Assembly: GCA_963667465.2 (NCBI GenBank)
Contig: CAXXDN010000001.1
Coordinates: forward strand, 256,001 to 320,000
Direction of reading: 5' to 3'
Length of the DNA: 64,000 bases
Origin: Dehalococcoidia bacterium
GTDB taxonomy: Bacteria > Chloroflexota > Dehalococcoidia > UBA2979
Position 1 is the first letter of the stretch. Each line of letters opens with the position of its first letter. The notes under the pieces are model-generated. The model did not search any database and was not told the origin of the DNA. It saw only the letters and a program-made list of their open reading frames with translations. This document shows, piece after piece, positions 1 through 64,000 of this stretch. Both the position numbers and the translations under genes were made by a program.

Positions 1-73
1 CGAGGGCGCGCGCCTTCGCGGGTACGTCGCGCAGATCCACGTTGCGCAGCGCGTGCCAGACGATCATGCCCAT
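1..73 (-). CDS. 5' end of a CDS running off the window, possibly an LLM-class oxidoreductase
   Basis: Manual translation MGMIVWHALRNVDLRDVPAKARAL..., open to the edge and co-oriented with the upstream LLM gene. Confidence 0.45.
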   Translation of the reverse strand, partial: MGMIVWHALRNVDLRDVPAKARAL

Positions 74-146
74 CGGATCACCGCCATCCTCGAATCAGCC
101 CGTTGCGCGCGGATTGTAGCGCCGGGGCGATGAGCCGGACGCGGTC

Positions 147-1268
147 CTAGTCGACGCCCTCGATGGAGTCGGCGTAGGAGAACGGGCCGATCGGCCCGTG
201 GTCGATCGCCAGCTTCGGGAGCACGTGCCCGGCCAGCAGCTCCAGCTGGTGCAGCAGGTTCCCCACCTGGTCGAGGTCGCCGTAGCGGTAGGCGCCGGGA
301 CGGATCGCGATGTGATCGACGCCTACGTCGTTCCAGGCGCGGATCGTCCGCACGAGGTCGTCGACGTGGACGACCGGATAGGTCGCCCTGTAGCTGCGCT
401 CGCCCTCCTTGACCAGCCCCCGGCCCACCTCGGCCACGTCCTCGTCGCGGCGATCGCTGATCTGGCACTGGATCGTGAGCGCGACGTAGGGCTTGCCGGT
501 GCGGCCGTAGCGATCCCAGTACTTCTGGATCTCTCGCAGATCGCGCTCCAGCCGCTGCGTGCCGGTCAGCTCCTCCGCGTCCCAGGGGAAGATGGGCTTG
601 CCATCGTAGATCGAAGGCTGCTCCCCGATCGGGCCGTAGCGGACCGCGGGCTCGTTGAGCGGACTGGTGCTCCCCGGCAGGTAGCCCTGGCAGTACTCCC
701 CGATGCGCCGGAACGGTCGCGGCCCGCGGCCCCCGTAGATGATCGGCGGGTGCGGCTCCTGCGAGGGCCGCACCATGATCGTCATCTCATCGAAGTTCAC
801 GTACGTGCCGTGGAAGCTCGCGACACGGTTCTTCCAGAGCGCGATCATGCACTTGAGGTACTCGTCGGTCATCGCCGTGCGCTCGTCGAACGGCTGGCCG
901 AGGGCAGCGGAGGCCTCGACGATATGTCCGGAGCCGGAGCCGATCAGCAGGCGGCCGTCCGTGAAGTGATCGATGCTCGCGATCACCTGAGCTTGCTGGA
1001 TCGGCGGGCGCCAGGGGATGACCACGATCGCCTGGCTGAAGTAGGGGTGATAGTCGATCGCGTTGCAGACTCCGGCGAAGTAGGCCGAGGCGGTCCACAC
1101 GTCCGTGGTTCCGGTGCCATAGCCCACGGCCTGCGTGGGCGTGAGGATGATGTGGTCGACGAGCCAGATCGACTGCAGGCGCAGCTCTTTGGCCATCGTC
1201 AGCACGCGGAACGCCGGCTCGCCCCGGAACCAGCGCGCGTACTGCGGAATCGCGAGGCCGATCTTCAT
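147..1268 (-). CDS. LLM-class flavin/F420-dependent oxidoreductase
   Basis: Start trimmed to MKIGLAIPQ behind a GGAGG RBS; SIWLVDH, DHFTDGRLLIGSGSG and PSQEPHPPIIYGG luciferase-like motifs. Confidence 0.85.
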   Translation of the reverse strand: MKIGLAIPQYARWFRGEPAFRVLTMAKELRLQSIWLVDHIILTPTQAVGYGTGTTDVWTASAYFAGVCNAIDYHPYFSQAIVVIPWRPPIQQAQVIASIDHFTDGRLLIGSGSGHIVEASAALGQPFDERTAMTDEYLKCMIALWKNRVASFHGTYVNFDEMTIMVRPSQEPHPPIIYGGRGPRPFRRIGEYCQGYLPGSTSPLNEPAVRYGPIGEQPSIYDGKPIFPWDAEELTGTQRLERDLREIQKYWDRYGRTGKPYVALTIQCQISDRRDEDVAEVGRGLVKEGERSYRATYPVVHVDDLVRTIRAWNDVGVDHIAIRPGAYRYGDLDQVGNLLHQLELLAGHVLPKLAIDHGPIGPFSYADSIEGVD

Positions 1269-1384
1269 CGTGTCGCCTCCTTGCCCGGCTGCGCTCGCCG
1301 GAGCGGTCGCCGCCGCAGGGTAGCGAACAGGGAGCCCGCGAGTCGCTGCCGAGGGCCCTCGATCGCCATCGCCGCCTCGCGCGA

Positions 1385-1413
1385 TTGACGGTCGCGGGCG
1401 TGGGGGCTTCAAT
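1385..1413 (+). promoter_or_regulatory. sigma70-like promoter for tRNA-Thr
   Basis: TTGACG-N17-TTCAAT ending 24 bp upstream of the tRNA. Confidence 0.55.
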
Positions 1414-1437
1414 GATTCACGGGCAGCCCCCGTCACA

Positions 1438-1512
1438 GCCGGTGTAGCTCAGAGGCAGAGCAGCTGTTTCGTAAACAGCAGGTCGAGGGTTCGAATCCCC
1501 CCGCCGGCTCCA
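1438..1512 (+). tRNA. tRNA-Thr(CGT)
   Basis: Cloverleaf: acceptor GCCGGTG/CGCCGGC, anticodon stem GCTGT/ACAGC with loop TTCGTAA, GGTTCGAATCC T-arm, encoded CCA. Confidence 0.97.
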
Positions 1513-1560
1513 GCTCCCACCCCCTGCGAAGCCCACCCGACCGCCTGACCTTCGCGCGCG

Positions 1561-2832
1561 CTACGCCTCGAGGGCGCCGCGACGCCGCTCCGCGCCCTGC
1601 GCCACGCCGAGCAGTAGTAGCGCCACCGCCACGCCGACGGCGGCCAGCACGACGAACGTCTCGCCGGTTCCCCAGCGCTCGCTGACGAAACCGGTGACGC
1701 TGCTCGCCAGCGAGCCGACACCGAAGACGAGCAGGAACCACACCCCGAACGAGCGCCCCACCATGCCCGGAGGCGCGTAGTCCGCGATCAGCCCGTTCAT
1801 GATCGGTTGCTGCGCCCAGCTGCAGATCGCGAACCCGGTCGCCGCCAGCAGCAGCCCCAGGCCGCCCGCGCCGCCCAGCGCGAAGAGGAAGAGCGGCGTC
1901 GCCAGCGCGTAGGGCAGGATCGCGCGTTCGAGCGGGAATCGATCGCTCAGCCAGCCGCCGGTGACGAGCCCGATCACCGCCAGCAGCAGCGCCAGCGAGG
2001 CCGTTGCCCCCGCGATCGCCTCCGCGTTCCAGCCGAAGAGGGAGCTGCCGAGCTCGCGCTCGAAGTGCACCGCGAGGAACGTCAGCGAGCCTCGGTAGAT
2101 GAAGCCCACGCCGACCGCCGCGGCGTAGAGCACGAGCAGCGGCCGCGTGAACCAGCCGCCGGGCGGGGGCGGCGTTGTGCGGCGGCGGGCGGGCGGCGTC
2201 GCCTGCGCGGCGCGGCCCGACTCGGCCGCGGCCAGCTTCGCCGTCTCGTAGTCCGGCGAGATCTGCCAGATCACGACCGCGACGCCGGCGGCCAGCGCGG
2301 CGAAGGCCACGTAGGCCACGCGCCAGTCGGTCGCGATCGCGATGCCGATCGCCACGCCCGGCGCGAAGGCGATGCCGACGATGCCGGCCACGCCGTGCGT
2401 GGCGAGCGCGACTCCCCGGCGGCTCGCCACGGTCGCGACCATCGAGATGCCGGCCGGGTGGTAGAGCCCGATGCCCGCGCCGAGCAGCGTGAGCGAGGCC
2501 GCGAGCAGCCAGAGGTTCGGCGAGAGCGCGACGATCAGCGCGAACGCCGCCGCACTGCCCAGCGAGAGCGTCATCACCGCCCGCGGCCCGTAGCGATCGA
2601 CGAGCCAGCCCGAGGGGAGCGCGAAGATGCCGAAGGTCAGCGTGCCGGCGTTGCCGACGGCCCCGAGCATCGCGAGGTCCGCCCCGAACTCGAAGCCGAT
2701 CCGCACCAGCAGCGCGGCGTAGACCAGCTCGAGCGCGTGCGTCCCCGCGTGCGCCAGCGAGGTCGACACGATCACGCGCCGCTCGAGACTGGCCCGTTCC
2801 TCCGACCCCAGTGCGCCGGCCATCGCCGTCAT
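1561..2832 (-). CDS. MFS transporter
   Basis: About 12 hydrophobic segments; MFS motif A GWLVDRYGPR and GWLSDRFP. Confidence 0.9.
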   Translation of the reverse strand: MTAMAGALGSEERASLERRVIVSTSLAHAGTHALELVYAALLVRIGFEFGADLAMLGAVGNAGTLTFGIFALPSGWLVDRYGPRAVMTLSLGSAAAFALIVALSPNLWLLAASLTLLGAGIGLYHPAGISMVATVASRRGVALATHGVAGIVGIAFAPGVAIGIAIATDWRVAYVAFAALAAGVAVVIWQISPDYETAKLAAAESGRAAQATPPARRRTTPPPPGGWFTRPLLVLYAAAVGVGFIYRGSLTFLAVHFERELGSSLFGWNAEAIAGATASLALLLAVIGLVTGGWLSDRFPLERAILPYALATPLFLFALGGAGGLGLLLAATGFAICSWAQQPIMNGLIADYAPPGMVGRSFGVWFLLVFGVGSLASSVTGFVSERWGTGETFVVLAAVGVAVALLLLGVAQGAERRRGALEA

Positions 2833-2989
2833 CGGTGCCGCCGTCTCCCGCGCCGGGGAGCATATCCGCCGGGCCCGCTCAGCCGCGAGGTTGCGCCCGG
2901 CCCGATCCTGCGGCGAGGATCACCGCCAGGCCACGCTCACGCCTCGTGGCCTCCGACACCGCAGCCTCCGGAGGGAGAGCCGCCACGCC

Positions 2990-3727
2990 ATGAGCAAGCT
3001 CCGCGACCGCATCCGCCGCACCTTCCAGCGCCGCCCCGGCCCGCTCGGCTTCGCGCCGCGCAGCCGCCAGGCCGACGAGCACCGCTATGTGATCGTGATC
3101 GCCGAGGTCGACGGCCTCGATGCCGCCTCGGCCGCTGCCGAAGCAGGCGCCGACGCGCTGCTGCATGCGGGCGGACGCGACGGCATCGAGGCCGTCGTCG
3201 AGGCCGCGGGCGACCGGCCAGTGGGCGCACGCCTCGAGGCTGCGACCGCGGGCGACGCCGACACGCTGATCGAGGCGGGCGTGGACTTCCTCCTCTTCGA
3301 CGACGCGCGGACCGAGGCAGCCGCGCTGCTGCGCGACGAGCTCGGCCACGTCGCGCTGCTCAGCGACGCTGACGCCTCCGAGGAGGACTTGCGCCTGCTC
3401 CAGCCGCTCGACCTCGATGCGCTGCTGATTCCCGGTAGCGCCGGCGCGCTCAGCGTGCGCGATCAGCTCCGGACGCGCCGCATCGCCGAGCTGACGCGCA
3501 AGCCGCTGATCGTCCCGGTCGCCGCCGCGGTCTCCACCGCGGAGCTGCGCATCTGGCGCGACGCCGGGGCGCCGGTCGCCCTTGCCGCGGGCGGCGCGGC
3601 GGACCTCGAGGCGATCGTCGCAGCGGCGCGCGAGGTGCCGGCGCCGCGCGAGCGCCGCGAGGAGCGCCCGGACCCGCTGCTGCCCACGTCCGCCGCTCCC
3701 GCCGACGACTTCGACGAGGATGACTAG
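2990..3727 (+). CDS. Hypothetical protein, probable TIM-barrel-like fold with acidic tail
   Basis: ATG MSKLRDRI after GGAG; alternating beta/alpha pattern (EAGADALL, EAGVDFLLF); host-like codon usage. Confidence 0.7.
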   Translation: MSKLRDRIRRTFQRRPGPLGFAPRSRQADEHRYVIVIAEVDGLDAASAAAEAGADALLHAGGRDGIEAVVEAAGDRPVGARLEAATAGDADTLIEAGVDFLLFDDARTEAAALLRDELGHVALLSDADASEEDLRLLQPLDLDALLIPGSAGALSVRDQLRTRRIAELTRKPLIVPVAAAVSTAELRIWRDAGAPVALAAGGAADLEAIVAAAREVPAPRERREERPDPLLPTSAAPADDFDEDD

Positions 3728-3798
3728 CGCGGCCGCCCCCCGGACCACCTCTCTCCCGAGAGAACGGGGCGCGGCCGGGGATAGGATAGAATCCGTAA

Positions 3799-5991
<2,193 letters not shown>

Positions 5992-6057
5992 GCGCCAGCG
6001 AGGGCGCTCATCGCGCTTATCGGGGGGGCTCGCGCCGCCGGCGTCCGGTGACACCGC

Positions 6058-6087
6058 GCGCGAGCCGCCCGCGCGGGCGGCTCGCGC
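6058..6087. terminator. Perfect 30-bp palindrome between convergent katG and peroxiredoxin (candidate bidirectional terminator or REP)
   Basis: GCGCGAGCCGCCCGCGCGGGCGGCTCGCGC; a second hairpin TGAGCGCC..GGCGCTCA at 5989-6010; no clear U-tract. Confidence 0.5.
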
Positions 6088-6549
6088 CTACTGGGTGTCG
6101 GCGATCGCCTTGACCGCGTCGAAGGCGCCGTCGGGGTGGGCTTCCATGTCGCCCTGGTCGTCGATCACCGTGCGCAGCACGCCCTCGGCGTCGAAGACGA
6201 AGGTGGCGCGCAGCGCCGTCGGGCCCTGATCGCGCCCGACACCGAAGGTCTCGATCGTGCGGTTCGAGGGCCAGTCCGAGAGCAGCGGGAACTCGGCGCC
6301 GATCTCGCGGGCGAACGCGCCCTGCGTCGCCCATGTGTCGGAACTGACGCCCACCACGTGGGCGTTCATGGCCTTCAGCTCGCGGTAGCGCCGCTGAAAG
6401 CCCTCCAGCTCGCGCGTTCAGCCGCCGGTGAAGGACATCGGGTAGAACGCGATGACCGCGATCGCCCCTCGCAGCTGTTCGTCGGTGAACTTCTCGCGCT
6501 CGGGGTCGCGCAGCGAGAACTCGGGCATCGAATCGCCTGGCTGCAGCAT
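6088..6549 (-). CDS. Peroxiredoxin (AhpC/TSA, BCP-like) with in-frame UGA, probable selenocysteine
   Basis: GGAGG RBS + ATG 6549; MLQPGDSMPEFSL...AFYPMSFTGG-[TGA 6420-6418]-TRELEGF...VVGVSSD...FPLLSD...RATFVFD; UGA at the peroxidatic Cys position. Confidence 0.88.
6388..6415 (-). promoter_or_regulatory. Candidate bacterial SECIS hairpin immediately 3' of the UGA
   Basis: Minus strand GCGC-GA-GCTGGA-GGGCT-TTCAGC-G-GCGC starting 2 nt after the UGA, G-rich apical loop. Confidence 0.6.
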
Positions 6550-6600
6550 GGTTCCTCCAGTGCCCCCGGTACCGCCGCCCCGGGCGCGGGGTGCGACGGG

Positions 6601-6900
6601 CTAGTGCGAATCCTCGTCGTGGTCGTCGCCGGCCATCTCGCCCTCGGACAGCGCCCCGTGGGAGAGCTGATAGTCCCAGTGCAGGCCGCGCTGACGGCGG
6701 TAGAGGTAGCCGATGGCGGCCAGCACCATCATCGCGGCGAGCGCGAGGCCGACCAGCAGCAGCGCCGTCGCCATGTCTGCGGGCGGGTCGAGCGCGGGAT
6801 CGGGATGGTCCGCCGCGGCCATCGAGGGCAGCAGCGCCGCCAGCACGCCCGCGGCGATCCCGCCCGCCACGCCGCAACTTCGTCGCGTCAGCCGTCGCAC
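6601..6900 (-). CDS. Small membrane protein (signal peptide plus one TM helix)
   Basis: GGAGG then GTG; basic N-terminus, hydrophobic stretch, AxA site; TM helix followed by YLYRRQR; upstream of and co-oriented with the Prx. Confidence 0.65.
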   Translation of the reverse strand: MRRLTRRSCGVAGGIAAGVLAALLPSMAAADHPDPALDPPADMATALLLVGLALAAMMVLAAIGYLYRRQRGLHWDYQLSHGALSEGEMAGDDHDEDSH

Positions 6901-7040
6901 GCCCACCTCCGACTCAACCTCCGGCCGGACCGCGCTGGCGGGTCCGGCGCACGTCGCCGCTCGCCCGGCAGTCTACCACCGGCAGCCGTTGCGTCAGCGG
7001 CGCGGCGGGCCACGTTGGGTGCGTCCTCGATTGCCGCTGA

Positions 7041-7274
7041 CCGCTGGAGACGCTCCCCACCCAGGACATCACAGTGGGGCTGTTCCACAGGGCAACCCGG
7101 ATCAAGGCGAGGTTCGGCGTCTCCTGCCGGGACGCCGCTATCCTCGCGGCGGCGAAGCTGCTGGGCTGCGCGGCCGTCTACTCGGAGGACCTCAGCCATG
7201 AGCAGGATTATGACGGGGTCTTGGTGATCAACCCCTTCGTGGAGGGACGGCGGGCAGAGGAACCACCCACCTGA
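7041..7274 (+). pseudogene. C-terminal fragment of a PIN/VapC toxin
   Basis: RFGVSCRDAAILAAAKLLGCAAVYSEDLSHEQDYDGVLVINPF is a typical PIN C-half; in-frame stop just upstream, no N-terminal acidic motif, no antitoxin. Confidence 0.7.
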
Positions 7275-7406
7275 TCAGCCCGAACACACCCGCAGGGCGG
7301 GGGCGCCCTGCGCTCAGACACCTCCCGCTGCGCAGCCGAATCGGGAACCGTCCACGGCTCGCAGACGTAGTATCTGTAAGCGGAGAGCGCCACGAAGCGA
7401 GGGCCG

Positions 7407-10265
7407 ATGTCCCGGGTAGTCGAACGTCTGCGGGCCTGCAATCGGCAATGTGGCCCTCCCGCCGCGTTGCGCGTGCTCGGATCGCTCGCTGTCGCGGGCA
7501 TTCTCCTGGCGGCGACCGCGGGTACGGCGCAAGCCGCCGACTCGGTGCGCGTGGGGGTGTTGGTCTGGCAGCACGCCGGGAACGCAAGCGACATCCGCGT
7601 CGGCGCCGGCCCCGCAGACGGCTCGTGGCCCGCGCCGGAGTTGATCTCGCTGCCGCTCGACGCCGGGGTGAGCTCGAGCGGGCGCTACCGGTACGGGGAC
7701 ATCGCCATCGAGGTGCAGTGGCGCATCGGGGCGACGCCCGTGACCGTCGAAGTCCGCGTCTGGCAGCACGTCGAGGACGAGGGCAACCTCCATATCAGCG
7801 CGCGCGGCTCGCTGGGCTCGTGGCGCACGCTGGGCACTGTCCCGCTCGCGCTCGCTGGCGCTACCGGTTCTTCCGTCTACCGCACGGGTGGCGTCACGAT
7901 CGAGGCTCCGCTGCCGAAGGGCGAGACGGGAGCGCCGCGCCGCTACCGCCTCGACCCGGCGGGGAACGCAGCCGAGCCGGGGAGCTACGCCTTCCTGACA
8001 GCCCCGCTCGCCACGGAGATCACGACCTACGAGGGGCTGCGTGAAGACGCCGCCAGCTTGGTCATCGAAGTCGACGAGCACGGGGAGGCGACCTACACGT
8101 TCTACACGGCGCCCCGCGCCTCCGTGATCACCACGTTCGAGGGGCTGCGCCGCGACGCCGCCACGCTGCGCCTCAACGCCACGGCCGCGGACGGGGCCTC
8201 CTCGGAAGGCCTCTTCGGCGCAGTGGAGGCGGGTCACCTGATCGAGTGGTTCCACGCCCGCGACTGCTTCGTGCGCTACCGCGTCACCTCGGTCGCCGAG
8301 GCCGAGGCGGACGCGCCGTACCGGGAGTTCGGTGTGCGCCCGGAGACGTATGTGTTCCAGGGCTGCCAGTCGGGATCGCTGCCTGCGGACGGGACCACTG
8401 CGGCGTTCAGTGCAGCCAGGGAGCTGCCGCTGGAGCACCTCGGCGGGACGCGGCTGTCTTCATCCCATGCGGTAGTGCACGGCGTCTGGGAACTCTACTC
8501 GAGCGGAAGCGTCGCGCACGAGGCGGACGTGCTGATCCCGGAGGGTTCGCCGGCGCATATTCCGCCCGAGTTCGCGAACACCGGCACCATCACGAGCGTC
8601 ACGGATGCGCGGAAGTTCCCGTACTGGCGCGAGCCAACCCTTCCTTCCGGCTGGCGGTTCCACAGGCTCTATGTCGGTGGCGGCGGCGACCTCCCACCCG
8701 GCTACGAGGCGCACTTTGCCAACGCCGCTGGGCACATGGCCCTGGAGATCAGGGGGGAGCATGTCGTTGGCTGGCCCCTCCCCTGGGGGGCCACATGGCT
8801 TACGAACGTCGGCAAGCGCATCGTGCGGGAGCTTCGCACAGTCGCGAACCGCCCCTCGGTTGTGATGTATAGCCCTGACGGGCCGCAGCAGGCCAAATTG
8901 TTCTGGGCCCGTGTCGACATCTACGACGCGGCCACGGAAACCGTCTACATCGTGATCGGGTCCGCGCGCATGGGCGGAGGGCCAGCCGGGGTTGAGCGCG
9001 TACTCACCATCGCGCGTTCGCTGTTTGAGAGGCCCGCGCCTACCGTGACCCCGACGACCTACGCGCTGACGCTCTCGACCGGGACAGGTGGAAGCCTGAG
9101 TGCGGACCCCGCGGGGGAGAGCCACGCTGCCGGTGCAGTCGTCACGGTCACGGCGACCGCCGCTGATGGGTACAAGTTCTCCTCGTGGGGCGATGACTGC
9201 GCTGGCACGCCCACTACCTCGACGACTTGCTCACTCACGATGGACGCGGACCGCAAAGCGAGCGCTTCGTTCGCCACGCACACCGGACCCACCACGCTCC
9301 GCTACTCGACCTACGACACGACCGGCGCTGTGACGGCGGCGGGCAGCTACGCCTTCCTCGCGAACGGGGGCGGCGCGCAGGCAGGCGCAGAGCGCGCGTC
9401 GGCTGGCGCAACCGCGACGGTGCTGACGACCTACGAGGGCTGGCGCGAGGAGGCAGACACGCTGCGCATCCACGTCACCGACGGCTCGGGCGTCTCACGC
9501 GCGAGCTTCTACGGCACGGTCGAGGTCGGCGACACGTTCGAGTGGCGGGAGGCGAGCGATTGCTGGGTGCGCTACCTCGTAACCGCTGTCAAGCCGGGAA
9601 CCTCGCCGCGTGAGTTCGCGATCTGGCCCTACTCGTACACGTACACCGGCTGTAGCGGGACCGTCGGCGGCGGCTCTCAGGGCGACTCGGCTCGGGACGG
9701 CGCGCAGTCATCCTCCACGCGGGCGGTGCGCGACTTCACATGGAAGCCCGAGAAGCTAAAGACGGGTACCTTCACCTCGCCGACGTGGCACGGCCCGTGG
9801 CTACTCATCCCCGCCAACTGGACCGGGCCAATTCCTCAAACGGTACTCTTCACGCCTCCTGCGATTACTTGGCCGCCCGATCCCATCCCCGGCCCGGACC
9901 TCGGCACTGGCTGGAGCGGCGGCATTACGCCCGGCTATCCGCCAAGTGAACTCGAAGGCTGGTACTCGCATACCGATGGGGGGCGGCTGATCATCTACAT
10001 CTTCCAGTTCGGCCGCTGGCCGTTCGATGTCTACCGCCTTGCCGCCAGCCCGAGCGCCGCAGGGGTGATTCACGAATTTGGGCTCATCGACGGGCGCTAC
10101 GCTGTCGTGTCGTACGACCGCGTCAAGACCGGCATCTCGGAGGCCCAGGTTGCTATCTACGACGATGCGACAGGCCTCATGTACAGCGCCATCGGCGGTC
10201 CCCTCTCGCGGAACAACGACCCTGAGCCGACAATCAATCTGCTCCAGAAGTTCATCCTGCCGTGA
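7407..10265 (+). CDS. Large secreted modular protein with internal repeats and an InlB-B-repeat-like domain
   Basis: Signal peptide ending AQA-A; two VWQH repeats; duplicated A and B modules; YALTLSTGTGGSL...VTVTATAADGYKFSSWGDDC...CSLTMDADRKASASF. Confidence 0.8.
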   Translation: MSRVVERLRACNRQCGPPAALRVLGSLAVAGILLAATAGTAQAADSVRVGVLVWQHAGNASDIRVGAGPADGSWPAPELISLPLDAGVSSSGRYRYGDIAIEVQWRIGATPVTVEVRVWQHVEDEGNLHISARGSLGSWRTLGTVPLALAGATGSSVYRTGGVTIEAPLPKGETGAPRRYRLDPAGNAAEPGSYAFLTAPLATEITTYEGLREDAASLVIEVDEHGEATYTFYTAPRASVITTFEGLRRDAATLRLNATAADGASSEGLFGAVEAGHLIEWFHARDCFVRYRVTSVAEAEADAPYREFGVRPETYVFQGCQSGSLPADGTTAAFSAARELPLEHLGGTRLSSSHAVVHGVWELYSSGSVAHEADVLIPEGSPAHIPPEFANTGTITSVTDARKFPYWREPTLPSGWRFHRLYVGGGGDLPPGYEAHFANAAGHMALEIRGEHVVGWPLPWGATWLTNVGKRIVRELRTVANRPSVVMYSPDGPQQAKLFWARVDIYDAATETVYIVIGSARMGGGPAGVERVLTIARSLFERPAPTVTPTTYALTLSTGTGGSLSADPAGESHAAGAVVTVTATAADGYKFSSWGDDCAGTPTTSTTCSLTMDADRKASASFATHTGPTTLRYSTYDTTGAVTAAGSYAFLANGGGAQAGAERASAGATATVLTTYEGWREEADTLRIHVTDGSGVSRASFYGTVEVGDTFEWREASDCWVRYLVTAVKPGTSPREFAIWPYSYTYTGCSGTVGGGSQGDSARDGAQSSSTRAVRDFTWKPEKLKTGTFTSPTWHGPWLLIPANWTGPIPQTVLFTPPAITWPPDPIPGPDLGTGWSGGITPGYPPSELEGWYSHTDGGRLIIYIFQFGRWPFDVYRLAASPSAAGVIHEFGLIDGRYAVVSYDRVKTGISEAQVAIYDDATGLMYSAIGGPLSRNNDPEPTINLLQKFILP

Positions 10266-10579
10266 GTCGGCTACCTGTCGTGCGACCCATCGCCGCCGCG
10301 GACCTCTACCGCGCGAGTTTCGATCCAGACAGGCCGGCGAGGCTTGCAGACCCGCGGACATTCGTGGATCGAGCGGTGCTGGCGCGCGCTCTCCGATAGC
10401 GGCCTGAGAGCGGGCCAGGTCGAGCCGCTAGCGAGTTGAGCGCGAGCGCCTTGCGAGGGCCGCGGCGCCGAGGCTGACCGTTTCGCCCGCGCGGCGTCCG
10501 CTGGCCGGCGGTTCGGTAACACGGTTCTGATGCACACGCCGGGATCTCGCTCACAGGTCCAACACTGCAATCCGCTCGA

Positions 10580-10609
10580 TTGCCGCTCCGGCGAACCGAG
10601 CCATATACT
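10580..10609 (+). promoter_or_regulatory. sigma70-like promoter for the rpmH operon
   Basis: TTGCCG-N18-TATACT about 100 bp upstream of rpmH. Confidence 0.55.
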
Positions 10610-10710
10610 CCCCGGACACTCACTTCGGCGGCCACCAACTTGCCGCACCGCACGATCGACCGTGCGATCGACCTCGCGACCAACCGCCGCGACACCGGAC
10701 GGAGTTTCAC

Positions 10711-10848
10711 GTGCCGAAGCGAACCTGGCAGCCCAAGCGAATCCCGAGGAAGCGTAAACACGGCTTCCGCGCGCGAATGGCGACCCGGGGCGGTCGCCAG
10801 GTGCTCAAGCGCCGCCGCGCCCGCGGCCGCGCCCGTCTCGCGGTTTAG
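10711..10848 (+). CDS. rpmH: 50S ribosomal protein L34
   Basis: Manual translation [45 protein letters not shown] (absent from the ORF track). Confidence 0.97.
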
Positions 10849-10859
10849 CGCGAGGCCCC

Positions 10860-11285
10860 GTGGGCCGGTCCCGACTCCAGGACGCACCGGATGCACCGGC
10901 CGCAGCGCAGGGCGCCATTCCTTGCGAGCGCCTGCGCCAGCGGCGCGACTTCGAGGCGCTCGCCCGTGGCAGGGCGGCCGCGCCGCCGGTGCGCCACCGA
11001 CTGCTGACGCTGCGCTCACGACCGAACGGCCTCGAGCAGTGCCGCGTCGGCTTCGCCGTGGGGCGGCCGGTGGGCGGCGCGGTGGTGCGCAATCGCGTGA
11101 AGCGGCGGCTACGCGAGATCGTGCGCACGCTGCCGCTCGCGCGCGGCCACGACATCGTGGTCGCCGCCCGGCCGGCGAGCCGCACGGCGAGCTTCGAGGA
11201 GCTGCATTACGCCCTCGCAAGCTGCGCGAGGCGCGCCGGCCTGGCCGGGCGCGCATCCGGCGAAAGGACGCCAGGCCGGTGCTGA
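10860..11285 (+). CDS. rnpA: Ribonuclease P protein component
   Basis: [28 protein letters not shown] motif; synteny with rpmH. Confidence 0.93.
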
Positions 11286-11593
11286 AGAGGCCGGTGCTGA
11301 AGCCGACACGCCCGCTGCTGCTGCTGATTCGCGGCTACCAGCGGGCGATCTCGCCGCTGCTGCCGCCCGCCTGCCGCTACGCGCCGACCTGCTCGCAATA
11401 CGCCCTCGAGGCGATCGAGGCGCACGGCGCGCTGCGCGGCGTCTGGCTGGCGCTGAGGCGGCTGAGCCGCTGCCATCCGGGCCGCACGGGCGGCTACGAC
11501 CCGGTGCCGGGCGTAGGCGGACGCCACGACGGCGGAAGCGCGGAGCCGCCGGGTGACGCAACTGCAAGCGAGCATATACACAACTATGCATAA
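11279..11593 (+). CDS. yidD: Membrane protein insertion efficiency factor
   Basis: [26 protein letters not shown]...RCHP...GGYDPVP; start may be 11294. Confidence 0.93.
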
Positions 11594-11621
11594 CTACGTT
11601 ATCGGAGGAGCTTTACACATT

Positions 11622-12833
11622 TTGGCGGCGCCTTCATCGGCTTCCCGCGTGTCTGGCGTCGATGTTTCACGTGAAACATCGACGCCGCCCTCAGTGCGCT
11701 CGCCCGCCCGCCGAGGGCGTTCCGCCTCGCTCGCCGTCGTCCTGCTACTGCTTCTGTCCGTGCCGCTGCTGATCGGCTGCACGACCGACGTGAACAGCCC
11801 GGACGGCTGGGCCGGCCCCGTCCGGGCCCGCGATTTCACCATCCTCCAGGAGAAGCCCGGAGAACTCGTCGCCGTCCGGCTCGGCGGCACGGACAACCCC
11901 GGCACGGCCAACATCGACGAGCGCGTCGCCTGGCGCTTCCCCGCCGACGGCGACGATGTCGACCTCGACGCCGTGTACGCGAACCCGATCCTCGACGGCA
12001 ATACGCTCTACGTCGCCGGCCATTCCGGCGAAATCGTCGCCCTCGACCTCTCGTTCGAGCCGCCGCGGATCATCTGGGTGCGCGATCTCGACGAAACCGT
12101 CGTCGCCACGCCCGCCTTCGACGGCCAGACGCTCTACATCGGCACCGAGGCGGGCACGATCATCCCGATCACCGTCGCCAGCGGCGCCGTCGGGGCGCCG
12201 CTGGCGCAAGCAGGCGAGCGGATCTGGTCCGAGGTGCTCATCGAGGGCGGCGCGCTCTACGTCGCGGCCCTCGACGATCGCGTGCGCTCGATCACCGTTG
12301 CCGACGGCCGCGAACGCTGGACGATGACCCTCAGCGGCGCCGTGCCCGGCAATACCGCCCTCGCCGGCGGATTGCTCGTCGTCGGCTCGTTCGACCGCAC
12401 GCTGCACGCCTTCGAGGCGGACAGCGGCGTCGAAGAGTGGGCGTTCGCCGGCGACGGCTGGTTCTGGGCACGCCCCGTGATCGCCGGCGATACCATCTAC
12501 GCCACCTCGACACGGGGCAGCGTCTATGCCCTCAACGCCTCAGGCGGCGACGGCAACCGCGTGCGCTGGCATTTCAACGTGCTCGACAGCGAGATCCGCG
12601 CCGCGCCCGTTCTCACCGGGGGTGTCCTGGTCGTGGCCGCCGAGGAAGCGACCATCTGGGGCATCGACCCCGCCACGGGTGACCTGCGTTGGAGCTCACC
12701 ACTGCCCGGCCACCGCTTCCTCGCCGACCCGCTCGTGCTCCAATCCAGCCTGATTTATGCAACCACACGAGGCGATCTCATCGAGATCGATCCGCAGTCT
12801 GGCCGCGCCGCCATCCTCTACGAGCGCCGATGA
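11622..12833 (+). CDS. PQQ-like beta-propeller (BamB-like) lipoprotein
   Basis: Lipobox LLIG-C after a hydrophobic stretch; repeated AxD..xGxxxW propeller motifs; start uncertain (TTG 11622 after GGAGG, or GTG 11694). Confidence 0.8.
   Translation: MAAPSSASRVSGVDVSRETSTPPSVRSPARRGRSASLAVVLLLLLSVPLLIGCTTDVNSPDGWAGPVRARDFTILQEKPGELVAVRLGGTDNPGTANIDERVAWRFPADGDDVDLDAVYANPILDGNTLYVAGHSGEIVALDLSFEPPRIIWVRDLDETVVATPAFDGQTLYIGTEAGTIIPITVASGAVGAPLAQAGERIWSEVLIEGGALYVAALDDRVRSITVADGRERWTMTLSGAVPGNTALAGGLLVVGSFDRTLHAFEADSGVEEWAFAGDGWFWARPVIAGDTIYATSTRGSVYALNASGGDGNRVRWHFNVLDSEIRAAPVLTGGVLVVAAEEATIWGIDPATGDLRWSSPLPGHRFLADPLVLQSSLIYATTRGDLIEIDPQSGRAAILYERR
11663..11678. promoter_or_regulatory. parS centromere site
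   Basis: Consensus TGTTTCACGTGAAACA within a perfect 32-bp palindrome 11655-11686; parAB about 4.7 kb downstream. Confidence 0.93.
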
Positions 12834-12867
12834 GCACGCTGATGAGCCGGGAAGCGGCGGAGCGACG

Positions 12868-14079
12868 ATGACCGATACCTGGCAGCTGCTGATGGAGACG
12901 CCGCTCGTCAATTTCATGGTGCTGCTCAGCATCATCTCGTTCGGCTCGTACGGCGCCGCAATCCTCGTCTTTACCGTCATCACGCGCGTCGTCACCTTCC
13001 CGCTGACCATGCGCACCCTGCGCGCGACCCGCGGACTGCAGGAGCTGCAGCCCGATATGCAGGCGATCCAGAAGCGCTACTCCGACCCGAAGCGCCGCTC
13101 CGAGGAGCAGATGAAGCTCTACCGGCGCAAGACGCTGAGTTGCGAGGCCGGCGGCATCGCCGCGGCGGTCCGCAGACACCCGGTCGAGTGCGACTGGAAG
13201 GGCCAGAATTCCGACAAGGGCGAACTCTTCGAACAGTACGCGGCCCACCTCGAGCGCGTGCACAGCGTGCGCGTCGCCGATGCGTCGGCGCGGCAACTCA
13301 AGCGCGCACGGAAGGCGATGAGCGGCGGCATCAACCCGATCGGCTGCCTCGGTCCGCAGCTCGTGCAGCTGCCGATCTTCTTCGCGCTCTTCTCGGTGAT
13401 CCGGCTCACGCTCTCGCAGTCGCCCGAGGACATCATCGAGCTTTCGGACCGGCTCTACGACTACGGGCCGCTGCAGAACGCGATCCCGCTCGGGACCAGC
13501 TTCCTGGGCATGAACCTCTCCGCGAACGGCAGTTTCATCCTGGTCATCGTCATCTTTTGCTCGATGTGGCTGACACAGCGCATCTCCTCGTCGCGCACGG
13601 CGGCGCAGTCAGGAACCCAGCAGGCGCAGACGCAGCAGATGATGCAGTGGATGCTGCCGCTGATGTTTGGCTGGTTCGCGATGTTCGTGCCGGCCGGCCT
13701 CGGGCTTTATTGGGCGGCGAGCACGCTGATCGGCCTTGTGCTGCAATGGGTTTTCGTCGGGCCCGGCGACTTCACCTGGGGCTCCTTGATCCCCGGCTTC
13801 GTGCGCGCCCGGATCGGGCTGCCCGTGGAGATCGAGACCCGCACCGAACGCGAACGACGGCTCGAGCGGGAACGCGCTCGCGCCGACTCCGGCGACCCGG
13901 AGGACGATACGGATGGCAGTGAGCCGCCGGGCGCAGACGGCGCCGGCGGAGACGGGGGAGGTTCTGATGAGCGTCGAGGAGGTAAGCGGAAGGACGGTCG
14001 ACGACGCCGTCGATCGGGCTCTCGCCAAGCTCGGGGTGGCCCGCGAACACGTCGACGTCGAGGTAATCCGCGAGGGTAA
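12868..14079 (+). CDS. yidC: Membrane protein insertase YidC/Oxa1 (short type, with a 65-aa insertion)
   Basis: ITRVVTFPL, LQPDMQAIQKRY, GINPIGCL..QLPIFFALF, PAGLGLYW motifs. Confidence 0.93.
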   Translation: MTDTWQLLMETPLVNFMVLLSIISFGSYGAAILVFTVITRVVTFPLTMRTLRATRGLQELQPDMQAIQKRYSDPKRRSEEQMKLYRRKTLSCEAGGIAAAVRRHPVECDWKGQNSDKGELFEQYAAHLERVHSVRVADASARQLKRARKAMSGGINPIGCLGPQLVQLPIFFALFSVIRLTLSQSPEDIIELSDRLYDYGPLQNAIPLGTSFLGMNLSANGSFILVIVIFCSMWLTQRISSSRTAAQSGTQQAQTQQMMQWMLPLMFGWFAMFVPAGLGLYWAASTLIGLVLQWVFVGPGDFTWGSLIPGFVRARIGLPVEIETRTERERRLERERARADSGDPEDDTDGSEPPGADGAGGDGGGSDERRGGKRKDGRRRRRSGSRQARGGPRTRRRRGNPRG

Positions 14080-15424
14080 GCGCGGTCTCCTCGGCTTCGG
14101 CGGCGAGGACGCCATCGTCCGCGTCACCACCAAGGACGACCGGGCGACGCCCGGCCGTGGGCGGCGCAGGGGCCGCGGGGGGCGCCGCGGCGGACAGCGA
14201 GGCGAGAGCGCGCCTCGCGAGGATCGCGGCGCCAGCCGCGACGACGGCCCGCGCGACGACGGACCGCGCGACGAAGACCGCGGCAACGAACGCAAAGAGG
14301 GCCCACCCCGCGAGGATCGCGGTGACGAACGCGACGAGGGCCCACCCCGCGAGGATCGCGGTGACGAACGCGACGAGGGCCCACCCCGCGAGGATCGCGG
14401 GGGCGGGCGGCGCGGCCGCCGCGGCGGACGCGGTGGCCGGGGACGCCGGCGCGGCGGAGAGCGCGGCCGCGAGCGCAGCGGCGCCGGGAACCGCGACCGT
14501 GACAGCGATCACGAGCGCATCCCCTTCGAGGGTGAACTACCGCTCGTGCCCGGCGCACCCGACGACCTGCCGACAGCCCCGACCGCCGGCGCCGAGGACG
14601 AGATCGACTTCGCGGGCAGCACCCTGCGCGAAGTGCTCACCCTGCTCGGACTGCTGGACACGCAGATCGAGGCGCGCGACCCGGAGACCCCGGGCGACGG
14701 CGTCGGCCGCACCGCCCAGGTGTTCGAGATCTTCGGTGACACCGAGGATGCCTCCGACGAGCTCGGGCTGCTGATCGGCCGCCGCGGCGAGACACTGGGC
14801 GCGCTCCAGTACCTGCTCAACGTGGTCACCCGCCATCACTACGGCGAGGCCAACCACGTCTTCTCTGTTGACGTCGAGGGCTACAAGCGCCGCCGCGAGC
14901 GCTCGCTTGTCGAGATGGCGCGCCGCGTCGCCGCCGAGGTACGCGACACCGGCGACGTGATCACCCTCGAGCCGATGAAGCCCGCCGAGCGCCGCATCGT
15001 GCACCTCACCCTCAGCCAGGAGCCCGGCGTTACCACGGAGAGTGTCGGCTCCGGCAACGAGCGCCAGGTCGAGGTGCTCCCCACCGACTACGACGACTAC
15101 GAAGCCGGCTACGACGATTATGATGAGGGGGCGGACTACGCCGGCGACGAACCCGTCGCCGAGCAAGCTGAGGACGACGCCGAGCCCGCCGAGGACTTCG
15201 ACGACGAGACCGGCGAGGACCTCGACGACGAGGACGATGCGGACGACGCCGAGCCCGCCGAGGACTTCGACGACGAGACCGGCGGGGACCTCGACGACGA
15301 GGACGATGCGGACGACGAGGGGCCCGCAGAGGACTTCGACGACGAGGACGATGCGGACGACGCCGGACCCGCCGAGGACTTCGACGACGAGGCCAGCGAA
15401 GACGACAAGGCGCCGAACAGGTAG
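13967..15424 (+). CDS. jag: RNA-binding protein Jag/EloR (Jag_N-KH-R3H) with low-complexity repeats
   Basis: SGRTVDDAVDRAL Jag_N; GLLIGRRGETLGALQYL KH; LEPMKPAERRIVH R3H. Confidence 0.92.
   Translation: MSVEEVSGRTVDDAVDRALAKLGVAREHVDVEVIREGKRGLLGFGGEDAIVRVTTKDDRATPGRGRRRGRGGRRGGQRGESAPREDRGASRDDGPRDDGPRDEDRGNERKEGPPREDRGDERDEGPPREDRGDERDEGPPREDRGGGRRGRRGGRGGRGRRRGGERGRERSGAGNRDRDSDHERIPFEGELPLVPGAPDDLPTAPTAGAEDEIDFAGSTLREVLTLLGLLDTQIEARDPETPGDGVGRTAQVFEIFGDTEDASDELGLLIGRRGETLGALQYLLNVVTRHHYGEANHVFSVDVEGYKRRRERSLVEMARRVAAEVRDTGDVITLEPMKPAERRIVHLTLSQEPGVTTESVGSGNERQVEVLPTDYDDYEAGYDDYDEGADYAGDEPVAEQAEDDAEPAEDFDDETGEDLDDEDDADDAEPAEDFDDETGGDLDDEDDADDEGPAEDFDDEDDADDAGPAEDFDDEASEDDKAPNR
14297..14400 (+). 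repeat. 39-bp coding tandem repeat (about 2.7 copies, EGPPREDRGDERD)
   Basis: Unit GAGGGCCCACCCCGCGAGGATCGCGGTGACGAACGCGAC at 14297, 14336 and partial at 14375. Confidence 0.9.
15173..15391 (+). repeat. 69-bp acidic coding tandem repeat plus shorter variants
   Basis: DDAEPAEDFDDETGEDLDDEDDA units at 15173 and 15242; degenerate copies at 15311 and 15356. Confidence 0.85.
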
Positions 15425-15438
15425 GGAGCACCTCGAAC

Positions 15439-16344
15439 GTGCGGGAGCGGCACCCCAGCCATGGCGCGGCGGACCGCGAGCCCGCGCGTGCGCCGTCCGT
15501 GCTGATCGCGGGCGCGGTCACCTGGGACCACTTCGGCGAGGAGCATCGCCCCGGCGGGGCCGTGCTCTATGCCGCCCGCGCGGCGGCAGCCCTCGGACTG
15601 CGTGCGCGGATCGTCGCCCTCGCCGGCCCCGACGTTGACCTCGACGCACTCGAGGGGCACGCCGTCACCGTCGCCACTTCCCCTCAGACCGTCGCATTCG
15701 TACATATGTTCTCTCACGAGGCTCCCCCTCGGCGCGAGTTGCGCGTCCTCGCCCGGCCGGGGCGTGCGCTGAGCGCGTCCGCCATCCCCACGGCTGCCAG
15801 TGACGACCTCGATCTGCTCGTGCTCGCCCCGCTGCTCCCGGACGACCTCGATCTCGCCTCGTTCGCCGGCGTTCAGGCGCGGCGGCGTGCCCTGCTCGCG
15901 CAGGGCCTGTTACGCGAGGTCGGCGCGGACGGCCTCGTGACCCACGCGAGCGCTCCCCCGACCCGGCTGCGCGACGCGATCGACGCACGGACCAGCGTCT
16001 TCCTCTCCGAGGACGAGATCGCGGGCTGGGAGGCGGGCGCCCTCGCCTCGCTCGCCGCGGCGGCCGAGCGCGTCGTCGTCACGCGCGGCGCGCACGGCGC
16101 CACGATCCTGCGAGGTGAGACACGCATCCAGACCGTGGCGCGGCCGGCCGAGGCTGTCGATTCCACCGGCTGTGGCGACGTGTTTTCGGTCGCGTACATG
16201 CTCGCGCTCACCCTCGGAGCGGACGACGCCCGGGCAGCGGCGATCGGCGCGGAGCTCGCCTCGGCGTCCCTTGGCCGGCGGGGGGCGGCGCCCCTGCCCC
16301 GAATCCGCAGCGACCTCCGCAGCGAAGCGCGCGCCGGGGTGTGA
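15439..16344 (+). CDS. PfkB-family carbohydrate kinase
   Basis: RPGGAVLYAA, VVVTRGAHGA, VDSTGCGDVF signature; start may be 15499. Confidence 0.88.
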   Translation: MRERHPSHGAADREPARAPSVLIAGAVTWDHFGEEHRPGGAVLYAARAAAALGLRARIVALAGPDVDLDALEGHAVTVATSPQTVAFVHMFSHEAPPRRELRVLARPGRALSASAIPTAASDDLDLLVLAPLLPDDLDLASFAGVQARRRALLAQGLLREVGADGLVTHASAPPTRLRDAIDARTSVFLSEDEIAGWEAGALASLAAAAERVVVTRGAHGATILRGETRIQTVARPAEAVDSTGCGDVFSVAYMLALTLGADDARAAAIGAELASASLGRRGAAPLPRIRSDLRSEARAGV

Positions 16345-16345
16345 C

Positions 16346-17123
<778 letters not shown>

Positions 17124-17134
<11 letters not shown>

Positions 17135-18035
17135 TCGAGGACAGGCGCGGGGCCTCGGACGCGGCCTCGGGGCACTCATCCCCGGCGGAGACGCACCCGG
17201 CGAGCTGGCCGGGCGACCCGTGACCGAGGTCGCCATCGTGGAGATCGAGGCGAATCCACACCAGCCGCGGCTGATGATGGCCGACGCGGCGCTCGACGAG
17301 CTGACGCAGTCCGTGCGCGAGCACGGCGTGATCCAGCCGTTGCTCGTCACGGAGCTGCCTCCCGGCGCGCCGGGCGCCGTGCGCTACCGGCTGATCGCCG
17401 GGGAGCGGCGGCTGCGCGCTGCCGCAGCCGCCGGCCTGACGCGCGTGCCCGTCACCGTGCGCGAGTCGACCGACCGCGACCAGCTGGAGCTGGCGCTGAT
17501 CGAGAACGTCCAGCGCGAGGACCTGAGCCCGATCGAGGAGGCGCACGCCTACCGCCGCCTGATCGACGACTTCGGCCTGACGCAGCAGCAAACCGCGGAC
17601 CGCGTCGGCTGCTCGCGCGCGAAGGTGGCGAACCGGCTGCGGCTGCTGGAGTTGCCCCCGGAGGCCCTCGAGGCGCTGCAGGACGCGCGCATCAGCGAGG
17701 GCCACGGCCGCGCGCTGCTCGGCGCGCCCTCGAACGCGGCCCGCCTCGCAATCCTCGCGCGCATCGAGCGCGAGGGGCTGAGCGTGCGCCAGACGGAGCG
17801 CCTCGCGCGCGCCGCGCAGTCGGCCGCGACGGCGACCCCCGCGGTCGCCGGCCAGACGCGCGACCCGGACCTCGAGGCGCTCGAGGACGCGCTGCGGCTG
17901 CAGCTCGGCACGAAGGTCGGGCTGCGGCGCGGACGCGGCGGACGCGGCTCGCTCACCATCCATTTCCACAGCGACGAGGAGCTGGACGGCGTGCTCGAGC
18001 GGCTGCTGCCCGAGTGGCTCGCCGAGCAGGCGTGA
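17124..18035 (+). CDS. parB: Chromosome partitioning protein ParB/Spo0J
   Basis: GLGRGLGALI, IAGERRLRAA, LIENVQREDL, HTH. Confidence 0.96.
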
Positions 18036-18134
18036 GCGCACCCACCTACGCCTCGCGCCGATCGGCGGCTATCCTCTCCGCTGTTCGGGCCCTGAGGCCG
18101 TAGAGTTCCGGACGGACTGAACGAGGTCGGGTCG

Positions 18135-20570
18135 ATGGCGCACGCGCTTGATGGCATCCGCATCGTCGAGGTCGGCGAGGGCAAGCAGCTCGCCTACTGC
18201 GGCAAGCTGCTGCGCGACCTCGGCGCCGAGGTGATCAAGGTCGAGCCGCCCGACGGCGACCAGTTGCGCCTGCACGGTCCCTTCCCCGGCGACGAGCCGG
18301 GCCCGGAGCAGAGCGGCCTCTTCATCTACTTCAACGGCGGCAAGCAGGGCGCGCGGCTGGACCTCGGACGTGCCGGGGACCGCGCGGCGCTGGGCCGCCT
18401 GATCGACGGCGCGGACGTGCTGCTGCTGGGCATGCGTCCCTCGCAGGCGCGGGCGGCGGGCCTCGATCCCGCCGTGCTGCTGGCGAAGCGGCCCGACCTC
18501 GTCGTCGCGACGGCGACGATCTACGGCTTCACCGGGCCCTACGCCGAGTGGCTCGGCTACCCGATCCACGCCTACGCCGGCTCCAGCGTGGCGCACCGCG
18601 TCGGCGATCCGGAGCGCGAGCCGCTCAACGCCCCGCTCGACGGCGCGGACATCCACCACGGCGCGGTGCAGCTCGCGGGCGCGATCCTGACCGCGCTGCT
18701 GCACAAGGCGAAAACGGGCGAGGGCCAGCTCGTCGACGTCGGCAGCCTTGAGGCCTCGAACCTCGCGATCTGGGGCCACGGGATCGCGCAGATCGTCTAC
18801 CTCGGATACCTGACGCCGGAGCGCAACGGCTTCCAGATCAGCGGCGGCGTCTGGGGGGCGTGGCCGACGAAGGACGGGCACTTCGCGATCATGACGCAGG
18901 TGCCGCGACACTGGCAGGACTTCATGATCGGCCTCGGCGACCCCGAGTGGGCGCACCATCCGATCTTCTGGAAGCTCGGCCACGCCGGCATCCGGCGCGA
19001 CATCACGCCCGAGGAGGGCGAGGAGATCCAGCAGCTCCTGCGCGGCCCGTTCTCGGAGCTGCTGAAGCAGTGGACCAACGCCGAGCTCTGGGAGCTGTGC
19101 CGCCGCGAGCGCATCGCCTGCCAGCCCGTGCTCACCATCCCCGAGATCTGTGAGGCCGACCACCCCAACGAACGCGACTGGCTGACCGACGCGCCCGGAC
19201 CGCACCCGCCGCTGCGCGTACCCGGCCGCCCCTACCACCTCTCGAAGACGCCGTGGCGCGAGCCGGGCCCGCCGCCTCGCCTCGACGAGCCCGCGGTGAC
19301 CTCCTGGCAGGGCGAGCACCGGCCTCCGGCCCCGCTGCGCTCGCGGGCGGACGCGGTGATCGAGCCGCGCAACGCCGGGCAGCCACTCGCCGGGCTGCGC
19401 ATCCTCGACCTCGGCATCGTCTGGGCCGGTCCGCAGACCGTCCGCTTCCTCGCCGATTTCGGCGCGGACGTGATCAAGCTCACGACCAACACGCGCCCCT
19501 GGATGTCCGGCGTGCGGGGCGGGTCCGACCCCGCTGATCCGATGTCGTGGGAGTGGATCCTGCGCAACCGCCGCTCAGTCAACATCGACCTGCGCCATCC
19601 GGAGGGCCCGGACCTGGTCCGCCGCCTCGCGAGCGTTTCAGACGTGGTGCTCGAGAACTTCGGCTCCGGCACCGCCGAGCGGATCGGCATCGGCTACGAG
19701 GCGCTGTCGAGGGACAACCCCGGCCTCGTCATGATCTCGATGCCGCCTGCGGGCGCCACCGGCCCGTGGTCGGACCTCGTCTCCTACGGCCCGACGCTGA
19801 CCGGGCTCAACGGTATGAAGGCGATCAGCGGCTACCCCGAGGACGGCTCCATCTCCGAGGAGGCGGCGGAGCTGGACCCGATCGCCGCCGCCTACGGCGC
19901 GCTCGCGATCCTCGCGGCGGTGATGCATCACTGCCACACGGGCGAAGGCCAGCACATCGAGCTGGGCCAGGCGCAGGCCGGGTTTACCGGCCTCGCCGAG
20001 GGCGTGATGGAGTACACCTGGAACGGCCGCGACGTCGGCCCCGTCGGCAACACGCACCGCTTCCTCGCGCCGCACGGCATGTACCGCACGGTCGGCCCCG
20101 ACGACTGGATCGCGATCGCCTGCGACGGCGACGAGCAATGGCGCGCCCTCGCGGGTGCGGCCGGGCGGCCCGACTGGCTCGAGCGCGAGGACTTCGCCTC
20201 GCCCGAGGCACGACGCGCGGCGCGGCACGCGATCGACGCCGAGCTCAACGCCTGGACGCGCGACCACGACAAGCGCGAGCTGGCGGAGCGGCTGCAGGCG
20301 GCGGGCGTACCCGCCTTCCCCGTCCTCGAGGGCATGGAGGTCATCGCCGACCCGATGCTGCGCGAGCGGCGGGCGGAGTTCGAGTTGCACCCCGACTTCA
20401 CGGTGGACGAGCTGCTCAACGGCATCGCCTGGCATCTCTCGAAGACGCCGCCGCGGCTGCGCCGCCCCGCGCCCGCCTTCGGAGGACACAACGCCGAGGT
20501 GCTCGGCGAGTACCTCGGCCTGACGGAGGACGAGGTACGGGCGATGGAGGAGTCGGGCCTGCTCGCGTAG
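18135..20570 (+). CDS. Fused double-domain family III (CaiB/BaiF) CoA transferase
   Basis: Two copies of the LxGxRI...LxDxGAxVIK module. Confidence 0.9.
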   Translation: MAHALDGIRIVEVGEGKQLAYCGKLLRDLGAEVIKVEPPDGDQLRLHGPFPGDEPGPEQSGLFIYFNGGKQGARLDLGRAGDRAALGRLIDGADVLLLGMRPSQARAAGLDPAVLLAKRPDLVVATATIYGFTGPYAEWLGYPIHAYAGSSVAHRVGDPEREPLNAPLDGADIHHGAVQLAGAILTALLHKAKTGEGQLVDVGSLEASNLAIWGHGIAQIVYLGYLTPERNGFQISGGVWGAWPTKDGHFAIMTQVPRHWQDFMIGLGDPEWAHHPIFWKLGHAGIRRDITPEEGEEIQQLLRGPFSELLKQWTNAELWELCRRERIACQPVLTIPEICEADHPNERDWLTDAPGPHPPLRVPGRPYHLSKTPWREPGPPPRLDEPAVTSWQGEHRPPAPLRSRADAVIEPRNAGQPLAGLRILDLGIVWAGPQTVRFLADFGADVIKLTTNTRPWMSGVRGGSDPADPMSWEWILRNRRSVNIDLRHPEGPDLVRRLASVSDVVLENFGSGTAERIGIGYEALSRDNPGLVMISMPPAGATGPWSDLVSYGPTLTGLNGMKAISGYPEDGSISEEAAELDPIAAAYGALAILAAVMHHCHTGEGQHIELGQAQAGFTGLAEGVMEYTWNGRDVGPVGNTHRFLAPHGMYRTVGPDDWIAIACDGDEQWRALAGAAGRPDWLEREDFASPEARRAARHAIDAELNAWTRDHDKRELAERLQAAGVPAFPVLEGMEVIADPMLRERRAEFELHPDFTVDELLNGIAWHLSKTPPRLRRPAPAFGGHNAEVLGEYLGLTEDEVRAMEESGLLA

Positions 20571-20602
20571 GCGCGCAAGTGAACGACGAAGCGGAGGACG
20601 AG

Positions 20603-21394
20603 ATGAGCGACGACGGACAACTGATCATCGAGGAGCGCGACCGCATCGCGTTCGTGACCTTCAACCGGCCCGAGAAGCTCAACGCCTGGACGTTCGAGAT
20701 GAGCAACGAGCTTCGCGACTACCTCTCGGGCCTCAACGAGGGCGAGTACCGCATCCGCTGCGTGGTGCTGACGGGCACGGGGCGCGCGTTCTGCTCGGGC
20801 GCGGACGTCGGCAACCTCGCGGCACGGCAGGGCGGCGAACGGCCGCCCTGGCGGCCGCCGCACCCGGAGGCGCACATCACCGAGGCGCTGCGCCGCTGCA
20901 ACGCGCCGGTGATCGCCGCGATCAACGGCTACGCGCTGGGTATGGGCCTCGGCATCGCGATGTCGTGCGACATCCGCATCGCTGCGGACGACGCACGCTT
21001 CCAGGTGGCGCAGATGAAGCGCGGCCTCACCGCCGACACCGCGCTCGCCCACTCCCTGCCCGCCGCGATCGGCGCCGAGCGCGCCATGGAGCTGATGTTC
21101 ACGGCCCGCATGATCGAGGCGGAAGAGGCGGAGCGGATCGGCCTCGTGCTGAAGGTCGTGCCCGCCGACAACCTGCTCGAGGAGGCCGAGGCGCTGGCGC
21201 GCGAGATCGCGAAGAACGGCCCGCTCGGCGTGGCCGCCGCGAAGCGCACCGTCTACCTCCGCGACGACGACGCCTTCCAGCGCGCGCACGACTTCCTCGG
21301 CCTGACGATGGACCGCCTCTTCCTCACCGAGGACGCCCGCGAGGGCATCAGCTCCTTCGCCGAGCGCCGCGAGCCTGAGTTCCCCGGCCGCTAG
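20603..21394 (+). CDS. Enoyl-CoA hydratase/isomerase
   Basis: NRPEKLNA, RAFCSGAD, IAAINGYALGMG. Confidence 0.9.
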   Translation: MSDDGQLIIEERDRIAFVTFNRPEKLNAWTFEMSNELRDYLSGLNEGEYRIRCVVLTGTGRAFCSGADVGNLAARQGGERPPWRPPHPEAHITEALRRCNAPVIAAINGYALGMGLGIAMSCDIRIAADDARFQVAQMKRGLTADTALAHSLPAAIGAERAMELMFTARMIEAEEAERIGLVLKVVPADNLLEEAEALAREIAKNGPLGVAAAKRTVYLRDDDAFQRAHDFLGLTMDRLFLTEDAREGISSFAERREPEFPGR

Positions 21395-21436
21395 CATGCG
21401 CGCCGCCCGGCGCGCCTCCCCGTCCGGCCCGTCCGG

Positions 21437-21882
21437 CCCCTCACCCCTCCGGCCCCCTCTCCTGGGGGAGCGGGCGGGGGTGAGGGGGCGCGCCGGCCTG
21501 ACTGCCACCTCGATAGCCTGTTACGCCGCCGGGCGCTCGTGCCACGCGGGCGTCGGACGAGCGCTCGCGCTGCGCGCGGCTCGGCCCACCCACCCACCCT
21601 TCATTTCTTTCTGTGGGGGCTGCGCCCCCACACCTCCGCTGCTGATCGCCTCAGACATCTCGGACAGCCCCGGGCGCTCTTGCCCGACGGGAGTCGGAGC
21701 GGCGGGCTGCGCCCGCTCCCCCTCACCCCCGCCCTCTCCCGCCAGGGGAGAGGGAGCCGGATCCGGCCTCGGGCGTTGGGGCGCCCGCGAGCGTTCCGGG
21801 TGGGTGGGCCGAGCCGCGCACAGCACGGCAGACGCCTCACCCCCGACCTCTCCCGCAAGGGAAGAGGGAGCCGGATCCGGCC
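21437..21882. repeat. Cluster of REP-like palindromes and a 22-bp inverted-repeat pair
   Basis: CCTCACCCC..CCTCTCC..GGG.GAG/GGGG hairpins at about 21437, 21718 and 21836; direct repeat GAGGGAGCCGGATCCGGCC; IR 21574-21595/21798-21819. Confidence 0.75.
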
Positions 21883-21886
21883 ATTC

Positions 21887-22684
21887 CTAGTAGTGGATCG
21901 CCGTGCCGGAGCCGCCGCCCGTGGCGATCGCGTCGCCGTTGATCGAGATCGACTTCGGCGAGGCGAGGAAGGCGACGACGTAGGCGACCTCGCGCGCGTC
22001 CACGAGGTGGCGGATCGAGTTGCCCTCGGCGAGGCGGCGCTCGGTCTCCTCCTCCGGGACGCCCGCCGCGACCCGCGCGGCGATCAGCTCCGTGGTGCGC
22101 TCGGTTCGGGTGCCGCCGGGGTGGACGACGGTGACGTTGATGCCGTGCGGGCCGAGTTCGTCCGCCAGGTTCTTCGTCAGTGCGGCAACGCCGACGTTGC
22201 GGATACTGCCCGAGGTGTTGCCGCTGCGCCGCGCGCCGAGGCCGGAGATGTTGACGATCCGGCCCCAGCCCTGCTCCCGCATGATCGGCGCCACCGCCCG
22301 CGCGGTACGCAGGTAGCCCAGCACCTTCACCTCGATGTCCGCGCGCACATGGTCGTCGGTCAGCTCGTCGAGCGGAACGGGCGGAAGCGCACTGCCCGGC
22401 GAGGCGGCGTTGTTGACGAGAATGTCGACGCGCCCGAACGCCTCATGCGCGGCCTGCACCATCGCCTGCACCGAGGCGGCGTCGGAGGTGTCCGCGGTCA
22501 GCGCCAGCACGCGCCGGCCGCTCTCCCCGGCGATCTCGGCGGCGGTCGCCTCCAGCGCCTCGCGCCCGCGCGCGACGGCTGCGACGTCGGCGCCCTCGAG
22601 GGCTAGTTCGCGCGCCACCGCCTTGCCGATACCGCGGCTCGCGCCCGTGACGATCGCGACCTTCCCCGTCAGTTCCAGATCCAT
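21887..22684 (-). CDS. SDR-family oxidoreductase
   Basis: VTGASRGIG, DILVNNAA; atypical active site (SxxN in place of YxxxK). Confidence 0.88.
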   Translation of the reverse strand: MDLELTGKVAIVTGASRGIGKAVARELALEGADVAAVARGREALEATAAEIAGESGRRVLALTADTSDAASVQAMVQAAHEAFGRVDILVNNAASPGSALPPVPLDELTDDHVRADIEVKVLGYLRTARAVAPIMREQGWGRIVNISGLGARRSGNTSGSIRNVGVAALTKNLADELGPHGINVTVVHPGGTRTERTTELIAARVAAGVPEEETERRLAEGNSIRHLVDAREVAYVVAFLASPKSISINGDAIATGGGSGTAIHY

Positions 22685-22807
22685 GCCGTGCCTCCCGCCT
22701 CGCGTAGTTGCTCGCGCCGCCGCGCATCGTACGCCGCGCGGCGAGGGCCGGTGTATCCTCGCCGCAATGCGGGCAGCGCGCCCGCGTGGCCCGGGAGGGC
22801 GAGGCGC

Positions 22808-24010
22808 ATGACGACGCAGACACGCGGGCGGGGCGCCGTCTTCCTCTCGGGCGTACGCAGCGGCTTCGGCAGCTTCGGCGGCTCGCTCAAGGACCTCAGC
22901 GCGACGCAGCTCGGCGCCACCATCGCCCGCGACGCGATCGCCGCCTCCGGCGCGTCCGCCGAGGAGTTCGACCACGTCGTCTTCGGCAACGTCCAGCAGA
23001 CCTCCTCGGATGCGATCTACCTCGCGCGCCACATCGGCCTCGAGGCGGGGCTGCCGATCGAGACGCCCGCGCTGACCGTGAACCGGCTCTGCGGCTCCGG
23101 CTTCGAGGCGATCACGCAGGGCGCACAGCAGATCATGCTCGGCCGCTCCGAACTGGTGCTCGCCGGCGGGACCGAGTCGATGAGCCAGGCGCCGCATGTC
23201 GTGCGGGGCGCGCGCTGGGGCCTGCGCCTCGCCGCGCAGGCGGAGCTTGAGGACTCGCTCTGGGAGTGCCTCAGCGACCGCTACTGCGGCCTCTCGATGG
23301 GCGAGACGGCCGACAACCTCGCGCAGCGCTACGAGCTCGACCGCGACGAGGTCGACGAGGTCGCCCTCGGCTCGCAGCAGCGCGCCCGACAGGCCTGGGA
23401 GGATGGCGTCTTCGACGACGAGGTGACGTCGATCATGGTCGGCCGGCGCGGCCGCGAGACCGAGTTCCGCAGCGACGAGCACATCCGCGCCGACACCACC
23501 CTCGAGACGCTCGGCGGGCTCCCGACGGTCTTCCGCGACGGCGGCGTGAGCACCGCCGGCAACTCCTCCGGCATCTGCGACGGCGCGGCGGCGCTCGTTG
23601 TGGCCAGCGAGGACTACGCAGCAGCCAATGACCTCGAGCCAATCGGGCGGCTCCTCGGCTGGGCGGTGGCCGGGGTGGACCCGGCGCACATGGGCATCGG
23701 ACCCGCGCCCGCGATCCGCGACGTGCTGGAGCAGACCGGCCTGAGCCTCGCCGACATGGACCTGATCGAGGTGAACGAAGCGTTCGCGGCGCAGTACCTT
23801 GCGGTCGAGCGAGAGCTGGGCCTGGACCGCGAGCGGACGAACGTGCACGGCGGCGCGATCGCGCTCGGGCACCCGGTCGGCGCGAGCGGCGCGCGCATCA
23901 CGGCGCACCTGCTGCACGCGCTGCGCCGCGAGGGCAAGCGCTACGGCCTCGGCTCGGCCTGCATCGGCGGCGGCCAGGGCGCTGCGCTGATCGTCGAGGC
24001 GTTCAACTAA
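22808..24010 (+). CDS. Acetyl-CoA C-acyltransferase (thiolase)
   Basis: [38 protein letters not shown]. Confidence 0.95.
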
Positions 24011-24044
24011 CCGGCGCATCCGGCGCGGGTCACGTAGCAGGAGG

Positions 24045-24944
24045 ATGAAGATGGCGGAGAGCGGCGTTCGCAGCGTCGGAGTGCTCGGCTGCGGGCAGAT
24101 GGGCGGCGGCATCGCCCAGGTCTGCGCCACGGCCGGCTTCGACACCCACGTACGCGAGGCCGGCGCCGAGCCGCTCGAGCGCGGCATGGCCTCGATCCTC
24201 CGCGCGCTCGACTCGACCGCCGGGCGCGGCCGCCTGTCCGCCGAGGACCGCGCCGCCATCGAGGGGCGGCTCCATCCGACGACCGACCTCGCCGACCTCG
24301 CCGGGTGCGACATCGTGATCGAGGCGGTCACCGAGGATCTCGACCTCAAGTGCGCCGTCTGGCGCGAGGCGGACGCCGCCGTGCAGGCGGACGCCGTCTT
24401 CGCCTCGAACACCTCGAGCCTGACGATCGCGGCAATGGCCGGGTCGACCGGGCGACCGGACCGCTTCGTGGGGATGCACTTCTTTTTCCCCGTGCCGGCG
24501 ATGCGGCTGGTCGAGGTGGTGCGCACGGTCACGACCTCGGACGCAGCGTTCGAGCGCGCGGCGGCGTTCGCGAGCGCGATCGGCAAGGAACCGATCGCGG
24601 CGAAGGACCAGTCCGGCTTCACCGTGAATCTGCTGCTGGTGCCCTACCTGCTGGACGCGATCCGCGCGCTGGAGCGCGGCGTCGCCAGCACCGAGGACAT
24701 CGATCGCGGGATGCAGCTCGGTTGCGGCCACCCGATGGGCCCGCTCGCGCTCTGCGACCTCGTGGGGCTCGACGTGCTGCACCGGGTGGCGGAGTACATG
24801 TACGCGGAGCACCGGGAAACACGCTACGCGCCGCCGCCGCTGCTCACGCGGATGACGCTGGTGGGGCTGCAGGGCCGCAAGAGTGGCCGCGGCTTCTACG
24901 ACTACTCGACGGACCCGCCGGCGTCGCTCGGGCTTGGGGTGTAG
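24045..24944 (+). CDS. 3-hydroxybutyryl/3-hydroxyacyl-CoA dehydrogenase
   Basis: GCGQMGGGIA, EAVTE, SNTSSL, GMHFF, HPMGP. Confidence 0.93.
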   Translation: MKMAESGVRSVGVLGCGQMGGGIAQVCATAGFDTHVREAGAEPLERGMASILRALDSTAGRGRLSAEDRAAIEGRLHPTTDLADLAGCDIVIEAVTEDLDLKCAVWREADAAVQADAVFASNTSSLTIAAMAGSTGRPDRFVGMHFFFPVPAMRLVEVVRTVTTSDAAFERAAAFASAIGKEPIAAKDQSGFTVNLLLVPYLLDAIRALERGVASTEDIDRGMQLGCGHPMGPLALCDLVGLDVLHRVAEYMYAEHRETRYAPPPLLTRMTLVGLQGRKSGRGFYDYSTDPPASLGLGV

Positions 24945-24957
24945 GGTCCGGCGCGCC

Positions 24958-26232
24958 TCAGTCCGTCCGCGCGCCCTCGAAGCGTAGCTGCGGCAGCCGC
25001 GAGACGATGGCGAAGAACAGCACGCTGAGCCCGAACGAGCAGCTGAACATCACCAGCGCGAGGTCGTAGCTGCCCGTCACGTCGAAGATGTAGCCGGCGA
25101 CCACCGGGCTGATGACCAGCCCCGCCTCCTCGACCACGAACATCGCGCCGAGCAGCGTCGCGAAGTGGGCGAGACCGAACATCCTCGTCAGCAGCATCGC
25201 TTCGATGATCGGGCCACCACCCGTGCCGCAGACCCAGAGCACCACGAACAGCGCGATGCCGACCGCGCCCGAGTCCAGCAGCAGGGCGATCAGCGCGCTC
25301 GCGAGACAGGCGCACATCGCGATCACCAGGTACTCGAAGCGTCGCACCCGGTCCGCGATGAGCCCGAAGGCCAGCCGCGAGCCGATCCCCAGCCCCGCCA
25401 TGGCCGAGACGATCAACGCTGCATTTCCTCGCGGCACGCCGAGCGAGACGTAGAGCGGGATCTGATGCACCAGCATCCCGAACATGCCGAAGAACAGGAA
25501 CGTGAACCCGAGCGCGACCAGCCAGAAGTGCGGCGTTGCCAGCGCCGCCCGCAGCGTCAGCCCGCCGTGCCTCACGGCGGGCGTCACCGTACCGGGAGCC
25601 ACGGCCTCGCCATCCGGCAGGGAGCCAACGTCCGAGGGATCATTGCGCACCAGCAGCACGCCGAGTGGCACGAACAGCGCCACGATCACGAGGCCCGAGA
25701 CGACGAACGAGGCATTCCAGCCAAGCGAGTCGATGATCGCCCGCATCGCCGGGACGACGACGACACCACCGAGCGCGAATCCCGTCCCGAGGATGCTGAG
25801 CGCCATGCCGCGCCGACGATCGAACCACCTCGACATGAGCGCCTGGAAGGGGATGAAGAACATCATCTGGCGGAATACGCCGTTGACCGCCGAGTAGGCG
25901 TACCACTGCCACAGCTCGCTCGTCGTCGCGAGCAGGCCGTAGCTCAGCGCCGTGGTGACCGCGCCGAAGAGAATCACCTGGCGCGGCCCGCGCGCGTCGA
26001 TCCAGCGCCCGGTCAGCGGACCGGACAGGCCACCCGTGAGCAGCCCCAGCGAGAGGCCGCCGGAGACCTCGCCGCGCGACCAGCCGAACTGCGACTCGAG
26101 CGGCTCGATGTAGAGGCCGAACGCCCAGAACGAGACGCCGCTGCCGAGCGCCATCGCGGCGATCGAGCCCGCGAGCAGCCACCAGCCGTAGTAGACCCGC
26201 CGCAGCCGCTGCAGCCGCCACGCGATGCTCAT
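24958..26232 (-). CDS. MFS transporter
   Basis: YYGW N-terminus, GRWIDARGPR motif A, about 12 TM segments. Confidence 0.9.
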   Translation of the reverse strand: MSIAWRLQRLRRVYYGWWLLAGSIAAMALGSGVSFWAFGLYIEPLESQFGWSRGEVSGGLSLGLLTGGLSGPLTGRWIDARGPRQVILFGAVTTALSYGLLATTSELWQWYAYSAVNGVFRQMMFFIPFQALMSRWFDRRRGMALSILGTGFALGGVVVVPAMRAIIDSLGWNASFVVSGLVIVALFVPLGVLLVRNDPSDVGSLPDGEAVAPGTVTPAVRHGGLTLRAALATPHFWLVALGFTFLFFGMFGMLVHQIPLYVSLGVPRGNAALIVSAMAGLGIGSRLAFGLIADRVRRFEYLVIAMCACLASALIALLLDSGAVGIALFVVLWVCGTGGGPIIEAMLLTRMFGLAHFATLLGAMFVVEEAGLVISPVVAGYIFDVTGSYDLALVMFSCSFGLSVLFFAIVSRLPQLRFEGARTD

Positions 26233-26263
26233 CGCGCTCCCGTGGCGCGCCCGTGCGCGCCGG

Positions 26264-27358
26264 CTAGTTCAGCTCGAGGATCGAGCGGCCTGAGATCTCG
26301 CCGCGCTCGAGCGCGGCGGTTGCCTCGCTGATGGCGTCGAGCGGGTAGCGCGCGGTCACGAGCGCGTCGAGGTCCAGTTCGCCCTCGTGGTACCAGCGCA
26401 GGAACATCGGGAAGTCGCGGTCCGGCCGGCAGGAGCCGCCGATGCTGCCGATGTACTTTTTCTCGGCGATCAGCATGTCGCGCGCATCGAGCTCCACCGG
26501 CGTCTGCGGCACGCCGACGAGCACGGCCGTCCCGCCGCTGCTGCGGCCGATCACGCCACCGCGCACCGCCGGCATGATCTGCTCCATCGTCTGGCGCACG
26601 CCGATGCAGTCGAAGGCGTAGTCGACGCCGCTGACCGGCTCTCCGTTGAGCCTCAGTTGATCGGGCCGCGCCGTGAGCTCGTGGATGCGCTCGACAGGGT
26701 CGGCCTCGGAGGCGTTGACGCCGATCGTCGCGCCGAAACGCTTCGCGAAGTCCAGCTTCTCCTCGTTGAGATCGACGGCGATGATCGGGTCCGCGCCGAC
26801 GACCGCGGCGGCGGTGATCGCCGAGAGGCCGACGCCGCCGACGCCGAACACGGCGACGCTCTCGCCGCGCTGTACGCCGGCCGTGTGGTAGACGGCCCCG
26901 GCGCCGGTCATCACCGCGCAGCCGATGATCGCGGTCACGTCGGTAGGCGCGTCGTCGGGCATCGGGACGATGAACTGCTCGTCGGCGATGGTGTGGTCGG
27001 CCCAGGTGAAGGTGTTCTGCGAGTAGGCAACGCTGCCGTCGCCGAGCGTGAGGGTGGCCATCTCCGGCAGGCGCGCTGCCTCGGGGTCGCGCACCACCCA
27101 GGTGACCATCACGCGGTCGCCCTCGCGAACGTGGCTCACCGCGGAGCCGGTGGCGAGGACGACACCCGTCGACTCGTGGCCGAGCAGCTGCTGCCGCTCT
27201 CGAGGGCCATGCAGCTGGTGCAGCTGGGAGTGGCAGACGCCGCTCGCGAGCTGCCTGACGACGACCTGGTGCGGCCCGGGGTCGGGCAGCTCGACCTCCT
27301 CGATGCGCAGCGGGCCGGGGCCCTGCGGGCAGACGACGACTCGGGCTGGAGTGGGCAT
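26264..27358 (-). CDS. Zn-dependent (MDR) alcohol dehydrogenase lacking the structural-Zn cysteines
   Basis: GVCHSQ, LGHE, GCAVMTGAG, GVGGVG. Confidence 0.88.
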   Translation of the reverse strand: MPTPARVVVCPQGPGPLRIEEVELPDPGPHQVVVRQLASGVCHSQLHQLHGPRERQQLLGHESTGVVLATGSAVSHVREGDRVMVTWVVRDPEAARLPEMATLTLGDGSVAYSQNTFTWADHTIADEQFIVPMPDDAPTDVTAIIGCAVMTGAGAVYHTAGVQRGESVAVFGVGGVGLSAITAAAVVGADPIIAVDLNEEKLDFAKRFGATIGVNASEADPVERIHELTARPDQLRLNGEPVSGVDYAFDCIGVRQTMEQIMPAVRGGVIGRSSGGTAVLVGVPQTPVELDARDMLIAEKKYIGSIGGSCRPDRDFPMFLRWYHEGELDLDALVTARYPLDAISEATAALERGEISGRSILELN

Positions 27359-27454
27359 GTCACGCCTCCGTGCTCTTCGCGGGGCCATGGTAGCGGTTGG
27401 CCGCGGTTGGATGAGCACGTGACCGGGAGACTGCATGGGCCGCATCATGTCTTC

Positions 27455-27694
27455 ATGGGTACAGCGGAAGACGAGCGCGACCCCGAGCCCGCGCGCGGGC
27501 GGCTGCGCGATGAGTCAGATTCGGAGACCGGCGCGGGCGCGCCGCGCCCCCCGTTCCGCGTGCGTCCCATGAGCGGCGGACTCGGGCCTGACCTCGATCC
27601 CTCGGATCCCAAGGCTGTCAAGAATCTCCTGAACGAACTCGACGACGAGCGCTACTTCGAAGTGCTGCGGCGCTCCGGCTCCCGCGAAGAGTGA
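27455..27694 (+). CDS. Small protein resembling an orphan or truncated VapB antitoxin
   Basis: PPFRVRPMSGGLGPDLD...LLNELDDE resembles antitoxin C-termini; no PIN gene follows. Confidence 0.45.
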   Translation: MGTAEDERDPEPARGRLRDESDSETGAGAPRPPFRVRPMSGGLGPDLDPSDPKAVKNLLNELDDERYFEVLRRSGSREE

Positions 27695-27727
27695 CCTCGG
27701 ACCCTTCACCCGCCCCAGCCCGCCTCC

Positions 27728-28975
27728 CTAGATCACTCCGTCGCGGCGCAGCGCCTCGAGCTCGTCCGCAGCGAGGCCGAGGGCGCCGTAGACCTCGGCG
27801 TTGTGTTCGCCGGTGAGCGGGGCGCGGCGAGTCGCGCCGAGCGGGGTCTCGGACCAGATGCCCCAGGCGCCGGAGTAGCGGAAGCGCTCACCAAGCTCGG
27901 GGTGCTCGATCTCCTGCCAGTAGCCGCGGTCCTCCCAGTGCGGGTCGGGGAGGATCTCGTCGAGGCTGCGTACCGCGCCCCAGGCGTGCCCGCGCTCCTG
28001 CGCGCCCCGGTAGGCCTCCTCGGCGGGCACATTCGGGAAGAAGTCACGCAGCACGTCGCTGATGTGGTTCTGCTCCTCCACGATCTGCTGCTGGTCGGCG
28101 AAACGCTCGTCCAGCAGGTCGTCCGCCGCGCCGTACTGGTCCAGCCACTCGCCGATGCTGAGGAGCTGCTCGGGCGAGAGCCGCTGGTTGAACATCGCGT
28201 TCACGTACTTGCCGTCGGCGCACTGGAACTGCGTGCGCGGGCGCGGCAACGACCAGGCGGCGTGGCGGCCCGTCTGCCGCCGCAGCTCGCGCCCGGTGGC
28301 GAAGTAGATCGGCACCGCCATCTCCGTGGTCAGCGCGCAGGCGTCGTGGATCGAGACGTCGAGGAACTGCCCCTCGCCCGTGAACTCACGATCGAGCAGC
28401 GCCGTGGCGATCGCCAGCAGCGCGTAGTGGCCGCCGATGTGCCAGGCGTTGCCCCCACCCGGCGCGATCGGAGGGGCGTCGGGCGCCTCGTCTTCGTCGT
28501 AGCCGGAGGAGGCCATCTGCCCTCCGGCGGCCATGTGCACGAGGTCCGTCGCGATGTAGTCGCGCCACGGCCCGTCCTGCCCGAACGGCGAGAGCGAGCA
28601 GTAGACCAGCTCCGGGTCCGCGCCTCGCAGCTCCTCTGGCCCGAGGCCGAGTGCCGGCAGGGTGCCCGGGCGCGTGGTCTCCAGCAGCACGTCGGCCCCG
28701 CCGACCAGCGTGCGGAACAGCTCCGCGCCGCGCGGGTCCTCGAGGTCCAGCGTGACGCCGCGCTTGCCGCAGTTGTAGTGCCAGAAGGAGAGCGAGCGCT
28801 CGCGGTGCGGCTCGTCGCGGTAGTACGGGCCCACCTCGCGCTCGTCCGAGCCGCCGGGCGGCTCGACCTTGATCACGTCGGCGCCCAGCTCGGCGAGCAG
28901 GCGGCCGCACCAGCGGCTCGCCTCGCCTCCAAGCTCGACGACGCGCAGGTCGGCAAAGGGCAGATCCCCGCTCAT
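27728..28975 (-). CDS. Family III CoA transferase subunit (catalytic Asp apparently absent)
   Basis: LAELGADVIKVEPP, NCGKRG; overlaps the upstream paralog by 4 bp. Confidence 0.88.
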   Translation of the reverse strand: MSGDLPFADLRVVELGGEASRWCGRLLAELGADVIKVEPPGGSDEREVGPYYRDEPHRERSLSFWHYNCGKRGVTLDLEDPRGAELFRTLVGGADVLLETTRPGTLPALGLGPEELRGADPELVYCSLSPFGQDGPWRDYIATDLVHMAAGGQMASSGYDEDEAPDAPPIAPGGGNAWHIGGHYALLAIATALLDREFTGEGQFLDVSIHDACALTTEMAVPIYFATGRELRRQTGRHAAWSLPRPRTQFQCADGKYVNAMFNQRLSPEQLLSIGEWLDQYGAADDLLDERFADQQQIVEEQNHISDVLRDFFPNVPAEEAYRGAQERGHAWGAVRSLDEILPDPHWEDRGYWQEIEHPELGERFRYSGAWGIWSETPLGATRRAPLTGEHNAEVYGALGLAADELEALRRDGVI

Positions 28976-30333
28976 GGCATCTCCTCCGTCCCGGCCTCCG
29001 CGGCCTCGTCGAGCAGGTAGGGCTCGAGCGGCTCGCTCGGCGGCCAGAGCCAGCCGTCCTCGTAGCCGCCGCGCAGCTCCTCCTCGCTCAGGCCGAGCAT
29101 GCCGCACAGCACCTCGCGGTTGTGCTGGCCGGCAAACGGCGCGACGCGCCGCGCCGTGGTCTCGTTCACCGCGGACTGCCACGGCAGGTTCTGGTAGCCC
29201 CGCTCGCCCAGCACCGGGTGATCGTGATGTGTGAAGAGGCCGCGCTCGCGGATCTGCGGGTCGTGCTCGACGCGGTTCTCGTTGCTCTGCACGGGCATCG
29301 CCGGGACGCCAGCCGCCTGGCAGCGCTCGGCCAGCTCGTACTTGCCGAGGGTCAGTGTCCACGCCTCGATCTGTTCGTCGAGCTCCTCCTGGTGCTCAAG
29401 CCGGCCCGCGAGGCCGTCGAAGCGCGCAGCGCCGGCCCAGTCGGGCGAACCCATCGCCTCACGGAGCGCCTGCCAGTCGGCGTCGTCGCGGCAGACGATG
29501 GCGCACCAGTCGTTGTAGCCGCCGCCCTTCGTGCGGTAGGCGTTGTGCGGTGCGGCGATGGCGCCGCGGTAGTTGTGCAGCAGCGGCGTGCCGGGCCAGT
29601 GCGCGCGGTTGCCGGGCGGGAAGCCCTCGCGGCGGGCGGGCCGCCCGTTCACCGTCGCGTCGAGGATCGCGGAGCCCGCGAGGCCGATCCCAAGCCCGGC
29701 CTGCGAAACATCGATGTGCTGGCCGCGCCCGGTGCGCCTGCGCTGCCGCAGCGCGCTGAGGATTGCGATCGCGCCGAAGATGCCCCCCGTGTCATCGAGG
29801 TAGGACCAGCCCCAGCCTGCGGGCGGCCGGTCCGGCAACCCGGAGAGAAACGTCAGCCCGGAGAGCGCCTGCGCGCTCGGTCCGAAGGTGCGGTAGGGGT
29901 GATCGCGGCCGCTGTGGCCGAGTCCGGACATTGAGACGTAGACCAGTCCGGGGTTGAGTTCGCGCAGCTGCTCGTAGCCGAGGCCCCAGCGCTGCATCAC
30001 GCGTGAGGTGAAGTTCTCCAGCACCGCGTCGGACTCTGCGAGCAGCCGCCTCAGCAGCTCACGCGCGCGCTCGTCGCGCAGGTTCATCGTGACGCTGCGC
30101 TTGTCCATGTGCTTCTCGACGAACCAGTGATTGCCTTCGAGGCTCGGTACGGCGTCCTCTGGCATCCCGACCGTGGTGAAGCGATCCTGGTGGTGGACCG
30201 TCCCGCGCTGCGGCCACTCCACCTTGATCACGTCCGCCCCGAGCGTCGCGAGGATGCGTGTCGCCCACGGCCCCGCGCGCACCCAGCTGAGGTCGACGAT
30301 GCGCATGCCCTCGAGCGCGAGTCGCTTCGTCAT
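28972..30333 (-). CDS. Family III CoA transferase subunit
   Basis: DLSWVRAGP..LATLGADVIKVE, ENF, WSYLDD. Confidence 0.9.
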   Translation of the reverse strand: MTKRLALEGMRIVDLSWVRAGPWATRILATLGADVIKVEWPQRGTVHHQDRFTTVGMPEDAVPSLEGNHWFVEKHMDKRSVTMNLRDERARELLRRLLAESDAVLENFTSRVMQRWGLGYEQLRELNPGLVYVSMSGLGHSGRDHPYRTFGPSAQALSGLTFLSGLPDRPPAGWGWSYLDDTGGIFGAIAILSALRQRRRTGRGQHIDVSQAGLGIGLAGSAILDATVNGRPARREGFPPGNRAHWPGTPLLHNYRGAIAAPHNAYRTKGGGYNDWCAIVCRDDADWQALREAMGSPDWAGAARFDGLAGRLEHQEELDEQIEAWTLTLGKYELAERCQAAGVPAMPVQSNENRVEHDPQIRERGLFTHHDHPVLGERGYQNLPWQSAVNETTARRVAPFAGQHNREVLCGMLGLSEEELRGGYEDGWLWPPSEPLEPYLLDEAAEAGTEEMP

Positions 30334-30347
30334 GCCGGCGCCTCCGA

Positions 30348-30836
30348 TCACTCCAGCCCGGCGTCGAGCCGCCACACCGTGGCGCCCTCGGGTGTATCGA
30401 GGGCGCGCCAGGCGGGCACGGTGTAGGCGCCGTCCGGCGCTTCCTCCCAGGCGACCTCGACCGCGATGCCCACTCCCGCCGCGTCCTCGCCGTCGAGCAG
30501 CAGCCCGGCCAGGCGCACGGGCTCGCCGTCCTCGTTCGCGCAGTCCGGCAGCTCGACGAGGGCGACGACGTAGGGGGCGGCGGGGCGGAAGGCGGGGAGC
30601 ACCGAGTGCGCGACGACCACGTAGCTGGCGATCACGCCCCGGCCCTCGGCCTCGTGCCAGGTGAGGTCGAAGGAGCGGCAGCGAGGGCAGAGCGGCGCGG
30701 GCGGATACCAGCGCTGCCCGCAGTCGCTGCAGGCCCTCACGAGCAGCCGCTGCTCGCGCGCCGCCGCCCAGAACTCCTCCGAGTCCGGGTCCGGCTGCAG
30801 CGTGATCAGCGAGTAGTCGACGGCTCCCTGCACCAT
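30348..30836 (-). CDS. DUF35 Zn-ribbon/OB-fold protein
   Basis: EFWAAA, CxxC..CPRC, APYVVALVEL. Confidence 0.88.
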   Translation of the reverse strand: MVQGAVDYSLITLQPDPDSEEFWAAAREQRLLVRACSDCGQRWYPPAPLCPRCRSFDLTWHEAEGRGVIASYVVVAHSVLPAFRPAAPYVVALVELPDCANEDGEPVRLAGLLLDGEDAAGVGIAVEVAWEEAPDGAYTVPAWRALDTPEGATVWRLDAGLE

Positions 30837-30852
30837 TGCTCCTCGTACTGCT

Positions 30853-30885
30853 CCTGTCCTGTCCCTGTCCTGTCCCTGTCCTGTC
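30853..30885. repeat. 11-bp tandem repeat x3 (CCTGTCCTGTC)
   Basis: Three exact copies in the spacer between the thiolase-like and DUF35 genes. Confidence 0.85.
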
Positions 30886-30895
30886 CCGGCCGTTC

Positions 30896-32197
30896 CTAGC
30901 GCCGCAGCACCACGGTCCAGCCCTGCTGCGCCCCGCCGCCGCCCGCACAGAAGGCGACGCTCGGCGGGCTCGGGTGCTCGACCGGCTCGCCACGCGCGCG
31001 GCGGCGGCGATCGGCGCGCGCGAGGGCCTGGCGACAGCCCAGCGCGCGGTCATGCGTGTGCTCGCCCTGCCGCCAGCCCTCGCACAGGTCGTCGGTGCGG
31101 CCGCGCAGCTGGCGCGCGCTCTCGATCAGGTAGCCGATGCCGTGCGCATAGCCCTCGGAGAGCTGGCCGCCGTTGGTGTTCTGCGGCAACTCGCCATCGA
31201 GGTGGATACGCCCGCCGCCGACGAAGTCACCGCCCTCGCCCTCGCCGCAGAAGCCGAGCGCCTCCAGGTACATCATCGGAGTGGTGGTGAAGTTGTCGTA
31301 CATCGTCACGATGTCGACGTCCTCGGGGCCGATGCCGGCGCTGCCGAAGGAGCGCTCCCGGACGAACTTGCCCCAGCCCTCGGTCATGTCGGGGCGGCCC
31401 CAGGTCCAGTTCGGGTTATGGGTGGAGGCGCGCGCGCAGCCGCCCATGATGTAGACCGGCGGCTGCTCGAGGTCAGCGGCGCGCTCCGCCGAGGTAACGA
31501 TCAGCGCTCCCGCCACGTCGTTCTCCTGGCAGCAGTCGAGCAGCCGGAACGGCTTGGCGATCCAGCGTGAGTTCTGGTGGTCGTCGATGCTGATCGCCTC
31601 GCTGCGCGTCGCCTTCGGGTTGAGCGTCGCGGCGAAGCGCTGCGTCACGGCGAGGTCGGCCATGTGCCTCGTGTTGTAGCCGTAGCGCTGGAGGTAGGAC
31701 ATCGCCTCGAAAGCGTAAATCGTGGGCGCGCCGCGGATGCCGAACGGAACCTGGTACTGCCCACGTCCCGCGGCGGCGACCGTCTGCGGCCTCGGCGCCT
31801 CGCCGCCGCGCAGCGCGGCGCCGCCGCCCATGCGCAGGCCGGAGCGCCCGTTCATCGAGCGCCAGATTGCCACCGTCTCGCAGTAGCCGGCCTCGATCAG
31901 CGCGATCGACTGCGCGACGAGCTGCCCGATGCTGTTGCCGCCGCCGAGGATGTCGACACCCATGTTGGTGCGGATGCCGAGCGCCGAGGCGACCTCGGCG
32001 TTGCCGCAGGAGTCGCCGGCCGTCGCCTGGTGGCTGGCCAGCCCGTCGATCTCATCGACGGCAAGGCCGGCGTCGGCGGCGGCCGTGACGATCGCCTGGC
32101 AGGCCATCGAGAGCGTCGTGCGGCCGGACCAGCGGGAGTACTCCGTCTCGCCGACGCCGACGATGCAGTAGCGGTCGCGCAGGCCGGATCCCTCCAC
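30896..32197 (-). CDS. Thiolase-like (SCP2/Ltp2-type) protein, probable retro-aldolase
   Basis: IVGVGET, PFRLLDCC, YDNFT and NTNGGQLSEGYAHG; no nucleophilic Cys; followed by DUF35. Confidence 0.85.
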   Translation of the reverse strand: MEGSGLRDRYCIVGVGETEYSRWSGRTTLSMACQAIVTAAADAGLAVDEIDGLASHQATAGDSCGNAEVASALGIRTNMGVDILGGGNSIGQLVAQSIALIEAGYCETVAIWRSMNGRSGLRMGGGAALRGGEAPRPQTVAAAGRGQYQVPFGIRGAPTIYAFEAMSYLQRYGYNTRHMADLAVTQRFAATLNPKATRSEAISIDDHQNSRWIAKPFRLLDCCQENDVAGALIVTSAERAADLEQPPVYIMGGCARASTHNPNWTWGRPDMTEGWGKFVRERSFGSAGIGPEDVDIVTMYDNFTTTPMMYLEALGFCGEGEGGDFVGGGRIHLDGELPQNTNGGQLSEGYAHGIGYLIESARQLRGRTDDLCEGWRQGEHTHDRALGCRQALARADRRRRARGEPVEHPSPPSVAFCAGGGGAQQGWTVVLRR

Positions 32198-32227
32198 CGC
32201 CGCTGCCCTCCCCGTGCCCCGAGGGCG

Positions 32228-33085
32228 CTACGACGCCTCCGCGCTCCCCGCGACCGCGAGCGGGAGCACCTCGTTCATCGAGCCGGAGCGGAAACCCTCG
32301 AGGTCCACGGCGACGTAGGCGAAGCCTGCGCTCTTCACGGCGGCGACGATCTGCGAGCGCAGCGGCTCGGCGAGCGCGCGCGCCAGCTCCTCGGCGCCGA
32401 GCTCGACGCGCGCGACGCGGTCGTGGTGACGGACGCGCAGTTCGCGCAGGCCGAGCACGCGCAGCGCCAGCTCCGCCTCGGCGATCTGGCGCAGCTTCTC
32501 GGGCGTGACCGCGCTGCCGTAGGGGATGCGCGAGGCGAGGCAGGCCATGGCCGGCTTGTCCCAGGTGGGCACGCCGAGCCGCTTCGCCAGCGCGCGCACG
32601 TCGCCCTTCGTGAAGCCGGCCTCGGCGAGCGGGCTACGTACACCATGCGCGCGAGCGGCGCGGCGGCCGGGCCGGAAGTCGCCGCTGTCGTCGGCGTTCG
32701 CGCCGTCGAGGACCACGGCGTCTCCGAGGTCCTCGCGAGCCAGCGCGTCGAGCAGCGAGTAGAGCTCGTCCTTGCACTCGAAGCAGCGCTCCGGCGAGTT
32801 CTCGACGTAGCCGGGGCGGTCGATCTCGTTCGTGTCGATCTCGCGGTGCGCGATGCCGATCGCGGCCGCGACGCGGCGCGCCTCCTCGCGCTCGCTCGGG
32901 GCAAGCGAGTGCGAGACGCCGGTTACGGCAAGCGCGCGATCGCCCAGCGCCTCGACGGCAGCTGCGGCGAGCAGGCTGGAGTCGACGCCGCCGGAGAAGG
33001 CAATCACGGCGCGCGGCAGCTCCGCGAGCAGGCGGCGCAACTCGGCCGCCCGGGCATCGAGGTCGCGTGCGTTCTGATCGTCCAT
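32228..33085 (-). CDS. larE: ATP-dependent sulfur insertase LarE ([4Fe-4S]-type cysteine pattern)
   Basis: AFSGGVDS PP-loop, RCFECK, RPG, CLASRIPYG, RVRHH, GFRSGS. Confidence 0.93.
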   Translation of the reverse strand: MDDQNARDLDARAAELRRLLAELPRAVIAFSGGVDSSLLAAAAVEALGDRALAVTGVSHSLAPSEREEARRVAAAIGIAHREIDTNEIDRPGYVENSPERCFECKDELYSLLDALAREDLGDAVVLDGANADDSGDFRPGRRAARAHGVRSPLAEAGFTKGDVRALAKRLGVPTWDKPAMACLASRIPYGSAVTPEKLRQIAEAELALRVLGLRELRVRHHDRVARVELGAEELARALAEPLRSQIVAAVKSAGFAYVAVDLEGFRSGSMNEVLPLAVAGSAEAS

Positions 33086-33215
33086 CGCTCATCCTCGCGC
33101 GGCGGCGGGGTCCGCCGTGGGCCGCCGCCGCTGTAGTCTAGCGCAGTGGCGGCTGACGGCCCCGCGCCCCGGGCGCGGGTGCGCGCGGTACGCCGCCGAG
33201 GGGTGGGGGTGCGAT

Positions 33216-34037
33216 CTGGTCGAGGACAGCACACGTTCGGCGGCACAGTCGGGTGCGCAGCCGGGGACAGAGCTGGATGCGCTGCTGGAGCGGGTCGCGC
33301 GGGGTGAAGTGAGCCCGGGCGACGCCGCCGACCGGCTGCGCGCGCTGCCCGTCGAGGACCTCGGCTTCGCCCGCCTCGATCACCATCGCGCAATCCGCGA
33401 CGCCCTCCCGGAGGTGGTGCTCGCCGAGGGCAAGACCACGCAGCAGGCCGTCGCCGCGGGCTGCGCAATCCTCGAGCGCGCCGGCTGCCTGCTCGTCACC
33501 CGTGCCTCCGAGGAGATCGCGCAAGCCCTCGAGGCCGCGATCCCGGACCTGCGCCGCCACCCGCCCTCGACGGCGCTGAGCGTGGACCGCCGGCCGCCGC
33601 GCACCCCGCGCAGTGGCGTCGTCATCGCCAGCGGCGGCACCGCCGACCTCGCCGTGGTCGAGGAGGCGGCGGCGACGTGCGCGCTGATGGGCCACGCGGT
33701 GGAGCGGATCGTCGATGTCGGCGTGGCGGGCATCCACCGCGTGCTCGCGGAGACGGAGGCGCTGCGCGGGGCGAACGTGATCGTCGTCGTCGCGGGCATG
33801 GACGGTGCGCTGCCGAGCGTCGTCGCCGGCCTCACCGCCACGCCGGTGATCGCCGTGCCGACGAGCAACGGCTACGGCGCGGCCTTCGAGGGCCTCGCGC
33901 CGCTGCTGACGATGCTCAACGCCTGCGCGACGGGCGTCTCCGTGGTCAACATCGACAACGGCTTCGGCGCGGGCTACATCGCCGCGCTGATCAACGAGCA
34001 GGCGTGGTCCGGGCCGCCGGACCCCGCCTCCGGGTAG
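33216..34037 (+). CDS. larB: Nickel-pincer cofactor carboxylase/hydrolase LarB
   Basis: FARLDHHR..PEVV..EGK, GGTAD, DVGVAGIHR, AGMDGALPS, PTSNGYG, VVNIDNGFGA; start codon uncertain. Confidence 0.93.
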   Translation: MVEDSTRSAAQSGAQPGTELDALLERVARGEVSPGDAADRLRALPVEDLGFARLDHHRAIRDALPEVVLAEGKTTQQAVAAGCAILERAGCLLVTRASEEIAQALEAAIPDLRRHPPSTALSVDRRPPRTPRSGVVIASGGTADLAVVEEAAATCALMGHAVERIVDVGVAGIHRVLAETEALRGANVIVVVAGMDGALPSVVAGLTATPVIAVPTSNGYGAAFEGLAPLLTMLNACATGVSVVNIDNGFGAGYIAALINEQAWSGPPDPASG

Positions 34038-34050
34038 CGGACGGCCGACG

Positions 34051-35244
34051 ATGCGGGTCGCCTACGTCGATGCGCGCTTCGGGGCGGCGGGCGACATGCT
34101 GCTCGGCGCCGCCCTCGATGCGGGCGCAGACCTCGAGCCCGTGCGCGAGGCGCTGGACGCCCTGCCGGTCGGGGGCTGGTCGCTCGACGTGCACGCCGTG
34201 CGCCGCGCGGGCTTCGCGGCGACGAAGGCGGACGTCTCCGTCGAGACGCCGCAGCCACCGCGCACCGCGAGCGAGATCGTCACGATGATCGAGGCCGCCG
34301 CACTGCCCCCGCGAGTGCGCGAGCGCGCCGTCGCCACCTTCGAGCTGCTCGGCAGCGCCGAGCGCGCCGTGCACGGCATGCCCGAGGAAGAGGACGCGCA
34401 CCTCCACGAGGTGGGCGGCGTCGACGCGATCGTGGACGTGGTCGGCACGTTCGCCGCCCTCGAGACGCTCGGCGTCGAGCGGATCTGCGCAAGCGGCCTG
34501 CCCGCGGGCGGCGGCACGGCGCGGGCCGCGCACGGCCGCCTGCCGGTCCCCGCGCCCGCGGTGCTGGAGCTGGCCGCGCGCAGCGGCGCGACGCTGCTGG
34601 AGGCGCAGCCGGGCGAGCCGCCCTCCGAGCTGGTCACACCGACGGCGATGGCAATCCTCGGCGCGGTCGCGGAGTTCGAGCGGCCCGCGCTGCGCCTTGA
34701 GCGCATCGGCCTCGGCGCCGGGACTCGCGACCCCGAGGGCTGGCCGAACGTCGTGCGGCTCTGGATCGGCGAGGCGGAGGCGAGCGCGACGAGCCGTGGC
34801 CTGCGCCCGATCGCGCTGCTGGAGACCAACGTCGACGACATGCCGGGCGAGCACCTCCCGTTCCTCGAGGCGCGGCTGCGTGAGGCGGGCGCGCTCGATG
34901 TCTGGTGGACGGCGGTGCAGATGAAGAAGGGGCGGCCCGGCCTGCAGATCACGGCGGTCGCCGCGCGCGAGGACGCGGACGCCGTCGCTGCCTCGCTGCT
35001 GGAGCACTCGCCGACACTCGGGGTGCGCGCGACGGAGCTGCTGCGCTACGAGGCGGAGCGCGAGGTGTTCGAGTTTGAGAGCTCGCTCGGTCCGGCCGCG
35101 GTGAAGGTCAAGCGCCTGCCCGGCGAGCCGCCCCGCGCGGCCCCGGAGTACGAGAGCGCACGCGCCCTCGCCGAGCGCAGCGGCCTCCCAATCGCCGCGG
35201 TCTACGCGCTGCTGACGCAGGAAGCCCTCGCGCAGCTCCCATAG
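34051..35244 (+). CDS. larC: Nickel-pincer cofactor nickel insertase LarC
   Basis: GAAGDMLLGA, HLHEVGGVDAIVD, ELVTPT, ETNVDD, MKKGRPG, TLGVR, PEYE; single frame. Confidence 0.93.
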   Translation: MRVAYVDARFGAAGDMLLGAALDAGADLEPVREALDALPVGGWSLDVHAVRRAGFAATKADVSVETPQPPRTASEIVTMIEAAALPPRVRERAVATFELLGSAERAVHGMPEEEDAHLHEVGGVDAIVDVVGTFAALETLGVERICASGLPAGGGTARAAHGRLPVPAPAVLELAARSGATLLEAQPGEPPSELVTPTAMAILGAVAEFERPALRLERIGLGAGTRDPEGWPNVVRLWIGEAEASATSRGLRPIALLETNVDDMPGEHLPFLEARLREAGALDVWWTAVQMKKGRPGLQITAVAAREDADAVAASLLEHSPTLGVRATELLRYEAEREVFEFESSLGPAAVKVKRLPGEPPRAAPEYESARALAERSGLPIAAVYALLTQEALAQLP

Positions 35245-35257
35245 CCCGGCCGCACCA

Positions 35258-36085
35258 TCAGTAGAGGCGCTGCGCCTCGGCCTCCAGCGCGCGCTGCTCA
35301 GCGGCCTCCAGCGGTTCGTACGAGGTGGCCGTGGCTACGTTCTCCTCGATGCGCGCGGGGTAGCGCGCGCCGGGGATGGCAACCGAGACGCCGGGCTGCG
35401 AGAAGACGTAGCGCAGCAGGTTGGGCGGTGTCAGCGGGCCGGCGTAGCCCTCGGCGATGCGGCCGCGCATCACGCTCGTGCGGCCGGAGCCGCCGAGCGG
35501 GCGCATCACGATCACCCCCACGTCGTGCTCGCGCGCCAGCTCGACCAGCGGCGCGGTCTCCGTGAAGAACGCCGAGTACTCGAGCATCACCGTCGCGAAC
35601 TCGCCACTCTCGATCGCCAGCTTCAGCACCTCGAGGCTGTGCGAGGAGATCCCGATGTGCTCGACCAGCCCGCGGTACCGGGCGATCTGCAGGCCTTCGA
35701 GCGCGCCGTCCTCGCCGGTCGCCTCCTCCCACGCTTCGAGCGAGGAGATGTCGTGCAACTGGTAGAGGCTGATCCGCTCCACGCCGAGGGTGCTGAGCGA
35801 GCGGTCGACGTCGTGCTGGCTGCCGTTGATCGAGTGGCTGAACGTCTTGCTGGCGATGTGGAAGGCTGGCCGGCCGGCCTCGGCGCGGGCGCGCACCGCC
35901 TGCCCGATCATGAACTCGCTGCCCGCGTACTCCCGCGCCGTGTCGACGAAGTCGATGCCGAGGTCGAGCGCGCGCTCCAGCGTCTGCGGCCCCTCGCGCG
36001 CCGTCGGCGTGTCCATCGCGCCGAGGCCCAACTCGGTGACCATCAGCCCGGTCCGGCCCAGCCGCCGCCGCCCCAGCTCTGCCAT
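35258..36085 (-). CDS. Aldo/keto reductase family protein
   Basis: RRLGRTGL, DTAREY, IASK, YQLH, IGISSH, MRPLGG. Confidence 0.9.
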   Translation of the reverse strand: MAELGRRRLGRTGLMVTELGLGAMDTPTAREGPQTLERALDLGIDFVDTAREYAGSEFMIGQAVRARAEAGRPAFHIASKTFSHSINGSQHDVDRSLSTLGVERISLYQLHDISSLEAWEEATGEDGALEGLQIARYRGLVEHIGISSHSLEVLKLAIESGEFATVMLEYSAFFTETAPLVELAREHDVGVIVMRPLGGSGRTSVMRGRIAEGYAGPLTPPNLLRYVFSQPGVSVAIPGARYPARIEENVATATSYEPLEAAEQRALEAEAQRLY

Positions 36086-36118
36086 GCAGTCAGCCCTGCG
36101 TACCCACGCCCGAGGCAG

Positions 36119-36505
36119 CTAGCCGCCCTCGCCCCGTAGCTGCTCGAAGTCGAAGTCCTCGGGCATCGGGACGACGATGGAGCGGCGAGGCACCTCGACG
36201 GTGCGGGCGATGTGGCCCCTGCCGGTGGTGTCGTCGGCGAAGAAGACGTCACCGACGCCGAAGCTGCGCTTCGACCCGTCGCCGCACTCGATCTCTGCGC
36301 TGCCGGAGACGGTGATCACCCACTGACGGTGCGGCGCGGGGTGGTAGTCGGTCTCGAAGGCCTGCGTCGACTCGTGGAGGCTGATCTGACCGGCGTCGAG
36401 CAGCGGCGTGCGCACGCCGCGCCCGACATCGAGGGCGAACGCAACCTCGATGTCCTCGAAGTGGGACTCCCCGTCGTCGCCGGTGTAGATGCGGGTGATT
36501 CGCAT
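36119..36505 (-). CDS. Cupin-like protein
   Basis: TRIYTGDDGESHFED, HPAPHRQ, DDTTGRGH; paralog at 59299. Confidence 0.8.
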   Translation of the reverse strand: MRITRIYTGDDGESHFEDIEVAFALDVGRGVRTPLLDAGQISLHESTQAFETDYHPAPHRQWVITVSGSAEIECGDGSKRSFGVGDVFFADDTTGRGHIARTVEVPRRSIVVPMPEDFDFEQLRGEGG

Positions 36506-36611
36506 GAGTCGCTCCCTCGCGCGGCGGCGATGCTAGCAGGCGACCGCTGCGCCGGCCGCGCCGGAGTAAGGTAGCCGCGAGCAGCAGCGGGCGATCAGCG
36601 AGGAGGGCGCG

Positions 36612-37385
36612 ATGGGCTTCATGATGGACGGCATCCGCATGGACGGCCGCGTCGCCGTCGTGACCGGCGCGGGCAGCGGCATCGGCCGCGCGATCGCGAT
36701 CGGCATGGCCGACGTCGGCGCGCGCGTCGCGATCGGCGAGATCAACCCGGAGACCGGCCAGGAGACCGCCGACCTGATCGCCGAGGCCGGCGGCGAGGCG
36801 ATCTCGATCCCGACCGACGTGCGCGACCCGGACTCGCTGCGCGCCCTCGTCAGCGGCGCGCGCGAGCACTTCGGACGCCTCGACGCGATGTTCAACAACG
36901 CCGGCGGCAACTTCCAGGCGCCGACCCTCGATGTCTCCGAGCGCGGCTTCGACGCGGTCGCGCGCATGAACGTGCGCGCCGCCTTCATCGGCAGCCAGGC
37001 CGCGGCGCGCGTGATGATCGAGGACGGCCACGGCGGCAGCATCGTCAGCACCGCCTCGAGCGCCGCCTACCACGCGACGGGGCAGGGCATCGCCGCCTAC
37101 TCCGCAGCAAAGGCGGGAGTCCTCGGACTCACTCGAGAGCTGGCCGCCGAGTGGGGGACGCAGGGCATCCGCGTGAACGCGATCGCGCCCGGTGGCGTGG
37201 ACAGCCCGGGCCGCCACAGAAACATCGCGCGACGCGAGGACGACATCGCCGCGAACTACGGGCTGCTGAAGCGCCTCGGCTCGCCCGAAAACTTCGCGGC
37301 GGGGGCCATCTTCCTCGCCTCGGACCTGGCAGCCCACATCACGGGCCACACGATCCACATCGACGCGGGGACCGGCATCTCGTAG
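36612..37385 (+). CDS. SDR-family oxidoreductase
   Basis: TGAGSGIG, NNAG, YSAAK. Confidence 0.92.
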   Translation: MGFMMDGIRMDGRVAVVTGAGSGIGRAIAIGMADVGARVAIGEINPETGQETADLIAEAGGEAISIPTDVRDPDSLRALVSGAREHFGRLDAMFNNAGGNFQAPTLDVSERGFDAVARMNVRAAFIGSQAAARVMIEDGHGGSIVSTASSAAYHATGQGIAAYSAAKAGVLGLTRELAAEWGTQGIRVNAIAPGGVDSPGRHRNIARREDDIAANYGLLKRLGSPENFAAGAIFLASDLAAHITGHTIHIDAGTGIS

Positions 37386-37389
37386 CGGG

Positions 37390-37917
37390 CTACGCCTCCG
37401 CTTCGAGGCGTGCGAGGGCGATGCGGCGGGCGCTGTTGTCGGCGGGCTCGGCGCGCACCTCGATACGCTCGGTCCACTTGATGCTGGTGAAGCACTCGCC
37501 GCCCGGCACTACGAGCCGGGCGGGCCCGCCGTGCTCGGCGGGCAGCGGCGCATCGTTCACCTCGAGGGCGAGCAGCGCCGTCCGCGCCTCCGCGATCGGC
37601 AGCGGGAGGCTGAAGTCGGCGGCGCTGAGTTGCACCCATGCGGCCTCGCGCGGAGCGGCTGCCCGATCGAGCAGGTCGGCGACGGCGACGCCGCGCCAGC
37701 GCAAACCCGGCACCGTCCAGCCCTCGAGGCAACCGAAGTCGTCGACCAGCAGCTGCTGCGGCATCGCGGCGAGGTCGCCGAGGTCGAGGTCGAGCGGCGT
37801 GTCGACGAGGCCGTCGACGCGCAGCCTCCAGAGCGCAGGGTCGGGACCGTCGCCGGGGTGCACCGGGAGCGCGTCGAGGACGTGCAGTCCGCCATCGCTG
37901 GTTCGCTGATCGGGCAT
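37390..37917 (-). CDS. Molybdopterin-binding (sulfite oxidase/MsrP-like) single-domain oxidoreductase
   Basis: WRLRVDGLV, DFGCLEGW, WRGV, LPAEHGGPARLVVP..SIKW. Confidence 0.85.
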   Translation of the reverse strand: MPDQRTSDGGLHVLDALPVHPGDGPDPALWRLRVDGLVDTPLDLDLGDLAAMPQQLLVDDFGCLEGWTVPGLRWRGVAVADLLDRAAAPREAAWVQLSAADFSLPLPIAEARTALLALEVNDAPLPAEHGGPARLVVPGGECFTSIKWTERIEVRAEPADNSARRIALARLEAEA

Positions 37918-37948
37918 TGCTGCTCCTCCGAGGTTCGGACCGCCCCCT

Positions 37949-38917
37949 CTAGTATCCGGCCTGCTTGTCGATCAGGCCCTCGATCGGCTCGCCGGTGCGC
38001 AGCCGCCAGAGGTTGCCGCAAAAGCGGTCGATGTTCCGAGGCGCGCGCAGCTGGCTGGCCCCCGCCGCGTGCGGTGTCATCACCACGTCGTCGCGCTGCC
38101 ACAGCGGGTGGTCCTCGGGCAGCGGCTCGATCGGCACCACGTCGAGGCCAGCGCCGGCGAGCTGCCCGGAGTCGAGCGCCTCGATCAGGGCGTCTGCATC
38201 GATGATCTCGCCGCGCGTGACGTTGACGATCATGGAGCCGCGCGGCATCCGCCCGAACGCCTCGCGGTCGAACAGGCCGTCGGTCTCCGGAGTCAGCGGG
38301 CAACAGACCGCCACCACGTCCGAGGCCTCGAGCAGCTCGTTGAAGCGATCCATCGCCCAGACTGCCTCGACGTGGTCGTCGCCCTCGAGGGCATCGCGAT
38401 CGACGGCGATGCTGCGCATCCCGAAGCCGGTCGCACGCTGCGCGACCGCCCGGCCGGTGCCCCCGTAGCCGACGATGCCCAGCACCTTGCCGGTGAGCTC
38501 GGTCTCCTGCATGCGCAGCGCTCGGCGCTGGTCCCACGCCTCGGGGCCGAGCCGGATCGCCGAGGCGACCTTGCGCGTGAGGGCGAGCAGCAGCGCGAAG
38601 GCGTGGTCGGCGAGTTGCGGTCCGACCTGCCCCTTCTCGCTCGACAGCATGACCTCACCGTCGCGGAACGCGGGGTAGAGGTAACGGTTCACCCCGGAGG
38701 CGATGGCGTGCACCCAGCGCAGGTTCGGCGCGGCCGCGTACAGCTGTGGCGTCACGAAGCCGAGGACCACGTCCGTCTCCGCCGCGAATTCCAGCGCCTC
38801 GCCGTCCGAGTCGACGACCGTGACTTCCGAGTCCGGCCCGGCCGCCTCCATGATCCGCTCGATGATGTCGTCCGGCACCTCGGGCAGGGCCGTACCCGTG
38901 ATGATGAGGATGTTCAT
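37949..38917 (-). CDS. D-2-hydroxyacid dehydrogenase
   Basis: GYGGTG, CPLTPET, NVTRG, GLDV..EPLP, TPH. Confidence 0.92.
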   Translation of the reverse strand: MNILIITGTALPEVPDDIIERIMEAAGPDSEVTVVDSDGEALEFAAETDVVLGFVTPQLYAAAPNLRWVHAIASGVNRYLYPAFRDGEVMLSSEKGQVGPQLADHAFALLLALTRKVASAIRLGPEAWDQRRALRMQETELTGKVLGIVGYGGTGRAVAQRATGFGMRSIAVDRDALEGDDHVEAVWAMDRFNELLEASDVVAVCCPLTPETDGLFDREAFGRMPRGSMIVNVTRGEIIDADALIEALDSGQLAGAGLDVVPIEPLPEDHPLWQRDDVVMTPHAAGASQLRAPRNIDRFCGNLWRLRTGEPIEGLIDKQAGY

Positions 38918-38976
38918 GGTCCGCCCCCAATCGGCAGGGCGGAGCCTACTCCCCTCGAGGGCGGCGTGGCGCGGCC

Positions 38977-40059
38977 TCAGTCGAACAGCAGGATCGTGCG
39001 CGCGCCGACGTGGGCGCGCTGATCCGCGAAGGCCTGGTCCAGGTCCTCGAGCCGTCCGCGGCGGGTCACCAGCTCGTCGAGCTTGAGCTGGCCCTGGCGG
39101 TAGAGCTCGAGGTAGCGCGGGATGTCGACGCGCGCGCGGGTGCGGCCCATGAACACGCCCTGGATGCGCCGGTCCTGGATGAGCAGGTTGGGCGGCAGCT
39201 CCAGCGGCGCGGTGATGCCCGCCCCGATGATCGAGGCCGTGCCACCGGCACGGGTGCAGGCGAAGGCCTGCTCGGCGGTCGCCTTCAGCCCGATCGCCTC
39301 GAAGGAGTAGTGCACGCCGCGCCCCTCGGTCAGGTCGCGGATCGCCTCGACGGGATCCTCGACCTCGGAGGCGTTCACCGTGTCGGTGGCGCCGAGCAGG
39401 CGCGCTCGCTCCAGCTTCTCCTCCGTGAGGTCGACGGCGATGATGCGGCTCGCGCCGGCGATGCGCGCGCCCTGGACCGCCGAGAGCCCAACGCCGCCGA
39501 GGCCGAAGACGGCCGCGGTCGTACCCGGCTTCAGCTCGGCGGAACGGAAGACCGCGCCGAGCCCGGTGATCACCCCGCAACTGACGAGGCAGGCTGTATC
39601 CAGCGGTACGTCGTCCGGCAGCTTCACGACCCCGGCGTCCGGCGCGAGCATGTACTCGGCGAAGCTGCCGACGTTCGTGAGCGCCAGCACGCCCTCGCCG
39701 TTGAGGGTGATGCGAGGGCGCTCGTGCCGCCTTCGCCGCGGACGGTCGAGACAGCGATGCGGGTTGTCGCTCAGGCACTCCTCGCACTGACCACAGAAGA
39801 CGACGCCCGTGACGATCACGCGGTCGCCCGGCTGCACGTAGGTCACGTCCGAGCCGACCGCCTCGACGACGCCCGAGCCCTCGTGGCCGAGGATGCCCGG
39901 CGTCGGCCACTGGCCGATGCCGTCGACGAACATGAGGTCGCTGTGGCAGACCCCGCTGGCGGCGGTGCGGACCAGCACCTCGCGCGGCCACGGGTCGTCG
40001 ACCTCGACCTCCTCGATCGGCATCGGCTGGTTGGCGCCGTAGTAGATCGCGGCCCTCAT
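38977..40059 (-). CDS. Zn-dependent alcohol dehydrogenase
   Basis: GVCHSD, LGHE, CGQCEEC..C, GLGGVG. Confidence 0.93.
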   Translation of the reverse strand: MRAAIYYGANQPMPIEEVEVDDPWPREVLVRTAASGVCHSDLMFVDGIGQWPTPGILGHEGSGVVEAVGSDVTYVQPGDRVIVTGVVFCGQCEECLSDNPHRCLDRPRRRRHERPRITLNGEGVLALTNVGSFAEYMLAPDAGVVKLPDDVPLDTACLVSCGVITGLGAVFRSAELKPGTTAAVFGLGGVGLSAVQGARIAGASRIIAVDLTEEKLERARLLGATDTVNASEVEDPVEAIRDLTEGRGVHYSFEAIGLKATAEQAFACTRAGGTASIIGAGITAPLELPPNLLIQDRRIQGVFMGRTRARVDIPRYLELYRQGQLKLDELVTRRGRLEDLDQAFADQRAHVGARTILLFD

Positions 40060-40124
40060 GGTGACTCCCCTCAGCGCCGGGTTTCGCGAAGCATAGCCGT
40101 CAAGGTGAAGTGAGGCTCGATACG

Positions 40125-40147
40125 ATCACATGCGTGGCACATGTGAT
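40125..40147. promoter_or_regulatory. Inverted-repeat operator upstream of the TA operon
   Basis: ATCACATG-N7-CATGTGAT ending 12 bp before the antitoxin start. Confidence 0.6.
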
Positions 40148-40159
40148 ACGCTCATGCAC

Positions 40160-40390
40160 ATGCCGAAGATGATTCAGATTCGGAACGTTCCCGACGAGCT
40201 TCACCGCGAGGCGAAGGGGCGTGCCGCGCGCGCCGGGATGAGCCTCTCCGGCTACCTCCTGCGCGAACTGGAGCGGACCCTGTCGGAGCCGACGATGGAG
40301 GAACTGCTGGCGCGGATCGCCGCGCGGAAGCAGCCTCGGTTGTCCGAGACGTCGGCCGAGGCGGTGAGGGCGATCCGCGACAAGCGGTGA
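40160..40390 (+). CDS. FitA-like ribbon-helix-helix antitoxin
   Basis: IQIRNVPDELHR..KGRAARAGMSLS; overlaps the PIN gene. Confidence 0.85.
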   Translation: MPKMIQIRNVPDELHREAKGRAARAGMSLSGYLLRELERTLSEPTMEELLARIAARKQPRLSETSAEAVRAIRDKR

Positions 40391-40803
40391 TCGTCGCCGA
40401 CGCCTCGGTCATTGTGGACGTGCTGCTCTATCCCGACAGCGCGGCAGCACACGCGCTTGCCCGGCGATTCGCCCGCCGGGAGGCGATCTGTGCTCCTCAC
40501 CTCATGGATGTCGAGGTTGGCCAGACCTTGCGCCGCTTCACGTTGAGGGGCGAAATCTCCGCTGTCCGGGCCGTGGAATCCTTCGATGATCTGGCAGGAC
40601 TGTCGATTCGCCGCTACGCACACACGGAACTCTTGGCGAGGGCCTTCGAGCTGCGATCGAACGTAACCGTGTACGACGGCATCTACCTGGCGCTCGCCGA
40701 GATCCTCAATGTGCCGCTGCTCTCATGCGACGCCGCCCTGGCGGACGTGCCCGGCTGCGCCGCCACGGTCGAGATCCTCCCGGTCGGCGTCGCGACGGAC
40801 TGA
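40387..40803 (+). CDS. VapC/PIN toxin
   Basis: IVADASV, APHLMDVEV, YDGIYLALAE, LLSCD. Confidence 0.9.
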   Translation: MIVADASVIVDVLLYPDSAAAHALARRFARREAICAPHLMDVEVGQTLRRFTLRGEISAVRAVESFDDLAGLSIRRYAHTELLARAFELRSNVTVYDGIYLALAEILNVPLLSCDAALADVPGCAATVEILPVGVATD

Positions 40804-40837
40804 ACGACACGACAGCGGGGCAGCTCCCCGCCAAGGT

Positions 40838-41977
40838 CTACGCGCCCGCCTCGAGGCTGGCGTACGCGGCCTCGATGAGGCTGCTGGCGCGCACGTCGCC
40901 CGGTCCGCGGATGCGGTTCATGACGTAGGCGAAGCCAAGCCCCGCCGCCGGGTCGGCGAAGGCCTGCGAGCCGCCGACGCCGGAGTGTCCGAAGGCCGTC
41001 TCCGGACGCGGGTCGCCCAGCGCCGGCGAGGGCAGCTGGAAGCCGAGGGCGTAGCGGTTCTCGACGCCGATCGTGGCGTCCGTCCCCTCGCTCTGGAGCG
41101 TGCGGGCCGCCTCGATCGCCTCGCCGCTGATCAGGCGCACGCCGTCCAACTCGCCACCTGCGGCGAGCGCGCCGTAGAAGCGGGCGAGACCGCGCGCGTC
41201 GCTGTGCGCGTTGCCGGCCGGGATCTCGGCCTCGCGCCACTCGGTCGTGTTCGCCGTCTCGAAGGTCCACGGAGGGTTGTTGTGCGCCATCGCGATGATC
41301 GAGGTCACGTCCGGCTCGGGCAGCGGGCTGCGGCTGGGCGGGACGACATCGGCGGCGCGCCCTTGTTCGGAGGCGGAGAGCCCGATGTGGAAGTCGATGC
41401 CGAGCGGTTCCGCGATCTCCTCGCGGATGAAGGCGCCGGGCCCGCGGCCGCTCACGCGCCGCACGATCTCGCCGATGATCCAGCCGTAGGTCCAGACGTG
41501 GTAGCCGTGACGGGCGCCGGGCTCCCACCACGGCTCCGCCTCGGCCAGCGCCGTGGTCATCGTCTCCCAGTCGTACTTCGCCACCTCCGGCAGCAGTCGC
41601 CGCGCGCCAACCACGCCGGAGCGGTGCCCCAGCACGTGGCGTACCGTGACGCCCTCCTTGCCGCCCTGCGCGAACTCCGGCCAGTAGCTGGCCACGGGCG
41701 CCTCGATGTCCACGAGCCCGCGGTCGGCGAGCATGTGCAAGGCGAGCGAGAGCACGCCCTTCCCGGTCGAGTAGAGGTTGACGATCGTGTCGCGCTCCCA
41801 GGCGCGCGTCCCGGCGGCGTCGGCAGTGCCCGCCCAGAGATCGACGACCGGATCGCCGTCGATGGTGACGGCAACGGCAGCCCCGATGTCGCCGCGCTCG
41901 CTGAAGTTCTCCTCGAACGCCTCGCGCACGCTCGCGAAGCGCGAATCGCAATCGCCGTGAATCTCGAGCTCGGACAT
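40838..41977 (-). CDS. Serine hydrolase (beta-lactamase fold, family VIII esterase-like)
   Basis: YSTGK SxxK, WEPG..HGYH, FGHSGVGGS. Confidence 0.9.
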   Translation of the reverse strand: MSELEIHGDCDSRFASVREAFEENFSERGDIGAAVAVTIDGDPVVDLWAGTADAAGTRAWERDTIVNLYSTGKGVLSLALHMLADRGLVDIEAPVASYWPEFAQGGKEGVTVRHVLGHRSGVVGARRLLPEVAKYDWETMTTALAEAEPWWEPGARHGYHVWTYGWIIGEIVRRVSGRGPGAFIREEIAEPLGIDFHIGLSASEQGRAADVVPPSRSPLPEPDVTSIIAMAHNNPPWTFETANTTEWREAEIPAGNAHSDARGLARFYGALAAGGELDGVRLISGEAIEAARTLQSEGTDATIGVENRYALGFQLPSPALGDPRPETAFGHSGVGGSQAFADPAAGLGFAYVMNRIRGPGDVRASSLIEAAYASLEAGA

Positions 41978-42121
41978 ACGCTGCCTCCCGACACGCCGGC
42001 GCAGCGTACGACAGGCCGGGCGACGGTGCGCGCGGCCTTCGGGGGCGCGGCGGCATCCGCTACAGTGCCAGCGCAAGGGCCGCCGAGGCGCGATCTCGCG
42101 CGACGCGAAGGGACCAGCGAG

Positions 42122-42853
42122 ATGCACGAGACGCTGAGCATCGAGCGCGAGGGCCGCGTCGCCACGCTGACCGTGACCCGGCCGCCCGTGAATGCGCTCG
42201 GCCTCGCCATGCTGGAGTCGCTGGCCGAGGAGCTACACCGCCTCGGTGACAACCCGGAGATCAGCGCGATTGTCTGGCGCAGCGGCGTGCCCGGAATCTT
42301 CAGCGGCGGTTTCGACCTCAACGACCCGCGCAGCGCCAGTGCTACGCCGATCCACACCCCACCCGGCGACCACCTGGTGCGCGTGCGCAACGCGCAAACT
42401 GCGCTGCTCGACGTGCCGGTGCCGATCATCGTCGCGATCAACGGCGCGGCAGTCGGCCTCGGAATGCTGATGCCGGCGCTCTGCGACATCGTGATCGCCG
42501 GAAGGAGCGCGCGCTTCGGGCTGCCCGAGATCCAGATCAACTCGATCGGCGGGGCCGGCCACGCGCGCCGCATCCTCCCGGAGCCGGTGCTCCGCTACCT
42601 GATGCTGACCGGCCGCCGCGTGACGCCCGAGTACCTCCAGCAGTGCGGCGCGATCGCGCTCGTCGTCGAGGACGACCAGCTTGACGCCGAGGCGCAGGCG
42701 ATCGCCTCCGAGATCGCGAGCTACGACCCCGTCGTGGTGCGCAACTCCAAGATCTCCCTCGAGGCGCTGCGCAAGATCGACGACGTGGCGCTGGCCTACT
42801 CGCTCGAGCACAAGTGGGGCGCCGCGCTCCGCTGGTCGCGCCAGCAGGGCTAG
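42122..42853 (+). CDS. Enoyl-CoA hydratase/isomerase
   Basis: RPPVNAL, FSGGFD, AINGAAVGLG, FGLPEI. Confidence 0.9.
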   Translation: MHETLSIEREGRVATLTVTRPPVNALGLAMLESLAEELHRLGDNPEISAIVWRSGVPGIFSGGFDLNDPRSASATPIHTPPGDHLVRVRNAQTALLDVPVPIIVAINGAAVGLGMLMPALCDIVIAGRSARFGLPEIQINSIGGAGHARRILPEPVLRYLMLTGRRVTPEYLQQCGAIALVVEDDQLDAEAQAIASEIASYDPVVVRNSKISLEALRKIDDVALAYSLEHKWGAALRWSRQQG

Positions 42854-42934
42854 GGTGGCGCGCCGCCTGCCGCCCGGCGCGCACGGGCCGCAATCGAAGC
42901 CGTGTAACATGATTGCGCACGGGAGCGAGCCGGG

Positions 42935-43492
42935 ATGACGACCACAAAGGCGAAGCTGCTGACCGCCGAGGATCTGCTGCGACTCGACAGCCGCGGTGTG
43001 CGCGGCGAACTGATCCGGGGGGTGCTCTGCGAAACCATGCCGACAGGACATGAGCACGGCAAGATCGTCATGAGGCTGGGCGCGGCGCTGTTCAACCTTG
43101 TGGACCCCGGGAAGCTGGGAACGATAGTCGCCTCGGACTCGGGCGTCCTGCTCGAGCGTGATCCCGACACCGTGCGCGAGCCGGACATCGCGTTCACCTC
43201 GGTGGAGAAGATCTCGCTCGACGCGCAGATCGTGGGCTACGCCGAGGCCGTGCCCGACCTGGTCGTCGAGGTGCGGTCCCCAAGCGACAGCCGCCGCGAG
43301 GTCCACGACAAGGCGCGAATGTGGCTGAGCCACGGCGTACGCATCGCCTGGGTCGTGCATCCAGACACGCGCACGGTGGACGTGCACCTGCCCGACCACC
43401 CTGCCGCCACCCTCGGCGCGAACGACAGCCTCGACGGCGCCGACGTGCTGCCCGGCTTCGCCCACCCCGTGAGCGCCATCTTCGAGGCGTAG
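42935..43492 (+). CDS. Uma2-family putative endonuclease
   Basis: ELIRG, REPDIAF, VPDLVVEVRSPSD, WVVHP, VLPGF. Confidence 0.9.
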   Translation: MTTTKAKLLTAEDLLRLDSRGVRGELIRGVLCETMPTGHEHGKIVMRLGAALFNLVDPGKLGTIVASDSGVLLERDPDTVREPDIAFTSVEKISLDAQIVGYAEAVPDLVVEVRSPSDSRREVHDKARMWLSHGVRIAWVVHPDTRTVDVHLPDHPAATLGANDSLDGADVLPGFAHPVSAIFEA

Positions 43493-43507
43493 GCGATCGG
43501 CACGCCG

Positions 43508-45991
43508 ATGCCGCCGTCAGCCGCAGCGCCGCCGCTCTCCGGCATCCGCGTGCTGGACCTGACCACCGCGCGCTGCGAGATCGGCGGCAGGATCCTCGCC
43601 GACCTCGGCGCCGAGGTGCTGAAGATCGAGCCGCCCGAGGGCTGCGACGCGCGCCGCATGCCGCCCTTCGGGGACGGCCGCGAGGGCGAGCCGGACGACT
43701 CGCTCTACTGGGCCGCCTACGGCGCGAGCAAGCGCAGCGTCGTGCTCGACCTCACCTCGGACGAGGGCCGCGCGGGCCTGCGCGCGCTGGCCGAGGGCGC
43801 CGACGTGCTGCTGGAATCGTTCGCGCCCGGTCACCTCGCGGCGCTCGGGCTCGGCTACGAGGACCTGCACGCGCTCAACCCCGCGCTCGTCTACGCCTCG
43901 ATCACGCCCTTTGGGCAGACCGGGCCGGACGCACAGTCGCCGGCGACCGAGCTGACGATCGAGGCGGCGGGCGGGCTGCTCTCGCTGCAGGGCGACGGCG
44001 ACCGCCCTCCCGTCCCGGTCGGCTACCCGCAGGCCGGGCTGCACGGCGGTGCGCAGGCCGCCGCCGACGCCGTCGTGGCGCTCGTCGAGCGCGACCGCTC
44101 CGGCCGCGGCCAGCACCTCGACGTCTCGATGCAGGCCTGCATGGTCTGGACGCTGATGGACGCGAGCGGTTACCCGCCGAACGAGGGCGGCGACAAACCC
44201 GGCTACGGCGACGACCGCGCCGAGCCCCGGCCTCCCCACCCCTCCGGCCTCCACCTGCCGCGCGTGGTCGCGGCCGCCGACGGCCACGTGATCACCACGA
44301 TGGGCGTCAACCTCCCGCAGCGCATCGCACTCAACGAGACCATCGCCTGGATGAAGAAGGACGGCGTCGAGTTCCCCGAGCGCCTGCGGTCGATCGACTG
44401 GGAGCGCTGGCACGAGCAGTTCGCCGACCCGAGCGCCGTGCCGGCGGAGACGCTGGCACTGATCGACGAGGCGGTCCTGCTCGCGGTCGAGTTCATCGGG
44501 ACCAGGCCGAAGCGCGAACTGAACGAGCGCGCCGTGGCGAGCGGGGCGCTGATCGCGCCGATCATGACCGCTGCCGATCTGCTCGCGGACCCGCAGCTCG
44601 CGGATCGCGACTACTGGAGGGAGGTCGCGGGCCGCCCGCACCCGGGACCGTTCGCCAAACCGAGCCGCACGCCGCTGCGCAGCCCGCAGCCAACCCCTGC
44701 CCTCGGCGAGGCGAACTCGCTGCTTGGCGAACCGCGCCGGCCAGCGCCAGCCGTACGCGCCGCAGCGAGCGCCGTCTCGACGCGTACGAGGGCGTTCGAG
44801 GGGCTGAAAGTCGCCGACTTCTCGTGGGTCGGCGTCGGTCCGCTGCTCGGCAAGGCGCTGGCCGACCACGGCGCGACCGTGGTGCGCGTCGAGACGGCGA
44901 AGCGCATCGACACCCTGCGCGGGATGGGGCCGTTCAAGGACGGCGTGCGGGACGTCAACCGGGCGCAGTTCTTTGCCAACTTCAACTCCTCGAAGCTGGG
45001 CATGACGCTGGACCTGTCGAGCGAGGGCGGCCGCTCCGCCGCGCGCAGACTCGCCGCCTGGGCGGACGTGGTCCTCGAGAGCTTCACGCCCGGGACGATG
45101 GAACGGCACGGGCTGGGCTGGGAGGCGCTGAGCCAGGGCCGCGACGATCTGCTGATGGTGCGCACCTGCCTGCGAGGGCAGACCGGTCCGGAGGCGGCGC
45201 TCACCGGCTTCGGCAGCCAGGGCGCCGCGCTGGCCGGGCTGCACGGCGTGACCGGCTGGCCGGACCGCCCGCCCGACGGGCCCTACGGCGCCTACACGGA
45301 CTTCATCAACCCGCGCTTCGGCCTCGCGGTGATTGCGGCGGCGCTCCGTGAGCGCGCCCGCAGCGGACGGGGCCAGCTGCTCGACATCTCGCAGGTCGAG
45401 GTCGGCATCCACTTCCTCGCGCCGCTCGTCCTCGACTACGCGGTCAACGGCCGCGTGGCGCCGCCCGCGGGGCACGACTCCCGCACCGCTTGCCCGCACG
45501 GCGTCTACCGGGTCGCCGGCGCCGAGCGCTACATCGCGATCGCCTGCGAGACGGCGGAGCAGTGGCGTGCGCTGCGCGATCTCGGCGGCCTCGAGGGCTT
45601 CGACGGCGCCGGGTTCGAGCACTACGAGGGCCGCCACGCCGCCCGCGATCGGATCGACGAGGCGCTTCGCGCCTGGTGCGCGGGGCACGACGGGCACGCC
45701 CTCGCCGCGCGGTTGAAGGCAGCGGGCGTCCCGGCCTCGGCGGTGCTGCGGGCGAGCGACCTCCACCGCGACGCGCAGCTCGCGCATCGCGGCTTCTTCG
45801 TCACGCTCGACCACCCGGAGATGGGTCCAACGCCCTACGACGGCCTCGCGACCAGCTACTCCGAGACGCCCGGCACGCCCCGCAAGCCCGCGCCGCTGCT
45901 AGGCGAGGACACGCACTACGTGCTCACAGAGCTGCTCGGCCACTCCGCCGAGGAGGTGGCGATCCTCGCGGCGAGCGGGGCGCTCACCTAG
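43508..45991 (+). CDS. Fused double-domain family III CoA transferase
   Basis: Two CaiB/BaiF modules (LADLGAEVLKIEPP; LADHGATVVRVE). Confidence 0.9.
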   Translation: MPPSAAAPPLSGIRVLDLTTARCEIGGRILADLGAEVLKIEPPEGCDARRMPPFGDGREGEPDDSLYWAAYGASKRSVVLDLTSDEGRAGLRALAEGADVLLESFAPGHLAALGLGYEDLHALNPALVYASITPFGQTGPDAQSPATELTIEAAGGLLSLQGDGDRPPVPVGYPQAGLHGGAQAAADAVVALVERDRSGRGQHLDVSMQACMVWTLMDASGYPPNEGGDKPGYGDDRAEPRPPHPSGLHLPRVVAAADGHVITTMGVNLPQRIALNETIAWMKKDGVEFPERLRSIDWERWHEQFADPSAVPAETLALIDEAVLLAVEFIGTRPKRELNERAVASGALIAPIMTAADLLADPQLADRDYWREVAGRPHPGPFAKPSRTPLRSPQPTPALGEANSLLGEPRRPAPAVRAAASAVSTRTRAFEGLKVADFSWVGVGPLLGKALADHGATVVRVETAKRIDTLRGMGPFKDGVRDVNRAQFFANFNSSKLGMTLDLSSEGGRSAARRLAAWADVVLESFTPGTMERHGLGWEALSQGRDDLLMVRTCLRGQTGPEAALTGFGSQGAALAGLHGVTGWPDRPPDGPYGAYTDFINPRFGLAVIAAALRERARSGRGQLLDISQVEVGIHFLAPLVLDYAVNGRVAPPAGHDSRTACPHGVYRVAGAERYIAIACETAEQWRALRDLGGLEGFDGAGFEHYEGRHAARDRIDEALRAWCAGHDGHALAARLKAAGVPASAVLRASDLHRDAQLAHRGFFVTLDHPEMGPTPYDGLATSYSETPGTPRKPAPLLGEDTHYVLTELLGHSAEEVAILAASGALT

Positions 45992-46023
45992 AATCACGAA
46001 CCACGCAGGTGGCCGGGGGTGCG

Positions 46024-46566
46024 ATGACCAGGGTCGAGGGCGAGTACGACATCGAGGCCGTGCGCGCCGAGTGGATCGGCAGGAAGACGCCGCTCTACCA
46101 CGGCCGCTACCCGGTCGAGTACGACCCGATCCGCCGCTACTGCCACATGGTGGAGGACGACAACCCGCTGTTCCTCGATCCCGCGTACGCGGTGACGACG
46201 AAGTGGGGCGGCGTAATCGTGCCGCCAGTAATGACCGACTACTTCGCGGGCAGCGGCGCCTGGCCCGAGGAAGACGAGCCCGCGCTCATCCTCCAGGTGC
46301 CGACGCGCGGCGACCGCACGATCAACCTCAGCATCAGTTGGGAGTTCATCCAGCCCGCCCGCATCGGCGACCGCCTCTCGCGGCAGACGGAGATCGAGGA
46401 GATCTACCAGAAGCCGACGCGGCTCGACCCGAAGTCGATCTGGATCGCCGCGGCGACGACGATCTTCAACCAGGACGGCGAGGTCGTGGCCATCGGCCGG
46501 AACACGATGGTCGCCCACCGCCGGCCCGAGGAGTTCGCGGCCGAACTCGAGGGGAACGGCGGATGA
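46024..46566 (+). CDS. MaoC-like dehydratase (N-terminal type)
   Basis: IRRYCHMVEDDNPLF, VPP, PARIGD. Confidence 0.85.
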   Translation: MTRVEGEYDIEAVRAEWIGRKTPLYHGRYPVEYDPIRRYCHMVEDDNPLFLDPAYAVTTKWGGVIVPPVMTDYFAGSGAWPEEDEPALILQVPTRGDRTINLSISWEFIQPARIGDRLSRQTEIEEIYQKPTRLDPKSIWIAAATTIFNQDGEVVAIGRNTMVAHRRPEEFAAELEGNGG

Positions 46567-47021
46567 GCGGCGAGCCGCGCACGCAGCGCTATTGGGACGA
46601 CGTCACCGCCGGCGAGGACGTCGAGGGCTTCACGTTCACGCTCGGCTGGACGGAAATGGCGAAGCAGGTCAGCGGCTCGCAAGACTTCCACAAGGTCCAC
46701 CACGACTTCGAGTTCGCGCGTGAGGGCGGACACGAGACGATCTTCTACAACACGGGATTCACGCGCGGCTGCCTCGGACGCCTGCTCACGGACTGGATGG
46801 GCCCGGAGGGCTGGATCCGGACGTTCGGCTTCCAGATGCGGCGCATGAACACGCCCGGCGACGTGATGTCCGTGAAAGGCCGCGTCACCGGCACGTCCGA
46901 GGGCGACGACCCCGAGACGGGCCTCGTCGACCTCGAGATCTGGATCGAGAACACGCGCGAGGGCGTGACGACGCCGGGCACTGCCACGGTGCTGCTGCCG
47001 CGGCGCGCTGAGGGGACATAG
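46563..47021 (+). CDS. MaoC-like dehydratase
   Basis: RYWDDVTAG, QDFHKVHHD hydratase motif; 4-bp overlap with the preceding gene. Confidence 0.85.
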   Translation: MSGEPRTQRYWDDVTAGEDVEGFTFTLGWTEMAKQVSGSQDFHKVHHDFEFAREGGHETIFYNTGFTRGCLGRLLTDWMGPEGWIRTFGFQMRRMNTPGDVMSVKGRVTGTSEGDDPETGLVDLEIWIENTREGVTTPGTATVLLPRRAEGT

Positions 47022-47025
47022 CACG

Positions 47026-47505
47026 ATGGCCAACGCAACGAAGACCGAGATCGAAGCAGGCGGGACCTACTTCCCGCAGCCCGTCGCCTACCCGGCCACG
47101 ATGAACGACGACCTCGACAAGCCGTTCATCGAGGGCACGCAACGCGGGGAGCTGTGGGTGCAGTTCTGTACCGCCTGCGAGCACTTCCAGTGGGGGCCGG
47201 AGTGGCTCTGCCACCGCTGCCTCAGCTATGACCTCGAGTGGCGGCAGGTGGAGGGGCGCGGGCGGATCTACTCCTGGGAGCGGGTCTGGCACCCGGTGCA
47301 CCCGGTGCTGCGGGAGGCCGTCCCCTACGTCGTGGTCGTCGTCGAACTGCCACACGCCGACGACATCCGCCTGGTCGGCAACCTGCTCGGCGATCCCGAG
47401 GAGGAGGTCGTGATCGGCAGCGCCGTCGAGGCCGTCTACGAGCACCACGCGGACGCCGACCCGCCGTTCACCCTCGTCCACTGGTCACGCCTCGAGAGCG
47501 AGTAG
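47026..47505 (+). CDS. DUF35 Zn-ribbon/OB-fold protein
   Basis: CTAC..CHRC, GRGRIYSW, VPYVVVVVEL. Confidence 0.88.
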   Translation: MANATKTEIEAGGTYFPQPVAYPATMNDDLDKPFIEGTQRGELWVQFCTACEHFQWGPEWLCHRCLSYDLEWRQVEGRGRIYSWERVWHPVHPVLREAVPYVVVVVELPHADDIRLVGNLLGDPEEEVVIGSAVEAVYEHHADADPPFTLVHWSRLESE

Positions 47506-47552
47506 CAGCCGGACGCGCGAATCGACCGAAGCGACAGCGAGAGGAGCGACGC

Positions 47553-48713
47553 ATGGACTTCCAGATGCCGGACGACGTCGTCGAATTCCGGGAGCAGATC
47601 CACGACTTCATCCGCCGGCACCGTACGCCGGAACTGGAGGAGGAGATCGCCGGGCACCACCTGCACGGCTACGGCCCGGCCGCCGAGACCTTCCTGCAGG
47701 CGCTCGCCGACGAGGGTCTGCCCTCGATCGCCTGGCCCGAGGAGTACGGCGGACGCGGCAAGGGCGCGCTCTACCTCTGGATCCTCTCCGAGGAGCTCGC
47801 ACGCGAGGGCATGCCCTGGGACACGCTCACCTTCAACTCCGTCAGCCCGACGATCATGCGCCACGGCAGCGAGGAGCAGCGGCTTGAACTGCTGCCGAAG
47901 GTCCTCACCGGCGAGATCCGCTTCGCCCTCGGCTACACCGAGCCGAACGCCGGCACCGACCTCGCGTCGCTGCAAACTCGCGCCGTCCGCGACGGCGACG
48001 AGTGGGTGCTCAACGGCCAGAAGATCTACACCTCCTCGGCGCACCTCGCGACGCACGTCTGGCTGGCCGCGCGCACGGACCCGGACGCGCCGAAGCACCG
48101 CGGCATCTCCACCTTCGTGGTGCCGCTGAGCACCCCGGGGATCACCGTGCGCCCGCTCTGGGTGATGGGCGAAGGCCGCACCAACGAGACGTTCTACGAG
48201 AACGTGCGCATCCCCGCCGACGCACTCGTCGGCGAGGAGAACCGCGGCTGGTACATCGTCACCGGCGCGCTCGACCTCGAGCGCGTCGCGATCGGCACCT
48301 ACCGCCCGCTGGAGCGCAGGGTGCAACACATCATCTCCTACCTCGTGGCCGAGCGCGGCGATCTGCTGGACGACCCGGCCACGCGCATGGCCGTCGCCGA
48401 GGCCTCGATGCGCGTCGAGGTGGGGCGCGCGCTGTCGACCAACAACGCGGCGATGGTGCACAACGACCTGGTGCCGACGATGGAAGCCGCGATGTCCAAG
48501 ATCTGGAAGGGCGACTCCAGCGAGCGCATCCACGACTCCTTCATGGACATCCTCGGCCGCAGCGGCGGGCTGCACGAGTCGAACGAGGACGCCCCGCTCG
48601 GCGGGATGCTTGAGGCTGGCTGGCGCAGCGACCCGCCCGGCCGCTTCGCAGGCGGCACCAACGACATCCAGCGCCGCGTGATCGCCACGCGCGGCCTGCA
48701 GCTGCCGCGATAG
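47553..48713 (+). CDS. Acyl-CoA dehydrogenase
   Basis: WPEEYGG, GYTEPNAGTDLASL, NGQKIYTS, GEENRGW, GGTNDIQR. Confidence 0.93.
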   Translation: MDFQMPDDVVEFREQIHDFIRRHRTPELEEEIAGHHLHGYGPAAETFLQALADEGLPSIAWPEEYGGRGKGALYLWILSEELAREGMPWDTLTFNSVSPTIMRHGSEEQRLELLPKVLTGEIRFALGYTEPNAGTDLASLQTRAVRDGDEWVLNGQKIYTSSAHLATHVWLAARTDPDAPKHRGISTFVVPLSTPGITVRPLWVMGEGRTNETFYENVRIPADALVGEENRGWYIVTGALDLERVAIGTYRPLERRVQHIISYLVAERGDLLDDPATRMAVAEASMRVEVGRALSTNNAAMVHNDLVPTMEAAMSKIWKGDSSERIHDSFMDILGRSGGLHESNEDAPLGGMLEAGWRSDPPGRFAGGTNDIQRRVIATRGLQLPR

Positions 48714-48723
48714 GAGGCGCACA

Positions 48724-49809
48724 ATGGACCTCCGGCCGAGCGAACTACAGGAAATTCTCCGCACCAGCGCCACCGAATTCTTCGAGCGCGAGGTGAGCTT
48801 CGAGCGGATCCGCGAGATCGAGGCGGCGAACCGCCCCGACGAGCAGTTGCAGGGCCAGCTGACCGAGCTGGGCTGGAACTCGCTGGCGATCTCCGAGGAC
48901 TACGGCGGCCAGGGCGGGACCGTGCTCGACGCGGGCGTGCTGATCACCCAGATCTGCCGCGCCGCGCTGCCCTCGCCGCTCGCCAGCACCCTCGTCGGCG
49001 CGGTCACGATTGAGCGCCACGGCGACGAGGCGCTGAAGACCTCGCTGCTGCCGCAGCTCAACAGCGGACTCACGATCTCGCCCGCGCTGCTCGAGGCGTC
49101 GGACTCGCTCTACGGCCCGGTCACGGCGGAGTACGCCGGCGGCGCGGTCACGGGCGAGAAGCGCTTCGTCGAGTTCGGCGAGACCAGCGACGTGCACCTT
49201 GTTGCTGCGATGCGTGACGGCGCGCCGGGCCTCGCCGTCGTGCGCCGCGACCAGCCGGGCGTAACGGCCCGCGACACGCGCACGATTGGCGCGCTGCCGC
49301 AGGCGACCGTCCACTACGACGGCGCCGTGGCCGAGGCCTGGATCGAGGGCGCGGACGCCATCGAGACGATGCGCCGCCTCGGGGCGGCGGTCGCCGCGTT
49401 CGAGACCTACACCTACGCGCAGAAGGCGCTCGACCTGACGGTCGACTACGTGCAGATGCGGGTGCAGTTCGGGCAGCCGATCGGCGCGTTCCAGATGGTG
49501 CAGATGCGCTGCGCGGACATGGCGACGATCGTCGAGGGCTCACGCTTCCTCGTGCACGAGCTGCTGTGGCAGATCGACGAGGGCCTCGACACGCGCCGGC
49601 AGGTCGCGGTGGTGAAAGCGGTGACGGCGAAGATGGCCCCGCAGGTCCTGCAGGATTGCCACCTGCTGCACGGCGGCATCGGCTACATGCAGGAGTACGA
49701 CCTGCACTTCTTCACCCGTCGCGGCCGCGACGCCGCACTGCGCTGGGGCAGCGCCCGCGAGACGATGAACATCGTCACCGAGGAGGCCTTCGCCGCCGCC
49801 TCGGCGTAG
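48724..49809 (+). CDS. Acyl-CoA dehydrogenase (partner subunit)
   Basis: RVQFGQPIGAFQ, HGGIGY..EYDL; degenerate middle domain. Confidence 0.88.
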   Translation: MDLRPSELQEILRTSATEFFEREVSFERIREIEAANRPDEQLQGQLTELGWNSLAISEDYGGQGGTVLDAGVLITQICRAALPSPLASTLVGAVTIERHGDEALKTSLLPQLNSGLTISPALLEASDSLYGPVTAEYAGGAVTGEKRFVEFGETSDVHLVAAMRDGAPGLAVVRRDQPGVTARDTRTIGALPQATVHYDGAVAEAWIEGADAIETMRRLGAAVAAFETYTYAQKALDLTVDYVQMRVQFGQPIGAFQMVQMRCADMATIVEGSRFLVHELLWQIDEGLDTRRQVAVVKAVTAKMAPQVLQDCHLLHGGIGYMQEYDLHFFTRRGRDAALRWGSARETMNIVTEEAFAAASA

Positions 49810-49899
49810 CGGGGAGGGCGGTGCTGCCTATTCTCGTTTCGGAGCGATTTCGAAAATAAGACCGCCGATTGTTTTCGTTACCGCAAGTAAGGGCAGCAA

Positions 49900-51249
49900 C
49901 TATGGAAGCCGTCCGCGAAGCGCGGCGGCGGCGAGGCGTCGTGATGAATCGGCGCTTCCGTCGGAGAACGCGACACCTTCCTGGCGTAGCAAGTCTGTCG
50001 GATCACGAGTGTCCGCGGGATCACTCCAACGGAAGCCCTCAGCGATCTGACCTTCAGCCGTCAGCACGCGGTGTGCGGATGAGCAATCGTCGCATGCCGT
50101 AATGTGCCCGCCTACCGCTCGTGCGGAGCTATCGATGGCATCCGCAAGGTCACCGTAGGTGGTCCACTCGCCTGGCTCCAACCGCTCCAGCAAGGTATGC
50201 AGGCCAGACCAGTCGCGGGCTGCCGACGCTGCACCGAGACCAGCCAGAGTAGAGAGGGTCTTGCCATTCTCGGTCTTCCAAGCCCGTGGGCCAGAGATGA
50301 CCGCAGGGCGCTCGCCGGTCGCCCGCTCGACAATCTCCTTCGCCAGCCCAGTCGGACTCCAATCTTCACCGAGCCTCCACCTCAGCGGACGGACCGAGTC
50401 ATTCCTCCAAGCCACCAAGCCTCGCTGTGGATCCTCCCTTATCCACTCCTCAACGCGGCTACGCCAGGCAGGCCGAATCCCTCTCAACTCGAGCTCAAGT
50501 AACTCGCCATCGTCAATGGCACCTTCGGCAACAAGCGTTGCGACAGCATTCCGTTCGCGGCGCGTGCGAACGCGCTCGTCGGCCGCCCGAAGTTCCGCCT
50601 GCCCCGGGGAGACCGTGAAGTCCTCAACGTCCGCCACAGGCCATGTCTGCGAGACGGTGAGCACGAGGTCGTTCGCCGTGCGGTAGGCGTTGAACTCGAT
50701 CAGGGAGACCTTCAGGCCCATCTCTGTCAACCACGCCACACTCGCTGTGACCTGGGGTGGAAAGCTAGCCGCCATCAGCACGATCCGCGGCCGACGAAGC
50801 AGCTCAGTATCGAGCTCACCGCCGACATGCTCGTTGATCCGGGCAAGGGCTTCCTCAGCCGACACCGTTTCATCGGTGACCTTCGACAGGTATGCGGCGT
50901 GAGCAACTGCCAGCGTCTGCGGGGTGAAGCGGCTGGCGAACGCGGCGTACTTGATCGCCTGCATCTCGACGGTGTCCGGGGCCGGGCCGCGCTTCAGTTC
51001 GGCCAAGACGAGATAGCCGTCCGCATCGAGCCCGAGCAGGTCGAGGCGGTCGGCCTCGCGCCCTCTCCTCGACCACCACGCATCGAACTCGAAGGTCACG
51101 ATGTAGACGCCGTCGCCGAGGATCTCAGGATTCTTGCGCACCCACTCCTGCAAGTGGGCCCGCTCGCGGAAGCCCGCTTCCGCGAGGCTGATCTGCGTTG
51201 CGGGCGTGGCAGCCCCGGGCTTGACCGTGAAGACCAACTCGCCAGGCAT
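49900..51249 (-). CDS. NucS/EndoMS-like PD-(D/E)XK nuclease fused to RAMA-like and alkyltransferase-like (ATL) domains
   Basis: ERAHLQEW..RLDLLGLD..LAELKR..QAIKY; WSPTGLA..SGPRAW..GKTL; PGEWTTYGDLA..ARAVG..AHRV. Confidence 0.75.
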   Translation of the reverse strand: MPGELVFTVKPGAATPATQISLAEAGFRERAHLQEWVRKNPEILGDGVYIVTFEFDAWWSRRGREADRLDLLGLDADGYLVLAELKRGPAPDTVEMQAIKYAAFASRFTPQTLAVAHAAYLSKVTDETVSAEEALARINEHVGGELDTELLRRPRIVLMAASFPPQVTASVAWLTEMGLKVSLIEFNAYRTANDLVLTVSQTWPVADVEDFTVSPGQAELRAADERVRTRRERNAVATLVAEGAIDDGELLELELRGIRPAWRSRVEEWIREDPQRGLVAWRNDSVRPLRWRLGEDWSPTGLAKEIVERATGERPAVISGPRAWKTENGKTLSTLAGLGAASAARDWSGLHTLLERLEPGEWTTYGDLADAIDSSARAVGGHITACDDCSSAHRVLTAEGQIAEGFRWSDPADTRDPTDLLRQEGVAFSDGSADSSRRLAAAALRGRLP

Positions 51250-51333
51250 GAAGCAACACCCCCTGCTCCCGGCGCAGGCTACGCAAATGCCGAGGGGCTG
51301 TCACTGGCGCTCGGCGAGCACCCGCCCGGATCG

Positions 51334-52161
51334 TCAGCCGAGCTCCTCCGCCGTCCGATCGCCTGCGTCGTAGTCGGCGAACAGCTCGTCGTAGTGCTCC
51401 TGCAGCACGTCCCGGGCGTCGGGGTGGGTGAAGATGAAGCGGCGGTTCTCGCGGGCGCCCTGCAGCAGGCGAGGGATGAACGCCTCCGGGGGCGGCGCCT
51501 CGATGCGGGGCGGGGCGAAGTCGTCGTCGGGACCGCCGTAGCGCTGCTGGCGGACGCGCACGGCCCTGCGGATTTGCGTGTCCATCCGGCTCGGGCACCA
51601 GCACGAGACACCGATGCCCTCGGCCGCGAGCTCGTGTCGCAGCACGTTCGAATAGCCAACGACGGCGTGCTTCGCGGCGGTGTAGATGCCATTGACGTTC
51701 TGCCGCCCGACGAGGCCGGACATCGAGGAGGTGAGCACGACCTGCGCCGGTCCCTCCTGCTCGCGCAGCAGCGGCAGAAACGCCTGCACGCTGTGGATCG
51801 CGCCCCAGAGGTTGACCGCGAGCACCCACTCCCAGTCCTCGCTTGTCGCCTCGGCCAGCGGTGTGCTCTTCATCACCCCGGCGTTCTCGAACAGCACGAG
51901 CCCGCTGCGCTCGGCGCCAAACTCGGCGCGCGTGCGCCCGGCCAGCGCATCGACCGAGGCGCGGTCCGCAATGTCCGTGCGCACGGCGATCGCCTCGCCG
52001 CCGCTCTCGCGGATCGCCGCGGCGACAGCCTCGCCCGCGTCGCCGTCGATGTCGGCGGCGACGACGCGCATGCCGTCCGCCGCACAGGCATGGGCGAGTG
52101 CGCGCCCCGCGCCGCCGCCCGCACCCGTCACCACCGCCACGCTGCCCATGAAATCCTGCAT
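51334..52161 (-). CDS. SDR-family oxidoreductase
   Basis: TGAGGGAG, NAGV, YTAAK. Confidence 0.9.
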   Translation of the reverse strand: MQDFMGSVAVVTGAGGGAGRALAHACAADGMRVVAADIDGDAGEAVAAAIRESGGEAIAVRTDIADRASVDALAGRTRAEFGAERSGLVLFENAGVMKSTPLAEATSEDWEWVLAVNLWGAIHSVQAFLPLLREQEGPAQVVLTSSMSGLVGRQNVNGIYTAAKHAVVGYSNVLRHELAAEGIGVSCWCPSRMDTQIRRAVRVRQQRYGGPDDDFAPPRIEAPPPEAFIPRLLQGARENRRFIFTHPDARDVLQEHYDELFADYDAGDRTAEELG

Positions 52162-52203
52162 CGCGCACCCCCACGTACGTCGCCCGAGCCTACGGCCTTT
52201 CCA

Positions 52204-52235
52204 CCTCACCCTCACCCGCTCCCGCCAGGGAGCGG
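52204..52235. repeat. REP-like hairpin related to the 21.4-21.9 kb family
   Basis: CCTCACCCTCACCCGCTCCCGCCAGGGAGCGG. Confidence 0.55.
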
Positions 52236-52259
52236 GCACAGGAGGGCGGACGGAAGAAG

Positions 52260-53087
52260 CTAGCGGCCCTCGAAGTGTGGGTCGCGGCGCTCGAGGAAGG
52301 AGCGGAAGCCCTCCTGCGCGTCTTCGCTGCCGAGCAGGCCGATCTGCGTGGTCCATTCGTATTCGAGGAAGTGGGACATCGGCAGCTCGCTCGCACGCAT
52401 CAGCATGCGGCGCACACCGGTGTAGGCGAGCGGCGGGCCGGCGGCGATCTCGCGCGCGTAGCCGAGCGCGTGCTCCAGCAGCTCGTCGTCCGGGACGACC
52501 TCGGTGGCGAGCCCGAGCTCCAGACAGCGCGCGGCGTCGACCAGATCGCCGCTGTAGAGCAGCTCGATGGCGCGCGCGTGTCCGACGATGCGCGGCAGCC
52601 AGTAGGCCGCGCCGTAGTCCGCGGCGAGCCCGCGCTTGATGAAGACCGACCCCATGCGCGCCGATTCGCCGAGGAAGCGCACGTCGCAACAGAGCGCGAG
52701 GCCGAAGCCCGCTCCGACGGCCGCGCCGTTGACCGCCGCGATGATCGGCACGTCGCAGCGCGCGAACGTCTCCGCCAGCTCGCCGGAGAGCCCCCGGCGG
52801 TCCATCCGGTGCTGGCGCGGGGCGTCCCCACCTTCCTGCGCGGCAAGGTCGCCGAGGTCGGCGCCCGCGCAGAAGCCGCGGCCCTCGCCGGTGAGCACCA
52901 GCGCGTGTACCTCGTCGCTCTCGTTCGCCTCGGCGACGGTGTCGAGCAGCAGCTCGACGGCGTGCCCGCTGAGGGCGTTCATCGCCTGCGGGCGGTTGAG
53001 GCGAGCGAGCAGCACGCCAGCCTCGATCGAGGTCAGCAGCGGCGCCTCCTCCGTGCCGTCGGGCGGATCCGTCGTCCGTGCCACCAT
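52260..53087 (-). CDS. Enoyl-CoA hydratase/isomerase
   Basis: LNRPQAMNA, GFCAGAD, AVNGAAVGAG; start behind AAGGAG. Confidence 0.9.
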   Translation of the reverse strand: MVARTTDPPDGTEEAPLLTSIEAGVLLARLNRPQAMNALSGHAVELLLDTVAEANESDEVHALVLTGEGRGFCAGADLGDLAAQEGGDAPRQHRMDRRGLSGELAETFARCDVPIIAAVNGAAVGAGFGLALCCDVRFLGESARMGSVFIKRGLAADYGAAYWLPRIVGHARAIELLYSGDLVDAARCLELGLATEVVPDDELLEHALGYAREIAAGPPLAYTGVRRMLMRASELPMSHFLEYEWTTQIGLLGSEDAQEGFRSFLERRDPHFEGR

Positions 53088-53185
53088 CTCGCTACTCCTT
53101 GTCGGCCGTGTTGCCTCGCTGGAGTCTGCGCCACGCCGGGCCGCTGCGCCATCCGTTATGCTCACGCGGCGCGAAGGGAGCCGGC

Positions 53186-54328
53186 ATGAAGATCGGCGTC
53201 CACCTCAACTTCCAGAACTACGGAGACTGGGAACGCTACGAGGCGCGGTCGAACGAGCCGCCAGCCGTCACCGACCAGCAGATCTACGAGGAAGACCTGC
53301 ACCTCGCCTCACTGGTCGAGCCCCTCGGCTACGACTCCTACTGGACGATCGACCACCACTTCTCGCCCTACATCATGACCGGCGGGGCGATGCAGCACCT
53401 GACCTACATGGCCGGCGCCACGGAGCGCATCGACTTCGGGACGATGGTGATCGTGCTGCCCTGGTACGACCCCGTGGTCGTCGCCGAGCAGATCTCCGTA
53501 CTCGACAACATGCTGCAGGGCCGCAAGCTGACGATCGGCCTCGGGCGCGGCGCGGCGCAGCGCGAGTTCGACGCCTACCGCATCCCGATGGGCGAGTCGC
53601 GCGACCGCTTCATGGAGTCGCTCGCGATCCTGCGCAAGGCGCTGACGCGCGAGTGGTGGAGCCACGAGGGCGACTTCTACTCGATCCCGGAGACGACGAT
53701 CCGCCCGCGCCCGCGCAACGGGCCCGAGATCGTCGAGAACCTCAAGGTCGCCTGGGTCAGCCCGGAAACCCTGAAGATCGCGGCCGACGCCGGCCTCGGC
53801 GTGTTGATGACGAACCAGAAGAGCTGGGACGAGTACCGCGACGAGCTTGGCCAGTTCAACCGGATCCGCCGCGACCACGGCTGGGGGCCGGTGCAACCCA
53901 CGACGGTCGCCAACCTCGCCTGCTTCGAGACGGAGGAGGAGGCCTGGAGCGTCATCCTGGAGGCCGTGACGCAGGCGCAGATCAGCAACAACAACCACTA
54001 CCAGTTCGCGGACAGCTCGATCTTCAAAGCGGCGAAGGGCTACAGCTACTACGAGAACTTCGAGAAGACGTTCCAGCGCAAGACGATCGACGAGATCGGC
54101 GAATTCAACGCGCGCCCGCAGGCCTGGGGAACGCCCGAGCAGGTGCTGCAGAAGCTGATTGACATCCGCGACAAGACCAGCGCCCGGGAGATCATCCTTA
54201 ACGCCCGCTACGGCGGCATGTCGTTCGAGCACGCCGAGCGCAGCCTGCGCCTCTTCGCCAGGGAGGTGCTGCCGAAGCTGCAGCAACTCGACGCGCCGCT
54301 CTCGCCCGCGGTGGCCGGGCTGGCGTAG
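53186..54328 (+). CDS. LLM-class flavin-dependent oxidoreductase
   Basis: GYDSYWTIDHHF, VLPWYDP, GLGRG, GTPEQV. Confidence 0.9.
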   Translation: MKIGVHLNFQNYGDWERYEARSNEPPAVTDQQIYEEDLHLASLVEPLGYDSYWTIDHHFSPYIMTGGAMQHLTYMAGATERIDFGTMVIVLPWYDPVVVAEQISVLDNMLQGRKLTIGLGRGAAQREFDAYRIPMGESRDRFMESLAILRKALTREWWSHEGDFYSIPETTIRPRPRNGPEIVENLKVAWVSPETLKIAADAGLGVLMTNQKSWDEYRDELGQFNRIRRDHGWGPVQPTTVANLACFETEEEAWSVILEAVTQAQISNNNHYQFADSSIFKAAKGYSYYENFEKTFQRKTIDEIGEFNARPQAWGTPEQVLQKLIDIRDKTSAREIILNARYGGMSFEHAERSLRLFAREVLPKLQQLDAPLSPAVAGLA

Positions 54329-54344
54329 CCCTCGAGGCTGACTC

Positions 54345-55157
54345 TCAGCTCACGCAGCCGACGCCGTCCCCGTCGCGGTCCAACTCGTGCGGGTCGGGGG
54401 GCAGCACGCGGATGTCGTGGTGCTCGATGTCCCCGCAGTTGAGGTTGGGGGGCGGCGGCGGGATGCACACGTCGGGGTAGGCGTCGGCGCACTCGCCGGT
54501 CCCGGATGCCTCGTCGCTCCCCACGTCGGCGTCGTCCTCAGCCTCGCCGTCTGTCTCGCAGGCCGTCCAGAGGCCCGCGCCTGCCTCGCGCGCTCCCGTC
54601 TCGGCGTCCAGCAGGCGCTGCTCGTGCTGCTCATCGTCTCCTGAATGGTAGACGGTCGCGTAGCCGCCCTCGATGAGCAGCTCGTTCAGCATCCGTCCGT
54701 CCTCGAGGTAGACGTAGCGCAGCAGGCGGCCGAACGAGCCCGTGTCCTTCACATCGCGCTCCAGGCGCACCGCGGAGCCCTCCGGCAGCAGCGAGGACAC
54801 GTACGCGCTCGCCTCCGGCCCATAGCACTCCACGCCGCCGAAGACCTCGGGCGTGTCGACGAGCAGCAGCCGCACGCGCTGCGTCTCGCCGCCGATCGTG
54901 ACGTCGATCGTGTCGCCGTCGACGACACGTGAGACGACGGCCTGCGACTCATCGATGACCCAACGCTCGACGAAGCGCTCGTTGACCCAGTCGGGCGCGG
55001 CCGGGAAGTAGGAATGCCATTCGCCGTCCTCGTCCTGCACCCAGACGGAACGCGCGCCCTCGAGGTCGAGCGTGAGCCCGGGCGCGGAGGCGCGCGCATC
55101 GACGGCTGCGACGAACAGGCAGACTGCCGCGAGCAGCGCGAACACAGCCTTCGTCAT
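54345..55157 (-). CDS. Secreted thermonuclease (SNase) with C-terminal Ca-binding-like motif
   Basis: Signal peptide; VVDGDTI, RVRLLLVDTPE, FGRLLRYVY, GLW; LDRDGDGVGC. Confidence 0.88.
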   Translation of the reverse strand: MTKAVFALLAAVCLFVAAVDARASAPGLTLDLEGARSVWVQDEDGEWHSYFPAAPDWVNERFVERWVIDESQAVVSRVVDGDTIDVTIGGETQRVRLLLVDTPEVFGGVECYGPEASAYVSSLLPEGSAVRLERDVKDTGSFGRLLRYVYLEDGRMLNELLIEGGYATVYHSGDDEQHEQRLLDAETGAREAGAGLWTACETDGEAEDDADVGSDEASGTGECADAYPDVCIPPPPPNLNCGDIEHHDIRVLPPDPHELDRDGDGVGCVS

Positions 55158-55270
55158 CGCCCGTCTCCCGTCCTGCGGCGCCCCTCGCACGCCTCGCAGG
55201 CAAGCCTAGCGCGTGGGGCGGCGAGCGACGTGGCGCAGTTGTGCGAAGATGGAGGCCGCCGGAGGCAATC

Positions 55271-55510
55271 ATGGTGACCAGACACTTCCGCGCCAGGTAC
55301 TCGAAGGGCGTGCTCGAACCCCTCGAGACGATCGACCTCGAGGAGGGGGCCGAGGTGTCCCTGTCCATCAAGGAGGAGCCCTCACCGGATGAAGCCGGGG
55401 AAGCATTCCGGCGCTCTGCTGGAAGTTGGGGTGGCCAGGATCCCGACGAGTTGATCCGGATGCTCTACGAGTCCCGCATTACCGGTTCGCGGGAGCCCCC
55501 GGACCCGTAG
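55271..55510 (+). CDS. AF2212/DUF104-like antitoxin, copy 1
   Basis: RARYSKGVLEPLE.IDLEEGAEV. Confidence 0.85.
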   Translation: MVTRHFRARYSKGVLEPLETIDLEEGAEVSLSIKEEPSPDEAGEAFRRSAGSWGGQDPDELIRMLYESRITGSREPPDP

Positions 55511-55526
55511 CGCCGGGGAGGCAATC

Positions 55527-55769
55527 ATGGTGACCAGGCACGTCCGCGCCAGATACTCGAAGGGCGTCCTCGAACCCCTTGAGGCGATCGACCTCGAGGA
55601 GGGGGCCGAGGTTTCGCTGTCCATCGAGGAGGAGCCCTCGCCGAAGCACGACCCGGAGGCGATGAGGGCCGGTGCCGGCGGCTGGGTCGGCCAGCATGAT
55701 CCCGAGGAGCTCAAGCGAACGATCTACGAGGCTCGCATCACAGGTTCGCGGGAACGGCCAACTCCCTAG
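55527..55769 (+). CDS. AF2212/DUF104-like antitoxin, copy 2
   Basis: Tandem paralog with the same GGAGGCAATC leader; directly precedes the PIN gene. Confidence 0.85.
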   Translation: MVTRHVRARYSKGVLEPLEAIDLEEGAEVSLSIEEEPSPKHDPEAMRAGAGGWVGQHDPEELKRTIYEARITGSRERPTP

Positions 55770-55773
55770 CGCC

Positions 55774-56166
55774 GTGGAGCACATGGTCGACACGGACTGG
55801 GTCATCGACTACATGCACCAGGTGTCGCATGTAGTGGACCGCGTTGCAGAGTTGACCCCGGCCGGAATCGGACTGAGCGTGATTTCGCTCGCTGAGCTCT
55901 ACGAGGGTGTGCAAGGGGATGTGGACTCGCAGCGCAGTGAGCGCGAGTTGGACGCCTTCCTTGAGCGCGTGTACTTGCTAGACCTCGATGAGGGGACCTG
56001 CCGAATCTTCGGCAGGGAACGCGCCCGCCTGCGGTCGGCCGGAATGCTTATCGGCGACCTCGATCTCCTGATCGGCGCAACCGCGTTGCGGCACGGGCTC
56101 ACCCTGCTCACCAACAACCGACGCCACTTCGACCGGATCGAGGGGCTGGCGATCGAGTCGGTCTGA
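55774..56166 (+). CDS. VapC/PIN toxin
   Basis: VDTDWVID, SVISLAELYEG, DLLIGATAL, LLTNNRRHF. Confidence 0.9.
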   Translation: MEHMVDTDWVIDYMHQVSHVVDRVAELTPAGIGLSVISLAELYEGVQGDVDSQRSERELDAFLERVYLLDLDEGTCRIFGRERARLRSAGMLIGDLDLLIGATALRHGLTLLTNNRRHFDRIEGLAIESV

Positions 56167-56185
56167 GGCCGGACGCGCCAGGCCG

Positions 56186-56635
56186 TCAGCTCGGTCCGTC
56201 GGGCTTGTTCTCCTGGCCGGCCCAGACGACGCCGAGTTCGCGGTGGGCGAAGCGCCAGGCGTCCTCGTGGCGCGCGTACTCGTCGCGGTAGTGGATGTAC
56301 ATCACGCGGTCGCGCGTGCCCTCGTCCCCGGTCTCGGTGAAATGGTGGGCGATGCTGTAGGCCTCGCCGCGCACCACGCCGTCCTCGATCCAGTGGCGCG
56401 ACTGGCCGACGAAGTGGAAGGTTCGGTCGTAGCGCGTGAGGCCGGACACACCCTTCGCGATCTCCTCGCGGCCCTCGTAGCGGAAGCGCGAGGAGATCAG
56501 CACGCCGCCCGGCGTGAACAGCGCGGCGAAGCCCTCGAAGTCCCGCGCGTCGGCGGCGAACGCGTAGCGATGGCCGAGCGCGACCAGTTCCTCGCGATCC
56601 TCACGCGTGAGTTCCGCCTGGGTCGCGTCGCTCAC
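56186..56635 (-). CDS. SnoaL/NTF2-like protein
   Basis: RYAFAADARD..LFTPGG..GREEI..YRDEY..WRF. Confidence 0.85.
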   Translation of the reverse strand: MSDATQAELTREDREELVALGHRYAFAADARDFEGFAALFTPGGVLISSRFRYEGREEIAKGVSGLTRYDRTFHFVGQSRHWIEDGVVRGEAYSIAHHFTETGDEGTRDRVMYIHYRDEYARHEDAWRFAHRELGVVWAGQENKPDGPS

Positions 56636-57561
56636 GAAGCGGCTTCGCGGAAGGCCTCGACGATGGCGCTGAACTGCTCCGTCGCGGCGTCGCGCTCCTC
56701 GGTCACACGGAAGCCGCCGCGCACGTCCGTCACCCCGGCAGCAACGAGGTCGGGCACCGCCGCCATCGTCGCCTCGAGGTCGATCCCGCCCGCGTCGTCC
56801 TGGACGATCTGCAACCGGCCGACCACCTCGATGTCCGATGGGTCGCGGCCGAAGCCGGCGACGGCCTCGCGCATCCGCTCGATGCCGCCCGCGACGTCGG
56901 CGGCGTCGGGGCCCCAGGGGATCCAGCCGGAGCCGTAGGTCGCGAGCCGCCGCATCGCCCGCGGGTTGACGGTGCCGCTGACCCAGATCGGGACGCCGCC
57001 GGGCTGCACAGGCTTGGGCATCTGGTGGACGTTGCTGAACGTCACGCCCTCGGCGTCGTAGGACGCCACGCGGTTGCGCCAGAGCGTCTGGCAGAGCTCG
57101 AGCGTGTGGTCGAGCAGGCGGCCGCGGCGCTGGTAGGGGAGGCCCGCGGCCTGGTACTCGGCGAGCTGCCAGCCGATGCCGACGCCGATATCGAGCCGCC
57201 CGCCGGAAAGCACGTCGATCGTCGCGCCCACCTTGGCGAGCACGAGCGGGCGGCGCAACGCGGCGAGCAGGATGTTGGTCCCGAAGCGCACGCGCGTCGT
57301 CACCGAGGTGAGGTGCGCGATCACCGTCAGCGGGTCCAGCCAGTAGCCGTCCGGGCTGGTCGGCTGGACGCCGCCGGCCTGGCCGCCCAGCTCGGGCCGG
57401 GCGTAATCCTCGAGCTGCTCGCCGAAGGCGACGTGGTCGGAGACGACGAGCCGGTCGACTCCAGCCTCATCGGCTGCCCGGGCGACGTCGATCAGGTGTT
57501 GCCAGCTGCCGGGATCCTCCGGGGTGAACGAGCGGAGACCTGTCGAGAGTTGCGGCTGCAC
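56632..57561 (-). CDS. LLM-class (probable F420-dependent) oxidoreductase
   Basis: VVSDHV, DPLTV, DVLSGGRL..GIGW, PKPVQPGGVPIW. Confidence 0.88.
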   Translation of the reverse strand: MQPQLSTGLRSFTPEDPGSWQHLIDVARAADEAGVDRLVVSDHVAFGEQLEDYARPELGGQAGGVQPTSPDGYWLDPLTVIAHLTSVTTRVRFGTNILLAALRRPLVLAKVGATIDVLSGGRLDIGVGIGWQLAEYQAAGLPYQRRGRLLDHTLELCQTLWRNRVASYDAEGVTFSNVHQMPKPVQPGGVPIWVSGTVNPRAMRRLATYGSGWIPWGPDAADVAGGIERMREAVAGFGRDPSDIEVVGRLQIVQDDAGGIDLEATMAAVPDLVAAGVTDVRGGFRVTEERDAATEQFSAIVEAFREAAS

Positions 57562-57647
57562 GGCTGTCGCTCCCTTCCGGGCGCGCAGGGCCCGATGCGC
57601 GGCGGCGAGGCCGGGCGATGATAGCGCCTCGGGGGAGGCGGTCCGCG

Positions 57648-59105
57648 TCAGGCGGGAGCCTCGGCGGCGGCGGTGCGGCCCGCGACGCGGCCGAAGGCGA
57701 GCGCGTCGGCGATGTGGAAGCCGCCGTCCTTGCACCAGCTGTAGGTGGAGCTGACCGTGCCCGCGGCGTAGAGCCCCGGGATCACGCGCCCGAACGGGTC
57801 GAGCACCTGCGAGTGTTCGTTGCGCCTCGGCCCGCCGTTGGTCCAGCCCAGCAGCGGCGCCGAGGTGAAGGCGTAGTAGGGCGGCTGGTCGATCGGCGCG
57901 AGCGTCGCGGGGTGACGCTGGAACTGGTCGTCCACGCCCGCCGCGCAGGCCGCGTTGTAGCGCCGCACCGTCTCCTCGAGGACCTCGCCGTCGACGCCAA
58001 GCAGCGCCGCCAGCTCGCGAGGGCTGTCCGCGCGCTTGATCCAGCCCCGCTCGATCTCGGCGCTGTTGTCCTCGCTCCACTCGTAGCCCTCGACGAGCAT
58101 GTTCCAGCCGACCGGGAGCAACGAGGGCGGCGGGCTGATCGGGCCTGCGAGGCGCGTGCGCTCGTCGAAGATCACGTGCATCGGCTGCGCCGGGTAGAGC
58201 TCGTAGCTGCCGTTGATCTTCCCCTGGCCGTGGCCGCCGCGCGGGAACTCGTCGATCAGCCGGCGGCCGTCCATGCCCGTGAAGATGAAGCCACGGGCGA
58301 AGACGAAGGAGACGTAGAAGCCGCTCTCGAAGCCCTCCGCACGGAAGCCGAAGGCGGTCGCCATGTTGTCCATGTGCCAGAGGTCGGCGCCCACCTGCTG
58401 CGCCATGCGGATGCCGTCGCCGGTCCCGGCGGGCGACCCCCAGACGGGCGAGTCCGGCAGCTGCAGGTAGTCGCGCACCATTTGCGGGTTGTTCTCGAAA
58501 CCCCCGGTCGCCAGCACGACACCGCGGCGTGCGCGGACGCGCAGCGGCGTTCCGCCCTCGCTCGCCGCGCTCAGCGCCTCGACGCCAGCGACGGCGCCCG
58601 AGGCGTCCCGCACCAGCTCGCGCCCCGGCGTATCGAGCAGCACCTCGATGCCGCGCTCGCGCACGGCCTCGGAGAGCGTCTCGAAGAGCCGGCTGTTGCC
58701 CAGCTCGCCGTCGACGCCGATGTAGCCGCCGTAGGCCTCGCTGCCGGGCAGCTCCGGGAACTCGGGGCGGTAGTCGCCGTGCGTGGCGACGCGCGCGCCG
58801 AGGCTCTCGACCCAGGCCGAGTTCTCCGCGGTCTCGCGCGCCCAGACCTGGATGACCTCCTCGGGGACGGGGAAGTCGCCGCAGAGGGCGCGCAGGTAGG
58901 TTGCGATGCCCTCCGGGTCGCTGTTGTCGAACCAGACGCCGCCGGAGACGCGCGTGTTTCCGCCCTCGCGGCCTGCCGGCATCTTCTCGAGGACGACGAC
59001 GTCCGCCCCTGCGTCGTGCGCCTCGATGGCGGCGGCACAGCCCGCCGCGCCGAGCCCGAGCACGACAACGTCCGCCTCGCGATCCCACGCCGCTTCGGTC
59101 ATCAC
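57648..59105 (-). CDS. FAD-binding flavoprotein (fumarate reductase/3-ketosteroid dehydrogenase family)
   Basis: GLGAAG..LEK..GGNTRVSGG, VVLATGGF, TNGG, IPGLYAAG. Confidence 0.87.
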   Translation of the reverse strand: MMTEAAWDREADVVVLGLGAAGCAAAIEAHDAGADVVVLEKMPAGREGGNTRVSGGVWFDNSDPEGIATYLRALCGDFPVPEEVIQVWARETAENSAWVESLGARVATHGDYRPEFPELPGSEAYGGYIGVDGELGNSRLFETLSEAVRERGIEVLLDTPGRELVRDASGAVAGVEALSAASEGGTPLRVRARRGVVLATGGFENNPQMVRDYLQLPDSPVWGSPAGTGDGIRMAQQVGADLWHMDNMATAFGFRAEGFESGFYVSFVFARGFIFTGMDGRRLIDEFPRGGHGQGKINGSYELYPAQPMHVIFDERTRLAGPISPPPSLLPVGWNMLVEGYEWSEDNSAEIERGWIKRADSPRELAALLGVDGEVLEETVRRYNAACAAGVDDQFQRHPATLAPIDQPPYYAFTSAPLLGWTNGGPRRNEHSQVLDPFGRVIPGLYAAGTVSSTYSWCKDGGFHIADALAFGRVAGRTAAAEAPA

Positions 59106-59139
59106 GCACTCCTCGATGCTGCGTTGGTGGTGGTGAGGA

Positions 59140-59215
59140 TGGCGCGCCGGGAAGGATTCGAACCCTCGACCATCAGATCCGAAGTCTGACGCTCTGTCCC
59201 CTGAGCTACCGGCGC
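59140..59215 (-). tRNA. tRNA-Arg(TCG)
   Basis: Reverse complement GCGCCGGTAGCTCAG...TCAGA-CTTCGGA-TCTGA...GGTTCGAATCC...GCGCGCCA. Confidence 0.95.
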
Positions 59216-59298
59216 ACGGGCGATCGGGACGTTATGAGTGTACCCGCGGGCGCGCTAGGATCGCTCCGGGCACGGCGCCTGCGGGAGAGGACGCAACG

Positions 59299-59673
59299 AT
59301 GCAAGTCACAAGGATCTACACCGGCGAAGATGGACGATCGCACTTCGAGGACATCGCGGTCGGCACCGGAGCGGGGGACACGCAGCGCTCGACGGATTTC
59401 CCGGCGACCGCCGTCGGGCTGCGCGAGTCCGACGGCACGCGCGACCTGGACTTCCACCCCGCGCCGCGCCGGCAACTGGTGGCCATCCTCGCGGGGCGGC
59501 TGGAGATCGAGATCGGCGACGGCACGAAGCGAGAGTTCGGGCCGGGCGAGCTGTTCCTCGCGGACGACACCAGCGGACAGGGCCACATCCTGCGCGACGT
59601 CGGCGGCCCACACCGCGGCGTCGTCATCCCGCTCGCGCCCGAGTTCGACCTCGAGGCGTTCCGCGGCGGCTAG
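59299..59673 (+). CDS. Cupin-like protein
   Basis: TRIYTGEDGRSHFED, HPAPRRQ, DDTSGQGH. Confidence 0.8.
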   Translation: MQVTRIYTGEDGRSHFEDIAVGTGAGDTQRSTDFPATAVGLRESDGTRDLDFHPAPRRQLVAILAGRLEIEIGDGTKREFGPGELFLADDTSGQGHILRDVGGPHRGVVIPLAPEFDLEAFRGG

Positions 59674-59946
59674 GTTATCGAGGCCGACGCGATCCCCTTC
59701 GCCCCAGGCCGCTCTATCGACCAGCACCGTGATGATGTTCTCGTGGATCGTCGAGGCGACGAACTCCAGCTCGACCGAGGCCCCACCGGGACACGCGCTG
59801 ATCACCAGGCGTGGCGTGCGCTCGGCAGCCTCCGCCTCGTCCCACTGCAGGAGGCTGAGCAGCGTCTCCTCGCCGGCTGCGCCGAAGGGTGAGCAGGCCT
59901 CGGCGAGCTCGTGGCGAAGCGGCTCGAGGTCTTGCTGAGCCGTCAT
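59674..59946 (-). other. Possible small gene or remnant with no stop before the convergent cupin gene
   Basis: ATG 59946 just downstream of the NIPSNAP pair; frame stays open to 59206, antisense to the cupin gene. Confidence 0.3.
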
Positions 59947-59973
59947 GCGGGCTACCGTTCGGCGCTCTCGCCG

Positions 59974-60300
59974 CTACGGCAGTGGCGAGTAGTCGGTCGG
60001 CGCGAGGATGTCCGAGCGGATGCGAGTCACGATCGCGCCGTCGCGCTCCGAATCGGCGCGGACCTGCCGCCACTCCTCGTCGTCCCGGAACGCGGCCCAC
60101 TTGCGGTCGCGGTCGGCCATGTCCTCGAACTTCATGAGGTAGACGAGCTGGTCGCTCCAGCCGCCGTGCGCGTAGGTCCAGAAGCCGACGACGTCCAGAC
60201 CGTGGTTGGCGAAGATGCGCAGCGTGTGGTCGCGGAAGCGGCGATGGAGCGCGCCAAGCCTGCCCGGGGCCGCCTCGTAGATTCGCAGTTCGTAGATCAT
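59974..60300 (-). CDS. NIPSNAP-family protein, copy 2
   Basis: MIYELRIYEAAPG..KWAAF..ILAPTDYSPL. Confidence 0.9.
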   Translation of the reverse strand: MIYELRIYEAAPGRLGALHRRFRDHTLRIFANHGLDVVGFWTYAHGGWSDQLVYLMKFEDMADRDRKWAAFRDDEEWRQVRADSERDGAIVTRIRSDILAPTDYSPLP

Positions 60301-60324
60301 CGCTGCTCCTTCCGTGGGGCGCCG

Positions 60325-60651
60325 CTACGGTAGCGGCGAGTAGTCCGTCGGCGCGAGGATGTCGGAGCGGATGCGCGTGGTGAGCGAGCCGTCGCGGTGC
60401 GACTCGGCGAGGACACCTCGCCACTCCTCGTCGGCCATGAACGAGGCCCACTTGCGGTCGCGGTCGGCCATGTCCTCGAACTTCATGAGGTAGACGAGCT
60501 CGTTACTCCAGCCGCCGTGCGCGTAGGTCCAGAAGCCGACGACATCCAGCCCGTGGTTGGCGAAGATGCGCAGCGTGTGGTCGCGGAAGCGGGCATTGAG
60601 CGCGCCGAGCTTGCCCGGAGCCGCCTCGTAGGTGCGCAGTTCGTAGATCAT
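60325..60651 (-). CDS. NIPSNAP-family protein, copy 1
   Basis: Tandem paralog, 92/108 identical residues by manual count. Confidence 0.9.
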   Translation of the reverse strand: MIYELRTYEAAPGKLGALNARFRDHTLRIFANHGLDVVGFWTYAHGGWSNELVYLMKFEDMADRDRKWASFMADEEWRGVLAESHRDGSLTTRIRSDILAPTDYSPLP

Positions 60652-60821
60652 CGTTGCTCCTTCCGCGTGGCGCCGACGATACCCGGTCGCGAGTCGCGCC
60701 GCGAGACTACGCTGCGGGCCGGCGCCCTCGCTACGCTACGTGAGGGCGCGGCGCCCCCAGGGCGCGCTGCGCCGCGCGGCGCGTGGCCTGCTACCCTCGG
60801 CGCGCGACGAAGGAGGTTGCC

Positions 60822-62024
60822 ATGGGCGCCGGACCGGCGGCGGGTATGCCGCTCTCCGATCTGCTGGTGATCGACCTCACGCGAGCGCGCTCGGGCCCGA
60901 CCTGCGTGCGCCAGCTCGCGGACTGGGGCGCCGACGTGATTAAGATCGAGCCGCCGCCCGCCTCGGGCGTGCAGGCGACGATCACCGGCGGGCGGCACGG
61001 CTTCGACTTCCAGAACCTGCACCGCAACAAGCGCAGCCTCACGCTGGACCTCAAGGCGCCCGAGGGCCGCCAGGTGCTGCTCGACCTCGCGAAGACCGCC
61101 GACGTGGTCGTCGAGAACTTCCGCCCGCTCGTCAAGCAGCGGCTCGGCATCGACTACGCGACGCTGCGCGCGGTCAATCCTCGCATCATCTACGGCAGCA
61201 TCTCCGGGTTCGGGCAGAGCGGGCCCTACCGCGACCGGCCGGGCTTCGACCAGATCGCGCAGGGCCTCGGCGGGATCATGTCGGTGACCGGGCTGCCGGG
61301 GCAGGGGCCGGTGCGCGCCGGGGTGCCGATCGCGGACCTCAGCGCGGGGCACTTCCTCGCGCAGGGCATCCTGCTGGCGCTGCTGGAGCGCGCGCGCTCC
61401 GGCGAGGGCCAGTGGGTCCACACCTCGCTGCTCGAGGCGCAGATCGCGATGATGGACTTCCAGGCCGCGCGCTGGCTGATCGAGCAGGATCTGCCGGGCC
61501 AGGCGGGGAACGACCACCCGACCTCGATCCCCACGGGCGTCTTCCCGACCGCCGACGGCCACATCAACATCGCCGCGTCCGGCCAGCCGATCTACGAACG
61601 CTTCTGCAAGGCGATCGGCGCGCCCGAGCTGATCGAGCACCCCGACTACGCCGACGGAGAAGCGCGCTCGGAGAACCGCGCGGCGCTCAACGCCAGACTC
61701 TCCGCGATCACGAGCAGGCGCAGCAGCGCCGAGTGGATCGAGGACCTCAACGCGGCGGGCGTGCCCTGCGGGCCGATCTACCGCGTCGACGAGATGGCCG
61801 AGGACGAGCAGGTGCGCCACCTCGGCATCGCCCGGCCGGCGGGGCACCCGGAACTGGGCGAGATCGAGCTCGTCGGACAGCCGATGCAGCTTGAGCGCAC
61901 GTCGCAGCCGCCGCAGATGCGCAGCGCCGCGCCGGCGCTCGGCGAGCACAGCGACGAGGTGCTGGGCAACCTCGGCTACAACGACGAGGCGATCGCCGCG
62001 CTGCGCGAGCGCGGCGTCGTCTGA
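60822..62024 (+). CDS. Family III CoA transferase (Frc-like)
   Basis: DLTRARSGP..LADWGADVIKIE, RNKRS, ENFRP, PIADLSAG. Confidence 0.92.
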   Translation: MGAGPAAGMPLSDLLVIDLTRARSGPTCVRQLADWGADVIKIEPPPASGVQATITGGRHGFDFQNLHRNKRSLTLDLKAPEGRQVLLDLAKTADVVVENFRPLVKQRLGIDYATLRAVNPRIIYGSISGFGQSGPYRDRPGFDQIAQGLGGIMSVTGLPGQGPVRAGVPIADLSAGHFLAQGILLALLERARSGEGQWVHTSLLEAQIAMMDFQAARWLIEQDLPGQAGNDHPTSIPTGVFPTADGHINIAASGQPIYERFCKAIGAPELIEHPDYADGEARSENRAALNARLSAITSRRSSAEWIEDLNAAGVPCGPIYRVDEMAEDEQVRHLGIARPAGHPELGEIELVGQPMQLERTSQPPQMRSAAPALGEHSDEVLGNLGYNDEAIAALRERGVV

Positions 62025-62079
62025 GCACGCAGCCCAGAGAGCGACCAACCGACCCCGGATGGTGAGCCCCGGAGGAGCG

Positions 62080-62874
62080 ATGGAGACGACGACCGAGCAG
62101 CTGATCGCAGAGGTCGAGGACGGCATCGGCTGGCTGACCTTCAACCACGCGGAGCGGCGCAACGCGCTGACGGTGGCGATGACGGCGGCGCTGCCCGGCA
62201 TCCTCGAGCAGTTCGCCGATGACGACTCGGCGCGGGTGCTGGTGCTGAAGGGCGCGGGCGATCGCGCCTTCGTCTCCGGCGCCGACATCTCAGAGTTCGA
62301 GCAGCGGCGCGCCTCGCCGGAAGCGATCGCGAAGTTCGACGCGGCCGGAGCGCGTATGGCGAAGGCGTTCCAGGACTTCCCGAAGCCGATCGTGGCGATG
62401 ATCCGCGGCTTCGCGATGGGCGGCGGGCTGATGATGGCGATGCGCGCCGACATCCGCATCGCCGCCGAGGACTCGCAGTTCGGCATCCCCGCCGCGCGCC
62501 TCGGGCTCGGCTACGCCTACCAGGGCGTCGAAAACCTCGTGAACCTCGTCGGGCCCGCCCACGCGAACGAGATCCTGCTGACCGGCGGCCGCTTCGACGC
62601 GCCGACGGCGCTGCGCTGGGGCCTCGTCAACCGCGTCGTCCCCGTCGAGCAACTCGAGGCGGAGACGCGGGAAGTGGCCGGCGCGATCGCGGAGAACGCC
62701 CCGCTCACCGTCGCCGCGCTGCGCGCCTCGATCCGCGAGACGCTGCGGGATCCGGCGCGGCGCGACCTCGAGACGATCGCGGAGCTGGTCGCCGCCTGCT
62801 TCGCGAGCGAGGACTACATCGAGGGCCGCCGCGCCTTCATGGAGAAGCGCCGGCCCGAGTTCAAGGGCCGCTGA
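62080..62874 (+). CDS. Enoyl-CoA hydratase/isomerase
   Basis: RRNAL, AFVSGADI, GFAMGGG, FGIPAARLG. Confidence 0.92.
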   Translation: METTTEQLIAEVEDGIGWLTFNHAERRNALTVAMTAALPGILEQFADDDSARVLVLKGAGDRAFVSGADISEFEQRRASPEAIAKFDAAGARMAKAFQDFPKPIVAMIRGFAMGGGLMMAMRADIRIAAEDSQFGIPAARLGLGYAYQGVENLVNLVGPAHANEILLTGGRFDAPTALRWGLVNRVVPVEQLEAETREVAGAIAENAPLTVAALRASIRETLRDPARRDLETIAELVAACFASEDYIEGRRAFMEKRRPEFKGR

Positions 62875-62881
62875 GCCCCGC

Positions 62882-63250
62882 ATGCACCTCGTGCTGATCG
62901 CTGCCGGTGGCGCGGCCGGCGCGCTGCTGCGCTACGGTGTCAGCGAGTGGGTCACGGCGCCGCGCGGCGGCTTCCCGCTGGCGACGCTGCTGGCGAACAT
63001 CAGCGGCGCCTTCCTGCTCGGCGTCGCCTCAATCCTCCTCGTGCGCCTCGAGGTCTCCGCCGCCGTGCGCCTCGGCCTGACGGTCGGCGTGCTCGGCGCC
63101 TACACCACCTTCTCGACCTTCAGCGTGGAGACGCTCGACCTCGTCAGCGACGGCGAGTGGCGGACGGCCGCGCTCTACGTCGTCGCCAGCGTCGCGGGCG
63201 CCCTCGCGGCGGCGTGGGCGGGCCAGAGCCTCGTGCGGGCGACGGGGTAG
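62882..63250 (+). CDS. crcB: Fluoride channel Fluc/CrcB
   Basis: GGAAGALLRY, TLLANISG, GAYTTFSTF. Confidence 0.93.
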   Translation: MHLVLIAAGGAAGALLRYGVSEWVTAPRGGFPLATLLANISGAFLLGVASILLVRLEVSAAVRLGLTVGVLGAYTTFSTFSVETLDLVSDGEWRTAALYVVASVAGALAAAWAGQSLVRATG

Positions 63251-63308
63251 GGGGGGACCTCTTCTTAACTCGCACAACGCCCTACTACACAATAAGATTG
63301 TTGGGTCG

Positions 63309-63680
63309 GTGATCCCCGACTTCAACGATCGCGGGCTCCTCCCACCCGGAGTTCACCTCGCGAGTTGGGACGAGATGGTGGCGAGACTCGGGACCAATCC
63401 GTGGAGGCAACACGGGAGCTTTGTGACGAACAAGAACATCCCGAACGACTACGACGCCTGTTGGGAAGAGGTGGATGTCGATCCTGACGTCCTCGATCCC
63501 GTTCTGCTGACGTTTGACCCGGGGCGCGCGACGCAGAAGGCCAAGTACCTGGGTGAGTTGTTCCCCGCATCGGTAGTCGCCGGTCCGAATGGACTGTCGT
63601 TCCTTGACTTCTTCCAGACCGACGGGGACGCCGGGGAACGCAAGGGCATCATCGCGATCAACCTGGAGGGCCTCACGTGA
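63309..63680 (+). CDS. DUF6932-like (nucleotidyltransferase-fold) protein, apparently internally deleted
   Basis: IPDF..GLLPPGVH, GSFVT.K..PNDYD, KGII; short between TNPWR and GSFVT. Confidence 0.65.
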   Translation: MIPDFNDRGLLPPGVHLASWDEMVARLGTNPWRQHGSFVTNKNIPNDYDACWEEVDVDPDVLDPVLLTFDPGRATQKAKYLGELFPASVVAGPNGLSFLDFFQTDGDAGERKGIIAINLEGLT

Positions 63681-64000
63681 TCAAGAATGAGCGCCAGTAC
63701 CGGATCACGAGATCGCAGGCCGACCGCTTCGCGACAACTATCGAGAACCTGGAGCAGCACCCTGGCGCGGTCGAAGGCGTCCACCCCCGCATCGCCCAGG
63801 CACAGCGGGATGCGCTGAAGAGCCAGCTCGAAGACCTTCAGCAGGAGTTGCGCGAGTACGAGTCACTGAGGGCAGGCGAGTTCGACCTTGATGAGTTGAG
63901 CGTGGTCGGCGAACTCGCGACGTTTCTGATCAAGGCACGCATCGCCCGAGGGCTGAGCCAGAAGGACTTGGCAGAGCGAATGGGACTCAAGCACCAACAG
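63677..64000 (+). CDS. XRE-family HTH protein (partial), partner of the DUF6932-like gene
   Basis: Manual translation MIKNERQYRIT...LIKARIARGLSQKDLAERMGLK; 4-bp overlap; runs off the window. Confidence 0.85.
   Translation, partial: MIKNERQYRITRSQADRFATTIENLEQHPGAVEGVHPRIAQAQRDALKSQLEDLQQELREYESLRAGEFDLDELSVVGELATFLIKARIARGLSQKDLAERMGLKHQQ

Follow-up and report, generated by a model that had tools for sequence, protein, structure and literature searches.

The window, i.e. the whole stretch of 64,000 nucleotides that was analysed, carries on its minus strand a single gene whose product joins a PDC-S11-like nuclease to a RAMA-like and an alkyltransferase-like (ATL-like) domain. The features of this locus are listed below in the order of the protein.

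49900..51249, minus strand: whole CDS of the three-domain PDC-S11-like nuclease, 449 aa plus stop codon, ATG start (ORF list)
50626..51249, minus strand: NucS-type PD-(D/E)XK nuclease module, aa 1-208 (PADLOC profiles, VIA, Foldseek)
50992..51042, minus strand: catalytic core D70...E84-x-K86 (DLLGLDADGYLVLAELK), with E54 upstream and Q97/Y101 downstream (translation)
50518..50625, minus strand: loop modelled with low confidence and, after it, a long linker helix (215-242), together aa 209-244 (model secondary structure and pLDDT)
50230..50517, minus strand: RAMA-like DNA-binding domain with SAND-like fold, aa 245-340 (VIA, hhalign, BLASTP bridge)
49954..50214, minus strand: cysteine-less MGMT-fold (ATL-like) domain, aa 346-432 (PF01035, VIA, family profile)
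50065..50094, minus strand: CDDCSSAHRV, i.e. C386-x-x-C389 followed by S-A-H-R, the equivalent of PCHR, with Ala392 at the position of the acceptor cysteine (translation)
49900..49953, minus strand: poorly conserved C-terminal tail, aa 433-449 plus stop codon (mean pairwise identity 0.38)

Re-translation returned the one 449-aa reading frame of the preliminary description with every motif quoted there (RLDLLGLD, ELKR, QAIKY, WSPTGLA, SGPRAW, GKTL, PGEWTTYGDLA, ARAVG, CDDC and SAHRV). The AlphaFold2 model of the whole protein reached a mean pLDDT of 87.0, and in the homologue alignment the linker region (aa 209-244) has a mean pairwise identity of 0.44. A surplus of A/T-ending codons in the 3' half, which had been noticed before, was confirmed by GC3 values of 0.84 for codons 1-225 and 0.64 for codons 226-449. 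For the gene overall GC3 is 0.74, compared with 0.90-0.95 in five neighbouring genes, and the GC content along the ORF is 0.62-0.66 against about 0.68-0.74 for most windows in the flanks. A promoter/terminator scan of positions 49600-51600 gave nothing beyond shuffled expectation.

The neighbours are genes for a CoA-transferase, two acyl-CoA dehydrogenases, a short-chain dehydrogenase, an enoyl-CoA hydratase and a luciferase-like monooxygenase. The earlier statement that the gene lies alone between catabolic genes thus holds for the window but not for its relatives, where the slot also accommodates defence and toxin-antitoxin genes. As had likewise been stated, a methyltransferase is absent from the surroundings (none among the 10 neighbouring ORFs scanned). 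Elsewhere the host genome encodes a Dam-class (D12) methyltransferase, three N6/N4 methyltransferases and one C5 methyltransferase, as well as a separate canonical MGMT-domain gene (128 bits).

Among 8000 scored candidates 421 homologues were found at E<=1e-3, and all conservation counts given here refer to an alignment of 74 full-length homologues. Residues invariant in 74/74 sequences are E54, D67, R68, D70, E84, K86, R87 and Q97 in the N-terminal half and W269, W281, W291, G320, W324, H351, W362, C386, C389 and R394 in the remainder; given this conservation, the motifs quoted did not arise by chance. Cultured, non-pathogenic hosts of homologues include Actinotalea lenta, Blastococcus deserti and Brachybacterium conglomeratum. 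By sequence, the Madara family to which the nuclease belongs (see below) extends into Chloroflexota and Actinomycetota. In databases the architecture already bears the name 'MGMT family protein/Atl1', to which no other function is attached. The phage collection searched gave one weak partial match (34% identity over aa 15-213) and no sign of a phage-borne copy.

The nuclease module and its relatives

The N-terminal module is matched by five PDC-S11 models of PADLOC with E-values from 3.1e-45 to 4.4e-24, spanning aa 6-233; PDLC04913 covers aa 16-225 (E 3.1e-45) and PDLC04909 aa 6-233 (E 4.3e-45). Its proposed likeness to NucS was borne out by structural comparison with VIA, in which EndoMS 5gke_A was aligned with Z 12.4 (rmsd 2.3, 109 residues aligned) and NucS 2vld_A with Z 12.2, while Foldseek gave E 3.6e-4 for the module. 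The Pfam family NucS_C was detected in 53 of the 74 family members (best E 3.4e-5) and at E<=1 not in this protein itself. The residues D70, E84, K86 and Q97 are each conserved in 74/74 homologues and Y101 in 73/74. Positions 69-91 of the family profile align with residues 159-181 of P. abyssi NucS, whereby the D-x13-E-x-K spacing falls on NucS residues 160/174/176, which we take to be the catalytic residues of that enzyme. Judged by homology and predicted fold, the catalytic nuclease of the PD-(D/E)XK type is intact.

The likeness to NucS/EndoMS is confined to the fold of the catalytic domain, since only the C-terminal nuclease half of these enzymes was matched (chain residues about 127-235), and neither Pfam nor structural alignment revealed a NucS N-terminal domain in this protein. 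The NCBIfam NucS equivalogs gave 17.1 bits (cut-off 216) and 14.6 bits (cut-off 252), and unlike NucS/EndoMS the gene shows a patchy, island-like distribution. For these three reasons, i.e. the absent N-terminal domain, the scores far under the equivalog cut-offs and the patchy distribution, canonical NucS mismatch repair was rejected as a function. In a homodimer prediction with two copies of aa 1-232 a score of 0.37 was obtained, compared with a mark of 0.42; by analogy with NucS and Madara the nuclease probably works as a dimer.

PDC-S11 is a PADLOC candidate system which, according to the accessible part of a September 2026 preprint, has been renamed 'Madara' (bioRxiv 10.64898/2026.09.05.749240). 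As far as that part of the text goes, Madara targets cytosine-hypermodified T-even phages, the E. coli ECOR34 system restricting wild-type T4 and not unmodified T4(C), its D63A exchange abolishes defence, and its C-terminal domain is described as distantly EVE-like (bioRxiv 10.64898/2026.09.05.749240). Madara is likewise encoded by a single gene, follows the same order of nuclease, linker and C-terminal sensor, and possesses an N-terminal NucS-like module homologous to aa 6-233 of the present protein (E about 1e-45). The catalytic aspartate on which Madara depends in the D63A experiment of the accessible preprint text belongs to a motif whose equivalent is invariant in the family of this gene.

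The two proteins differ at the sensor end. Neither this protein nor six relatives match the PDC-S11 profiles beyond about position 225-238, and Pfam found no DUF4268 in this protein. For comparison, one full-length E. coli PDC-S11 consists of nuclease plus DUF4268 (profile positions 1-373 of 375, E 1.6e-182), and the E. coli PDC-S11 members examined, the subtype of ECOR34 Madara aside, carry DUF4268 at the C-terminus, where RAMA-like and ATL-like domains stand here. In 4 of the 29 ORFs scanned the relatives combine nuclease, RAMA-like domain and DUF4268, PDC-S11 profiles matching both ends, and further relatives consist of the nuclease and the RAMA-like domain alone, without ATL. From these sequence comparisons we infer that the usual C-terminal sensor of Madara (DUF4268) has been replaced by a RAMA-ATL cassette. 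The host here is a high-GC member of the Chloroflexota, that of Madara E. coli, and the target modification probably differs from that of Madara. What is new in this respect is modularity: the sensor end of the Madara family appears to be exchangeable.

The RAMA-like and ATL-like domains and their recurrence

The middle domain was modelled with a pLDDT of 91.8 (aa 245-340). Among 48,161 chains compared by VIA the best match was the RAMA domain of MPND (7ydt_A, Z 7.2, rmsd 2.5, 74 residues aligned), followed by the C-terminal domain of CcrM (6pbd_B, residues 282-355, Z 6.6) and by the SAND domain 1oqj (Z 5.2); these RAMA Z values are middling, the next unrelated match having Z 4.1. An alignment with 12 Pfam-RAMA instances by hhalign ran over 72 colinear columns with E 0.0048 and a probability of 7%. 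A BLASTP bridge leads to the GmrSD-linked protein P0127, which it meets through aa 297-340 in the C-terminal half of its Pfam-called RAMA alone. Pfam RAMA (PF18755) itself was found neither in this protein at E<=1 nor genome-wide at E<=0.001, and matches 2/74 family members at E about 0.08; DUF4357 has no match in this protein and matches 3/74 members. With MPND and CcrM RAMA as top structural matches and the bridge to P0127, the earlier assignment as RAMA-like stands. The domain has the signature SP(S/T)G(A/L)A ... G(W/P)..W ... G..L in common with the RAMA domains of MPND (7ydt/7ydw) and CcrM (6pbd, C-terminal). It differs from the solved RAMA domains in that it lies under Pfam detection, carries an extra helix inserted at about aa 260-277 and reaches a Z of about 7. 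In the accessible portions of the published work, reading of adenine methylation is put forward as the role of RAMA, and fusions of RAMA to nucleases are mentioned; the reader role is treated there as unconfirmed and is disputed.

For the C-terminal domain, PF01035 gave 32.4 bits in this protein (cut-off 27) and matches 74/74 family members. VIA placed the domain closest to ATLs, with Z 11.3 to the Atl1-DNA complex 3gx4_X, 10.0 to 3gva and 9.8 to 2kif, compared with Z 8-9.5 for MGMTs. Atl1 was also the best PDB sequence match of the family profile (E 0.0031); the single-sequence PDB search yielded no significant match (best 1mgt, E 0.055). At position 392, which corresponds to the acceptor cysteine, the 74 members have Ala in 57, Gly in 13, Val in 2, Thr in 1 and Pro in 1 case and cysteine in none. 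The ATL assignment made beforehand is therefore upheld by the PF01035 score, the match to 3gx4 and the missing acceptor. Because the canonical site is Ala392, alkyl acceptance at this site is impossible. An active MGMT was accordingly rejected, given the S-A-H-R motif without acceptor-position cysteine; the NCBIfam MGMT equivalogs gave 20 bits against cut-offs of 164-250.

Known ATLs (S. pombe Atl1 and V. parahaemolyticus 2kif) thus resemble this domain in fold and in the absence of the acceptor cysteine. Tyr25 of Atl1 aligns with Tyr365 (conserved in 73/74) and Arg58 with R394 (74/74), two Atl1 residues whose roles we take as given. Other positions deviate: Trp56 of Atl1 is replaced by Ala or Gly, and the equivalent of Arg39 varies across the family. 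At the latter position the present protein has Arg (R377), as do 26/74 members, with Gln in 25 and Ile in 14; since the arginine-finger equivalent of ATL/MGMT is Arg in just these 26, the flipping mechanism may differ from that of Atl1. The invariant CxxC (C386 and C389, each 74/74) and H351/H382 are absent from Atl1. The two cysteines might bind metal such as zinc or serve as alternative alkyl acceptors, as had been suggested beforehand. In 2 of the 8 sequences compared, the GmrSD-linked P0131 and P0136, the CxxC pair is missing, which argues against a universal catalytic role of C386/C389. Moreover, known ATLs stand alone at about 110 aa, whereas this domain is fused to a nuclease and, unlike them, occurs in defence contexts. 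Mean identity is 0.54 in the ATL-like domain versus 0.43 in the RAMA-like domain, and the pocket residues of the former are near-invariant in the 74-member alignment.

The two domains recur as a cassette on other proteins. By BLASTP, aa 297-446 share 44% of their residues with P0127, a GmrSD-RAMA-ATL protein (E 1e-37), and P0126 aligns as well. The cassette was found in 103 representatives at E<=1e-30 and in 638 at E<=1e-10. Among 44 representatives with the ATL variant, GmrSD domains occur in 20, and one each is an Mrr_N-ATL-AAA_5 (McrB-like), a PIN_8 and a TIR_2 protein. With GmrSD-family type IV enzymes the protein has in common the stretch from the C-terminal half of RAMA through ATL, including H..CxxC..AHRV; the nuclease chassis are unrelated (DUF262/DUF1524 there, PD-(D/E)XK here), and Pfam detects the RAMA part of the GmrSD fusions, unlike that of the present protein. 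GmrSD-family fusions to RAMA/DUF4357 and PF01035 have been noted, and the accessible part of that report gives no function for the cassette (Machnicka et al. 2015, PMC4619093). In the open literature searched, related fusions are mentioned only in one domain list of 2015, and no relevant paper was found on alkyltransferase-like domains in connection with RAMA, nuclease fusion, phage defence, type IV restriction or GmrSD, on NucS plus RAMA in restriction, or on COG3695.

Distribution, genomic context and selection

A defence setting of the homologues was encountered outside the Chloroflexota, where restriction, defence or mobile-element genes lie within <=3 ORFs in 13 of 14 intact loci (a raw count without matched control). 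Genes adjoining these loci include GmrSD, McrBC, type I and IIG R-M, DarTG, TIR and SIR2, furthermore ZacAB/ZorA, a DruE-like helicase and a TrwC relaxase. By contrast, metabolic instead of defence genes surround the gene in the window and in 3 of the 4 other loci from Chloroflexota, which speaks against a role in defence.

Within the genus of the window the gene occupies a variable slot. It is present in 10 of 18 congeners, adjoined by SoFic in 5 of 9 loci, and absent from the same slot in congeners G004 and G014. In 3 of the 10 it is broken or split, several of the broken copies coming from metagenome assemblies, in which frameshift errors are possible. The protein identity of the gene is 67%, compared with 97-98% for the flanking genes, and the drop in nucleotide identity is sharp-edged. 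For one close pair dN/dS is 0.23 over the whole gene, with 0.20 in the nuclease part and 0.26 in the remainder, from which we conclude that the protein is kept functional; positive selection is unsupported in this pair. In the same pair dS is 0.26 in the gene versus 0.09 in the flank, and this raised dS points to allele exchange, not to positive selection.

Proposed function and alternatives

Type IV restriction enzymes combine a nuclease with a reader of modified DNA, and it is the reader that sets which phages are targeted. On the basis of sequence and model comparison we favour, as rather probable, the view that the product of the gene works on its own as an anti-phage nuclease of the PDC-S11/'Madara' family that depends on DNA modification (type IV-like) and carries a different sensor. 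The guess of modification-dependent restriction or defence in the preliminary description gains support from the kinship of the nuclease with PDC-S11/Madara as described in the accessible preprint text, from the cassette on GmrSD and from the homologues in defence islands. The type IV-like character is suggested by the fusion of a nuclease to reader domains without a cognate methyltransferase among the 10 ORFs scanned. A role in defence is argued for by the recurrence of the cassette on GmrSD, McrB-like, PIN and TIR proteins, by the island-like loci outside the Chloroflexota together with the accessory nature of the gene within the genus, and by the separate canonical MGMT-domain gene of the genome. 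Mechanistically, the RAMA-ATL cassette would dock on DNA in place of the C-terminal sensor of Madara, and the ATL-like pocket (Tyr365, the H-R-V motif and Phe406/Trp408) would flip out and hold a non-canonical base absent from host DNA, for which a modified purine is the most plausible candidate. Binding of this base would license the nuclease, probably dimeric, to cut the invading DNA, and a partner methyltransferase would not be needed.

Excision repair, which had been put forward beside restriction, is the less likely of these two readings. Here, the ATL-like domain would find O6-alkylguanine or bulkier O6 adducts in host DNA and the NucS-type nuclease would nick beside them, so that one protein would perform the hand-off from ATL to excision repair. 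Such a function would agree with the closeness of the C-terminal domain to Atl1, a damage sensor, in both fold and sequence, with NucS/EndoMS being a repair nuclease, with purifying selection (dN/dS 0.23), and with the housekeeping or catabolic neighbours in the window and in related Chloroflexota, one chromosomal slot being kept across the genus. We nevertheless consider it unlikely, as 13/14 non-Chloroflexota loci are defence or mobile islands, the cassette is common to GmrSD, McrB-like, PIN and TIR proteins, the NucS N-terminal domain is absent and a canonical MGMT-domain gene already exists in the genome. Furthermore, the patchy occurrence within the genus, broken copies included, and the 67% identity beside flanks of 97-98% with raised dS are unlike a core repair gene.

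The abortive-type systems among the neighbours of relatives (TIR, SIR2, DarTG, RES and SoFic) and the repeated decay of the gene, as would fit a costly, toxic one, suggest another possibility, namely abortive infection, in which the cassette would sense a phage-induced state (modified or damaged DNA or replication intermediates are candidates) and trigger non-specific degradation of host and phage DNA and cell death. This is rather unlikely, because the architecture of reader plus nuclease, common with GmrSD/McrB-type enzymes, fits direct restriction better and no conserved adjoining antitoxin-like or regulatory partner was seen. In another version, the RAMA-like domain would make restriction depend on N6-methyladenine, and the contribution of the ATL-like domain would be confined to clamping DNA without specificity. 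The fold matches to MPND and CcrM RAMA, the family forms with RAMA-like but without ATL domain, and the accessible reports proposing RAMA as an adenine-methylation reader and noting its nuclease fusions are in line with this. Nonetheless, a general m6A trigger would presumably entail a risk of self-cleavage given the D12, the three N6/N4 and the C5 methyltransferases of the host itself, and conservation is higher in the ATL-like domain (0.54) than in the RAMA-like one (0.43), the pocket of the former being near-invariant; we regard this version as very unlikely.

Beyond the favoured reading as a type IV-like nuclease, we tentatively suggest, as a possibility that we hold doubtful at present, that a defence-associated ATL clade, with the signature H..[CxxC]..A-[HYW]-R-V and an F..W pocket, serves as base-flipping reader of hypermodified phage purines and that a mobile RAMA-ATL cassette retargets PDC-S11/Madara, GmrSD, McrB-like and PIN proteins. 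The type IV readers that have been studied in detail are directed at modified cytosine, methyl-adenine or phosphorothioate. By analogy with O6-alkylguanine and 2-aminopurine, candidate ligands are 2-aminoadenine, 7-deazaguanine derivatives and N6-substituted adenines. To our knowledge, known ATLs naturally bind lesions from DNA damage rather than modifications of phage DNA, which counts against the favoured reading, and binding data for Atl1 and diaminopurine were not found in the open literature.

While the Madara-type nuclease and the GmrSD fusions with RAMA/PF01035 are known, the RAMA-ATL sensor on a PDC-S11-like nuclease is new. The ATL/MGMT fold, which we know only from alkylation repair, here stands where the reader is expected on at least three chassis of type IV style that are unrelated to one another (PDC-S11-like, GmrSD and McrB-like), and is present on a PIN-domain protein as well. 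If a phage DNA modification is read, the known range of defence readers would gain a further class and a further specificity, and the fold would represent a clear instance in which immunity has recruited a sensor from DNA repair, and possibly a reagent for the detection of a modified base. Should the reading of purines prove true, a repair-derived sensor would confer type IV restriction against purine modifications.

Domain organization of the predicted nuclease

All motifs quoted in the preliminary description were found in a single ORF, which was taken from the ORF list of the window and whose sub-ranges were re-translated.

49900..51249 (-): 449-aa ORF, ATG start

Its GC content amounts to 0.62–0.66 vs about 0.68–0.74 in most flanking windows, and the described enrichment of A/T-ending codons in the 3' half is evident from the GC3 values, which fall from 0.84 (codons 1–225) to 0.64 (codons 226–449; whole gene 0.74), those of five neighbours being 0.90–0.95. 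Base composition separates the gene from its surroundings. As described, it lies alone between catabolic genes (CoA-transferase, two acyl-CoA dehydrogenases, short-chain dehydrogenase, enoyl-CoA hydratase and luciferase-like monooxygenase), and a methyltransferase was found in none of the 10 ORFs around it. Elsewhere in the window the following features were observed:

54345-55190 (-): staphylococcal-nuclease homologue
55241-55510: small ORF upstream of the PIN-domain gene; could be its antitoxin
55672-56166 (+): PIN-domain (VapC-like) gene

An AlphaFold2 model calculated from an alignment of 74 full-length homologues (mean pLDDT 87.0) displays three folded parts and a long joining helix. The proposed assignment of the N-terminal part as a NucS-like nuclease was corroborated: with VIA-align, aa 1–208 matched EndoMS (5gke_A, Z 12.4, rmsd 2.3, 109 aligned) and P. 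abyssi NucS (2vld_A, Z 12.2), both matches spanning only the nuclease half of these chains, and Foldseek gave an E value of 3.6e-4. Residues E54, D67, R68, D70, E84, K86, R87 and Q97 are invariant in 74/74 members and Y101 is conserved in 73/74. Since family profile positions 69–91 align with NucS 159–181, D70, E84 and K86 fall on NucS residues 160, 174 and 176, which we take to be its catalytic residues. By this alignment the predicted NucS-type active site of the window's protein is shown to be intact. A Pfam NucS_C match was sought in the window's own genome and none was found.

For the middle domain (aa 245–340; pLDDT 91.8 when modelled alone) a search of 48,161 chains ranked mouse MPND first (7ydt_A, Z 7.2, rmsd 2.5, 74 aligned). 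In second place came CcrM, matched in its C-terminal domain (6pbd_B 282–355, Z 6.6), which is presumably its RAMA domain; SAND domains ranked next (Z 5.2 and 4.3), whereas unrelated folds scored no higher than Z 4.1. According to a published abstract, the matched part of MPND is its N-terminal RAMA domain. The best Foldseek match was an MPND-DNA complex (TM 0.51, E 0.68). The Pfam RAMA model, which matches in the Caulobacter vibrioides control genome, gave no match in the window's protein; in the 74 members RAMA was called in two and DUF4357 in three, all weakly (E about 0.07–0.08). When 12 Pfam-called RAMA stretches were compared by hhalign, E was 0.0048 over 72 colinear columns. Taken by itself, the support from these sequence comparisons for a RAMA identity is weak. 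The best evidence for a putative diverged RAMA domain is a bridge to P0127, which, like P0124 and P0125, carries a Pfam-called RAMA/DUF4357 domain immediately upstream of PF01035. In a BLASTP comparison of aa 235–449, aa 297–446 aligned with P0127 626–773 (44% identity, E 1e-37), continuously from the C-terminal half of the RAMA domain through the ATL domain, H..CxxC..AHRV included. The structural matches and this bridge support the earlier RAMA-like assignment.

The C-terminal part (aa 346–432) bore out the description as an MGMT fold lacking the acceptor cysteine. It scores 32.4 bits against PF01035 (curated cut-off 27), which is matched by 74/74 members, and the acceptor position is Ala392 in the window's protein and Cys in 0/74 members. 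VIA-align returned the ATL structures 3gx4_X (Z 11.3), 3gva (10.0) and 2kif (9.8) as well as MGMTs (8–9.5); as modelled, this part is nearer to ATLs than to active transferases, and the best PDB sequence match of the family profile was Atl1 (E 0.0031). Y365, aligned with Atl1 Y25, is conserved in 73/74 and R394 in 74/74 members, F406 and W408 are near-invariant, and R377, the arginine-finger equivalent, is Arg in 26/74 members only. Conservation of C386, C389 and H351 (invariant) and of H382 (72/74) suggests a putative metal site. The models show a fold like that of RAMA for the middle domain and an ATL-like one lacking the acceptor cysteine for the C-terminal part.

Relation to PDC-S11/Madara and distribution of the cassette

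The PADLOC models of the candidate defence nuclease PDC-S11 match aa 6–233 of the window's protein (E about 1e-45) and then end, as they do in six relatives, including 345-aa forms without ATL domain. PDC-S11 was renamed 'Madara' in a September 2026 preprint (bioRxiv 10.64898/2026.09.05.749240). The E. coli members examined, present in 138/5426 genomes, are annotated 'DUF4268 domain-containing protein'; the one scanned matched PDC-S11 end to end (E 1.6e-182), and at two loci examined the gene lies inside a type I R-M operon:

L113:2215-10196: E. coli PDC-S11 (DUF4268) locus, gene between hsdS and hsdR
L119:5760-13210: E. coli PDC-S11 (DUF4268) locus, gene between hsdS and hsdR

One of these is on an IncFIB plasmid, the other on a tRNA-Leu integrative island, which also holds TIR and phosphorothioate-dependent REase genes. 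The window's protein and the E. coli PDC-S11 members examined have the chassis (aa 6–233) in common and differ in the putative C-terminal sensor, which is RAMA-ATL in the former and DUF4268 in the latter. In 4/29 relative ORFs scanned, nuclease, RAMA-like domain and DUF4268 are combined and PDC-S11 profiles match both ends; other ends among the relatives are DUF5655 (one ORF), RAMA-like only and RAMA-like plus ATL. Plasmid relatives of the nuclease module (110 records) are all below 60% identical. A distant PDC-S11-like lineage (27% identity) is represented by P0121, which has a canonical PWHRV ATL:

L016:9489-10859 (-): P0121, congener G010; motif VPWHRV; adjoins short-chain dehydrogenase

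This family (1477 matches at E<=1e-10) exists both with PF01035 (about 440–456 aa) and without it (about 345–365 aa). The three-domain form is common in databases. Among the best 120 clusters listed, most are 440–475 aa long with full query coverage, and those named are 'alkylated DNA nucleotide flippase Atl1' or 'MGMT family protein', the latter also being the name given to the nearest cluster in the ESM Atlas (90 members).

The cassette is also found on other proteins. A search with aa 343–449 retrieved 28 proteins at E<=1e-5, including GmrSD-family proteins of about 700–777 aa as well as P0124, P0125 and P0127 mentioned above. A cassette profile built from 25 sequences and searched against 1.84 billion proteins gave 1429 (E<=1e-3), 638 (E<=1e-10) and 103 (E<=1e-30) representatives. 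Forty-four of 150 listed representatives, chosen non-randomly for length (>=334 aa) and unusual match position, were scanned for domains: GmrSD_N and/or GmrSD_C occurred in 20, PIN_8, TIR_2 with a RAMA-like part and a weak OLD-TOPRIM match in one each, and a Pfam RAMA match in two (one also PF01035); another 18 had PF01035 alone or nothing. One further representative has a McrB-like layout with the ATL in its N-terminal part, where the readers of McrB-type systems sit.

Fusions of cassette parts
P0280: Mrr_N-ATL-AAA_5 (McrB-like)
P0287: PIN_8 + ATL
P0220: TIR_2 + RAMA-like part

Machnicka et al. 2015 (PMC4619093) had already recorded DUF4268, DUF4357 and PF01035 as domains appended to GmrSD homologues, 'mainly from various Streptomyces species', and assigned them no function. 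The 285-aa protein P0122, also retrieved with aa 343–449, joins an N-terminal fragment of the neighbouring acyl-CoA dehydrogenase to a C-terminal 107-aa ATL-like domain, which shares 77% identity with that of the window's protein; by its sequence, P0122 seems to be what a deletion or rearrangement has left of the window's locus in another genome.

Genomic context outside and within the genus

A related-locus search gave 80 loci, distributed over Chloroflexota, Actinomycetota, Dormibacterota and Deinococcota, among other groups. Outside the window's genus, the 21 loci with full-length matches were taken; three were without intact ORF, and the remaining 18, chosen by the analyst, were scanned over up to three ORFs per side with heuristic GC-frame ORF calls. 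The anticipated defence-island setting was encountered in 13/14 non-Chloroflexota loci, a raw count and not an enrichment, in which restriction, defence or mobile-element genes lie near the homologue; solely the Amycolatopsis locus had no defence or mobile genes within three ORFs. Of four Chloroflexota loci, three have metabolic genes as their only neighbours and the fourth shows a match to HEC-07.

Genes near the homologue in non-Chloroflexota loci
Loci 1–5: TIR effector; type IIG R-M; DruE-like helicase; ZacA or ZacAB (two loci)
Loci 6–8: GmrSD; McrBC + NERD-helicase + TIR; GmrSD_C + type I R-M
Loci 9–11: TrwC relaxase + transposase + Ppl-like ATPase; SIR2 + PIN_8; type I HsdR
Loci 12–13: HsdM + DarT/macro + REase; ZacA + McrB-like protein + ZorA

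Within the genus, 10/18 congeners hold a close homologue, intact in seven and broken in G015 (stops), G017 (frame-split) and G009 (two distant pieces). At the nine congener loci retrieved, the acyl-CoA dehydrogenase pair known from the window is again found close to the gene. SoFic adjoins it in 5/9 of them (tblastn; Pfam Fic in three) and is absent beside the gene in the window. A RES toxin pair occupies the slot in G012 and G011, and also in G004 and G014, both without nuclease gene, so the slot cargo varies independently. Further cargo comprises a transposase, a HATPase_c_3 protein and a second, unrelated NucS_C protein with weak PADLOC PDC-S02 and PDC-S11 matches.

L009:10716-11897; also L011, L012, L014, L015: SoFic-type Fic/DOC gene (PADLOC E 3e-115 for one)
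L007:10756-12153; L008:7786-9177; L118:9708-11099; L117:9757-11025: RES-domain toxin + 239-aa partner, four congeners
L009:14393-15823 (-): second NucS_C protein, 476 aa, G016; C-terminal NucS_C, Pfam E 3e-13

Protein identity between the window and G001 is 97–98% for the flanks and 67% for the nuclease gene (G016 vs G013: 99% and 75%). At the nucleotide level, identity to G001 drops from about 97% to 39–63% in the sensor half and 75–78% in the nuclease half and returns to 91–96% in the next gene. In one close pair dN/dS was 0.23 with dS 0.26 for the gene (flank 0.12 and 0.09). The dN/dS value indicates purifying selection on the window's protein, and the elevated dS together with the sharp identity drop indicates that the locus carries old, exchanged alleles. 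Frame-split homologues were also seen in L051 (Blastococcus deserti), L111, L042 and L081; in MAGs, broken copies possibly reflect assembly error instead of decay, but the Blastococcus deserti copy comes from an isolate genome and its frameshift is therefore probably real.

Predicted function and competing explanations

We read the window's protein as a predicted type IV-like restriction nuclease. In the proposed mechanism the RAMA-ATL cassette would stand in for Madara's sensor: the RAMA-like domain would touch duplex DNA, the ATL-like domain would flip and trap a non-canonical base, and base binding would license cleavage, probably by a dimer. The weakest step is the flipped target, for which a modified purine is favoured, given that O6-substituted guanine occupies the pockets of known ATLs. 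Restriction driven by the RAMA domain with m6A as general trigger is very improbable, since the methyl preference of RAMA is unconfirmed in print and the host itself encodes predicted methyltransferases (one D12-class, three N6/N4, one C5). A nuclease of alkylation repair is distinctly unlikely: island contexts, chassis sharing and turnover misfit such a role, even though it would agree with descent from ATL and NucS and with the metabolic setting in Chloroflexota. That the protein acts as an abortive-infection effector, which on sequence is indistinguishable from direct restriction, we consider unlikely.

With respect to the type IV-like reading, open-access papers and bioRxiv were searched, where neither a Madara chassis with an alternative RAMA-ATL sensor, nor a cassette common to GmrSD with the ATL also on McrB-like and PIN proteins, nor any function for defence-type ATL was in print. 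Type IV restriction and the PDC-S11/Madara chassis are already known, and databases already list the three-domain architecture, labelled with a name taken from repair proteins.

The window's own genome carries a separate canonical MGMT-domain gene. This gene and two methyltransferase genes lie within about 17 kb of one another beyond the window, possibly as part of an R-M or mobile region:

G000:C1:856921-873756: N6/N4 methyltransferase, D12 (Dam-class) methyltransferase, canonical MGMT-domain gene
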